In this document: one piece after another, positions 1-64,000 of the stretch
Position numbering within the stretch: position 1 is the first letter of the stretch
How the letters are laid out: every line of letters starts with the position of its first letter
From: Gracilinanus agilis
Taxonomy: Eukaryota
Direction: 5' to 3'
DNA length: 64,000 nt
Assembly (NCBI RefSeq): GCF_016433145.1
Contig: NC_058132.1
Location: 140,995,284 to 141,059,283, forward strand
Notes under the pieces: model-generated
The model's database searches: none
The model's input: the letters and a program-made list of their open reading frames with translations, nothing else
What the model was told of the DNA's origin: nothing
Program-made: the position numbers and the translations under genes

Positions 1-590
1 GCGTGAGGGATGTTTGAGGATTTTTGAGGAAGGAGGGTGCAGGGATAACTTCTCTATCCACTATGAACCCCACAACAAGAGGGCAGATGTGGTTTCTTCT
101 GTAGCTTTGACTCAGAAGCTCACTCTCCCTCCCCTCCCAATATCCTGTCCTTAACGCTAGCTAACAAACAGGGGAATAACTGCCAGGAAGGGGTATAAGA
201 GGGACCAAGGAAGGGTCCCCCAAGTGCCTTCTCCCTCGGTAGTCCGGGCACTACTGCCAACTATGAAGCACGACGCGACTCTTTCGGTTTCTTCTTTGTT
301 GGCAATGAAGTCAGTAAAGAAAGGTTTTGCTGTTGAAATCTCCAGGTTGCCCCTGAATTTTGGGTTCAGAAGAGCTAAATTCCTGTCCAGAACCTCCCAG
401 CCACCCACAACCATCCACCCCACCAAGCCCAGCTGAGACTTGAAAGTCCTCTCGGGAGTTTTTGGCAGTTGGTTGTTGGCAGTTTCGAATCTTCAGAATT
501 TTCACCAAACTCCCTCCTTCACTGGCCCCTCCCAAATGGAATTCTCTCAGATTTCCACGGGGTCAGCTTCCAGTCCAATTCAAAGATGAG
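1..590 (+). mobile_element. ERV LTR-like element, truncated by the window start
   Basis: TATAA at 194, AGTAAA at 313, ends ...CAATTACA abutting an L2 tail, residual CpGs. Confidence 0.5.
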
Positions 591-900
591 AGCTTAGTGA
601 TCCTTGATTTACCCCCAAACCACAATTACATTAGTCAATAAGCATGTACTAGGTGCTCTATGCTAAGCAATGGGAAGAACAAAGAAAGGCTAGACAGTTT
701 CTGCTCTCAAGGGACCTACAGTCTAATGAGGGAGACAACATGTAAACAGCTATGTACAAATAAGTAAATATACAAGATAAAATAGATATAAACATCAGAG
801 AGAAGGCACCAGAGTTAAGGCTAATTAGGAAAGGCTTCTGGTAGAAGGTGAGATTTTTAGCTGGGACTTAAAGGAATTCAGGTAAGGCAAAAGAGATGGG
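591..900 (-). mobile_element. L2 LINE 3' end
   Basis: TCAATAAGCAT...CTGCTCTCAAGG...CAGTCTAATG...GAGACAACATG pattern typical of an antisense L2 3' end. Confidence 0.7.
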
Positions 901-1371
901 AATGAGATGGGAAAGAATTCCAGGCATGGCTACAATGGGGCAAGGAGTGGTGGAACAGAGGATCATCCTTTATGATAAAGAGTAAGAAAAAACTAAAAAA
1001 GGTAGTTTATCAAAACTAAGGAAGACACAAACCAAATTTGACATTATATTCAGTTATATTCTGTGCTCATACTCACTCTTTAAAAAAAGATAAGGAAGCT
1101 CATTTTCATCTCTTCTTTGGGGCTAAACTCCATCATTAGAATTTCATAGCTCTGATTTCCAATGGTTTAAATGTTCTTTCAGTCAATTAACCTTTATTAA
1201 GCATCCACTATGTGCCAGCACTGTAGATCTCAGTCTAGCAGGAAACAATATGAAAACCAGTAAGTACAAATTAGATATATACAAGACTAATTAGTTATAG
1301 TCTCAGAGGGAGGGTTTTAAGATTAGGGAGGACTGGGAAAGACTTATTGAAGGAGATGAGACTTTAGTTAG

Positions 1372-1620
1372 TAGCTAGTTGGCATTGCAGTGCACAAAGC
1401 CCTGGGCCTAGAATCAGGAACCCCCCCCCCCCCAGTCCAGATCTGTCCTCAGACACATTTATTTGTGTGACCCTGGACAAGTCACTTAACTTCTGTGTAC
1501 CTCAGGCTACTCAGCTGTAAAATGGGATTAATAATAGTCCCTACCTCGAATATTGCATTTAGCACAGGGTATGGTAAATAATAGGATCTATATGAATGCT
1601 TATTCCTTTCCCTTGGTGAG
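1372..1620 (+). mobile_element. MIR/CORE-SINE
   Basis: CORE motif GTGTGACCCTGGACAAGTCACTTAAC...CTGTAAAATGGG. Confidence 0.75.
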
Positions 1621-1860
1621 GCTTAAAGGAAGCCAGGGAAGTTAGATGAGAGAGAGAGCATTCCAGGCATTTAGAATAGCCAGGAAAATCAGATGACTAG
1701 TTTTCTGATGTGACTGGAAAAATCATCTGCTGCCAACATTTCTGACTATAATTGATTTCCTGTGTCTTCTCCATATTTCTAATTTGTATTACAATTGTTT
1801 ATGTACATATTTTATTCCTCTAATAAATCATAAGCCTTTTGAGAGTTCAGACATGTTGCT

Positions 1861-2225
1861 TTCCTTCCTTCCTTCCTTCCTTCCTTCCTTCCTTCCTTCC
1901 TTCCTTCCTTCCTTCCTTCCTTTCTCCNNNNNNNNNNNNNNNNNNNNNNNNNNNNNNNNNNNNNNNNNNNNNNNNNNNNNNNNNNNNNNNNNNNNNNNNN
2001 NNNNNNNNNNNNNNNNNNNNNNNNNNNNNNNNNNNNNNNNNNNNNNNNNNNNNNNNNNNNNNNNNNNNNNNNNNNNNNNNNNNNNNNNNNNNNNNNNNNN
2101 NNNNNNNNNNNNNNNNNNNNNNNNNNNNNNNNNNNNNNNNNNNNNNNNNNNNNNNNNNNNNNNNNNNNNNNNNNNNNNNNNNNNNNNNNNNNNNNNNNNN
2201 NNNNNNNNNNNNNNNNNNNNNNNNN

Positions 2226-2261
<36 letters not shown>

Positions 2262-2270
2262 TTTCTTTCT
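1861..2270. repeat. (CCTT)n/(CTTT)n microsatellite spanning an assembly gap (N at 1928-2225)
   Basis: Directly visible. Confidence 0.95.
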
Positions 2271-2271
2271 T

Positions 2272-2478
2272 CCTTTCCCCTTACCTCCTGTCAGAATCAA
2301 TGATGTGTGTTGATTCCAAGACAGAAGAGCAGTAAGGGCTAGGCAATGGGAGGTAGGGGAGGAGGGAAGTGACTTGCCCAGGATCACACAGCTAGGAAGT
2401 GTCTGAGGTTAAATTTGAATATAGGACCTCCCATCTCTAGGCCTGGCTCTCAGTCCACTGAGCCACTTAGCTACCCCT
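2272..2478 (-). mobile_element. SINE1_Mdo-type tRNA-derived SINE
   Basis: Reverse complement of the GGGGTAGCTAAGTGGCTCAGTGG head, CORE domain and the characteristic 3' region. Confidence 0.85.
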
Positions 2479-2964
2479 GGACATACTGGTTTTCAACGTT
2501 GTACTCTCTGTCTAGCAAATTGCCTTGCAACTAAACAATGTTGAATTGAACTGAGCCTAAGACCTACTGTCAACAAAATGTACAATAGGGACACAGATAT
2601 CCATTAATTCAGGTGAAGGAATTGTGCTTTAGAGACAGGTGCTTAGGGAGGATGGCTACTTCAAGAACTTCCCAGTATGGGATGGGAGAGAGCAGCCTCT
2701 GTGGGGTCAGGTGGCTGTAGAGACTAGGAAGCCAATTAGAAATGACCTTAATCTCATGAAATCCTGATGCTGGTGGGCCAACTAGGTTGGAATTAGGCAG
2801 ACACACGTAAAATTAGGTCAGGTTATACTCTGAAACTTTTATGTATAAAATACTTATCTGCTTCTAGCTTGCACATTAAAGTTCTCATATCATGATTAAG
2901 AGAATTTTGCAGTCTGAATGACTAGACAGACATGTAATATATTGATGACCTACTTCATTACTGG

Positions 2965-3190
2965 ATTCAGTGGATAGAGTGCTGGGTCAGAAGTTAGAAA
3001 GACTCATCTTCCTGAGTTCAAATTTGGCCTCAGACACTTACTTGCTGTGTGACCCTAGGCAAGTCACTTCATCCTGTCTGCCTCAGTTTCCTCATCTGTA
3101 AAATAAGCTGGAAAAGGAAATGGCAAGCTGCTCTAGTATCTTTGCCAGAAAAACTACAAACGGAATCATGAAAAGTTGGACACAACTGAA
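2965..3190 (+). mobile_element. Mar1-type SINE (CORE plus RTE-like tail)
   Basis: CORE followed by GGAAATGGCAA...CTAGTATCTTTGCC...GGACACAACTGAA. Confidence 0.8.
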
Positions 3191-5418
3191 CACCAATAAG
3201 AAATATATAAAGGGACTAGGAGAAAGTCCTGAGGTCATGATCAACTGATCATTTATGACTTATATAGTTGTGGCACAAATGATTAGCAGTGAGCATTCTG
3301 GGAGGATTCTTCAGAGGCCTTCCTTTCTAATTTTGTCACAGAATCAACAGTGGTAAGGCCAGTTTGGATATTTCAGAATTTATTTTTTTGGCTGCTGCTA
3401 TCTTTTCTACAGCAAGAAGGTTATGACAAGTTTTATAACTCCAAAGCCTATTACTTGGGCTTAGAAAGAGACTAATACATTCAAACATTGGGGAAACATC
3501 AGGGAAAAAATGTTAAGGAATTAACTTGAATATGCTTTGGAAGTATTAAGATAGTTTGGGACTGGTGAAAACTTGCTATTTCAATGCTGAAGTTACTACC
3601 TCTATATCAGAAATAATATGTGAGCCAGTGAATCATATTGCCAGAAGCCATGGAATTACAGGATTTGGGATCTGGAAGGGAATTGAGATGAATTAACTCA
3701 TAAGCAAAGCATTTAACCAATGAACAGAGAAGAAATGAAGGGAGAATGAGTGACTTGTCATGTGTGACAAGGTCATGCTTCTTAGCAGCAGAATTTGAAC
3801 TTGAATCTGTCATCTTACTCTTAATTTAGTGTTTTTCAGATACTTTGATCTTATTCCTTAATCACCATTTACTTTTTTAATTATTTAAGCAACTCTTGTC
3901 ATCATTTATAACATTTTGGGATGATCTGTAGGTGCTTAGAAAGGAAAGGATGGTCTCTACAAGTTGCATACCTAGTTTCATTTCTTTTCTTTTCTTTTTT
4001 TTGACAGAATTTATGACTGGTAAATCAGAAGGTTTTTTCCCTTGGCACAGCACACTTGGATTTCTTTGTTTCGTGGGTAGCATGCTGAGTAAAACCATGC
4101 TGTACTATATAATCAACAAAGGACTAGGAAGAATAGAAGTGAAGAATGTCATCAAAGAATTGTATGACAGAAGGAGAAAGAATACTAATAAGTAGAGAGC
4201 TGGAGTGCCCTTTAGTTCCCTTGTGATGTCAGGAGGAAGCAAGGACTTCCTGTGGTGAGCCTTTACGATGAACTTTTATGGGACATGAATGAGAATCACA
4301 TAGGATGGCAGGCAAGGATAAGTTGTGATATCCATCATTTGAGAAAGCATGCACATAGATGAAGTTATGGGTTCGTTTGAGTATTTCAGTTAGTCAGCAA
4401 ATTCCATATAGTTAAATGTAAAGTTCTAGGCTTGGATATAAAATAAATGAATTACATAAAGACAGGAGAGCATGGATCAGTGACAGTTAATGTGAATAAG
4501 ACTTAGAGAGCTAGTGGGCTTCAATTTTAGTCAGCACTATGACATGATAGTCAAAGGTAAAAAACCTAATACCAATAAGGAAGGAGGTAAGAGTCCTTCA
4601 GTGGTTAGAAAACTACTGTTATATTTCATTTCTGGGTGCCACATTTTAGGAAGGAGATGAATGAGGTAGAGCAAGGAGAAGGAGAGCAGGATGGCAAAGC
4701 AATTTGTGACCAAGTTATATGAGGATCAGCTGAAGGAAAAAAGAATTTTGATAACTGTTGTCATCCAAACCATATCTGCCCATCTTTCCCACAAAGTTAT
4801 CAAGAAATAACGTTCAGTTGTTTGCTAAAATCCAGGTAAAGCATTTTCCTAATTTACTAATGTGGTAACCTTATAACTATCTCTCTCTGTATCCATCTAC
4901 ATGTATGTATGTATCTCTCTATGTATCTGTTATTTATCTATGTATCTATCTCTATGTATCTATTATTTTGGAGATCAGAAGACTTGTTGATAGTGTGTGT
5001 GTGTACACGTGTGTGTGTGTGTATTGATTATATTCCACATGTATTTGAAAAGTAGTTAATTTATAGATATTCAATTTGCATTATTCTACTTGTCTGTCTA
5101 CATTACCCTATGGTTGAAGTCATCTATTAGCTCCCAGGTTACCTTTCTCCTTTCTCAAGGAATCCAGTATTTAGTTCAAAGTCTTCCTCTCCATGTTAAC
5201 CCCTATTTGCCCTTATACTTGGGAATGTTAAATACTGATGTCCTCTCAAATATCTTGGCCTCTAAGTTTATTTATTACTATCATGACTTACATCTTTATT
5301 CCTTGTAAGCCATACATGGTAATGGTCATACATTTGATTTCAACCCCTTTGTAGGTATTCTTCATTAACCTCCTGCTCTTGTTTACTGATTTATCTTATC
5401 CATAAAAATCACCTTGAT

Positions 5419-5600
5419 GGGGGCAGCTCGTTAGTCAGACCTAGAGATGGGAGGTCTTGAGTTCAAATTTGACCTCAGACATATCTTAGCTGTGTGATCA
5501 TTGGCAAATCATTTAACCTCAATTACCTAGCCCTTACCATTCTTTTGCCTTGGAACCAATACTCAGTATTGATTCTGAAATGGAAAGTAAAGGTTTAAAA
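5419..5600 (+). mobile_element. SINE1_Mdo-type SINE with a small deletion in the head
   Basis: GGGGGCAGCT head and GGTTTAAAAA tail. Imperfect TSD AAAAATCACCTTGATG / AAAAATCATCCAGATG. Confidence 0.85.
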
Positions 5601-7063
5601 AATCATCCAGATGTGAGGAGCATGAAAATAATCCCTGAGTAATTTGTTCTATAAGGCTTAAGCCTTATAATACTTAACCCTAGAGAGAGGTTGAGGTAAA
5701 AAAGCTAGTCCTTGAAATAATAATAATAAAAAAAGGCTTCAGAGTTCATATTTTTTGTCTAGTTGCAGGTTATTAGACTTTTTCTCATAATAACCTGCTC
5801 CCCAGACCCATGCTTTCCAGACTCATCTAGTTTACCTATTACAATCATCTTCTTTCTTAAAAGCAGCAGTGAAAATCACATAAAGAGGTTTTTTTTCCTC
5901 TTTCATAATAAGTTTTCTGTGGTTTAAGACAGTAATTAGAGGCAGTGGATGCCAACAGCCCTCCCCTCTAAGATAATCATCTGAGAAGTGGTTATTACAT
6001 GTCCTTTTATCTCTCTAAAATAATTACTGGAGGGAGAGGTCATTTCTTTGAAAGTCTAAAGATCACGTCTCAATAAAAACCATGCAAAGATATATATGAA
6101 AACATCCTCAATATCTCTACTTTTTTGAGTCACTATATTCCTCTATGGGCAGTATGGTTATATGTAAATATCTATAAGTACACATACAAAAATTTATATA
6201 TATGCACAAACATAACATTATATATAATCTGTTGATCCTTATAATACTGTGAAGTATGTAATATATGACATATTTATATGTATACATTATATGTATATGT
6301 GTGTCTGTGTATGTTTATATATAGAGAGAATAGAACTTGGACTTTGTAGCTTACTGAATTTTTATAGTTATGCTTGGTTTAACTCCCTGGGATCTCTCTG
6401 ATATATCTGCCCCCCCCCCTTTCCTAGTTTCCTTTTATGTGATATCTTCCTACATAAGACTGTAAGCTCCTTGAGGATAGGAACTATCATTCTTTTTCTT
6501 CTTCATATCCCCAGTGTTTAGCACATAATAGATGCTGAATAAATGTTTACTGAATTAAATTAAATATGGATATATAGATAGATAGATAAATGTTTATATT
6601 GTGTGTATGTTATATGTGCACACATAAAAATTTTTTCTCACAGAACCAATAGAGTTGTTATGGGGATCAAATGAGATGATGGATCTAGAATACTTTGTAA
6701 ACCTTAAAGTGCTAAATAAATTCATCTTTTATTATTATATTAATTTTATTTTGATTAAGAGTTTTCTTTTCTCAGTCCTGCTGAGCATGCCAGAGCAATT
6801 TCATGTTCCTCCCCCTCCTGTCCCTGGAAAGAAGCTTTAAATTCCTGATTTTGTTTTGTGTTTAGTAATATTTCTTTTTTTTATGTTAAACTAGTTTAAT
6901 CCAAAGTAGGAGGAAAGCAAATTATGTAAGATCTCCTTTCTTATAGATGTATTTAACTAGCATTTACTAAAATAGGAAATGATTCTTGGCCATTACATCA
7001 ATTAATTTCTTTTAAGCCCCATATATATAAATATGTATACACACACACACACACAAATACTTT

Positions 7064-7603
7064 TGGCATGGGAATTGTACCCCCTTAACCCAGGCAAACT
7101 GTAAACAAGGAAATTCCCTTGCTCCTTTCTGTTCTTGAGACTCCTAACCCAAGAACATCTGATAACTTCTATAAGACCCTGAGATTATTATCATCTTTGG
7201 ATCGTCCTTTAGATTGAGATGGATATAGTGATGCACCTCCAGGCTACACCATGATACCATCGGGCTGTATCTCAGGCATCCATCTGTTCCCTAAACTATG
7301 AGGGTCTTTAGGCTGACCCTGGTCAGATGACCAAACACCCCACCAAATGCCTGAGTGTTTACCAGTCTAGAATCCTGTCCACACCATGACACAACATCAC
7401 TGTTGTAAAGAATATAAAAACCCCCAAACTGAAGCATTCTGAGAGCAACTACCAGGGTTGTTCTATTCGTGTTGTCTTGCTGGCCAAAATTCTACATTAC
7501 TAATAAATCTCTCTTTTTACTTTTAAGCAAAGTTTTGGAGTCTTTCATTCTTGCAAAAGGTATCCTTCCCGAACCCAGGGATTCACTATTACACCCCACA
7601 ACA
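7064..7603 (+). mobile_element. Solo ERV LTR (540 bp)
   Basis: TG...CCCCACAACA ends, 4-bp TSD CTTT (7060-7063 and 7604-7607), TATAAAA at 7413, AATAAA at 7502. Confidence 0.8.
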
Positions 7604-9233
7604 CTTTTATTTATGATTTTATTTAGGAAGAAAAAATTTTGTATTAGAATAGAACACATATATCTGTATGTATTTCTTTATATTTTGGCTTTGTTAAAAA
7701 CACTTTAGTGATTTTTGTTTATCATCAATCTTGAATAAACATAAATGATCAAGTCTCCATTTGCTCCCATTGTTGACAAAAATTAAGGCTCATAAATAAA
7801 GCACATTTCTGGGAAAGAAAATTCTTCTCCTAACCTGAGTCTAAAGGAAGATAAGAGTATTTCTCCATAGTATCAGGCTCCAAGACTGCTATAAATTTAT
7901 GTTTAATTTGGACTCCATTAAGCCCCATATGATAATAGATTTCAGAAATAGGGTTAGATAGTAATTTCATAGCTCCTATGAGGAAGCAAGGCTTACAGTT
8001 TACATAAGAAAGGTCTAAAAGCCTCCTTTTAGGTTACTGCTTTTTTTTTTTTTTTTGTGAAACTGCATGCCAACAGTTAGGGTCAGTAGTAGGTCAGATA
8101 CACCAGGTTTGGTGGAATATACCCCAGTTAGAAATGCCCCAGACCTAAATCCTATTTCTTCCTCTATTCCTTCTTTATTGAGAAAATAAATGGCAAGCAC
8201 CATGCTCCTTTTCCTCCTTTTACACTTCAGTTCTTTTCCTCATCTTTGCCCATTGTGTCTTCTTTTGTTCCAATTTCTGATGAAGAGGTAGTTCTATTCT
8301 TGGCCAAGGCCAGCACCTGTGTTTAGGTCTTTCATCCCTTTCCCTTCTGTGTTCCAGAAATTTGCTCATGATTGATTTCCAATTAAAAGTAAGCAGGGTT
8401 TTTCATTAAGATATCTTGCAACATTCCAACTTTTACACATCACTACATTCCTCTATAGGCAAATGATTCACATTCTAGTTCCAATTAACCACATAGATTA
8501 GCTTTTGCAAAGGAATATTTCCTTCAAAGATGTAACATGAGAAAACATATTTCCTAGCACCTGAGAATACAATGCCTTCTATACACCTTAGGCTCTAGAA
8601 GGGATGAAGATTAGGGTCACAGATTAGCTCAGTTCTTACATAGCAGGAATTCCATCAAGTTCAAGTCAATCCTGAACTATTGCTGGGCTGGTTGAAACTC
8701 TAGCCAGGAACCCTGGACTCTAAAGCCCCTATGGCTCATGTTTCTGGATCTGGAATTCCACTTCTTATACCTAGAACTGAAAAGGATAAATGAAACAGAC
8801 CAAAACCCTAAGCCCATTTCTTGGAACCACAATGGCCTATGGAATAGAGGGACGTATGCTACTCCACCCCCTTTCCTCCTTATTTCATATTGTCATCTAC
8901 TGTGAAGGAAAGAATCCTACCCTAGTTGCAAATGCTAGAGAAAAAAGGGCAACTGTATTTAGTACAGTAGATTTAAAGACGCATAATTCTGACTTTATAG
9001 TCAATATAAAAGGTTGTTCCCAACCTCACTGTAGTCAATTCAGAATGTTTCAGGTATGCTCTGATTTTCCTGATTCTCAGAAGCAGGTCCCAAGTATCTT
9101 CCACATGAGTGACATAATTTTCATTGGTCTGAGTATTTGCCAAACCTTCATTACAGATGTGTTCCCAGCACTCGGCGTGGTACCTGGCATATAGTAAACC
9201 CAACTTAATAAATGCTTTGCTCTTGATTGATTT

Positions 9234-9476
9234 TGTGACACCTCTATCTTAATTCTTCTACCTTCTTGACTGCTCTTTCTCAGACTCTTCTCTTGGATCA
9301 TCATCAATTCCAGTTTATATTCCCAGTGATTACGGAATCTCAATCTCCTTTTCCACAGAGTAGTTTAGATCTTGAGAACCTCTAGACTCAGAATTCTAAA
9401 AGGGAAAATAATCAGCTCCATAACCCAACCTAACCTAATTCCAAGATGCTTTCCTGGGCCTTTTTCTCTAACTACA
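9234..9476 (-). mobile_element. Short LTR-like element
   Basis: TG...CA ends and a minus-strand TATA-like AATATAAA. Shares about 90 bp (…AGAATTCTAAAAGGGAAAATAAT) with 22345-22432. Confidence 0.45.
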
Positions 9477-11249
9477 TTCTTTCCCTTGGTGAATTTTTGG
9501 ATATAGTTCCAAATTGCTTATGAATAGTTTGATCATTTCAGAGTTCTACCAATAGTGCATTTGTCTTCTCAAATCTCCTCAAAAAATGACTCTTCCATTT
9601 TTTGGTCATTTTTACTAATCTGATGGTAGTCTTTGATCATTTAATCTATTGGGGAATAGTTCTTATTCTTGTATATTTGTATTGATTGCCTACATGTTTT
9701 GGATATTAGACCTTTAGTAGAGAAATTTGCTTCAAAGATTGTTTTTTCAGTTAGCTGCTTACTTTCTAATTTTAATTGCATGAATTTTGTTTTTTTTCAG
9801 TTTTGTAGCCTACTTTTTCAGGCCTTTTACCCCATTAAAATGCTATTGATATTTTTTGATTTTACATTATCTATATTTCCCAATATAGTCTTCCTTTTCC
9901 CTATACCTTAGCAGAAAACTATTCAAAGAATAAAAGAGAAAAAAAATAACAGTTCAGTAAAACAAATTGAATATAAACCAAGTTTCTTTCAAAGGAGGAA
10001 GGAGGTCTAGGCTTATTTCTTCATTCCCCTTATTTCACTCTATGTGCCACTGATATTTGACATTCACTACACTGGCATTCCATTTTCTACCTTGCAGCTA
10101 CATAATATATTCCCTCACTTCTACCTCCAAGATTTCATAGATATCTCCAGACAGCACTCATGAACCATTTACTATAGATTTTCTCAACTTGATTGTTAGT
10201 TGATTTCTCCTTCCTCAAATATTCTTGCAAATGTGTGTTGAGTAGGGAATATGAAGGACAATAGTGCCAGTGAGGTTAGATAAAGTGGTTGGAGCTAAAT
10301 GGTAGTAGAGGGCTTTGAAGGTCAAGCTAAAGAGCTTTTATTTTATTTAACAGGCACTGAAAGAATCACTGAATACTTTTTTTGTAGGGGAATGGTATGA
10401 TCTAGAGAATGTACATTAGGAAGACTAATCTGGCAATGGCGTATAGATGGTTTAAGGGGAAGATACTGGAGAAAAGAAGATAGGTTAGATTAAATATCAA
10501 ATCAAAAACAATTTATGGATTTATTACTAGGTGTAAAGTACTTTGCTAGACGCTATTTTTTTTTTTTTTTACCCCTCAGGCCATTTTTTTTTCTCTAGTG
10601 GAATCCATCTACTATGTTATAATGGAAGTCAAAATGGAAATTGACTTTTTAGCAAACATTGAAAATCTTTGGTCCATTAATTTGGGGAAAGTGGTTCAAT
10701 TTAGTACAGCCTCTAATATAACAGACATTAGAACTTAGCCTTGATCACCCCCACTTACTTCTGTAAAATAATATTTAAAAATAACTCTAATCTTTTTTAA
10801 AAATAGGAATTTATTGGATAATTTTAAGTAAGCTTATTTCCTGAAACAAGAAAAAATTAAAGCTGAGCTGCCTGAAATGACAGGTAGGTTTTCAATTTCA
10901 AGTGACACATTTTAAAAATAGAAATGAGAAAACAGTTCTACTAGTTTACACTCTGGTATACTTCTCACAAAACTTGTCTATTTTTTCTCTCACTTCCCAG
11001 TCTTATCAACTTCCTTTTGTCTCCCTCGGTAATATTATCTTTGTTGGGTCTCATCCCATTCTTCTCTTTGCAATTCTTGCTGTCTGAAAAAGTATATTTA
11101 GAGAGTATATTTATAAGCATCATCAAAATTCATACCCAACAGGCAGGCTGTCTTTTTGCAGATTACTTACCCTTCCTCTTACATCACCGAGCTAAATATA
11201 TATGTATATATCGAGTCTTTACTTTTCTCTAATTCTTTCTTTGGTATTG

Positions 11250-11360
11250 TACTTTGGGGAAATCATTTGTACTCTCTGGCCTCAGTTTCCCCAACTGTAA
11301 AATAAGGGAATAGGACTTTGAAGTCTTACAAGATCTCTTCTAACTTTAATACTGTGTTCC
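11250..11360 (+). mobile_element. MIR fragment just upstream of the CpG island
   Basis: GGCCTCAGTTTCCCCAACTGTAAAATAAGG CORE motif. Confidence 0.65.
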
Positions 11361-12365
11361 CGTGTAGCTTTCGACCCTCGTACGCCGTTTTGAAAGAAAA
11401 ACTAGACTTTGCAAATGATTTGGGTCACTTTGCTAACAAGGTGAGTTTTTCCCCATTCCCACCCCAAGGAACGGAAGGGCAAGTTTTGTCCCTGACTCTT
11501 CTCAGACACTACCCTTGGGGCAAGGGTGGGTTGGAAGTTTAGCCCCCAAATCCCACCTTGGGGTCTGAATTGCCCAAGTGAATCAGGCAAACACCCAACT
11601 TTCTATAACATCTTCCTAACTGTCTCGACCACCTCAGCTGCTCTGGCTTCCCGGACTCAAATCCTCGATTCTTAGAGAAGGGAAATGAGGGAACCTTTAG
11701 TAGAAGAGCACTAGGACCCGGAGGGAAGTGCCGATGGCGGAGGCTTCGCTCTTCCCCACCCCCTAAGGCCCTACCCCGCCACACGTTGGGGGCGGGGTTC
11801 TGAAGGCCCGTGGGGAGGAGGAGGAGGAAGAAGAGAAGTAGAGGGCGGTGCCTCGTGCGCGTGTGGCCGCTAGGGTTCCGCGGGCTGGTGGCTGGGGGCG
11901 GAGCTTGCTGGCTTCTAGCTGCGGGGCGGAGGCGGAGGAAGTGCCGGCCGCTCGGATTGTCGGTTCCCGGGGCGCGGCGAGTGGGTGGTGCCGGAGTTGC
12001 CTGGACAGGCCGGGCATTAGGGCCCCGGCGGAGCTCTCTCCCCAGTCCGTGCTGGGCGGGGTGCGAGGCGGGCAGGAGCGGGCCCCGGAGGCAGCGGCTG
12101 CGCTCTGAGCCGGGGAGGAGCCGCAGCCCGAGCCCGAGCCGGAGCCGGGGGCGGGGGCCGAGGCTGGGCTGCCGGAGCACTGGGGTCCGACGTTTGCTTG
12201 GGTTGGTCTTTGGGTCGGTCGGCCAGTCCTTCAGTCAGCCGGCTGGGCTGAGGCTGTTGGGCAGCCGGCGGTGAGGGCGGTGGCCCCCCTGCCCTGCTCC
12301 TCCTCCCCCGCGCCCGGTGCTCGGAGCCCGGCGCTGCTGCCGCCGCCGCTGTGATTGGGTGGAAG

Positions 12366-12392
12366 ATGGCGCTGGGCGGATGGAAATCCTAA
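12366..12392 (+). promoter_or_regulatory. Out-of-frame overlapping uORF (MALGGWKS*) spanning the USP12 start codon
   Basis: ATG GCG CTG GGC GGA TGG AAA TCC TAA, context AAGATGG. The stop TAA shares its last base with the in-frame Met5 ATG (12392-12394). Translation is not proven. Confidence 0.7.
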
Positions 12393-12427
12393 TGACAGTC
12401 TCCAAATTTGCTTCCATCTGTACCATG
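12380..12427 (+). CDS. USP12: Ubiquitin carboxyl-terminal hydrolase 12, first coding exon (16 codons, phase 0)
   Basis: Translates to MEILMTVSKFASICTM, the N-terminus I recognise from mammalian USP12 (paralog USP46 starts MTVRNIASICNM). Lies in a CpG island and is followed directly by donor GTAGGT at 12428-12433. Confidence 0.95.
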
Positions 12428-12764
12428 GTAGGTGGGAGCTGCGCCGGGAGCGGGCGTCCCGCGGGAACTCCTGACCTTCCTCTGCCCGCGGCCGCCCCGG
12501 ACACCGCGGGGCCTAGGGCGGCCCGGGGCTAGAGGAGCCGGTCGACCGGGAACGGTCCGGGTCTAGGGCCAGGGCCAAGGCCGGGCGACGCGAGGAGGAG
12601 GGCGAGGGCGGTGGTTACGGGCTCCTCGGTGGAGAGAGAAGACGCGAGCAGAGGCTGCCGTTAGAGGAGGCACAGGCGGGCATTGGAGTGCTCGGACGCT
12701 GGGGCGGCGGGAGCCATTAGAGGCCTCCCTGGACCGGCCGGCGTGTGCGTTTGCGCGCGCGTGT

Positions 12765-13430
12765 GTAAAAAATAGTGGAGGCTCCTCTCGGCATATGTGT
12801 GTATAAGATATTGGAGGCTTCTCACCATGTAGATGTGAAAGAAATAGGTTGGACGTTTTTTTCCTCCCTCCCCGTGTGTGTATTTGTGTTTTGTGTCTTA
12901 AGTTATGGGAGGCCTTCCCCTTAGCATAATAAGTGTGTGAGTTTGGAGGCGTGTGTGTTTGTAAGTTATTGGACGCTTTCCCTTCACAGCATGTATGAAA
13001 AGAGGGATTGCACTTCTATTTCCTCTGCTAGTTATGAGGGCGATTGAGGAGGTTTCCCTTTCATCGGCGAGTGTGTGCGTGAGGGTGTGTAAGTTATTGG
13101 AGGTCTTTCCTTTTACATGCGAGTGTGAGTTTGGAGGTATGTGAATAAGTTATTGGAGGTCTCAGCATGCGTGTGTGAGTTTGATGGCGCGCATGTGTTT
13201 GTAAGCTATTGGAGGCTTTCCCTTCAGCATGTGTATGACAGAGATATTGGACTCTTATTCCCTCAGAGAATGTGTGAGAGCAATTGAGGAGGCCTCCCTC
13301 CGAGTGTGTGTAAGATATTGGAAGCTTTCTCCTCAGCCTATGTGTACATGAAAGGAGGTTCCATGTGCGATATTTAAGGCTTGTGCCTATGAGGGTGAGA
13401 TATAGTGGAGTTTTCCTTCTCAGCTTATGT
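12765..13430 (+). repeat. Degenerate tandem array in proximal intron 1, core (GT)n-TAAG(T/A/C)TATTGGAGG(C/T)TTTCCC
   Basis: Core copies at about 12804, 12899, 12962, 13090, 13146, 13202, 13241 and 13311, plus weaker ones. A higher-order duplication of about 240 bp is visible (12923-13100 vs 13163-13325). Confidence 0.85.
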
Positions 13431-14384
13431 GATGGAGAATCTTCCCTCTATGCAAAGAAAGACTAGAAGCTTCTCCTTCTGAGTGTGTGTATGTATGGAT
13501 GTTAAAAGTCTTCTCTCAATGTGAGGAATAGAATTAAGAGATCTTCCAGGATTTTGAAGATGATTGGGAAATTGTGGATCTTGAGAGTAATTACTTCTGG
13601 GATGAAGTTTCTATAATCCATTCCCTGGAGAAGCAGATTTGGTGGGATTAGGCATTTTTTGGAAGAGGAGGAAAAGATGTGAGGTTTGAAGGCAGCGGAG
13701 ACTGAAGGAGAGGGGAAGGGAAGTGGGCATGAATAGAGCTAAAGACAAACAAATTGTTGGGAGAAGAAATGGGGGAAACCGGAAGGGAAGAACAGGGAGA
13801 ATAATTTCTAATTTTGCCTGATTGTGGAAAAGAATTTTTCTTAGGTAGGTTTTGGCACTTTGGAAGGTTCTACTTATCACATGTTGATAGGAAATCTATT
13901 GCTCCCTGGTGGAGGAGATAGATGGGATTGGGGATTGGGTAGTTATTTTTTGCTTCTTGCCTCTTGAAGGATACTCCAACCTATTACTGTTGTGAATTGA
14001 AAAGATGTGCTGGTTTGTTTAAATGTAAAATCTGGAAATGCCTGTTGCTGAAGAGTTTTCCCTCCTTTTCTATTTTTAATTTGGTGAAGAGTTCTTGTAA
14101 TAAACTGTCTGCCCCCTTTTCCAACTGAAAGGTGACAGTGATTGTGTACAGGTGGTAGCCTGGTCACTGAGAATACAAGTTACTTTTAAAAGCTTTATTG
14201 ATTTTCTTATACTGGAATATACTAAATCCATTTATACTTATTTAAAGCATCTCTGTTGAGAGACTGATAGGGATGGAATATTTTTGTGTTTTCTGTGATA
14301 AACTTAAAAAAACCCTTTACTCTTTTCACAACAGAAAAGTACTAGTGTCTATTCAAAACCTTGATTTAAACATAAATTACTCTA

Positions 14385-15170
14385 AATCAACATTTATTAA
14401 GTGTCTCTTGAGTGCCAGGACTAGGACAAACTCTGGGGATACAAAGACATAAACAAATAAAATAACTTATGCCCTCAGGGAGCTTACATTCTGTGGGAGA
14501 AATAACATGTGATGAGTAAATAGAGCATATTTACAGAATAATTCAGAGAGGCATGGTCATGGGGGAGATAATGAAAGACCCTACATATAGGCATTTTAAG
14601 CAGGGGTTTAACATGTATAAAGATGGAGACTGGAGATTGGATGCTCTTTCTGGGGAACAATAAGTAGACTTATTTTTGTGGAATATGTAAAGTACGTGGA
14701 ATGTTGGATTGCACCTAGATTATGAAGAACTTAATCTGGAATTTCCTATTTGTTCCTAAATGCAAATGCAACTAACTACAGTTTCTTTGGGTGGGGAATG
14801 ATAATCATTCTATGCTTAAGGAATATCAATTGGGTAGTTTGGAGGGTGGATAGAAGAGGGAAGGGAATGGATGTTGAGAAGCCAAGAAGAGTTTACTCCT
14901 GGGGAAAGATGAGAGGCTTGAACCTGGTTGTGACCCTCTGAGTAGAGAGAAGGGAACAGACTCCACAAAACATTATAGAGGTAGATAAGATTTTTCAACT
15001 GATTCTTGGAGAATTGTTGAGGATGACAGATTACAAAACCGAGTGATTATAAGAATTGTAGTCTTTTCAAAAGAATTTGGTAATTGGGAAGAGGAGTTGG
15101 GTGTGCAGAGAAAGAAGAGTTGTCATTTGGATATGTTGATTTTGTGATGCCTATTGATGTACAGTTGATG
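14385..15170 (-). mobile_element. L2 LINE remnant
   Basis: CAACATTTATTAAGTG...GTGCCAGG...CTGGGGATACAAAG...CCCTCAGGGAGCTTACATTCT signature. Confidence 0.7.
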
Positions 15171-16269
15171 ACACATAAGGAGCTCACAAAACTATGGTTA
15201 AATATTTAGATCTGGAAGTAATGTGAATGTAATGTGAAAGACCTCCCTCGAGCATACCTGAAAGGACAATAGGCAGCTTAATAATGGAAACAGTTATACT
15301 TTTAGATTATATTTATGGAAAAAGTTACTTTGAAAAATAGATGGATTCAATTTAAGGTTTTGAAATTTTTATTTTAGTTCCTTTCTCTTCATCAATTCCT
15401 TAAAAGATTACCAGTAAGATACCAAGAGCTTTTCTTATGGTTAGAATGTGGCAGTTTCTTTTCATTTGATTAATATCTTCAAGGAATGAAAGATGAGAGC
15501 TTGAAAAGCACTTAAATCAGATGGTACTTTAATACTGTGCTAAGGAATAACCTTTGAAAAAGAAAACCAGAAGAGCAGAACAAGATCATCAAATGTCTAT
15601 TTTAAAAAGTATATGGGATTAAGAAAAATGTGTAACTCATCTAAACAGATTATTTTTCAAATGTTGCTGTTTTTAATCGGATTTAGGGAAGTTTTTCTCT
15701 ATAGAGAACTAAACATGACTTGGGCCCAGGAAGACTATTTCTACTTCTGACACTTAGTAGCTATATGAACACAAGTAAACTCAGTGAACCTCAGTTTCTT
15801 CACTTTCTTCTTCTATAAAATGTAAATAATATCTGTAATAACTATCTTAAAGTTATTGTGAGGCTCAATTGATTATATGAAGCACCTTACAGATTTTAAA
15901 ATGCTATATCATTTCTATTAATACATTTAAGTTATTTACATTTGCTTTCTAAATCTTTTAGGTTTATTATTTGTAGATATACTCAGGTTTTTTGTTTGTT
16001 TTTTTTGTATTTTAGAATGAACACATAATTCATGTTTGTTTTTTTAAGTAAGGACTTTGTTAGATTTACCAACAAGGCAGCACAAATAGAACATGATTTT
16101 AGAGAGGCCAGGGTTTCAAGAAGCATCACAGTATAATCCAGGTAATTTCATAAGGCAAGAGGTGGGAATATGTGAAATTTTTAGCTGTGTGTTTTAAATA
16201 GTAGACAACTTTTGAATGAATGAATTAAAATTAATTTCAATTTCAAAAGTATCCCATTGTTTTCTTTGC

Positions 16270-16483
16270 TTTCTTGAAAGTGTCTTCAAACTATAGGCCA
16301 GTGAATTTGTCTTTGATTCCTAGGAAAGTTCTAGAACAGATCATTAAAGATATGTTGAAGAACATCAACAAAAGGAAGCAGTGATTACAGTGAGCTAGCT
16401 AGTATGGCTTCAAGAACAAGTTATGCCAGACTAACTTCATTTCCTTTTCTGTCATAGATCCTAATTGATATATAAGAGAAAAG

Positions 16484-16536
<53 letters not shown>

Positions 16537-17781
16537 GTTTATTGAGATTTTAGCAGTTATTTTAATAATATATCATGTATATCATGTAATCCTTGTGAGG
16601 ACAATTGACTAGATAACACATTTAGATGGATTCAGAACTATTTTCCTGGCCAGATTAAATGTCATCTTGGTGGGAGGTTTCCCAAGGAGTGCCCCAGGGA
16701 TTTGTTGTTGACTTTTTTGTTTTTAAAATAGTAATTTGGGTAAAGGTATAGATGGCATGCCTATCAGATTTGCAGATGACACCAGACTAGGAGGGATAGT
16801 TACCACACTGGATGACAGAATTAGAATCTAGAAATCAACTTGATATGTCTAGAATATTGGGCTGATTTAGTAAAATAAACTTCAGTAGAGATAAATGTGA
16901 AGTCTTATGTTTGGATTTGAAAAACAACTTGACAAGACTAGGTTCGGGGATCATGATGAAATAGTACTGTGGTTATTTTGAAATAGACAGGGGGGTGATA
17001 TTGGTGGATTACATGCTTAACAAGAACCAGCCAGTGTGATATGGCAAAAAAGTTAATATCACCTTGAGATGTATTTAAAGAGGCATAACTTCAAGGAATA
17101 AGGAGGGGATGGTCCTCCCACCCCCAGCTCTTGTTAGACCTTGTCTAGATTATTGTGTCCATTTCCAAGACCCATATTGATAAGCTGGAGGGGGTAACCA
17201 AGATGCTTAAGGACCATGAATACATGTCCCCTGAGGATCACTTGAAACAACTTGGGTATGTTTAGCTTTGGGGAAAAGAGTGGAAACCAGATGAGTGGAA
17301 ATCAGATAGCTGCCTTTAAATACTTATGTCATTTCAAAGAGGGGTTATACTTGTTTTTATCAGTCCCAAGGTGTAGAACCAGGAACTATGTATATATGAA
17401 AGTTGCAAAGAGGCATATTTGGGCTTAATGTCAAAAAAAAAAACAAACAAAACTTGCTAACAATTAGAGCTATAGAATTTCCTAGTAGAATTCTATTCTA
17501 GTAGAATCTGCTTAGAATTCATTAGTAGAANNNNNNNNNNNNNNNNNNNNNNNNNNNNNNNNNNNNNNNNNNNNNNNNNNNNNNNNNNNNNNNNNNNNNN
17601 NNNNNNNNNNNNNNNNNNNNNNNNNNNNNNNNNNNNNNNNNNNNNNNNNNNNNNNNNNNNNNNNNNNNNNNNNNNNNNNNNNNNNGAAGCAGGATAATTA
17701 CTTGTCAGATATGCTATACTGGAGATTTATTTTGAAATGAATGGCTGCTGAGGTCCCTTCCAATTCTTAGATTCTGTGATT
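16270..17781 (+). mobile_element. L3/CR1 LINE remnant with a decayed RT domain and its 3' end
   Basis: TTT GCA GAT GAC at 16769-16780 reads IRFADDTRLGG. CR1 3' terminus GAGGTCCCTTCCAATTCTTAGATTCTGTGATT at about 17750-17781. Contains (TG)n and an N gap (17531-17685). Confidence 0.85.
16485..16533. repeat. (TG)n microsatellite, about 24 units
   Basis: Directly visible. Confidence 0.95.
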
Positions 17782-18084
17782 TTCAGAATGAATGTCTTAA
17801 CTCTGATCACACTTTCAAATTTAATGCAATATCACCATTAGGAGAAAAAACACAACCACAATCTGTATCTTGCTATTGGTGAAATAATAGTTTCATTTGC
17901 ATGTATAAGACTATAAATTTAATCCATAATCTTTAGCCAAGCTTTTTAGGTTTTTCCAGTCTTGCTGATATCTACCTTTCTAACTTCATGCTTTCCCCAA
18001 ATGTTCCAAACCAGACTTCTCTCTATTACTCATATTTTTTCTTACCCCATGTTTTTGTTCCTATCTGGAATGCATACCCTGTAG

Positions 18085-18584
18085 CAGTGATGGCGAACCT
18101 ATGGCATACATGCCAAAAAGGGCACACAGAAACCTCTCTGTGGGAATGCCTGCAGTTGCCTGCTAGAATTTGTTACTAGAAAGTCAGAGGGATTGGGGTG
18201 GAGCTGTTCTCCCTCTCCATGCACCTGAGGATATCCCTCACTTCACCTCCTCCCTCCCCACTCAGTCCAGCAGCTCAATAGGGATAAGGGTGGTGGCGGG
18301 GTGGCAGGGCTCACATGCTTGAGAGTGCAGCACAGTGGCAGCCTATTGAGTCTTGTCGTGAAGGTCATTCCCATGGTGGGGTTTGAAGGGAGTAGAGCTA
18401 GTGTAGAAAATAGCTGGAGGGGAGCAGAGTGCTTGGGTCACACTCCCCCTCTCCACATGCCCCTCTCATCATCCACCCCTCTGCCCAATGGGAATGTTTC
18501 CCCCCTTCCCATTTGGGGTGGAGGAGGGTGAGGGGGTGCAGGGTGGAACATGGCACCCCGTCTCTAAATGGTTTGTCATCACTG
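18085..18584 (+). mobile_element. Non-autonomous hAT DNA transposon (MITE, 500 bp)
   Basis: Left terminal inverted repeat (TIR) CAGTGATGGCGAACCT, right TIR TGGTTTGTCATCACTG, 8-bp TSD CCCTGTAG / CCCTGTAA. Confidence 0.9.
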
Positions 18585-19667
18585 CCCTGTAATTTCCCCA
18601 AACCTTCAACTTCTGAAATTTTACCCATCTTTCAAGGTATGTTACAAGTTCTACTTTCTCCATTGAGTCTTCTCAGAGATAAAATAAGAGAGCTGAACTT
18701 GAGTTCCAGAGTTAAAATTCCAGCTCTGTTTCTTACTTCTGTTGTCATTACAGGAAAGTCTCTTAATCCCTTCCCCAGTTGCTTAGTTTCCTCATCTCTA
18801 AAATGAGAGGACTAAATCAAGACAAGGTCTCTTCCAGTTGTAGAATCTATCTATGATCACTTATACCCTTGGACTCTTACCTTGGTTTTGGGCTATAGTT
18901 CTGCTATATTTATAACAATTATTTGAATACATATTCTATGTCTTCCACTAGATTATGTCTTCTAGATTATAAACTATTTGTAGGGATGCTTGTTGAATTG
19001 CAATAATCAAGAATTTATTATGTGCTTTCCAGACACTTCTAGGCCTGACAAATGCAGAAGTGCTAGGATTTAAATAAAAAAGAGACCTTTGAATTATAGC
19101 TTGAGAGCCAAGGGGGTTGCAATATATTCACACACAAGTAGTTACTCCAGGGTCTATACAAAATAATAGTGATTTCTTAGGGGAAGACCTCTTAAAGAAG
19201 GTAGCGCTTGAATTCATATTTGAAGGAAACTAGGGACTCAAGAGCCAAATATGAGGAGGGAGGTCATTTCAGGTCTGATGGACAACCTATGTAAAGATGC
19301 CACATATGGGGAGCAGTAGAAATTGCTTGTCTGGAATGTAGAATAAGTGATGGAGAGTAATGTATAATCAGCCTGGAAAGAGATTAAGTCCAGATTCTGA
19401 AAGGCTATAAATAGCAAATAGAATCTGTACTTTATCCTATAGCTGAGGGAGCCACAAAAAATTTTTACATAGAAAAGTGTTATGATCAGATCTGCTCTTT
19501 AGGAATTTCAGTTTGATAATTGTATGGATTAGAGAGAGGAGTAAAGGATGCAGAGAAACTGATGAGGTTGAGTCACAGGTCAGAGTTGTAGAATGTCTGG
19601 TTTAGGCTTGATATATAGGAATCAAGAGAAGGAAGAGATTGTGGGTAGAGAGATGACCTTTGAGACT

Positions 19668-20343
19668 TTTTTTTTTCTTTTTAGAAAACATTTCCATGGT
19701 TACTTGATTCAAGTTCTTACTTTCCCCTTCATCTCCCTCTGCCCCCCATAGCATTTCCACTGGTTTTAACATGTGCCATCGATCAAGACCTATTTCTATA
19801 TTATTGATAGTTGTACTAGGGTGTTCATTTCGAGTCTACGTCCCCAATCATGTCCGCATCAAACCATGTGTTCAAGCAGTTTTTTTTCTTCTGTGTTTCC
19901 ACTCCTGTAGTTCTTCCTCTGAATGTGAATAGTATTCTTTTCCATAAATCCCTCAGAATTGTCCTGGATCATTGCATTTCTGCTAGTGCAGAGGTCCATT
20001 ACATTCGATTTTACCACAGTGTATTAGTCTCTGTGTACAATGGTCTTTTGGCTCTCCTCCTTTCACTTTGCATCAGCTCCTGGAGGTCATTCCAGTTCAC
20101 ATGGAATTCCTCCAGTTTATTATTCCTTTGAGTACAGTAGTATTCCATCACCAGCATATACCACGATTTGTTCAGCCATTCCCCAATTGAAGGGCATACC
20201 CTCATTTTCCAGTTTTTTGCCACCATAAAGAGCGTGGCTATAAATATTTTTGTACCAGTCTTTTTCCCTATGATCTCTCTGGGGTACAAACCCAGCAATG
20301 GTATGGCTGGATCAAAGGGCAGGCAGTCTTTTAGTGCTCTTTT
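19668..20343 (-). mobile_element. 5'-truncated L1 (ORF2 C-terminus plus 3' UTR)
   Basis: ORF 20011-20298 gives LGLYPREI...CPSIGEWLNK...MEYY, the L1 ORF2 C-terminus. Poly-T on +. TSD GACCTTTGAGACT / GACCTTGGAGTCT. Confidence 0.9.
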
Positions 20344-22309
20344 GACCTTGGAGTCTCAATGGCCTGGGTTTCAGTCTCATATCTGACAAATATTAGTTGT
20401 ATCATTTTGGACAAGCTACTTAACCTCTCAGTGTCCCAGGTAGCTAGCTAAGACTTTTTTTTTTTTTTAAACAACTAGAATTTATATTGCATTTTAATGT
20501 TTATAAAGCATTTTACACACTACTTTATTTGATCCTCACAACAACCCTCTTAGGTGGGTGCTATTATCTCGGTTTTGCAAATGATGAAACTGAGGTTTAG
20601 TATCACACAGAAGTATTTGAGCTGAATGAGTAACACAAAGAATTCCTGTTAGCTAAGACTCAAGCTATAGAGTAGGTGCTGATAATGGGCATTGTTAGGG
20701 GTAGTTTGAAAAATTACTTTTTTTTGGTAGGGGAAAAAAGTACTTCTGTGGTTTTAATGCCATCTTACAATTTTGTATTTTCAAAGTAATTTAAAACATT
20801 TGGGTATATTAATCACCCCATAGCATTTACTTAAACATCCATTTAGGAAAGTAATAAAACCTGGGTTAGTAAAGAGCTGTTTGTTACATAGTTGTTTAAA
20901 CATTGAAAGTGAATATTTTGGGAGAGTTGAGAAGGTTTATTGGTAGAACAATTCACAATAAGTATTATAACGGTCCAATCACCACAGGGCTTTTTTAAAG
21001 TTGGTACTCCAGAAGAATCAGAATTATATAGAGTTGAAAAAGATCTCAGAGGTCATTTAGTCTCATCTCTACTGACAGTGTAAATCATTTCAAGAATATC
21101 CCTGACATATATTCATCAGCCTCTGCTAAAAGAGTCCCCCCTTACAGGGAACTTAAATATATTTGCAGCAAGCCCATTCCATTGGGCAGCCTTAATTGTT
21201 ACGAAGTTGTGTTGATCTGGAATCTTTAATCCTGGTGACAAACTCTCCCTTTAGAGCCAAGCAGAATAAACTTAATGTTGTTTTTTTTTCCTCATGAGAC
21301 AATCCTTCAGATATATGAACACCATGTCTTCTAAGTCTTTTCCATGCTAAACATTTGTTCATAAAATTGATCCTATTTGACATAGTTTGGGCTTTCCTCA
21401 TGTTCCTTTGGAAATGTTTCAAGTTGTTAATGTGTGTCTAAAATGTGATAACTCAGAGTTGGAAACAATAGTCCAGATGTGATCAAAGTAAAGATCAGAG
21501 TATTGTGGGACTATATAACTTCCTTTATTTTGGATTCTGTGCTTCCATTAATGGATAATTTACAATAGCCTTCTAATTGCAATCCCTTCCTGAAGTCTCT
21601 TCTTTTCTCCAATGTGCCACACATCTTCCATAGCAATTTTCCTAAAGCAAATATGTCATTCTCTTACCTGAGCAACTCTAGTGGTTTCCTGTAGCTTTTA
21701 GTATCAAATACAAATTCTTTGGTTTGGCATTTAAAGTTCTTTACAATCTGACTCCTATGTTTCCAATCTCATTGTACATTACTCCTTTTTTCATATTTCT
21801 ATTTGGCTCAGCAATCTTTTGCTTGCAACTGACACTCCCATTTTCCCATCTGTGTGCCTTTGTACTGGCTGTTACCCATTCTTGTAATGTACTACTTCTT
21901 CACTTTTGCTCCAGAGCCCCTTGTGTACTTCAAAACTTAAATCAAGTGCCACTGCATACATGAAACCTTTCCCTGGATCTCCCTTTGCATTTATTTTGCA
22001 TACATGTAATACACATATATACACAACACAAATATATATACATATTAAGTAGTTAATAAATGCTTGTGAATGGATTACAGCATCAAGATTATACTAGTAT
22101 TTTTGGTTCATGTTGTTGACATTTTACTTGCAATCCACCCAAAACCCCTAGATATTTTTCATATGAATTGCATCCTAATCATATTTGTCTTTGCATACTT
22201 GCATAGTTAGATTTTTGCATCTAAGTCCAGCACTTAAGTTCTTAAGTTTATCTTGTTTATGGGGACAGCTAGGTGGCTCAGTGGACTGAGTGCCAGACCT
22301 AGAGGGAAT

Positions 22310-22815
22310 TGCAATACAATAGAAAACAATTCCAGCTCAAGCTCATATTCCCAGGGATTATTGAATCTCATTCCCTGTAATAGTTTAGATCCTGAGAACA
22401 TTCTGATCCAGAATTCTAAAAGGGAAAATAATGAGAAAGTTTTTCTGCTGCTGGAGTGAGGTGTGGGAATCTTCACCTATGTAGTGCCTACATCTTTGCT
22501 TGGATCATATATTATAGACCATCTCCCCAATTTTGCAGGGCCTCTATTTCTCTGTGCCCTCTGTAGCTAGCAAGTAGGGCTGAAGTACCTCACTAGTGCT
22601 TGCCTCCTGACCAGATAGTTATTGGCTGTCTTCTCCCTCCTGACTTTCTATTCTGATTTCTAATCAAACACTACACCTGGGCAGGATAATCTCCCTGGAA
22701 AGACAAGTATTGTCTTGCCCTCTTCTAGTCAGCCACAAGGCTGCCTGTAGGTTTTAGAAATTTTTTACTATCTTTTGGATATAACTCGTCCCCACCAAAA
22801 CCTTCTCTTGCAACA
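22310..22815 (-). mobile_element. LTR-like element following a truncated SINE head (22261-22304)
   Basis: TGCAA...TTGCAACA ends, shared segment with 9318-9413, no clear TSD. Confidence 0.45.
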
Positions 22816-23769
22816 AAGGAAGAGAATGAACATTTATTAAGTAACTGCTCTGTGCTGTGTCTTAATGAGGTTCAGCCCAGTGTTCCATGCCTATCAAGAG
22901 TTTTTAAAATATGACTGTCATGCAATGTATTGACTGTACTGGAGATCTGATAATGATTTGTTTATGTCTTTAATAAAAAAGTTAAACAACTCAGGAACAA
23001 GCATTGGAGTAGTCCTTTTGGAGTTCTCCTTCCAAGCTGACTTGGAATTGCTAATAAAACTACTCTTGAGTTTGTCTTTCACAATCCTTGTAGGCTATCC
23101 TGGCCATCCTATACAACTCTTGTCCATGTTCCCTCATAAATTAGCCACTAGGAATCCATCTAACTTACATAGCATCTTTCAGTTTTCCTGGTATTTGTGG
23201 AAAGTTAATTTCAATCCTCACATATTGAGAGGATACTATTACAGTACATGGCTTCTGCATTGGTTCTTACCTGTATAGGAACTCTGTCAAGGTATGACCA
23301 ATTAAGGGACAAAATTTTATTTTATAGTTCAACATTGTTTTCTGAAATGGTTTGATTAATTCATAGGTCTATTAACATATTAGTGTGTCTGACTTTTCAC
23401 CTCTCCTTGAACATTGATTATTTTCATATTTTTGTTAATTTACTGGTTAGGACGTAGAACTTGACCTATTTTAATTTGTATTTCTATTATTAGTGACCTG
23501 GAGAAGTTTGTTATATGTTTGCTGACAGTTTGAACTTTTTCTTTTGAAAACTGTCCATTTTTCATGATGTAGTGGTAAGTAGGGTTCCCAATCAGCAGCA
23601 AATCTTTTCCTGCTCTCCTTCCAGTTCGTTAGTATTCTTATTTCCCTAACATAGTACTTTGTATTTTATTGAGTAGAATGTAAACTTTTTCAGGATAGGA
23701 ACTTTTTTTGTGTGTGTGTTCCTGTGCTCAACATAGTGACTGGAGCATAGTAGGTATTTAGTAAATTCT

Positions 23770-23964
23770 TTTTTTTTTCCCTTTTTTTTTAAACCCTTAA
23801 CTTCTGTGCATTGGCTCATAGGTGGAAGAGTGGTAAGGGTGGGCAATGGGGGTCAAGTGACTTGCCCAGGGTCACACAGCTGGGAAGTGTCTGAGGCCAG
23901 ATTTGAACCTAGGACCTCCTGTCTCTAGGCCTGACTCTCAATCCACTGAGCTACCCAGCTGCCC
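23770..23964 (-). mobile_element. Young SINE1_Mdo-type SINE
   Basis: Full length, with a perfect 15-bp TSD TATTTAGTAAATTCT (23755-23769 and 23965-23979). Confidence 0.92.
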
Positions 23965-25619
23965 TATTTAGTAAATTCTCATTGAGTTGAATTCATGGTT
24001 TTTGACCATTTATTTATTGGGGAATGGCCCTTGGTCTTAAGTATTTCTGTTAGTTGCCTTTCATGACCATCATACTTTTATCAGAAGACTTTGTTTTATG
24101 AGCTCACACTGGATTGTAATGGTCACATTTTTCCTTTCTAATATTCATAAGCCATTGCTTCAATCATTCAGTAATTTTACCAGAAAATTTATGTCAGGCT
24201 TATTGGCTTACATTTGAATTTAAGTATTTCATTACCCTTTCTGGAATTTAGGTAATCTTTTGCCTTTCCCATTTGCCACAGTTCCTCTGAGATCACAATA
24301 GTAGTTTAGCAATGATCTTAAGTGTTTGAGCACTCTTGGATGTGTTTTTTTCTGGGCCAGGTAACTTTGAGGTGTTAAAGAGTTCAAATGTAGTTATTTC
24401 ATTATCATTGATGAGATCTGATTACTATTATAATATTGGGAGATATGTTCAATTTTGCATTCATTTGCTACTGCATGTATTAATTTTATATTGCAGAACT
24501 TTGACCAATTTCCTTAGTGTTTTCCTTCTACATTTGCAGCTATATTTGGCTAAGTTTTTTTTTTTTTCCCTATAGAGAGCAAAAAGTACCTTCTCAACCA
24601 TTTCCACTTAGCCTTCCTACCTCTTGACATGTACTTCCTTCATCAGCTGCCTCTGTGTAAACACCATGGGACAGACTTGGTATTTTGATTTTTTTTTTTC
24701 TTGTTTGCAGATGGGAGAAGCAATCTCCTTTTGTATTCTTCCCACTTTCACTTGTTTCCATTCATTTCAGAGTTCAGCTTTATCTGGTTGCTAGGTGGTA
24801 GAGTGGATAGAATGGTGACCCTGAAAACAAGAAGACTTATTTTAAGGTCGCAATTACTAGCAGTGTGACCCTAGGCAAGTGACTTAACTTCTGTTTGTCT
24901 CAGTTTTCTTAATTGTAAAATTGGTATAATAATAGCAATCAATAATAAGATCAAATGAGATTGTATTTGTAAGGTGTTTAGCACAATGCCTGGCACATAG
25001 TTGGCTGTTGTTCCCCTCTACTCTTCCTTTCCTCCCTATGTCTTTCAGAAACTAGGCCCTTGCTTTTTTTCACACACATACTCAAAGAATGTTGTTTTAC
25101 ACTGTCTACCCTTCACTGTCAGTCCCATTACACTAACCTAATTCCCCTTACAGTCTGTTTGATATACACATTTATATCTCTTAGTTCTCCCATATCCTTT
25201 CAGTTGTGCTAGTCATGTATGATAAACTCTTCCTAGCCCTTCTGATACATATAACATAGATTTTTCAGTGTTTGATTTACTCTTTACCACTTCTCCTCAA
25301 ACCTTGTGTTTGAAAGATCATCCCCACATTCAGTTTCAGATACAACATACTGATACTCTCATGTTGTTTTCACATACCTACTCTTCCCCCTTATTTCTCC
25401 TTAATATTCCCCTTCCCCCAATGTTTGAAATAAGATGTTAAGTGGTAACTTACTTCACACAATATACCTCTAGTTTAGAGGATCTTTTTCTGGGTTCTGG
25501 CAATATATTTCAAGCCCCAAAGAATTTTATGGCTAAATTAATTTGGTAATTCCTGTGGTATAGTATTATTTATTTAAAATCTGCCTCCTAACCTAATCAT
25601 TGCCACCAAAAGTACTCAC

Positions 25620-26800
25620 TTCAAAATGATTAATAACATCCTAGTTGTCAGATCCAGTGGCCTTTTCTGCCTCTGTCTTTCTTTTAACCCTTACCTTCTA
25701 TCTAAGAATCGTTATCAGTATCTGTTCCATGGAGAAGAGTGGTAAGGGCCATCTAGCTGCCCTCAGTGGATTTTCTTAATCTTCATTTTTTTCTTTGTAG
25801 CATTTGACACTGTCAGGCACTCTTTTCTTCCTTGCTACTTTCTTTCTAAGTTTTTGGAACACTCCTCATTTTCCTCCTAAGTAATTTCACTGCTCCTTCT
25901 CTTGTCTCCTTTGTTGGACCCACCTCCAGTTATATCCTCTAACTGTAATTGTCCCTCAGTGTTCTGTCTTGAACCCTCTTTTCTACCTCTACTACTACAC
26001 TTGGTGATTTCATTACCTCCCATGGATTTAATTATCATTTCTATGCCAATGATTTTTAAATCTACCTTTCCCAGCCTAGGCTCTCCGTGGACCTTCAGAC
26101 TTGCATCACTTTTTAGACATTTCAGATTAGGTGGCCAGTAAACATCTTAAATTCAATACATCCAAAACAGAACTCATTATTTCCCCCCTTAAACTCTTTC
26201 CCCTGCTTCCCACCTTTCCTATTACTGTAGAAGGCAAAATCACTAGACTTTCAACCTCAGAGTCATCCTGGACTCTTCACTATCTCCTCTTGTAAAAAGA
26301 CAGGGAACAGTCAAGCAAAGTGGAAATGCATGAAAGCAAGGGAGAAGCTTTAGAATGTTCCTGGAAATTCCCTTTTCACTCTCTATATTCAATCTCTTGC
26401 TGAGGCCTGCTGATTTCACCTTTGCAATGATCTTTTGAATTCTATGACTGACACTGGCTTCCTGGCTGTTCTTCCACAAATAAGATACTCCATCTTTGTA
26501 CATTTTCTCTATCTTCCATGCCTAGAATGTTTTCCCTCCATTCTGGCTACTGCTTTCTGTGGCTTCCTTTAAGTTTCAGCGAAAATCCCGTGTTCTCCAA
26601 GAGGCTTTCCTATCCCCTCTTAATTCCAGTGCTTTCTCTCTTTTCATGATTTCTTATTAGCCCTATGTTAGTTTGTATATGTTTGGAAGTTTGTCTCATT
26701 TGATTGTAGGTTCTTTGAGGACAGGGAATGACTTTTGTCCCTTTTTATATCCCCAGCTACATAGTAAGAGCTTAATAAATGATTTTTTTGATTGATTGCA
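25620..26800 (+). mobile_element. L2 LINE remnant (RT region to 3' end)
   Basis: GCATTTGACACTGT (AFDTV) motif and 3' tail GAGCTTAATAAATGA...GATTGATTG. Confidence 0.8.
25669..25762 (-). mobile_element. Internally deleted SINE1-type SINE inside the L2
   Basis: A 14-nt head GGGCAGCTAGATGG joined to the 3' CCCTTACCACTCTTCT region. TSD-like CAGTGGCCTTTTCT / CAGTGGATTTTCT. Confidence 0.65.
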
Positions 26801-27623
26801 TCAGAAAGCAAACACTTCTGATATAAATGACAATTCCGCAAATTGTTATAGAAAGTATAATTATATAGAATCACAGAACTTTAAGTTGAAAGAGATTTTA
26901 GTGGCCTTGTAACTCTTTCCCCAAAGAATGCCCACTACAAGTAGCTGTCCATCCAGTCAAAAGTCAATCATTCCACTTATGGTTTGCTCTAATTGTTAGG
27001 AAGCTTTCCTGACCTCAAGGCAAATTGGCCTCTTTAGCTTCTCCCTATTGTTTCTGATTCTGCTTTCTAGGGTCTATAGAACAAGTTTAATCACTCTTCC
27101 ACCAGAAAATTTGTCAGGTCCTTGAAGACATGCCTCTTCCCCCTTCCCTTTCTCCCAATCACCTCCCTAGTCTTTTCTAGGCTAAATACACCTACTTCCT
27201 TCATCTGTTTCTCATATTAACAAAAAGCTTTTCACCATTTTCCATTCCTAAAAACAGTACCTATAACTGAACATACTCCAGTTTTTGTTTGACCTAGGGC
27301 ACCCATACATATCAAAGTCATTGTCGTTTTATTCTTGGAAATGATACCTTTCATTGCAGCCTAAAATACAAACTCTTTTAGTTGCCATATCACATTACTG
27401 TCACATTGAGATTTTAGTCCAGTAATACTCCAGATCTATCTCAAGACAGATTGATATCTAGCCATTTCTCCCTTGTGTTATACTTGGGAAGTCAATTACT
27501 TGAACTCAGTTGTAAAACTTTGCATTTATTTATATTGAATTTTGTTTTAATGAGATTCAGCCCAGTGTTCTATGTCTATCAAAGATCTTTTAAAATTATG
27601 ATTGTCATGTAATGTATTGACTG

Positions 27624-28550
27624 TGTTGCAGTTTGAGAGTGGTGAAAGCTGGGTTTGTCCCAAGAACTAAAAATTCCTACTGTTCATGGCAGGAAGTGTA
27701 GTTTTTATTGGGTGCAATTGCTAAGTTTAAAATGGCCAGAACGGCGCAAGAAAAACCACTGCTGGAAAAAAGCTGCTCTTGGGCAAAAATACTGCACTTG
27801 GAAAAAAGCTGCTTTGTGCTCTGGGAGAGAGGCCACCCCACTTTGTGGCTGCTCTCCAGCCCCTGGTCCATCTGGGCAGGTCTGGGCAAAGGTGGGGAGG
27901 AGGCACAGGGAAACAGGTTGGTTATGAATGATTTAGTACCAGGCACCCAGATGCAGCACTGCTTGTATTCAGGTTTCTGGATTTTTATTGAGAGTCTGGG
28001 GGATTCTCTCCTCCCATCCTTGGGAATTCTTCACCTTTCCTCTGATTATTCCTCCCCTGGACATTCATTCTAGGAGGCATTCTAGGCTGAGAAGTGGGGG
28101 AAGAGAGGGTATGAACATGGGTATGTTTTAGGGGTTGATATGGCATGAAGTGAATGTTAGGGCACGAAAAGAGCGAAAGGGGCATGTACAGGGCTTGGGG
28201 GATTCCCTCTAATCATAAAGATTTTCTTTTAATTGCAAAGATAACCATTGTGCATTGTTTGTTTTAAATTCCGGGAAGTGCTATTTGGAAGTGTCTAGCA
28301 GACTCCCTATGGACACGTGGGGGCTTTGAGACTACATTACCCATGATTCCAATGGGTCTTAGGGTATGGGTACGTCAAAGGTCAAAGGTCCCCACGCGGG
28401 GGGGGGGGGCAGTTTAGATTCAGAGGAGGGCCTAAACAAGGCCCTTGATCTTCCTGAGGAGCTGGCTGGCCTGCGGGAGAGAGGATGGGTTCCATCGGTA
28501 AAAGCTAGACAGTCGCGGTCATATATATATATATATATATATTACCAACA
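27624..28550 (-). mobile_element. ERV LTR, relatively young
   Basis: TGTTG...CAACA termini, minus-strand AATAAA about 75 bp from the 3' end, retained CpGs. Interrupts an L3 remnant. Right boundary uncertain. Confidence 0.65.
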
Positions 28551-29015
28551 TGGCCATGGCTTTTGTTAAAATACTAATTTCTATTATTATATCAGTCTTT
28601 ATCATTTTTAATCGTAACAGCATGTGTGACAAAGATAACCAGTGTGCATGTTCCTTCCCTTGTCCAGTTATTCAACTTTCAAGGTTGTTTGGGTGTCCTT
28701 TCTCAGCCTTGCAAAGCTGTTATCAACTGGGAGAAAGTCATAACATTATCTGTTGACTTTCAAGTNATATATATATATATATATATATATATTACCAACA
28801 TGGCCATGGCTTTTGTTAAAATACTAATTTCTATTATTATATCAGTCTTTATCATTTTTAATCGTAACAGCATGTGTGACAAAGATAACCAGTGTGCATG
28901 TTCCTTCCCTTGTCCAGTTATTCAACTTTCAAGGTTGTTTGGGTGTCCTTTCTCAGCCTTGCAAAGCTGTTATCAACTGGGAGAAAGTCATAACATTATC
29001 TGTTGACTTTCAAGT
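28521..29015. other. Exact duplication of about 245 bp either side of a single N (28766): probable assembly artefact
   Basis: 28521-28765 and 28767-29015 are identical apart from (AT)n length. Confidence 0.85.
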
Positions 29016-29025
29016 TTAGCTTAGA

Positions 29026-29059
<34 letters not shown>

Positions 29060-29741
29060 CACACGCAAGTCCTTATCACCTGAGAGGAAAGAAGGAAATG
29101 ATGGAATCCACATCATTTGGCAGTATTTGCTAACTAGTAAAAAAAATTTTAAGATCGCAAAGCATTTAAAAATGAATTTCAAAGCACTTTTTAAAGCATC
29201 ATTTCTCATTCTTTCCTACTGTACAACCACATCAGATCTACTGGAGATCTGATAAGGATTTGTTTATATTTTTATCCAGTAAAAATATTAAATAGCTCAG
29301 GGACACGCATTCTATTAGAGTCCTCCTTCTAGGCCAACAGAGAACTGTTAATAACTACTCTTGAATCTGTCTTTCATGATCCTTGTAGACTATCCTGGCT
29401 AGAGTATACAACTCTTTTCCATGAACCCATATAAATTATCCACTAGGAGTCCACTTAGCTTGCCAAGAATTTTCTTTTGAGTTTTCCTGATGTTGAGAGG
29501 ATACATTATAGTATATGCCATGTACTACAGAACCAGAACATTGGTTGTTCTATGCCCCATTCAACAGATCTTTTTTTCAATCATTGATATGTCTTTTTCA
29601 CCACTTTTCCTACCATGGAAATCCTTCGTGCATCTTTAACTCTGTGCTTCAGGTTTTTGGAGAGGGTTATATTCCATGATTCACAGCTGTGGAACATCAT
29701 ACCACAAGAATATTGATATTTGTATTAAAAATCTAGGTCTT

Positions 29742-29943
29742 GGGGGCAGCTGGGTGGATCAGTGGATTGAGACCCAGGCCTAGAGATGGGATCCTAGGTT
29801 CAAATCTGGCCTCAGACACTTCCTAGCTGTTCGACCTTGGACAACAATCATTTAACCCTGATTGTCTAGCCCTTATTGTTCTTCTGCCTGGAAACCAATA
29901 CACACACTGTATTGATTGTAAGATGGAGGGTTTAAAAAAAAAA
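29742..29943 (+). mobile_element. SINE1_Mdo-type SINE
   Basis: Full head, CORE and tail. TSD AAAAATCTAGGTCTT / AAAAAGATAGGTCTT. Confidence 0.9.
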
Positions 29944-31783
29944 GATAGGTCTTTGCTTTAGGATGATACGTGGCGTCCTTAGAATAACTTTTCAATTTTC
30001 CAAAGATAATCTAATTTACTCTCTTCTTCCTTTTCAATAATGGGCCCAACTGACTGTCCATTTGCATTGTTTGTTCAAAGTATATACTGATGTAAATGGT
30101 CTATGGGTTGTCCATCCAACTGAGCATTCTATTCTTATAGTAGGTTTTTTTTTTTAAACTTGGGATAGTTAGCTCAAGGATGTACAGCATTGTTCCTGGC
30201 TTTATTGTAATCAGCACAATTTACTCTGCAAATAGGAGTATCTGGAGGGCACTCTTTGACTTGGATGCTGCATTGGATGAAAAATGTTATAGTTTGATTT
30301 AGGGAAAAAAGATCTTATATCTTCTTTGGTTATAACAAATTAAAATTTATGATAAGTTATTATAAAGCATTTGATTCAAGCTTTCTTATACTGGTGCATA
30401 TCAAAATTTTACAAGTTACTTCAAAACATTTAAGAAGGGATAGTCTTGTTTGACTCCCTTATTAATATCAAGGTAGACACAAGTCAGAAAGAATTGTTTA
30501 TTTTTACGAGTTTGTATAAAATGTCTTTACTATTTACTTTGTCTGGTAATACAAACGATGGTCTAATATTTAGTACTTGCAATCATTAGAAAAATATCTT
30601 GGCAATTTGAGTCTGGGAAATCTACTGGAAGAAAAATCCCAACTCAGAAATATTATTTTACAATTCATACATAATTTCATTTATCCTTGAGAATTAGGTA
30701 TGAAAACAGAATTAATCTCTTTTTCTTTCCAGTAATAGGCTGTTTACTCCATAGAATTCAGACTTTTCCAAGAATTTTTGAGGGTAATATGTTAAATTTA
30801 CATTCACTATAAAACATCCAGAACCTTATTAAACTTATTCTGTATCAATTACTATAATAAAATTTTGGTGGCATATGATTCAATGGTAGTCTGCCTTTAA
30901 AGAATACCCCATGTAAATTTTGTAGTCTTTCTATCAGTCATATTGAGAGATTAATTAAATGTCTGTATAATAATTTAAGCTTCTTAAAAGGAAATGTTAT
31001 TTAAATCCAAATACCATTATGCCAGAATTATGTCTATTAAAGACTTATTATAGCAACCCATACTCGTTGCATGTATAACATAAGAATTTGATCTAAAACA
31101 TGTATAATAAATATCTTAAGAAAGGATATATATATGTACATATATATATGTAGTTTTGATTAACTTTGGAAAGAAACTTATTGAATCTTTGAATGCTTTT
31201 ACTAAAAACTGAAGTAGGATCTAGTTTTTCTGAGTTAAATGCTGACATGTTTGTATGAAGTGTAAGATGCAAAATAGAGCATCTTCATATGAATTGATAT
31301 ATCTCAGTGCTTCTCATTTAATCTGTGTCTGAAGTAATGATGTTCTTTAATGTTGTGTTTAAAATAACACTATCTGGAATATTCCACAAATTTGAGGTTA
31401 AATACTAATAAGAATTTGTAATGTGCCATAGGTATGAGAATCCACTGAGGTGTGATACATAATCATTAACCAGTGTTAAATGTTCATTGATTTGTTTTAT
31501 ATTGTAGGTTATCTTTGAAAATCAATGAACCTTGCTTTTTATTTTGGTATTTAATATATAGGACTGATTGAGAACATTATAGTATTAAGTTTATATAGCA
31601 AGTTTTAATTAACTTGAGAGATCCAAAGATTTGTAATTCTTGGAATTTGTTGCCAAAAATTTGACCTCAACATTTTTTTTCCCATGAAATAAACCACATG
31701 GAGGAAAATGTTTGAAACATCTCAAACAGAATGTTATTGGAGTTGTAACACTTTCTTTTCCTGTTTAAGAAAATTATAGTTTA

Positions 31784-31981
31784 GGGGGCAAGCTAGGTGG
31801 CTCAGTGGTTTGAGAGCCAGGTCCAGAGATGGGAGGTCCTGGGTTCAAATTTGACCTCAGACACTAGCTGTGTGACCCTGGGCAAGTCACTTAACCCCCT
31901 TTTGCTCTCTTACCACTCTTCTGCCTTGGAACCAATACACAGTATTGATTCCAAGATGGAATGTAAGGGTTTAAAAAAACA
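31784..31981 (+). mobile_element. SINE1_Mdo-type SINE
   Basis: Near-consensus sequence. TSD AAAATTATAGTTT / AAAACTATAGTTT. Confidence 0.9.
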
Positions 31982-32435
31982 AAACTATAGTTTCTTCTGC
32001 TTTCCTGAATGAAAGTGGGGTAGAAAAACAAAATAAAAGACTTTTTCATCCAAGAAATATTTATTGAACACTTAACTACATGCTATTTATTATTATTAGT
32101 GTTATGATGAGTACCAGGAAGGTTGGGGGACTGACCAATATATGTGAAAATATAACTAGTAGGGAATCATTAGTGCTATATGATTACATGATTATATAAC
32201 TTACAGGTGGTATAGAAATACAGAAGAGGAATTAGGCACTTAGAGTTAGGTAAGTAAGGGAAGACTTCATGGACAAGTTGAAACTAATTGGACCTTGAAA
32301 GATTGGAGTCATTTGTATGGGTTAGATGAAGTTAGGGAGGGCATTATTACAGCTGGAAAATAGGTGATTCCATTGGTAAAAGTTGTGTGTCTGTTAATTA
32401 ATGTAGTAATTTTTAAGAAGGTTCACCTGGAAGAA

Positions 32436-32787
32436 TGTTCATTGTTGTTTAGTTGTTTATTACATAATATTACATAAGCGAAGTGACTCCCAGTGGGCAC
32501 CATGTCAGTCTTATAAGCTGAAGATCTTGAGTTCCATACCTGAAAGGGGGGGATGTGTTACAATGGGAGAAGCTTCTAAGGCAAAAGAATCACTTAGCTT
32601 TTACCTTAGGGTCCATTATTCAGTCTGCATCTGCTAGCCTGAGATTCCCTTCAGGGTGGATTCTCAAGGGAACTGGGAACAGATTACAAGCTTTGGGGGT
32701 CTCCAACCTACAAGCTATTCCTAAAACTTGGGGTTCATCAGATCTTACTAGGCCACAAGATTGGGATCTCTAGATTCCACATCCACA
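32436..32787 (-). mobile_element. Solo LTR (short variant)
   Basis: Minus-strand TATAAG (about 32511) and AATAAA near the 3' end. About 200 bp homologous to 34295-34498. Confidence 0.7.
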
Positions 32788-33890
32788 ATGTATTCCCAAG
32801 ATTGTAGACTGATGAAATTCAGTTTTATTCCAAAATATAAACATAGTTCAACATAGAAAGACACTTACCATAAGCAAAAATGCCCTACTCAATATGTTCA
32901 TATAATTAGGGAAAAGTCTTTGATGATTCATTTATCCTAAAAGTCCTATGAAGTATATAGGCTTTTTCACATTACATTTTATCATGTTAGAAAAATATAT
33001 CTAATATGTCTCATACCAAAAGTTAGCATTGTTTGCAATGAAAAAAAAATTGAAGCTTTACCTAGGGAGAGAGAATGCTTCCTTTCTAGTGTTTGATATA
33101 GTTTTAGAAATGGTAGAATTTTTAAAATTCCCATTTCTAGAACCATATAATTGTAAGATAAGAAAAGTAAATGAAAGGCACAACAAATACAGGCCTTTGC
33201 CAAGGTAAAAAGGACTTGAATCTAAACTTGTTTGCTAATGTTTCTTTACAAAACTCCTGAAAATCAGCCAAGACACTATTTGAGACAATGGTAAATTTAA
33301 ATTAGTAGGATACAAAATAAACTCACATAAATCAATACTATTTCCACAAAGCAATAATAAAAACCAGAAGGAAATATAAAAGAAGTCTTATTCAAAATAA
33401 CAAAAATGAATACAGTATCCTAGAGGCAGTCCAGTAAGGGACACTAACGACATATAAATACAATTACAAAACATCCTAAAAGAATAAAGAACTCTAAACA
33501 ACTGGAGTGATATTCATTGCCCATGATTGGGCCACTAAAATAAAATAAAGATGATATCTATTTCAATTTACAGATTTAGTGCAATACCAAACTTATCAAG
33601 GAGATTTTTGATCAGTTATACAAAATAAAAACAGAACTTCTTTGGAAAAACAAAAGTCTAGAATCTCAAGGGAAATAATGAAACAGGATTGAAGAGAGAA
33701 TGGCACCTCCACACTACAATTTATGCTTTAAAGCAGTGATCATCAAGAGTATTTGATACTAGTTTAAAAAATAGAAACATTAAATCTGTGGACCACCTAA
33801 GAAAAAGAAATGGAAACAATTTTACTCAACCCCAGAATTTGATAAACCTGTAAACATCAATTACTTGGAGAAAAATTCCTTGCTTAGTAA

Positions 33891-34498
33891 TGTTAACTTT
33901 GAAAAACAGAACTAAATAGTCAGAAAAGCCGCTCTTTAATTAAGGACAGAGGTAACGGGGCTGAGTAGGCCTCTACTCAGAGCTGAGTGCTACATGCCTA
34001 TGCAGAGTCCTAGGATTGAACTCTAACTGCTCTGGGCCCTGACCCTGGGAGTGCCACCATAGACGATGACTCCAAGGAACAAAAGAAATTGGGGAGCCTA
34101 TATACCATTTGGGAAGATCCTGGGGCTGGGAAAGATGATGGACATTACCATGCTGACCGGATTCAATCAAGCTTGGGAAAGGGATCATAGCCAGAGGCTA
34201 GGGTGTCAGAGAAAGGGCTACTTACAATGGATACTAAAGGATGGTCTCTACCCTGTTGAGTCTTACTGGGAAAGGGTCCCTGATACAAAGGAGACAAAAA
34301 GGATATTTAGCATTTACCTTAGAGTCAGTTATTCAGTCTGCAACTGCTAGCCTGAGATTCCCTTCAGCGTGTATTCTCATGGGAACAGGGAACAAGCACA
34401 AGCTTTGGGGTCTCTAATTTATAAGCTATTCCTAAAACTTGGGGTTCATTAGATCCCACCAGGCTACAAATTTGGGGTTTCTAGATTCCACATTGACA
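33891..34498 (-). mobile_element. Solo LTR (608 bp) inserted in L1
   Basis: TGTTAA...TTGACA ends, 4-bp TSD GTAA, minus-strand ATTAAA near the 3' end. Confidence 0.85.
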
Positions 34499-34685
34499 GT
34501 AAGAACTGTTGTTAAAATGAAGTCTGTCAGAAATTAGACATAATCCATACGCCATAACAAACTAAAAAGAGATATTATGACCTGACTAATAAAGGGAAGA
34601 ACTAAATTGCATCTTTCACAGGTATGGGTGGGGCAAAGAAATCCTAACCAAACCAGGGCCAAAGGCTATTGGAAAAGATTAAACT

Positions 34686-34880
34686 GGGGGCAGCTGGGTA
34701 GATCAGTGGATTGAGAGCTAGGCCTAGAGACTGGAGGTTTCTAGGTTCAAATTTGGCCTCAGACACTTCCCAGCTGTGTGACCCTTGGCAAGTCACTTGA
34801 CCCCCATTGCCCACCCTTACCACTCTTCTGCCTTGGAGCCAATCCAAGACAGAAGGTAAGAGTTTTTTTTTTTTTTTTAA
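34686..34880 (+). mobile_element. SINE1_Mdo-type SINE
   Basis: Head GGGGGCAGCTGGGTAGATCAGTGG. TSD AAAAGATTAAA. Confidence 0.88.
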
Positions 34881-35034
34881 AAAAGATTAAATAAGTAATT
34901 TTAATTATGTAAAATTGAGAAGTTTTTGCAGAAACAAAATCATTGTAACCAGGATAAGAAGGGAATTGGTTGATTGGGGAAAATCATTGCATTAAATACT
35001 TCTCATAGGGATCTGATAATACAAATCTCTAATC

Positions 35035-35074
<40 letters not shown>
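35035..35074. repeat. (TCTA)10 microsatellite
   Basis: Directly visible. Confidence 0.95.
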
Positions 35075-35075
<1 letters not shown>

Positions 35076-36507
35076 AATTAACATTATATATGTGAGCTGT
35101 TCTCCACCTGATCAAGGAATGAGACATTAGAATTCTCAAAAGAAGAACAAATTGCTAACATATTAAATGCTGCTCCAAGTCACTAATAAGATAAAATCAT
35201 ATTGAAACTACACTGAAAATTTTCCTTAGGTCCAGTAATTGGAAGATGACAAAAATATGGAAAAAAGTCAGGTTCGAGAGGTTTTCAGAAAGATAGGCCA
35301 ACTAATACAGTATTGGAACTGTGAATTGTGAATGATTATTCTGGAATGTGTTGGAATTCTGCTAAGAAAGCGCCAATATGTTCAAACTTTGATCCTTGAG
35401 ATTCCCACTTGTAGGCATAAATCCTTAAAGAGTTAAAAGATACAATGGTCCTATGTAAACAATAAAATTATAAGAGCTCCTTTTGTGGTAGTAAAGAAGT
35501 GAAGACAAAATAGTTGCCCAGTGAGTGGAGAAAGTCTCAAGAAATTGTGATATGTGAATACAATAGATACGTCTCTGCCCTTAGAAATTATGAATAATTT
35601 GGACAAACATGGAGAGAATTAATATGAATGAATGCTGAATAATAGAACTAGGTAAACAGTATACATGTGACAATAGCAGTTTGAGTAAAAAGAACAAAGG
35701 CCACAAATGAAATACTGTTGAAGTGATCAAGTGGAGATGAAGAGGATATGAAAAATTTTTTCTCCCTTCCTCCTTTGTTGAGGTTGGGGACCATTGGAAT
35801 AGAACATTGTATATAGTATCCAAATTGATGTTTTTCTTAGTTTGGTAAACTGTTGTTTGAGATAGACCTGAAGTCAGGAAGGCCTACTTTCAGATCCAAG
35901 CAGACTCTTATTAAATGTGTGACTCTGGGCAAGGGATTTAATCTGTTTGCCTCTGTTTTTTCTACTTTAAGAATAAAAGCACCTATGCTCCAACGTGGTT
36001 GTGAAGATGAAATGAGATAATATTTGTGAAGTGTTTAGCTTAGTGCCTGGTACATAGTGGGTACTTAACAAATACATATTTTCTCTCCCCACCCACCAAT
36101 TTACTTCATGAATGGTTTGCTGTTTAGAGGAGGGGTAAAAGTGTGTATGACAATAAAACTAACATAAAAATGAAAAGCAATAACAATTGAAAGTTAAATG
36201 CTAGGATAAATTATGAGGATTAAGGTTGTGACAGAATTTGAGAGTTGGTAGGGACTGTGTAGTATGCAGTGGCCATGTAGTACAACTTATAAAAGAAAGG
36301 AGCCTTACTAGAGCATACTTGATAAACGGTCATTTTACCTTTGATTAAAGAGTGTGAGGGAAATCCATCATATTTAGAACTCTCTTCTTTTTTTCATTTC
36401 TCTAGTTATCAAAGATATTTCTTGACATTAAGTTTAGACTTGCCTCTTTGCAACTTTCACCCATTGCTCTTGATTCTGCCCTCCTGGACCACCATTTCTC
36501 TAAGCAC

Positions 36508-37001
36508 TGTTAACTTGCAAAATCACAGAGGCCACTAAAGTAGTCAGCAAGACCAAATCTTTAGTCAGGATAAAGAGACAAGTCCTTAATAACTGGCTGC
36601 CACACAGAGCCAAGCATTAAATACCAAAGTTCTGGGACTCTTGGGGATAGTGACTCTGGGAAATTCACCACAAAAGATGATTTTTCCAAAGAATAATAGA
36701 ATATAGGGGTCTCGTATACCTTTTGGGGGAATTAAGGACAGAAAACATACACTGGTTACTAGCAGGTTTGGGAAAGAGGCTGGAGTATCTGGAAGTATCT
36801 TCAACTGCTGTGGATATAAAAACTTCTAAGACAAAGAGGGTGATTGAGGACTTCAACATTTCTATCATCCTATTGAGGATGCTCAGTGGGTACTTGGTGA
36901 TCCATTGTTCAGTCTAAACCTGGTCTGTCTGGGACTTCCCTTAAGGCAAGTGCCCAAAGAATACGGCAAACTTGGGACTCCCTAAAACCCTGTTAAGAAC
37001 A
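36508..37001 (-). mobile_element. LTR-like element inserted in an antisense L3
   Basis: Its start TGTTAACTTGCAAAATCACAG...TAGTCAG resembles the left end of the 33891 LTR. L3 sequence resumes after it. Confidence 0.55.
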
Positions 37002-37789
37002 TGTTGCCTTCAGGTCTTCTTCAGGCTAAATATCCCCCAGGTGTTTTAACACAACTTTACATGATATAAACTCAGAGCTCTTTGTCATCCATTTTGTCTT
37101 TAACTGTGCAAAACTGAAGACAGTTTAGCAGTGGAGGCCTGACAAGGTCAGAGATCAGTAAGATAATGATCACCTCCTTTTTCTTGAAGCCCGTGCCTCT
37201 CTTAGGCTCAAGAATCACATTAGCTTTTTTGGCCGCTACATCATATTGTGCATTAATTCTGCCCCTACTCCCCCTGATCAGTTTTGGAATAACTTCTTGT
37301 GTCTACCTTATCCTGTACTTCTCAAGTTAGGTTTTTGATCCCCAAATATGGCTTCACATTTATTCCAATGGAATTTAATCTATTACTAGACTTATCCCAA
37401 TGTTCTAGGCTTGACAGAGTCTTTTTGGATGACTATTCTGTCCCCATTGTACATGTTTGATGAGCATGTCATTTATACCCTAATCTAAATCACTGATAAA
37501 AATTTTAAACAGCATAGGACCAGAGAGAGTTTCTCCCTTGAGTCCAGCCAGCCAAAAATAGTCCGGAGTTCAAAACAAATTGCATGTTTAGTACTTGATG
37601 ATGTTATATAATCAAATTTGTGGAATATGAACAAACATGTCAGAGTAAAGTTAGGAATTTGCCTGAACGTCCTCAAATTCTCCTCCAAACAACATTAAAA
37701 TAATATCTTAAAATGTTCTGAATCCTGAAGCTTTAGTACTAATAAAAGAATGATGTGAAACAATTTTCCTATCTGAGACAACTTAGAAG

Positions 37790-39920
37790 GTTTGCAGGAA
37801 AGGTCTATATCACAGGAATGAGAGCAGAGGCCAGTTCAGTGCCAGCATGGGGCAACCATGAAATGTTTTTTATTTCCAGATGAAATGAAATCAGGTCCCA
37901 GAAAATGTGGAGGAGCACAAGCAGGAGCAGGAAACTTGGACCCAGTCCCAGGATAGAAAAGAATATTTCTTTGCTCCTAGACTGGAGCATAGATCAGGAA
38001 TGCAGTGTTTAGATCATACTACTTTGGAAGAACTTAAAACATACGGACCCCCAGAATTATCTCTGTAAACAGCAACAAGAAAAACCTGAAACTTGAGGCA
38101 GTGCCTGCTCTACCCTGTAATTTGAGGTTCATAAGACAAGAAATAGGCAGGGAAAATGAACAAACAAAAAAAGAACTTGATCATTGAAAGTTATCACAGT
38201 GAGTAAAATAGAGCTAGGGAAGATTAAAACAAACTCAGAGGGGGACAACAATATCAAAACAACTTCATGCAAAACCTTAAAGAAAAATGTAAATTGGTCT
38301 CATGCTCAAAAAGAATTCCTGGAAGAGCTCAAAAAGGATTTAAAAAAAAAAACCAAATAGGGGAGGTAGAGGAAAAATTAAGAAGAGAAATGAGAGTAAT
38401 GAAAGAAAATCATGAAAAAGAGTCAATTTGGTGAAAGAGGTACAAAAATCTACTGATGAGAACTTAAAAAGCAGAATTGGCCAAATGGAAAAGGAGGTTC
38501 AAAAGCTCTCTGAAGAAAATAATTTCTTAAAAATTAGGATTGGCCAAGTAGAAGTTAATGACTTCATGAGGCATCAAGAAAAAAATAATCAAAAAATGAG
38601 AAAAATAGAAGAAAATCTGAAATATCTTATTGAAAAAATAACTGTCTTGGAAAATAGAATGAGAAATAATTTAGGAATTATTGGACTGCCTGAAAGCTAT
38701 GATTAAAAAAAAGATGCCCTAGGTACCATATTTCAATACATTTATCAAGGAAAACTACCTTGCTATCTTAAAAGATTAAGAAATTGAAAAAATCCACTGA
38801 TAATCTCTTTAAAGAGATCCCAGAATGAAAACTCCTAGGAATATTATAATCAAATTCCAGAGCTCTGATATCAAGGAGAAAATATTGCAGACTGCCAGAA
38901 GGAGATCATTCAAATATTGTGGAGCCACACAGTCACGATCCACACAAGATTTAGCAGCTTTTACAATGAAAGATTAGAGGGCCTAGCATATGATATTTTG
39001 GAGAGCAAAGGAGCTAAGATTACAGTAACCACTCATTTGGGAGAAAAAAAATGGATATTTAATGAAATAGAACATTTAAGTGTTCTGAAGACCAAAGTTG
39101 GTAGAAAATTTGTCTTTCAGATACAGACTTGAGAAGATAAGGCAAATGTGAAAGAAAGCCATGAGAGTTTCAATAAGGTTAAATTGTTTACATTTCCTAT
39201 ATGGGAAGGGGATTTGGGAAAATTGGGACACTAGTGCATTCTGGAGAGCAATTTGGAACTGTGCCCAAAAGGCTATAAAACTGTGCATATACCTATTCCA
39301 ACAATACCCTTAGCAGCTGTATATTTCAGAGGTCAAAAAGGAAAGAATGGAACCTATATCTGAAACATATAGCAATTCTTTTTGTGTTGGGAAAGAGTTG
39401 GAAATTGAGGGGATGCTTATCATTTGGAGAATGTCTCAACAAACTGTGATATAGAATTTTGATAATACTAAGAAATGTATGAATAGGAATAATATGAAAT
39501 GTAATAGTAAAAGGTGATGAGGAGAATACTTTCAGAAAAACTTAACATGAACTGATATGAAGTGAAGTACGCAGAACCAAGAGAACGTTGTACACAGTAA
39601 CCATAAATACTGTATAATGATTAACTCTGAATGACTTGGCTATTAAGCCATTCTCCGCAGTAGTGATCTAAGACAATTCTGAAGGATTTAGAATGAAAAG
39701 TACTATCTACCTCCAGAGAAAGAACTTTTAGCTCACTCCCTCTTTTTTGTCTGTTTTCTTTCATAACATGATTAATATGCAAGTATGTTTTGCGTGACTG
39801 CATATGTATAATCTATATCAAATTGCTTACTTTCTCAAATGAGGGGACAGAAGAGGGAGGGAGAGAATTTGGAAATCAGTTTTTAAAATTGTTTTTACAT
39901 ATAATTAGAAAAAGCAAAAG
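37790..39920 (+). mobile_element. L1-derived element: ORF1 remnant joined to the ORF2 C-terminus/3' UTR
   Basis: ORF 38428-38706 (KSRIGQMEKEVQKLSEENNFLKIRIGQVE...RNNLGIIGLPES) is marsupial L1 ORF1-like. L1 3'-end motifs start at about 39215. Confidence 0.8.
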
Positions 39921-40241
39921 TTGGAGTAATTTATAGGTGTTTAGTTTAGGAATGCAGTATGAGATTCTGCCAAACCTTCTTGCCTGGGAGAATTGTAGAT
40001 GAATTATATAATCTCAGGGCTGGAAAGGATTTTTAGAGATTGCAAGGATAATGTGATAGAGCCTAGGGCTACATCTAAGCCATTGGAAGCTATCTAGTCT
40101 GTCCCTCTCATTTTAAAAATGAGAAGACTGAGGTCCAGACAGGTTGAATGATTTGCTCAAGATTACAAAATATTAAGTACTAGAAGCAGTATTTCGATAT
40201 AGATCACTGCCTCTCTCTCTCATTTTTTTTCATTACTTCTT

Positions 40242-41276
40242 TATTAAAGCTCATATACTTATTTATTTAATTTAGAGTATTTTTCCATGGTTACATGATT
40301 CATGTTCTTTCCCTTACTTTCACTCCCTTCCGTATCCAATGAGCAATTCCACTGGGGTTTACATGTATCATTGATCAAGACCTATTTCAATATTATTAAT
40401 ATTTGTAATAGAGTGATCATTTAGAGTATACATCCCTAATCATATTCCCATCTAACCATGTGATCAAGTAGTTGTTATTCTTCTACATTTTTATTCCCAC
40501 AGTTATTTCTGGATGTGAATAGTGTTCTTTCTCCTAATTCTCTAAGAATTGTTCTAGATCATTGCATTGCTGCTAGTAGTAGAGAAGTCCATTATGTTCG
40601 ATTGTGCCACAATGTGTCAGTCTCTGTGTACAACATTTTCTGGGTTCTGCTCCTTTCACTCTGCATCAATTCCTGGAGATCGTTCCAGTTCACATGGAAT
40701 TCCTCCAGTTTATTATTCCTTTTAGCACAGTAGTATTCTATCAATAGATACCACAATTTGTTCAGCCATTTCATTTTCCAGGTTTTTTGCTAGCATGAAG
40801 AGCGTGGCTATAAATATTTTTGTACACATTTTTCCCTATTATCTCTTTGGGGTACAAACCCAGCAGTGACATGGCTGGATCAAAGGGCAGGCAGTCTTTT
40901 AAAGTCCTTTGGGCATAGTTCCAAATTGCCATCCAGAATGGTTGGATTAATTCACAACTTTACTAGCAATGCACAAGTGTCCCAAATTTGCCACATCCCC
41001 TCCAACATTCATTACTCTTCCCTGCTGTCATTTTATCCAATCTGCTAGGTCTGAGGTGATACCTCAGGGTTGTTTTGATTTGCATTTCTCTAATTATTAG
41101 AAATTTAGAACACTTTCTCATGTGCTTATTGATACTTTTGATTTCTTTATCTGAAAATTGGCCTATTCATGTCCCTAGCCCATTTATCAATTGGGGAATG
41201 GCTTGATTTTTTTTTTTTTATACAATTGATTTAGCTCCTTGTATATTTGAGCAATTGGACCTTTGTCCGAGGTTCC
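40242..41276 (-). mobile_element. 5'-truncated L1 (about 1 kb)
   Basis: Homologous to the L1 at 19668-20343. TSD TCATTACTTCTT (40230-40241 and 41277-41288). Confidence 0.9.
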
Positions 41277-41565
41277 TCATTACTTCTTATTGTAGTCTTC
41301 CTTTAATAGAAAGTAGGCAGAGATAAAATGGGACCTAAATCCTGATTTCACAACTCCCAGCTCAGTATTTTTTTTCACATAATGTTAAGTCCTTTTGTGT
41401 CATAGTCATTATTCTTGTTTTCTACTTATTTAAGAATATATATTCTGCAGCATCTTTAAAGAAATTGGTCTCTTTGAAATATGCTTATACTAAATTAAGA
41501 AATTAACTCGTGTTTATTTTTTGCCTCTTATCCTGAGATGCTGTTAACACATCTTCACTCCAGTA

Positions 41566-42308
41566 TGTAAGAGGGAAATTTAGGTATTTTATAGATATGT
41601 ATTTAAAGTGTGGCCTCCAGAAATCAACAATTCAGGTTGATTCCGTAATTAAATCAGACCCAAGTCAGCAACAGGTTAAGGCAGTTTATTTACATCTAGG
41701 AAGGTAAAGGTATGGGAATAAAGAGGAAGGGAGAGGCTAGTCCAGGCCATCCGAGGCCTGGAGGAGAGAGAAGGTTAAGGTATGGGAATAAAGAGGAAGG
41801 GAGAGGCTAGTCCAGGCCATCTGAGGCCTGGAGGAGAGAGAAGGTTAAAAGGCTAAATAAATTAGGCTGCAAGCCTCTAGGCCTAGCAACCAGATAGGCT
41901 AATGCCTACTTAAGGCAGAGTTTGGAAGTGGCCTAGGTAGGCCAAGGAAGTCAGCCTAACTTACCCATGTGACAATACAGAGTAGAAGCTGTCTGTGGTC
42001 TCAGGAGCTCCTTCAGCACCAAGTTCAAGGCGGGAACTGCCTCCACAGGAAGTCACCAACATACTTAAAGAGATGGTGTCTTTCGTCACTTCTCGTGGGT
42101 CCACCTCTAATTCAAGTGGACAAATGGCAGTCTCCCCATTGATTTGGACTGCCCAAAGGGCCGTCCCCTGTACCTGATTTGCCACTCATTGTCACGTGTG
42201 GGCAACTCGTCTCCCCTCCCCGCCACGGAAGGCGAGGGTGATGTCATTTCCATGCCTAGGCTAAGTCCGAGTTTAACTAGGAATGGGCTAGAGCCAATTC
42301 CATTTACA
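41566..42308 (-). mobile_element. Young solo ERV LTR (743 bp)
   Basis: TGTAA...TTACA ends, TSD CCAGTA / CAAGTA, minus-strand AATAAA (41685-41690), many intact CpGs, internal 70-bp tandem duplication. Confidence 0.88.
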
Positions 42309-43401
42309 CAAGTATCAATATTAGACAAAAATAAAGAGTGAATGAAATTTGTTTTTTATGTCTTTGTTTATTTTTTTTCATATTTCCCTTTTAAAACAAA
42401 GATACATTTCCTAAACCCAGCCTTTTCTACTAGCACATTAATAGTGAAACTTATTAGCTGGTTGCACAAAAATGCAACTTTAAATGAAAGAGTAGTGGAA
42501 CAGAAGGCAGCCAAAATTTGGGGTATAAAAGCTTTAAATAGATGCAGACTTTGAGGGCCCTATTTATTATAATATTCCAAGATAGTTTTTCAATAGTTAA
42601 TATAGTTGACCTCTGAGGAACAAACTAAGTTGTGCTTCTGTTTCAGTTGTATTCTTATACTACTTCTCACTTAGCCTTTACCTCATTTACCTCTCTTCTT
42701 CCCATCCTATTTTTGAGGAGGCATATTGATGCTATTTTTACTAATTTGCCTTGGAAATTAATTCCTTGATTTTTTTATCTGTCACATAACCCTTAAAAAA
42801 TTAGGTTCTATGGTTCTGAGTTAGTATCATTGCTGCCTCTAGTTCAGAAACACCTTAAAAAATAAGACATTTTTTAAGAAAAAGGGGCTATTGGTAAAGA
42901 AATTGCCTTACAATAGTTTATCAAAGGACCATAGACAATAAGTCATAGATTTAATCTTCACTGTTCCTAGAGTGAGAAACTTGCATTAAAAAAAGGATAA
43001 TTTCTGATTTAATGAGTCACTTCATGAAGTGAGAAGAGAAGGCAACTTGAAACTTTGACTGCTCCTCAATAATAGTAGCATGCAATTAAGATCATACAAA
43101 ATGGTCATCATTCACTCAGGCTAGATAGTACTTGTAACATTTCATGAGTAGAGTTTGTCAGTAGCCCCTCAAATTAAAGTTTGACAAACATTACTGAAAT
43201 TTGAATCTTCCTTTTCTTGATAGGGCATCAAATGGATAATTAGAATATCCTATCTTATCTTATGGACTATCTGTTACCCACACTGAAGTGGGATACCCTA
43301 GGATCTTATTTTTCAAAGTTGGAGATGAATTTATAGCATTCAGAAAGGATTTATTAGATTAATAATTTCTTTTACTAATGGCAGCCAAAAACCTCCCCCA
43401 A

Positions 43402-43583
43402 TTTTTTTTAAACCCTTAACTTCTGTGTATTGGCTCCTTGGTGGAAGAGTGGTAAGGGTGGGCAATGGGGGTCAAGTGACTTGCCCAGGATCACACGGCT
43501 GGGAAGTGTCTGAGGCCCGATTTGAACCTAGGACCTCCCATCTCTAGGCCTGACTCTCAATCTACTGAGCTACCCAGCTGCCC
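43402..43583 (-). mobile_element. SINE1_Mdo-type SINE (same subtype as 23770)
   Basis: Shares the diagnostic 3' ATTGGCTC...GGTGGAAGAGTGG segment. Confidence 0.9.
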
Positions 43584-44029
43584 AGTTGCTCCCCTTCCCC
43601 AATTTTTGATGTCTGCATGTTTTAGTTTGTAGGGTATAGAACATTAGGCTGGAGTAAAGAAATATGGATGGGTTCTAGCATTCTTTCAACTTCAGCAGTA
43701 GTCACTGGATATCCACCATATTTGAGACTTCTATTTGAATATCTCTAAGATTACGTTAAGAGTATTTGCTTATTTCTATCAACCAAGTCTATTGAAAATT
43801 AATGGTAGGTGAAAGAAAGAAATAACATGCCGTAAATTCAAATTATATAAAACCTCAAAATTAATTGACAGGGTTTTGAATTTGTTTGTCTTAAGTGCTA
43901 GGAAGCTGTAGGAACTTTATTATGTAGGCAGTAGCAAAGTGCCTCTATACTTATGACTATAGGGGTGCATAAAAGTATGATTCTTCATATTTGTTTTCTT
44001 AAATTTTGTCTTAGTTATTAAAAAAACAA

Positions 44030-44215
44030 ATCTTCCATCTTAAAATCAGTACTATGTGTTGGTTTCAAGGCAGAAGTGTAGTAAGGGTTGGGTAAATTGA
44101 GTTTAAGTGACTTGCCTAGGGTCACATAGCTAGGATGTTTCTGAGGCTACATTTGAACCCAGGAGCCCCTGTCTCTAGGACTGGCTTTCAATTCACTGAG
44201 CCACCTAGCTGCTTC
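44030..44215 (-). mobile_element. SINE1_Mdo-type SINE, more diverged
   Basis: Reverse-complement head, CORE and tail recognisable. Confidence 0.8.
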
Positions 44216-46019
44216 CATCTGAGTCATTTTTACTGTTAACAATATATAGTCAATTATTCAATTACAAAATATGTCTAAAAGTTTGTTTGAAGTTTTTACA
44301 GTATATTGCCAGATAAATCTCCAATAGAAATGTAACTGCTTCTCCAAATTTCTACCAGCAATGAGTTTTGTCATTTTTATCACAGTGGATATGAAGTGGT
44401 ACCTTAGCATTTTAATTTCTATTTCTTTGATTGAGGATGTTGAATATTTTTTCAAGTGAATTTTTAAAATTAATGCACCTTTGTAAATTACTGTTCTTAT
44501 CCTTTGGTCTATAGTGGATAACTTTCATTAACTTATGTTGTTTTACCTTAATGGTCTTCAGATGAAGAAGTCGCTAATTTTATGTTATCCTTTTTACTGA
44601 TGATTATAATTATTTACAAATGTGAGAAAAACTAAAATTCTAAAGGCTTAAAGCCATCAATAAAAAATTCTTTTGTAACTATTGCTATGGAGCAATCTAT
44701 AATTCATCTACAGTAGTTTGAGGAAACTACAATGTTTGGGATACATTCCTAACTTTTGGGGGTTGATAACATGTAGGGCAGTAGTGCAGTTCCTCAAATA
44801 TTTTTTTCAGTTATATTTTCAGAATGTACTGAGATGGGTAGATGCTGTGTTGTACAAATTTGACAGTTATGTTCATTTCTCATATATTTTTTGTTTAAAA
44901 TTTATTCTTAAACATCCAAAAGAATCTTTAGTTTCTTCAATTTGGAAGTTTTTGCCTGAGATGAAGCTCTCAACTTTATTCTATGATAGTCACATTCATA
45001 TCCTCCCACATTCATTATAGGGTCATGGTTCCTCCCCTTTTTTTGTGTCGTGGGCCTTATTGGCATATTAGTGTAGCCTTTGGTTGTTCTTCAGTTGTTT
45101 CAGTCATTTCCACCTCTTTGTGACTCCATTTGGGGTTTTCTTTAAGTGTCTGAGACCAGTTAAACTCAGGATGATGTGTCTTCCTAATAACTTTAGGCCT
45201 GGCACTCTATCTATGGCTCCACCTAGCTGCCATGAAGCCTTTAACCCCATTTCAAGATGTCTTTAAATTCATAAAATACTAGAATTAGAGGAAAATATTG
45301 AAATGCTTTAACCAAAATATTAAAAAACAAACCACAAAGCCAAATTTCTGATGTACTTCACAGACCCCTTCTGAAATCCATTTATGGATTTGAGGTTGAC
45401 ATCTCTTGCTATTGGTGCCATCCAAACATCTTGGAGGCCAGCTTTTTCTTTCACTATCAAAAGGATATCAGTTGGAATGCTATGGCTGTGTACTTGTCAT
45501 CCCTTACCCTGTCACCAGCTCATTTTTTCAATCCATTTTTTTGATAAAGTTGTTTGCTCCTATTCTTCTCTGAAGTTCCTTATTGATTATATGCTGTAAC
45601 CTGTTCACATCAACCATATATTGCTCCATTTCTTTCAGCATAATATTTTTAATTCTTTAAAAACTGTTATAGCGCATGTTTCACTGTTATGTAGCAGCAC
45701 TTATAGAATACTGATATTAAAAAGATGGACTCTTGTTTTTGTCATAAAAGGAGTTTTGAAATTTCCCTAAGGCAATCCAATTCCCTTCCTGTTCTACTCA
45801 TCCTGCTCAACTCATTATCTGTTTGTAGTGTGTATCCCATATGTACATATCAATACCTTCCTGTTCTACTCTGTGCTCAACTCTTTATCATATGTACATA
45901 TCAATAGAGGAGCTTTGTAGGTGTGTGGCATAAATAGGCTAGTAGGCAATTTTCACCCTCTTTTCTGAATGAATAATCAAGGCAGGCCCTTTTGAGTAGT
46001 TACAGATCTTTTCAATGTT

Positions 46020-46190
46020 GTTATTTGATGGTACTAGATAATGTCACCTACAAACTAGAGCTATATGGAGGATCTTGCCTTTCAGAAAATTCTCTCTTCA
46101 ACTTGAGTTGGATGCTCTGTTGCATATCTTCTATCACATGCCAGGCGCCTTTGGTGAGCCCACATCTCTTTGTCAGAGGACCTTTTAACT
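46020..46190 (-). mobile_element. RTE-clade LINE RT fragment, highly decayed
   Basis: Reverse complement aligns by eye with 52440-52590 (AGATGT..GCTCACCAAAG...TTTGTAG.TGACATT). Confidence 0.6.
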
Positions 46191-49100
46191 TAAAAAATTT
46201 GTCATGCCTGCCATGGAATTCTTAATAATTTTGGTGTATGGATCTGAGACATCTTGTTGGAAAAAAAATTAAGTGTAACATTTTATTGCATTAAATCAAA
46301 TGCATTTTCCTAATCACCTACCAAGTGTGGGGTCTTATGTTCTTTAAGTCTTTCTGCCATTTGGGAGATGGTAAAAATATGGTTCACAGATGAATATTGC
46401 TTAGAGTCACTTGTTCCCTACTAATAGCCTTGGTGAATATGGAGTTGTTGCATTTAGAGATAACTTGAATTATGTTTTGTATTGATGGGAAAATAGGTAA
46501 ATCTTTTACTTGGTTTCCTTTTTTTAGTGTTTAGAGCTTTTTTGGGGGTGGGGCAGTGCAATTGTTTGTCTTTGTCATCTTTAACTCCTTAAGAAACTTA
46601 GCATAGTAATTCCTCAGCTCTCATAAATATCCCTCCAGTTTAGATCTCAATCTCTATTTAAACTTGTTCTAATCTGTTGACTTTTTCTGCCTTTGCACTC
46701 TTTAGTTTCTTCTCTATAAGTATATCTGGGCCTTTTGACATTAAGGTCGGATTGTGGTGGTTCCACCATATTTGATGGTCACAACAGTTTGTGTTAGTAA
46801 TCTCTGTATATGATTACTTGTTTAAATAGTTTAGTATTGGATTTCAATTATGTCCCTTATCTTTTTCCTTATTTTGATTATTTTAACTTTTTACTAATTT
46901 TTATCTTCTGATGAATTGGTGTACCCTCATCTGATAAGATGTAACATTAACATCCACAACAAGTCTTTTTATGAAAAATAAAATCTACTTCATTTTTGTT
47001 TTTTCTTATCTACTTTCATTTTTGAGAGTCTTATATATAAAAATGTGAGGCTTCTCTAGTCTCTCAGTCTTTGATTTCTTGCATTCCTTTTACCTAAATC
47101 ATGCTTTCACATGTATTATCTTGCCATCTTTCTCACCTTTTCACTTTGCTGAGCATCAAAGTGTATATTGACTTAATTTGAAGGATCATCTCCAGTTCTT
47201 CATAGATTCTATACTTCTTCCTTCTCAACAGTGTTGGTATATAAATATTTTCAGGTTGATTTTGAATTTGAATTTTTTCTTAGTACTGTAATATGAAATA
47301 AGGCCCTTAGACCTATGTCACACTATCTGCTCCTTCCTTTACCTTTCCAGGAAAACATTGTGATCTGCCTTTCTTCAACTTAGGTACAATTTCTTTTTTC
47401 TAGTTTTATTTATAACAAAAATGTCAAAATTGATGTGATTCAGCTTCCCCAGCAGTTTGTTCATTTGTTATTGCATAAGTATCTCATTAGTAAAATCAAA
47501 TTTGTAAATAGTCTGAAAACAGTGTGATTTAAGTTAGTATGTTTTGCTTTTCTTTCTTCCTTTGATGGAAGATTCAGAAACTGGCTGCTCAGGCCTGAGG
47601 ACCATGTAAAATTTTCTTTTTGTTTGGTATCCATGGCTAGTCTATTTCTTTTCAAGTAGCCAGGTAATGATGACCCTCCATGTACTGATCCTTGGAAAAC
47701 AGATTCAATCTGTTTCAAGGGTCATACTTGGAAGCTTAGTATGGTAGAACCTGCCAGACATGCTCTGTAGACACAACCTTTGAGGAGCCATGATTACTTT
47801 AATATTTACAGGTTGTTGGGTGGAGAAGTAGATAGAGCGCCCAGTCTAGAGCCAGGAAAATCAGAGATAAAATCCAGCTTCAGATACTGGCTTTGTCATC
47901 CTGGGCAAATCACTTTCCTCAACTGTAAAATAGAACCAATAATAGCACCTACCTTGAAAGATTGGGGGGATCAGATAATATTTGTAAGTGCTTTAACACT
48001 GTGCTTAGCACAGTAGATGCTTAATAAATGCTTATTCCTTCCCTGCCTCCATGATACATTGGAATAAGAATTGTAGAAGAAAATTGTGCCTATAATTTTC
48101 TAGTAACATTGTCTCTTTTTGGGAAATTAACATTAGTAGAAATCCCATGGTTTCTTACAGGTTAGTAATTCAGTGAGGTTTCGCTGAACTGTCAAAAACA
48201 TCAGGGAATGGAAAAAAGTGAACTTTAGATTAGCCAAGTTTGGATTATTTAACATTCCTATTAAAGAATAAGATGGTATCTACTTTAGAAATAGCAGTTG
48301 CTTTTTATTTTGGCACTACTTTTAACTAAACCATTAACAGATGAACAGGATTTGCAAAATTCCCTCCCCTGAAAACAGAAGCATACCTGCAAATACCTAT
48401 CTTCAATAAATGTTTACTGGTTATCTACTATATGCAGGTTATTGTGCTAAGTACTGGGGTATGAAATTAAGGATACGTATAAAAAGATATGAGATGGGTA
48501 GTGTACTGTTAAATGCAAATATGTGAGTTCTACAGAAATTTAAAAGAAGGAATAGTTACTGAGACTGGAACATTAAGAGAAGGCTTCACTTGGGAATTGG
48601 AATTGAATTTGGTTTTAAGTAAAGGAGGAAGGGAATTCTGGACTAGAGTTGAATCATCCTGTGTGAAAGTTCAGTGATTGTCAGTAACTATTTGTTAAGT
48701 GCATCTCTCTACTAGTCAGTGATTGGAATGAGCAAAGGAACAATAGATATAAAACTTTGTGCTTACTAGTTGCATACCCTCCTTTCTAGAACCTTTAAAG
48801 TCTAAGGTATCTTGTTAACAGTGTTGTTTTCTTTTCCCCCTCCTCCTTGTGTTGGGGGAGGGAAGTTAGGAAGGAGAAAAAATGCCTAATTATTGAAAAA
48901 CTGCTTAATTTCAAATTTAAAAATAGATTAATTGTGTAATATTGTCTTTTTTTTATAACATAAGTGAAGTCCCATTATAAAGAAGCCTACAAGAATCTAG
49001 GTTATTTCGTTCCAATGGATTACTTCCCCCAACCATGTTCCTGGAAATTATATTTCTATATTCTACTACTTGAAGATGAACTTGATGTTCTTTGTGTGAA

Positions 49101-49622
49101 TTGAAAAGTGAAAATAAGCCCCTTTTGGATCTAATGATATGGGATGAGGTATCATACAGATTATTATTGATAGAGAGTTTGAGAATTTAGAAGTGATCAA
49201 ATTGTTTAAGAGTACAGGTTAAGGAAGTATAATTTATGTTACTGGCAGGACAAAAGAACTGTAAAAGATTTATTTATACACAATTAAATTTTCTCTTTTA
49301 GGGACTACCATAGAAACAGAAAATAAATATTTTCATGGTATAAACTGTTTCTTCATTGGATAAGGATCAGAGAAAGCAGTTGTGGCATTCTTACAGTGAA
49401 GATGTGAAGATGTTATTTATTTTGTCAAGTTCACTACCTGGCTCTAGGTCCTTTAATTTTAATTTAAAGACTTTTATAACTTGGCCTTAACCTGCCTTTG
49501 TAGACTTTTACTAAATATATTACTCATTAAAGGATAGAGTGCTGGACCTGGAGTGGTCTCAGACACTTAGCTGTGTGATCTGAGGCAAGTAATTTAATTT
49601 CTTTTGGCCTCAGTTTACTTGT

Positions 49623-49849
49623 GGGCAGCTAGATGACTCAGTGGATAGTGCCAGGCCTTGAGTCAGGAAGATGCATTTTTCTGAGTTCAAATCTGCCTCA
49701 GACACTTAATAGCTGTGTGACCTGTTTGCCTCAGTTTCCTCATTTGTAAAATGAATTGGAAAAGGAAATGGCAAAAAAACTTAAGGATTCTTGTCAAGAA
49801 AACCCCAAATAGTCATGAAGAGTTGGACAGGACTGAAAACAACTGAACA
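49623..49849 (+). mobile_element. Mar1-type SINE
   Basis: GGGCAGCTAGATG head, CORE and RTE-like tail ending ...GACTGAAAACAACTGAACA. Confidence 0.8.
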
Positions 49850-50357
49850 TTACTCTTATGTAAAATGAGGGTAATAATAGCTCATACATATGATCAAAAG
49901 AGATAACAAATGTTAAGTGCTTTGCAAACTTTGGTAAACTACATAATTGTTAGCTACTTTTAATTTCATGTACTTCAATCCTGCCAAACTTGTCTTGCAT
50001 TTCTCCATACATGATACTCTTAACACTAATCTTCAGTCATTTTCTCAGTCGATTTCCTATGCATAGAATTCCCTCTCTTCTTTAAGAACCTCTAGTTTTC
50101 TTTAAGGTTCAGCTTAAGCAGCATGCTCTATATGATTCCTTTTCTGATCCTTTCAACTACTAAACTGCCTTTTCCCTAAAATAATTTTCTATTTTATGCC
50201 TGTTTTATACTTACAAAAATAGGTGAGTCAGGGACTGTTTCACTTTTGTTTTTATTCCTAGTACCTGGAACAGTGCTTTGGATTACACAGGGGATAGAAT
50301 TTATTTTAATCAGACTAGTATTCCTAGACCACGAGCTGGAAAGGAGATAACTTAGTG

Positions 50358-50360
<3 letters not shown>

Positions 50361-50401
<41 letters not shown>
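50361..50401. repeat. (TG)20 microsatellite
   Basis: Directly visible. Confidence 0.95.
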
Positions 50402-50404
<3 letters not shown>

Positions 50405-51719
50405 CCTTTCTATGGTGGTATTTTGCACTGGTATTTTATAGGGATTTTTTTCCAGCTTAGCATTTTTTACTCCTAAAAAAACACATACACACACTTTCAT
50501 ATAGATATGTGTATTATGTAAATATTTATATAGTTTAATAGCTCAGTGAGATATTGTATTTCATTATCATATTATATCATAGATTTAAAGATACTAGATA
50601 ACCAGTGAAGTCCAGCCCCCTCATTTTATAGTTAAGGAAACTGAAACCCAACAAGATGAAGTGACTTCACCAAGATCATACAGGTGATATGGAAGAGCCA
50701 AGATTTGTCATTCTTTTGAATATGCAGTATTGTAGGTATTAGTATTCTCATTACATAAATGACAGAAAAATCATGATTGCTTTAAGATTTCAGAGTGGGT
50801 GGCAGACCTGGAAACTTAGACTTTTTGATACTGGGAAAAAAGAAAGGAAGAATCTCAACTATCTTTTATATACCAGGTATTGGGGCTAAGTGCTTTACAG
50901 ATACCTCATTTGATCCTTGCAACAATCCTGGGAGGTATGTGTATTTTTATCCTCATTTTTTATAGTTGAGAAATTGAGGCGATCAGATTAAGTGACTTGT
51001 CAAAGATCTTATAGGATTTGAACTCAGTTCTTACAGACTCTAGGACCAGCCCTTTATCTCCTAAGCTATATTGTGTTGTATGTGTTTAGAAGATTTTTTC
51101 ATTTTAGTTATCCCAGAATAATTGATTCATTTTAGTGGGAAGCTGAACTTTAAAAAAACAAAACAAAACAAAAACTCAAAACACTAATTTATTAAATTAC
51201 AAGTTAATGAAAACTTGGGGGCTGGCTGTCTAATGAAGATTCTTGCATCCAAACTATAATTATCAGACATTTAGTGACTGCTGTACGTGACACTTGACAA
51301 ATTGCTATTTCCCCTTAAGCTTTTGCTTCTAATATGTTATAATTCTAGGCAATTAACACTTTTTTCCTGTTAATAAACTTTGAATTCTTGAACATTTGAT
51401 TTAGGGGTTGCTGGATAAATAAGCAACATTCAGTCATTTCAGACTTCGTTTTTCAGGATTTAAATAACAGTTTGATTGTTGTACTGAGTTGTAAAATTGT
51501 TCTACTTATACTTTTAAATTGTGTAAATGTATTATTCTTTTTACTATTTAATGTCATTTGGATAAAAATAGCATATTAAATGAGGGGAGAGCATTCTAGT
51601 CATGGGGACAGCTTGTACAAATTGTACTCATGAAAACTTATGAGATCACCAATCAAAAAGCATTTATTAATCAAGCTCCTACTATGTGTCAGGCACTATG
51701 TGATATACTGGACATGCTC

Positions 51720-52736
51720 AGATTTGTTTGTGGTCTCATTAGTTTTGAGTTCCTTCCATATAGATAGCAGCCTATCCATTCCTGCCCACTCAGTTGTTCT
51801 TCCAAAAGTTCTCTGCAGGGAGTCCAATGTGTTAAAGGCCTTCCTTTATTTCAATATTGTAAGGATGCCAGTGGAGCAGTTTGGTTGTTCATTTATCATC
51901 TTTCTTGCCAAGTTACCAAACCATCTTCTCTTTCTGTCATAAAGTTTCTTGACATTCTTTACTCTTGTTCTTCAGAGTTCCTTTTAAAATTTTATATTGC
52001 AGCCTGCTTACACATACCATTTGCCTTATTATTGTCTTCTCTATGATGTTCATCTTTAGTTCTTTGGAGGCAGTGATGTTCTAATTCTCATTGTCATACA
52101 GCAACACCAGTAAAATATTTATATTTAAAGATGTTCTTTGCTTTCATGGGGAAACTCCGGGACAGTAAGGGTACTTTACAATTTTCCAAAAAGTGTTCCA
52201 ACCTGCTATCTCTTCCTTTTCAACCGTGGGTCCAGCTCATTGTCTATTTGTGGTTTCTGTCTCAGCTGTACATATTGTTGGTCAAGCTCTATAGAATGTC
52301 CTTCCAGATGCAATTTAAAGTCTGGGTAATAGATATTCTTCATCATTTGGTCTTTCCCATATGGATGGACAGACCAAACACCTTTGAGTGATTACAGATC
52401 TCTTCTAGGAGTCTCTGCAATGATTTGAGGCTTGATGCAGTCAACACAATGTCATCTACAAAAAGGAGCATTTGGAGGACCTCACCATCCACAGGGAATA
52501 CCCCTACAACCTGGATTCAGCGCTGGAGTTCTTTCATCACAATAATGAATACTTTTGGTGAGCATACATCTCCCTGTTTTATGCCTTACCTGATGTTTAT
52601 TATCAGAGGGTCATTGAACAGTTATTCCTCTTGTTAAATTCTCCAGGGAGCTTAGAATGATCTTCATAATAGGGAAGGGAGATACCTCTTATTAAAGAGC
52701 TGCAGGGTGGTGCTTTCTTCTACTGAATCAAGTCTT

Positions 52737-52804
<68 letters not shown>

Positions 52805-53350
52805 GGTAATCAACAAATAAGAAGCACCTGGGATCTTATAGCTCTACATCTTTCAATCACTTTTGAGATGGTAAAATGTGGTTCATTGTTGAGTATCATT
52901 TGTAAAAAAGCCTGTTCCCTAATAATACACTCATCAAGGTTGCTTTCAGTTAACATGTTGTATATATGCACACGTATAATTCAGTATTAGCAAGATTTGA
53001 GGGTCCCCCCCACCTTTGGTATCTTCCAAATCAGTAAATCTATCATACCCTATTTTGTCTTCTAAATTGTTGGTCTCCTCAATATATACTTGATTAACCT
53101 AGCTGTTGTTCCTGTCTTTTTGCTCTTTCATTGCCACTTCTACTTCTTTTAAAGAACCTGAAGATTGTGTTTTAAGATCCACATGTAGTAGTTCCACTAT
53201 CTTTGATGGAAAAAAAATAGTTTGTTTATAATCATTTTTACATATATTTTTCCCTTTTTTTTTCTGTTTGTAGTCATATTTTCATTTCCATCCTTGAAAG
53301 TCCTTGGGGGGATGACTTTGTTAAGATGGACATATTGTTAAGCTTTCTTT
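51720..53350 (-). mobile_element. RTE-clade LINE remnant with a decayed reverse transcriptase
   Basis: Minus strand of 52430-52625 reads LFNDPLIINIR*GIKQGDVCSPKVF...LQMLLFVDDIVL (RT motifs). An FVDY..DSV motif surrounds 52720-52820. Outer boundaries approximate. Confidence 0.8.
52737..52805. repeat. (TTG)n trinucleotide repeat, about 23 units
   Basis: Directly visible. Confidence 0.95.
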
Positions 53351-54224
53351 AGATTGGTTTTATTCTATGCTGTTTTTCTGCTTTATGAAATGTTCATACT
53401 AGCCTGTCATCTTTCTTTATAAGAATTTACAAACAAGTTTATATTCTCATCTGGTAATGCCTTTGCCAGCCATCTTTTTCTATTTAGCAAGTAAGTCAAC
53501 TATTTGCTAACTAGTGTTTTCTGGGTTCTTATGGACTCATTGTTAGAGCCATTAACTTAGTGGTTCAGCTTTTGGATGAAATTATTATTGTCAAGATTGA
53601 TGTCATTTCTGTTGTTCATTTTCCATTTTAAATTTTCAATCGCTTGTTTAAATTAAAAAAACATCAACACAATACCAAGGTTAAATCTTTGTAGATCTTA
53701 AACTTTTTCTCTTTATTATTCTTTCTTTGTTACAAATTCTGTTCTTAACTTTGGAAAATAGATGGTTTCATTTAGCCCAGACGTTCAAGTCTCGGATAAT
53801 TCCTGTGCTCATAATAAATATTTTCCTATCTGTTAAAATGTGAGTTTGATTCTTTGGTAATGTTGTTCAGTCCTCACCATGTCCAAAGCCACGTAATTCT
53901 TTTTTTAAAGCAAGTGTTCATTATATAGAAGCCTGAGGCTTCTGTACAATCATGTCTTTGGTCTCCATTTCTTTCTGTTGAATCATATCTTGCCTTTTCA
54001 ACTTTTCTCAGCTTTACATAAAAGGCTTCAAGTATTAAGTATTGGTGTGTATGTTGATTTGATTTGGAGGGCCAGATATTTAATAGATATTTAATAGAAT
54101 TTCTCTACTATTTTATACTAAGCAACTTTGGGTGGTGCATATGCTTTGATTCCCCCCCCCCCTTTTTTTTTTTTAAACCCTAACTTTCTGTCTTGGAGTC
54201 AGTGCTGTGTCAATACACAGCCAA

Positions 54225-55019
54225 TGCATGATTCTCCTTCATTAGGATTAATTAAGCCATAGGACTAATGAGGACCTTTTGGAGTAATTGGGATCTTAGC
54301 AGCTAAGGACAGGGTAAAGAATAGTGGGTAGGGATTCTTTAAAGCTAGACAATCTTGGGAAGGTTGCTGGTTGGAATTCAGGGTAGCTTGAGCCAGTTTG
54401 TTTTTCCAACTGCCAATGGTCTCCTAGAGGTTTTTTCCCTAGGAGGAGTGCTGGTGTTTCTGTTCCCTGGAACACTGAAAAAACCCAGTGGCAGGTGAAG
54501 GAGGAGAACAGGTTAGAGTTTCTGGAATAAGTTTGTGGGGGAAATCCATAGAAAAGAGAAAGAGAGATTCTGTGTGACTGCTGAGAGGGTCAAGCCACTT
54601 TGAGGCCTACTTAGGCCAAAAATCCTAGCTAAGTCTGAAAGGGCTGGCAGTGGGCAGAGAAAGTGAATAGTCAAATTGATTTAAAGCTGAAAGGGATCTA
54701 GGGAGACAGTAAACTTATTTATATAAATAACTGAGAGGATTAGTAATTAGCATAGTTTATTTAGTATAGAATCCAGGAATTAGTGGAGTTTAAGGAGAAT
54801 AAGGAAGCTTTGGGGAAACCCAAGCAGGAAGCAAGATTCCTGAGAATCAGATGGGAGTGGGAAAGCTTAGCTCCTTGTTAGATTTAGGGATTCTATTCTC
54901 AACTGTTATTACCTATTCTTACCTTTCCTTAATACTTAATAAATAGAGTTTTTGGTTTTACAAGCTGCCTCCAAGTATTGTTACTCTCAGCAAATTTTAC
55001 TAGGTCCAAACCTGTTACA
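54225..55019 (+). mobile_element. LTR-like element, sense to USP12, next to a SINE 3' fragment (54165-54210)
   Basis: AATAAA at 54938-54943 followed by about 75 bp ending ...GTTACA. Left boundary and TSD uncertain. Confidence 0.6.
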
Positions 55020-55370
55020 CAAGACCCAGGTCAACTGCTATTACAGCAATAACCACCAGAGCCATGAAGAAGATACAGAGCATCCTATTTTATGCCTTAT
55101 ATCTTCAGATTTTCAAACATTGCTCTCATGTCCTCCCTTCTTGAATCTCTTTAGTCAGGGCTAATCATCTCCATTTCCTTCAATTAAGTCTTACATGACA
55201 TGATCTAGGCATTCTCCAGTCATAAAATGTCATGCTATTAATGAACACTTTTATATGTGGATTGATCAGAAAATAGTAGGACTACTACTTCCACGTAATT
55301 TAAGATTGCATTAGCTTTCTTGGTACCTTATTCAGTTTTTTTATTTATTACACTTGAATTCCATTGGTCA

Positions 55371-55798
55371 TGATTTAGATTAAGGTAACCTGTAGCACAA
55401 AGTTCCAAGCACAGTCAATTTATTGGTAAGCCTAGCAGGTATTAATAAAAGGATTCTTTAGTGCTTCAATAAGGTAAAAGACCTCAAATCATTGCAGACA
55501 TCATTTGTACAGACTAAAGGAGAATCCAAACTAGATGCAGCTTTATAGATGAGGAAAGCAATATGATTCCTTACAAAGTCAGAAGCATCATAGATTGGGG
55601 GTGGTGGTGTCCAAGAGGCTTAGCAGCAAATCTTCCTTTCAATTTGTCCCTATGGAAAGCTTATTAGTGGAGGCCATCTTTGTCCCTATGGAAAGCTTAT
55701 TAGTGGAGGCCATCACTGATTATGTGACTGTTGCAGAGATAACAAACCAGACTGGCATCCTTCTAAGTCCTTTTAGGATAACAGATTACTTTGGTACA
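55371..55798 (-). mobile_element. LTR-like element with a perfect 36-bp tandem duplication
   Basis: Minus-strand TATAAA (55542-55547) and AATAAA (55419-55424). Duplicated unit at 55643-55678 and 55679-55714. Boundaries uncertain. Confidence 0.5.
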
Positions 55799-57594
55799 AG
55801 AATATAACAGTGATTAGTAGGAAAACTGTACTTCTGAATTTTATTAACTTGAAGAGGAAAACTGAACTTCTGAAATAAAATTAGCACAAACTTTGTGTTA
55901 TGAAACATGAATTGGGCAATATATAAAATGTTGGCAGTGATTTAGATTAGAATCAATTACGGAAATGGAGACAATATCACTTTGATTTTTTTCACACTAA
56001 AACTTAGATAATTCTTGTTACATGATTATTTTTCCCCATCATATTCTTGTGAAATTATTTCTCTGAACCTAGTTGTAGAACTTTGCATTTATTCCTATTA
56101 AATTGCAAAATTTCACATAATTAGAATCAACATAGTATTTCCAGCTTGTTGTTTGGATTCTTTGTCCCTCCTAGTTGTCTTATCTGCCAGTCTTTTAAAT
56201 ATGCTGCTTATTCAAGTTATTGACAAAATAAACCACATAAGAGATTGGGATAGATCTCTGGGATATGCCAGTAGAGATTTATTTTTAAATTATTACTTAA
56301 TTCTAATGAGTAAACCAGTTCTCAACCTATTATTCTTATATACCTCAAAATTATCTTTTTCCTGCAAGAATAGGATGAAGGACTTTGTCAGATGTAGTAC
56401 CAAAATAGAGACTTTTCTGGTATATCCCCAAAACCTATTTCCGCCTTCTTTTGGACTTGTCTAGGTAGGTAGCTAAGAGTCTTTATTTTGCAGATCTGGA
56501 AGCTGAAACTCTAAAAGTAAAATGATTTGTATAATAAATTGACTCAGATAGATGAGGTAGAATTTGAACCCTATTCCTATCTCTAAGTTTATTGTAATTT
56601 CTGTTATGCTGTGTTTTATATGCCATACTAACATGCCTTGGTTACATCAGTAATTTAGTTTCTAATAAAAAAAGTTACTTTTCAAAATAAAATTTTAATA
56701 GTATTTTATAAAAGGTATGACTTTCTTAGAACAAGTTGGTATGTAGTATTTGGTTTAATAGATAGCTGTATAGTTTTAGCTTGCTCTTTTGGCTAGATAA
56801 TCATAATTCACTGAGATGGAAGTTATCTTTAAAATGCTCTGATTTACTAAAATGTACCTGTGAAAACAGTTGATTCATATGCAAATGGATGTTCCTTACC
56901 TCAAATTTCTTGACAGATGAGTAGTATCCTGACACATTTAGTGAGCTTTGTTTTCTTGTCATCTTTAGATTTGTGAAATTTATAGTTCTATTTTTGTTCA
57001 TTTGTATGGTACTTTTATTCATTTATATAGTTTCAGTGAAAGAAATTCCTGCTTATATCACATTTCTGTTTTGTTTAGTAATTAAAAGACACAATTACAC
57101 TTCCATTGTAGAATTATGATAGTTAAGGGAAAATATGATTGATCCTTTATCAGGTTATAGGGAACATATGAATAGGTTGAATATGGACTCTTGGATAATT
57201 TAATAAGTTTTAGGTAAATTAATAGATGATAGATTTATAGTAAATTTTAAAAATTGCTTTATTAAGAACTTAAATTACATTTAACAGCAATTCATACAAA
57301 ATAAGACATGTTAACATAAAACATAGCATATTAAGGTAGAAACATAGAAAACAAGGAAAAATATGTTTTTTGTTCTCTGACCTCTTCTGGGTTTTTCAAT
57401 TCTGGCATGTCTGGTTTTTTTTTTTTTTTCTTTCTCTAATTATAGGAAGAATGAACCCATTTTTGGTTCTGCTAACCTTGCATTGTGTCATTTTGTCGAG
57501 ATCTTTCTATAGTTCTTTCTATGAATGAATGAATGAATCAACAGGCATTTGCTAAATGCCTACGGTGTGACAGTTATTATGGTAGGTTCTAGCC

Positions 57595-57807
57595 CAGTGA
57601 TGGTGGACCTTTTAGAGGGGTGGGTGATTGTGAGAAATGTCCTTAGAGTTGTGTGGAGATAGGGAGGGGAGCAACCTGGTTCTGCATCCCTCTAGCTTTC
57701 TAGTAATGAACTCTGGTGAACTTTGTGCTGAGGTGATGATGCACATGCCCACAGAGAGGGGTCTGAGTGCCTTTTCTGGCATGCGTGCCATTGGTTAGCC
57801 ACCACAG
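57595..57807 (-). mobile_element. Non-autonomous hAT MITE (213 bp), same family as 18085
   Basis: CAGTGATGGTGGACCT...TGGTTAGCCACCACAG termini, shared subterminal CTCTCTGTGGGCATG. Flanks TTCTAGCC / TCCTAGGG. Confidence 0.8.
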
Positions 57808-58264
57808 TCCTAGGGATACAGATTAGGCTCCACCTTCAAATTTATATTCTAATAAAGAGTTGTAAAACACATAGAGACAATACTGTCCAGGGAAGGGAGT
57901 TCTGAAATGATCAGCTGTATGGTGATCCATAAAACAATAGATCATCATGTCTTCTTTAGTAACGACAACCTCATTCATATCTGGATTACATAGTTTCACA
58001 GCTTTACAACTGCTAACCATCTCCTTACCAATTTCAATCAGACATTAGAATCTTCACTTTAGATGTTATCTCTTGTATTATATTATCTTCAAGGTGCTAA
58101 ACTTTAAAATTTTATTTTCTAATCACAACATCTAATTCTTCCTCCTTCAAACAATTCTTTGCTCTCATTATGACTTCTAATGTCCAATCCCTTTCTTATC
58201 TCTGAGTTCCTTCCTTCTCTAATTTCCCAATCCCCTTCCCAAAATTTAGATCTCTATCCAGCCT

Positions 58265-58559
58265 TGACCCTATAAAATTTAAATTAATATCCAATAACTC
58301 CAAGTATTATATTTTATAAAGTTTATTAATAATCACTTGAAGTAGAAGAAATAAAAGAACAAAATTAGAAAGCCTAAGTAAAAAACATGTGAGTAAAATT
58401 CTCTTGCCTGACTCTCATCCAAACTCCACAATTGCCTTTCAGGAACAGAGTGAGGGAGGAGCTACACAAAACTTATATCTTCCCTACCTTAGTACATTAG
58501 TGTAAATATGCAAATGGAATGCTGGGAAAGAGAGTCCTGGGGAGCAAATTCTAATTACA
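58265..58559 (-). mobile_element. LTR-like element
   Basis: Minus strand starts TGTAATTAG, with ATATAAG at about 58475 and AATAAA at 58322-58327. Left boundary unknown. Confidence 0.5.
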
Positions 58560-61500
58560 CTACCCCATGTTCTGTGATGTTCCAGAGTAAGACCATATTT
58601 TTATCATTATGCAGCTGACTGACAAATAGAAAATACAATATTTAACTATTTTATTATTTGCTGACTAAAGGGAAAAGTGTATATTTTGGTAGAAAACAAA
58701 ACATCACCTTAAGAGCTGACTTCTAGTATGTATTCATATGTACATCAAAAGTATACAAAATTCCTTGAACAATGTAACTTTATTTGACAAGTCTTGGATT
58801 AATATCAGGCAGGGCATAAACCAGGGAGACATGCTTGCTAGATGTATTTGCAACTATAATGCATTGGGTCTGTCACCAGTCTAAATGGAAGATAGGTTTC
58901 CTACAATTGGTGAGGCCCTATTTTAGTATGACTTTTACTTGCTTCTCCAAGCCCCAGAACATTGCAGAGCCTCTTGAGTGATGTTCATGTACAAATGAAT
59001 CCGTGATCTCATCATTTTGGATGTATTCTCCAGTGATTTGGCTACTCATCCATTCCTACCTATTTTTTTGTAACTTTTGTTACATATCATATATATTCAC
59101 CAGAAGTCCACCTAGTATGATGGGAGCCATTCTCATTATATAATTTTTTCCATGTTGGTAGAGCACATAAGCTATCTTCATCCTTATTCAACAAACATCC
59201 TAATTTATCTTCACTTATCAAATGTTCTCTAGGTTATATCATTTACTCTTGTTCTTTGAAGTTCTTCATTGGTTATGTGTTTAAGCTTCCTCATAGCCTT
59301 TCTATAACTTTCTGTTGCTTTGCATGATACTTATTTTCAAATCTTTGGACATAGAATTCTGTGTATCATTGGCATAAAAACACCAATATGAGATTGATAT
59401 TAAAAAAAAATAATTTGGTTGTCTTGAACCAAATAACACATAGCCTTTTAGAAGAAATTGATAACCATTCAAAGAAAAAGAAAAAAGGTACACAAGTATT
59501 TATATTAGGGGAAAAGAGCTATAAACCACTGGAACAGAGCAGAGAGGAGCTATCAGTTAGGGAATGGCTAAACTAATTGTAAAGTATTCATGTAATGATG
59601 TCATTTTATTGTATGACATAACAGAACATAATTTAGAAAAACTTGGGAAGACTTGTGTGAATTAAAGCAAAATGAAGTGAGCAGAAGCAGGAAGAGTGAT
59701 TTGTATAGTAAAATAACTTTGAAAGATTTGAAATCTGTTTGGTGCAGTAAATAGCCATTCTTTTATAAAAGACTGATAATGATACTTATCTTTTGACAAA
59801 TTAGTGATGGATTCAACATATAGAATAAGATAATCATTTTGGGACATGATCAGTGTGGGAATTTGTTTTACTTGACTATACATATTTGTTACAAGAGCTT
59901 TTTCTTTTTTCTTTTCTTTGTAGTGTGGAAGGGAGGGGGAAGTTGGAGATAGAGTAAAAAACAAAGCAAAACAAAATAGCATCATTGGAAGGCTAGAAAG
60001 ATCACAGATAAACAGGGCATGTTCAAAAGCTACATATTTAAATATGTAATTAAAAAACAAGCTATACATAATAGAGGTTTATAATTTCATGTATTTTATA
60101 TCATATATATATACATATTCATAAAGCCCATTTTATTTAGTATTAGTTACTCTGACTAAAAATATACTACAACAAAACACAATAAAAAAAGCAAATGAAC
60201 CTAGAATGGAGTAGGTATAGGAAGAGCAGTCTGAATTATCTTTCAAGAAATTGCAGAATTCCTATAAAAATTTTAGGTATTTCCCAGAAACATCAATCCG
60301 TTATTTCTATTCTACTAATGTTCCACATGAGATTTAAAATTGGTCACCTGGACTATTGCAATAGTCTAAAGATTGGATTTTTCTGTTTCAAACCTGTCCC
60401 CTCCCTATTCCACCCTCCATATAGCTACCTAAATGATTTTCCTAAAGCACTGATCTTACCATGCCATTTCCCTATTTATTAAACTTCAGTGGTTTCCTCT
60501 TTTGTTTGGTATTTGAAATCTTTTATAACCTGAATGCAACTGGTTTTTCTAGACATTACATGTTACTTCCGTCATTCAAGTCTAACCAACATACTAGCTT
60601 TCTTGCTACTTAAAACACTTAAATTCTTGCTTTCTTAAAGCATTTTTTATTTCCCATCTTCATGCTTGGAATATCCATTCCCTCATTGTCTGTTTCTATA
60701 AATACTTTGTTATTGGAAATTTGGAGGTCCTTTTAACTACATTAACAACATGAGCCCAATGGCTTCCTGTCTTACATGATGTTGTAGACAGTTATGTAAT
60801 GAGGTAGACAGGAGGATAAAAATTGAGTGGTTGGACTTGCACTTCCTCTTTGCTATCTATCCACCATGGAGGCAGCAGGCCCTTAAGGCGTTTGATCTTT
60901 TAAACTGACTTAGCTAGCTTGGCACATGGCTTCATTTTCTAGTGGCTACTAATAAATCTATAAAAACCATAATATTTTTAAACTATCTTTTTATATTCAT
61001 TTTATTTCTTACAATACCTAGTTTGTTTCAAAGCTTATCTCCATGACCCTTTTTACTACTGCCCCTAAACCACCAATTCCTGCCCCAACTCCATTGAAAA
61101 ATTACTTTATATTTCTTATATCTTTATATATATTTATCTTTCAGTAGACTGTAAGCTTTTTGAGAGCAGGGGCTGTTTATGATTTTGTATCCCTAGGAGC
61201 TTGCATCATTTTAGATGAGGAAATTAAAAGTATTTTGAATAATTTGCCCAAAGGCAGGCAGTTTAATTATGTATTTTTGATGAATTGAAACATCTCTTTT
61301 GTTTCCTTGATCTTTTTATGCAAAATTATCTAATTTTTTGAATTCTTTAGGTCTTTTTCCCCCCTAAGTAGCCCAAAAAACTTTGAGGACAGAAACCATC
61401 CATAATTTTGTTGTATCTCCTTCAGTATTTAATAGCTTTGAACATAGATCACAAGATTTGGAATTAGAAGTGTAATGGTAAAAGGATAGAGATAGGATAA

Positions 61501-63299
61501 GATTTAAGAGAAGTGGAAGGCTGTCTTTAAGGTACATACTAGGAACTGGGTATTCAGGGGGAATTCCTGAGTGGATCTACCACTATCCACATCTATGGGT
61601 CTCTCCCTATATATCTTTCTTTTTTTAGAAGGGACCTTAGAGATCAAATAGTCCAGTTCCAATTACCTCGTTTTAAAAGTTTAAAGATCTGAGAACTCAG
61701 AGAGAGGTTTAGTTGCCCAAAGGACATATAGTTACCAAAAAGTAGGGCCAGGATTTAAACCCAAGTCTTTTGATTCCAAATCTAGTGGTCAGCTGGACCA
61801 CACTGTCTCTTATATGTCATATGAAATCATTCTGTTTAATTGGTCTTATTATATTATAGTACATGCTTCACGCTTCATATCCCATCCAGCAGTCCATCAT
61901 GATGAAAGCAGGGACATCTTGCCATCTACCCTGTTTATGCATTCTTCTTCCTACTTGATGCAGTAAATGTCTATAACTAATATCTAGACACAATATCACC
62001 TTTCTTCCTGAGGAGATCAGTACTCTTAGTTTTAGAATTGAGCTGTGTTGCTGAACTGTGCTAATTGTTAAGCAGTATTGCTTAATTGAAGAGTATAAAC
62101 TTCAATTCCTCTTTTGGGTAGCTGACCCTAAAAAATATTTCATATCTTCTCCAGACATCCTTTGTAAACTTGTACTAATTTAGATCTGCTTTGTCTCTCT
62201 TGGATATCTTATCGAATTCTTTATCTTTGTGACCCATTCCTTTCCCTCCTTTTACTCATTGATCTCTAAATAGTAAGTCAATACTACCATTACTGCTGCC
62301 TCAGGGTTCATGATATTTGATCATTCTATGTATACTCATAATCTGACTTTCTGGACCTCTACTCCCCTATGTTTTATGTCTCCTTATTAGAATATAAGCT
62401 CCTAGAGAGTGAGAAAATCTCATTTTTGTATATGAAATAGCAACACTGTATACATTGCCTGACACCATAGATATTTAGGAAAAATTTTTTTTAATAATTC
62501 ATTTATTCATCTTGGCATTGCCCAAGTGAGTGTCTTCTGGATTTCTCACATGTTCTTGTTGAATAGGGGAAAAATTTTCCCCAAGTGTCTTATATTCTTG
62601 AATTGACTATGAACCAATGTTATTGGGACTTCTTAATTGTTTTACTAGTCAGGTCAATTTATTTGCTCTTCTGCTTGTTTGTTTGTTTGTTTGTTTTTTT
62701 AACCCACCAACTGGTCTTACTGATTACTGGTTTTGCATTCAAGTTTGAGGAACTGAAGTGCTTTTCATCTTTTGCTCTATTATAGACCCCTCTCATTATT
62801 TCCCTTAAGATTCTAGGCTATTTGTTCTTGCAAATAGATAGTATCATTTTGTTTAGCTCAGGTTATAGGTTATACTTGAATCTGTGATTTGACTCTTCAT
62901 AGGGAGCTTCCAGGTAAGGAAATTTCCTCTGTCAATACAGGTCTTCACTTTCTCTACAACTTGGACATAGAGAGTGGCTTATAGAGCAATGAGAAGTTCA
63001 GAGACTTGCTCAGGGTCATGTAGATAGTAGATCAGAGATGAGTCTTGAACCCAGGGTTTCTGGAATTGTTATTGTGCCACCACTGATATATCAGTCTATA
63101 AGTTAATTTGGGTATCATTATTATTCATTAGGTTCAACCATGGACAGTAAATATCTAATAATTTGTCTATATTTCAATAGTGTTTTATAATTTTATTGAT
63201 AGCATTCTTGAGTGCCTTGTTAGATTGATTATTGTGTATTTTGTAGTTATTTGGAATGGGATTTCTTTCTGTTCTTTCCTCCTGTTCCCTCCATGCCCC

Positions 63300-63359
63300 C
63301 TTCTGTCTTAGAATCAATACTGTATTGGTTCCAGGTCCGAAGAGTGGTAAGGGCTAGGC
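63300..63359 (-). mobile_element. 3' fragment of a SINE1-type SINE
   Basis: TTAGAATCAATACTGTATTGGTTCC...GAAGAGTGGTAAGGGCTAGGC. Confidence 0.8.
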
Positions 63360-63560
63360 CCATGATGGTGAACCTATGGCATGCTTACTAGAGATGGCAC
63401 GCAGAGACCTCTCTGTGGGCATGCATGCCAAGGACCCAATGCCCCAAGGACCCAGTGTTCCGGTTCCTGCAGCAAAGAGTGTGCTCTGGCACACTAACTC
63501 GAAAGCACAGCTGGGCTACTGTCCTTCCCCTCTCTCCAGGAGGAGTTCCTTAGTAGGTCT
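63360..63560 (+). mobile_element. hAT MITE left arm, right end not found
   Basis: CCATGATGGTGAACCTATGGCATGC...GGCACGCAGAGACCTCTCTGTGGGCATGC matches the 18085 element. Confidence 0.75.
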
Positions 63561-64000
63561 CTTCAAGATAGCATCCTTTGCCAGAATAAGAATAAGCCTC
63601 ACCTCATTCAGAATACAAAATGGCCTCTTCATTACCTTTGGCCTGAGTGAGTCAGAAGCAATTTTATGTCTTTACTTTCAGAAGCAAACAGTGTCTTTAC
63701 AAAAGTATTTTTGGGATTTTAGAATGTGTCTTTTGAGTTTATACTTTAAAAATGTTCAAAACTGTAGTCTAATCATTTAGGAATACATTTTATGAACCTG
63801 AAGCTAGGCCCCTTTGTTTCTATGGCTCCCTACCTCAGTTTCTTTCACAAGCAAACCTGGGCTTAATTTGTATTCTTAGTCCCCTCACTTTCTTACCTAG
63901 CCTGTTCAATTTGCATTCAAAGGAGTGCCTATCTGAGAGAAATCAAGTGGGCTTGAAGCTCTGGAAAACACTATAGTGGCTTCCAGAGGTAGCAATAGTC

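Follow-up and report, generated by a model that had tools for sequence, protein, structure and literature searches.

The first exon of USP12 and its overlapping uORF

The window, a 64-kb (64,000-nt) stretch of Gracilinanus agilis DNA, contains the first exon of a gene that is probably USP12, judging by the human USP12 N terminus. The name is backed by a published entry of equal, 27-nt length for an upstream open reading frame (uORF) of human USP12, described below. The main frame opens at 12380 and, after 16 codons, reaches the GT donor at 12428 that marks the 3′ end of the exon. A search of the six frames of the window with ten short USP-family motif patterns returned no catalytic-domain motif, so exon 2 of USP12 lies outside the window; intron 1 exceeds 51 kb, with no later USP12 exon recognizable in 12428-64000. 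A structured RNA downstream of exon 1 was considered and dropped, since Rfam gave no match in 12450-64000. The features of the promoter, leader, and start region are listed in Table 1.

Table 1. Features of the promoter, leader, and translation start region of USP12 (window coordinates)
Feature	Position	Strand	Remarks
CpG island, promoter and leader	11600..12999 (about 11600-13000)	.	GC 0.54-0.74, CpG observed/expected 0.72-0.95
Four GC boxes within the CpG island	11789, 11895, 11923, 12148
Inverted CCAAT box, possible NF-Y site	12354..12358	-	only such 5-mer in 11000-12681
YY1/TISU-like motif, source of the uAUG and its -3/+4 context	12362..12373	+	10/12 match to the TISU consensus
Overlapping uORF, 8 sense codons plus TAA, +1 frame	12366..12392	+	strong start context
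Met1 of USP12	12380..12382	+	medium context (C at -3, G at +4), covered by the uORF, 14 nt past the uAUG
Double stop in the uORF frame, TAA then TGA (12393-12395)	12390..12395	+	on the Met5 ATG; TGA overlaps it as ATGA
Met5	12392..12394	+	weak context (C at -3, A at +4); first base is the last base of the uORF TAA
Met16	12425..12427	+	A at -3, final codon of exon 1, 32 nt past the uORF stop
5′ splice site of intron 1	12428..12433	+	top GT score in 11900-12900, rough matrix

The upstream AUG (uAUG) at 12366-12368 has A at -3 and G at +4, the TAA that closes its frame occupies 12390-12392, and the module that begins with the uAUG and closes with the Met5 ATG measures 29 nt. The start codon is thus upstream of the main start and out of frame with it, and the stop lies downstream of Met1, as expected of an overlapping uORF. 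An earlier note on this DNA had described the same geometry (the uAUG, its frame, the covering of Met1, the overlap of TAA with Met5, and the 29-nt module), and all of its coordinates proved right. The TGA directly behind the TAA, the weak context of Met5, and the placement of Met16 at the exon end are additions to that description. No other plus-strand ATG occurs between 11735 and 12379, so from any transcription start in that interval the uAUG would be encountered before all other AUGs. The presence of a single uAUG is ordinary: when three leader segments were each dinucleotide shuffled 2000 times, 1574 to 2000 of the shuffles contained some ATG. Its strong context is mildly unusual, with an ATG having A at -3 and G at +4 in 128, 59, and 94 of the 2000 shuffles of the three segments. 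The uAUG sits in the core of the YY1/TISU-like motif, which surrounds the ATG on the sense strand. It is the sole exact match to the 9-base YY1-type core in the 64 kb; the shorter, 8-base core recurs at four sites in the intron. The +4 base of Met16 falls in exon 2, beyond the window.

Several other features were observed in and around exon 1. Together, the CCAAT box and the YY1-like motif (12354-12373) form a possible composite promoter element within exon 1, perhaps serving a divergent transcript. A donor-like GT at 12271, in the probable 5′ untranslated region, scored 3.3 with the rough matrix, compared to 4.1 for the exon 1 donor; if it were used, the uAUG and Met1 through Met16 would be lost from the mRNA. 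A small leader intron beginning at 12271 was rejected, because the nearest AG preceded by a pyrimidine tract gives an intron of ~56 nt, which we take to be too short. On the minus strand, an ATG-initiated open reading frame of 63 codons (12235-12426) crosses the start region and probably arises incidentally from the GC-rich island. The beginning of intron 1 (12755-13430) contains a degenerate direct repeat of 6 to 8 copies with a 30- to 50-nt unit, the copies being 60 to 87% alike, irregularly spaced (~36 to 160 nt), and each provided with a GT-rich arm. Further into the intron are two-copy tandem repeats at 41700-41848 (70 nt, 97%) and 55643-55714 (36 nt, 100%). A perfect two-copy, 250-nt tandem repeat at 28521-29015, which contains a single N at 28766, is likely an assembly artifact; runs of N mark gaps at 1928-2225 and 17531-17685.

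Human translation data and the paralog USP46

Ribosome profiling analyzed with RibORF (Ji et al. 2015; PMC4739776) has identified a translated overlapping uORF in human USP12 at NM_182488:243-269, which is 27 nt long and contained in one exon. Because it is equal in length and class, we infer that this entry is the counterpart of the uORF in the window, from a table that carries neither sequence nor start codon. The entry stands in both the “overlapping.uORF” and the “high.uORF” sheets, the latter comprising uORFs more than threefold as efficient as the canonical ORF (PMC4739776). That work computed efficiencies without the overlapping regions, so the USP12 ratio is fragile and likely derives from ~14 nt beside the start peak. 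Overlapping uORFs are also a common kind, reported there in 1054 genes. The earlier note had called the uORF repressive; this stood insofar as a human uORF of the same length is translated at more than threefold the level of the main ORF, and the repression of Met1 itself we infer. The USP12 uORF is thus a real overlapping uORF of a known kind, and it is probably both old and repressive. The literature searched yielded no mutation test of it.

Human USP46, the paralog, has one uORF in the same tables (NM_022832:122-148), and it is also 27 nt long (PMC4739776). In the one part of 130 of supplement 1 that was counted, this length occurred in 2 of 89 rows besides USP46, or in 3 of 90 with it. The USP46 uORF is filed as nonoverlapping and is absent from the high-efficiency sheet, and its row, in the available part of the tables, gives neither a start codon nor a position relative to the start of USP46. 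The shared length suggests that the uORF arrangement is older than the split between USP12 and USP46. We take USP46 to start at the equivalent of Met5 of USP12. If it does, a 27-nt uORF ending there would be the same module, in place before the duplication, which we regard as a lead rather than a result. The USP12 uORF itself was already known as a table row (PMC4739776). Our literature search, which most subscription papers fell outside, found no paper discussing the USP12 uORF or linking the uORFs of USP12 and USP46.

Predicted initiation at Met1, Met5, and Met16

We propose, with a probability of roughly 0.55, that the eight-codon uORF is a standing brake on USP12, such that Met1 is mostly missed and translation restarts at Met16 rather than at Met5. 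The mechanism would begin at the uAUG, which in the sequence precedes the other AUGs and, of the first three, lies in the best context; in humans, published profiling shows the uORF of equal length to be translated well above the main ORF. Full-length protein would then be made solely through leaky scanning past the uAUG to Met1. By the rules for short uORFs, Met5 would be skipped, because a 40S subunit must scan some way before it has reacquired initiator tRNA and Met5 overlaps the stop and has a weak context; Met16, 32 nt on, would be the first usable site. The predicted outcome is low output with Met1 and Met16 forms mixed, and an output that would drop, not rise, when ternary complex is scarce.

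Met16 is an in-frame AUG in good context past the uORF stop, and we consider it the likelier site for both restart and leak-through, compared to Met5. By rule of thumb, a 32-nt spacer is short for reloading, so restart at Met16 may be small. A toy scanning model with assumed probabilities, which serves as illustration and not as evidence, gave Met5 the smallest share and a Met16 share that rivaled that of Met1. The suggestion in the earlier note that isoforms lacking the first four residues (MEIL) are made stays plausible, with Met5 less likely than Met16 as their start on grounds of context and distance. Among the matches listed from the HeLa initiation tables of PMC11014515, only DUSP12 appeared and USP12 was absent; the literature and tables searched yielded neither start-site nor N-terminal evidence for Met1, Met5, or Met16.

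Restart at Met5 had been favored in the earlier note because of the TAATG, by analogy with influenza B M1/BM2. This overlap is forced by the codons of the protein, does not exceed chance, and is uninformative. Leu4-Met5 creates a stop in the uORF frame in four of its six synonymous codings and Met5-Thr6 does so in four of four, so every upstream AUG in that frame must end on Met5; the overlap was for this reason set aside as evidence of coupling between termination and reinitiation. More generally, wherever a Met precedes a codon with A in first position, a uORF in this frame will automatically have its stop overlapping the start codon, and such an overlap should not be taken for a viral type of mechanism. 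One could argue that Met5-Thr6 is kept for the sake of the uORF stop. Coupled termination-reinitiation at TAATG/ATGA, yielding a Met5 form without the first four residues, is nonetheless improbable. It can draw on the presence of both classic overlaps and, in the review PMC5972666, on the tolerance of viral (TURBS-dependent) restart sites for weak contexts, on cellular candidates (SLAMF1, GAD, and TURBS-free cases), and on the ability of DENR-MCTS1 to aid distance-independent restart after short, strong uORFs; however, the same review limits the human-cell support for DENR-MCTS1 to start-stop uORFs, states that reinitiation after short uORFs grows with distance, such that a 1-nt overlap likely precludes it, and requires for TURBS coupling a UGGGA core 40 to 90 nt upstream of the stop. 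No UGGGA occurs in 11900-12392. A four-of-five match to the core lies 34 nt before the stop, but it is 1 of 10 UGGG in this G-rich span and falls upstream of the uORF and outside the 40- to 90-nt zone. The uORF, at 8 codons and 27 nt, is also not the long upstream ORF of TURBS systems, and the transcript segment between Met1 and the exon end is nearly unstructured (-3.2 to -1.4 kcal/mol per folded segment), so no hairpin would support Met5. Stress relief of USP12 through eIF2-alpha, likewise raised in the earlier note, was not borne out by the arsenite data of Andreev et al. (2015; PMC4383229). In that single data set, with low counts, coding-sequence reads fell from 37 to 2.5 for USP12 (fold change of 0.07, or 14-fold; translation efficiency [TE] Z-score of -1.66) and from 119 to 7.5 for USP46 (fold change of 0.06; TE Z-score of -2.46), both Z-scores being within the authors' threshold of 4, compared to a median drop of 5.4-fold (~0.19) and a TE Z-score of +8.16 for ATF4. 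Neither gene was arsenite resistant, and the lean toward extra repression, which is not significant, would fit a main ORF partly dependent on quick reloading of initiator tRNA. An integrated-stress-response switch that derepresses USP12 upon eIF2-alpha phosphorylation is accordingly the least probable of the readings considered. An efficient uORF combined with weak translation of the coding sequence is a predictor of resistance named in PMC4383229, and USP12 fits it; the authors also warn that resistance can be masked in genes with low counts. Against such a switch, besides the measured responses of both paralogs, the leader has one AUG (counting AUG starts), whereas control of the ATF4/GCN4 type needs at least two uORFs, and the bypass of a single uORF proposed for DDIT3 involves a weak uAUG, unlike the strong one of USP12.

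The brake that we favor must also be weighed against explanations that lie in the DNA or in the extent of the mRNA. Since the uAUG is itself a YY1/TISU core beside an inverted CCAAT box, selection at the DNA level is a live rival, and the strongest of the alternatives is that the AUG is kept as a candidate YY1 site, its translation being a tolerated by-product with no control over isoforms. We regard this as unlikely, yet as deserving serious attention. The uAUG and its -3 and +4 bases coincide with the core, unique as an exact 9-base match in the window and 8 nt from the inverted CCAAT box; the motif is bound by YY1 and drives transcription, according to PMC2518114; and the uORF stop needs no selection of its own. 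In support of the brake, an AUG in the TISU motif showed no detectable leak in the reporters of that paper, and out-of-frame copies were predicted to be strongly inhibitory. Against the YY1 reading, a YY1 site does not require the 27-nt ORF length found in USP46, and in the human RefSeq model the motif lies at nt 243, 242 nt from the modeled 5′ end, which would put it beyond the TISU zone of +5 to +30. Moreover, the AUG is translated, whatever maintains it. If instead many transcripts began downstream of the uAUG or skipped it, the uORF would touch a minority of mRNAs. CpG-island promoters have dispersed starts, and the donor-like GT at 12271 nearly equals the real donor in score, but a start in 12367-12379 would give a leader of less than 14 nt, and the human RefSeq model includes the uAUG, with 242 nt upstream and dense footprints. 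We therefore consider this explanation highly improbable, if slightly less so than the stress switch.

If the standing brake operates with restart at Met16, the N terminus of the shorter protein becomes of interest. Residue 17 of USP12 is presumably glycine, and its surroundings would conform to the N-myristoylation rule; plant and invertebrate relatives presumably begin at the methionine equivalent to Met16. A start at Met16 would expose Gly17, which might be myristoylated. As a speculative and on balance doubtful extension, we suggest that USP12 and USP46 share a 27-nt uORF that predates their duplication and diverts ribosomes to an AUG at the end of exon 1, and that the short, myristoylated form starting with glycine is a major product, so that the choice of start codon sets the membrane-bound share of both deubiquitinases. 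A study of myristoylation (PMC10696250) gave no match to four gene or protein names in 3 of its supplementary files, a result of little weight if internal starts were not covered, and the literature search found nothing on myristoylation of USP12 or USP46. Membrane proteins are among the targets of USP12 and USP46, and both enzymes also enter the nucleus by shuttling. A review (PMC8600410) bears out one part of a further claim of the earlier note, that MEIL influences WDR20-dependent membrane localization: an N-terminal motif of USP12 is needed for WDR20-driven shuttling, and beyond this nothing of the claim was confirmed. The passages of PMC9356280 on USP12 add nothing about its N terminus. 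If the extension were true, the uORF would divert ribosomes to the ancestral, lipid-anchored form of the protein. Expression constructs that start at Met1 omit the uORF. Should the native leader yield little protein from Met1 and some from Met16, studies based on these constructs may have examined a minor form, and variants in the leader could alter the dose or location of USP12.

Comparison with known systems

The closest likeness is to the human USP12 uORF of PMC4739776, which matches in gene, class, 27-nt length, confinement to one exon, translation, and high efficiency relative to the coding sequence. In the available tables, it is a row without context, the geometry of Met5 and Met16, function, or a link to USP46. 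Out-of-frame TISU/YY1 elements (Elfakess and Dikstein 2008; PMC2518114) have the same core in the sense orientation with the AUG out of frame; the USP12 motif differs in matching the consensus at 10 of 12 positions, in lying far from the human annotated 5′ end, and in that its binding of YY1 is putative. The UAAUG/AUGA overlaps resemble those of the TURBS systems of influenza B M1/BM2 and the caliciviruses, and the short uORF of SLAMF1 overlaps by 1 nt, as that of USP12 does (PMC5972666). USP12 differs from both in having no UGGGA, a uORF of 8 codons, an overlapped AUG that encodes the second in-frame Met instead of serving as the main start, and an overlap imposed by the protein sequence. In Arabidopsis JASON, initiation at a downstream AUG yields a short form whose membrane location differs, similar to what we propose for Met16; in JASON, however, the mechanism is leaky scanning, no uORF is named in the text available, and the outcome was shown experimentally, unlike that for USP12 (PMC5853252).

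On the features tested, the USP12 uORF does not behave as TURBS-type coupling or ATF4-type control would demand. The uORFs of C/EBP-alpha and C/EBP-beta set the ratio of long to short isoforms, and the short isoforms of those proteins, which lack entire domains, have been demonstrated. These systems share with USP12 a short, out-of-frame uORF among several in-frame AUGs, with restart downstream producing a form shortened at its N terminus. In USP12, the change would amount to 15 residues, the spacer is 32 nt, and the short form is putative. Our analysis thus suggests that the USP12 uORF would act as repressive overlapping uORFs do and, probably, in the manner of the isoform-setting uORFs of the C/EBP genes.
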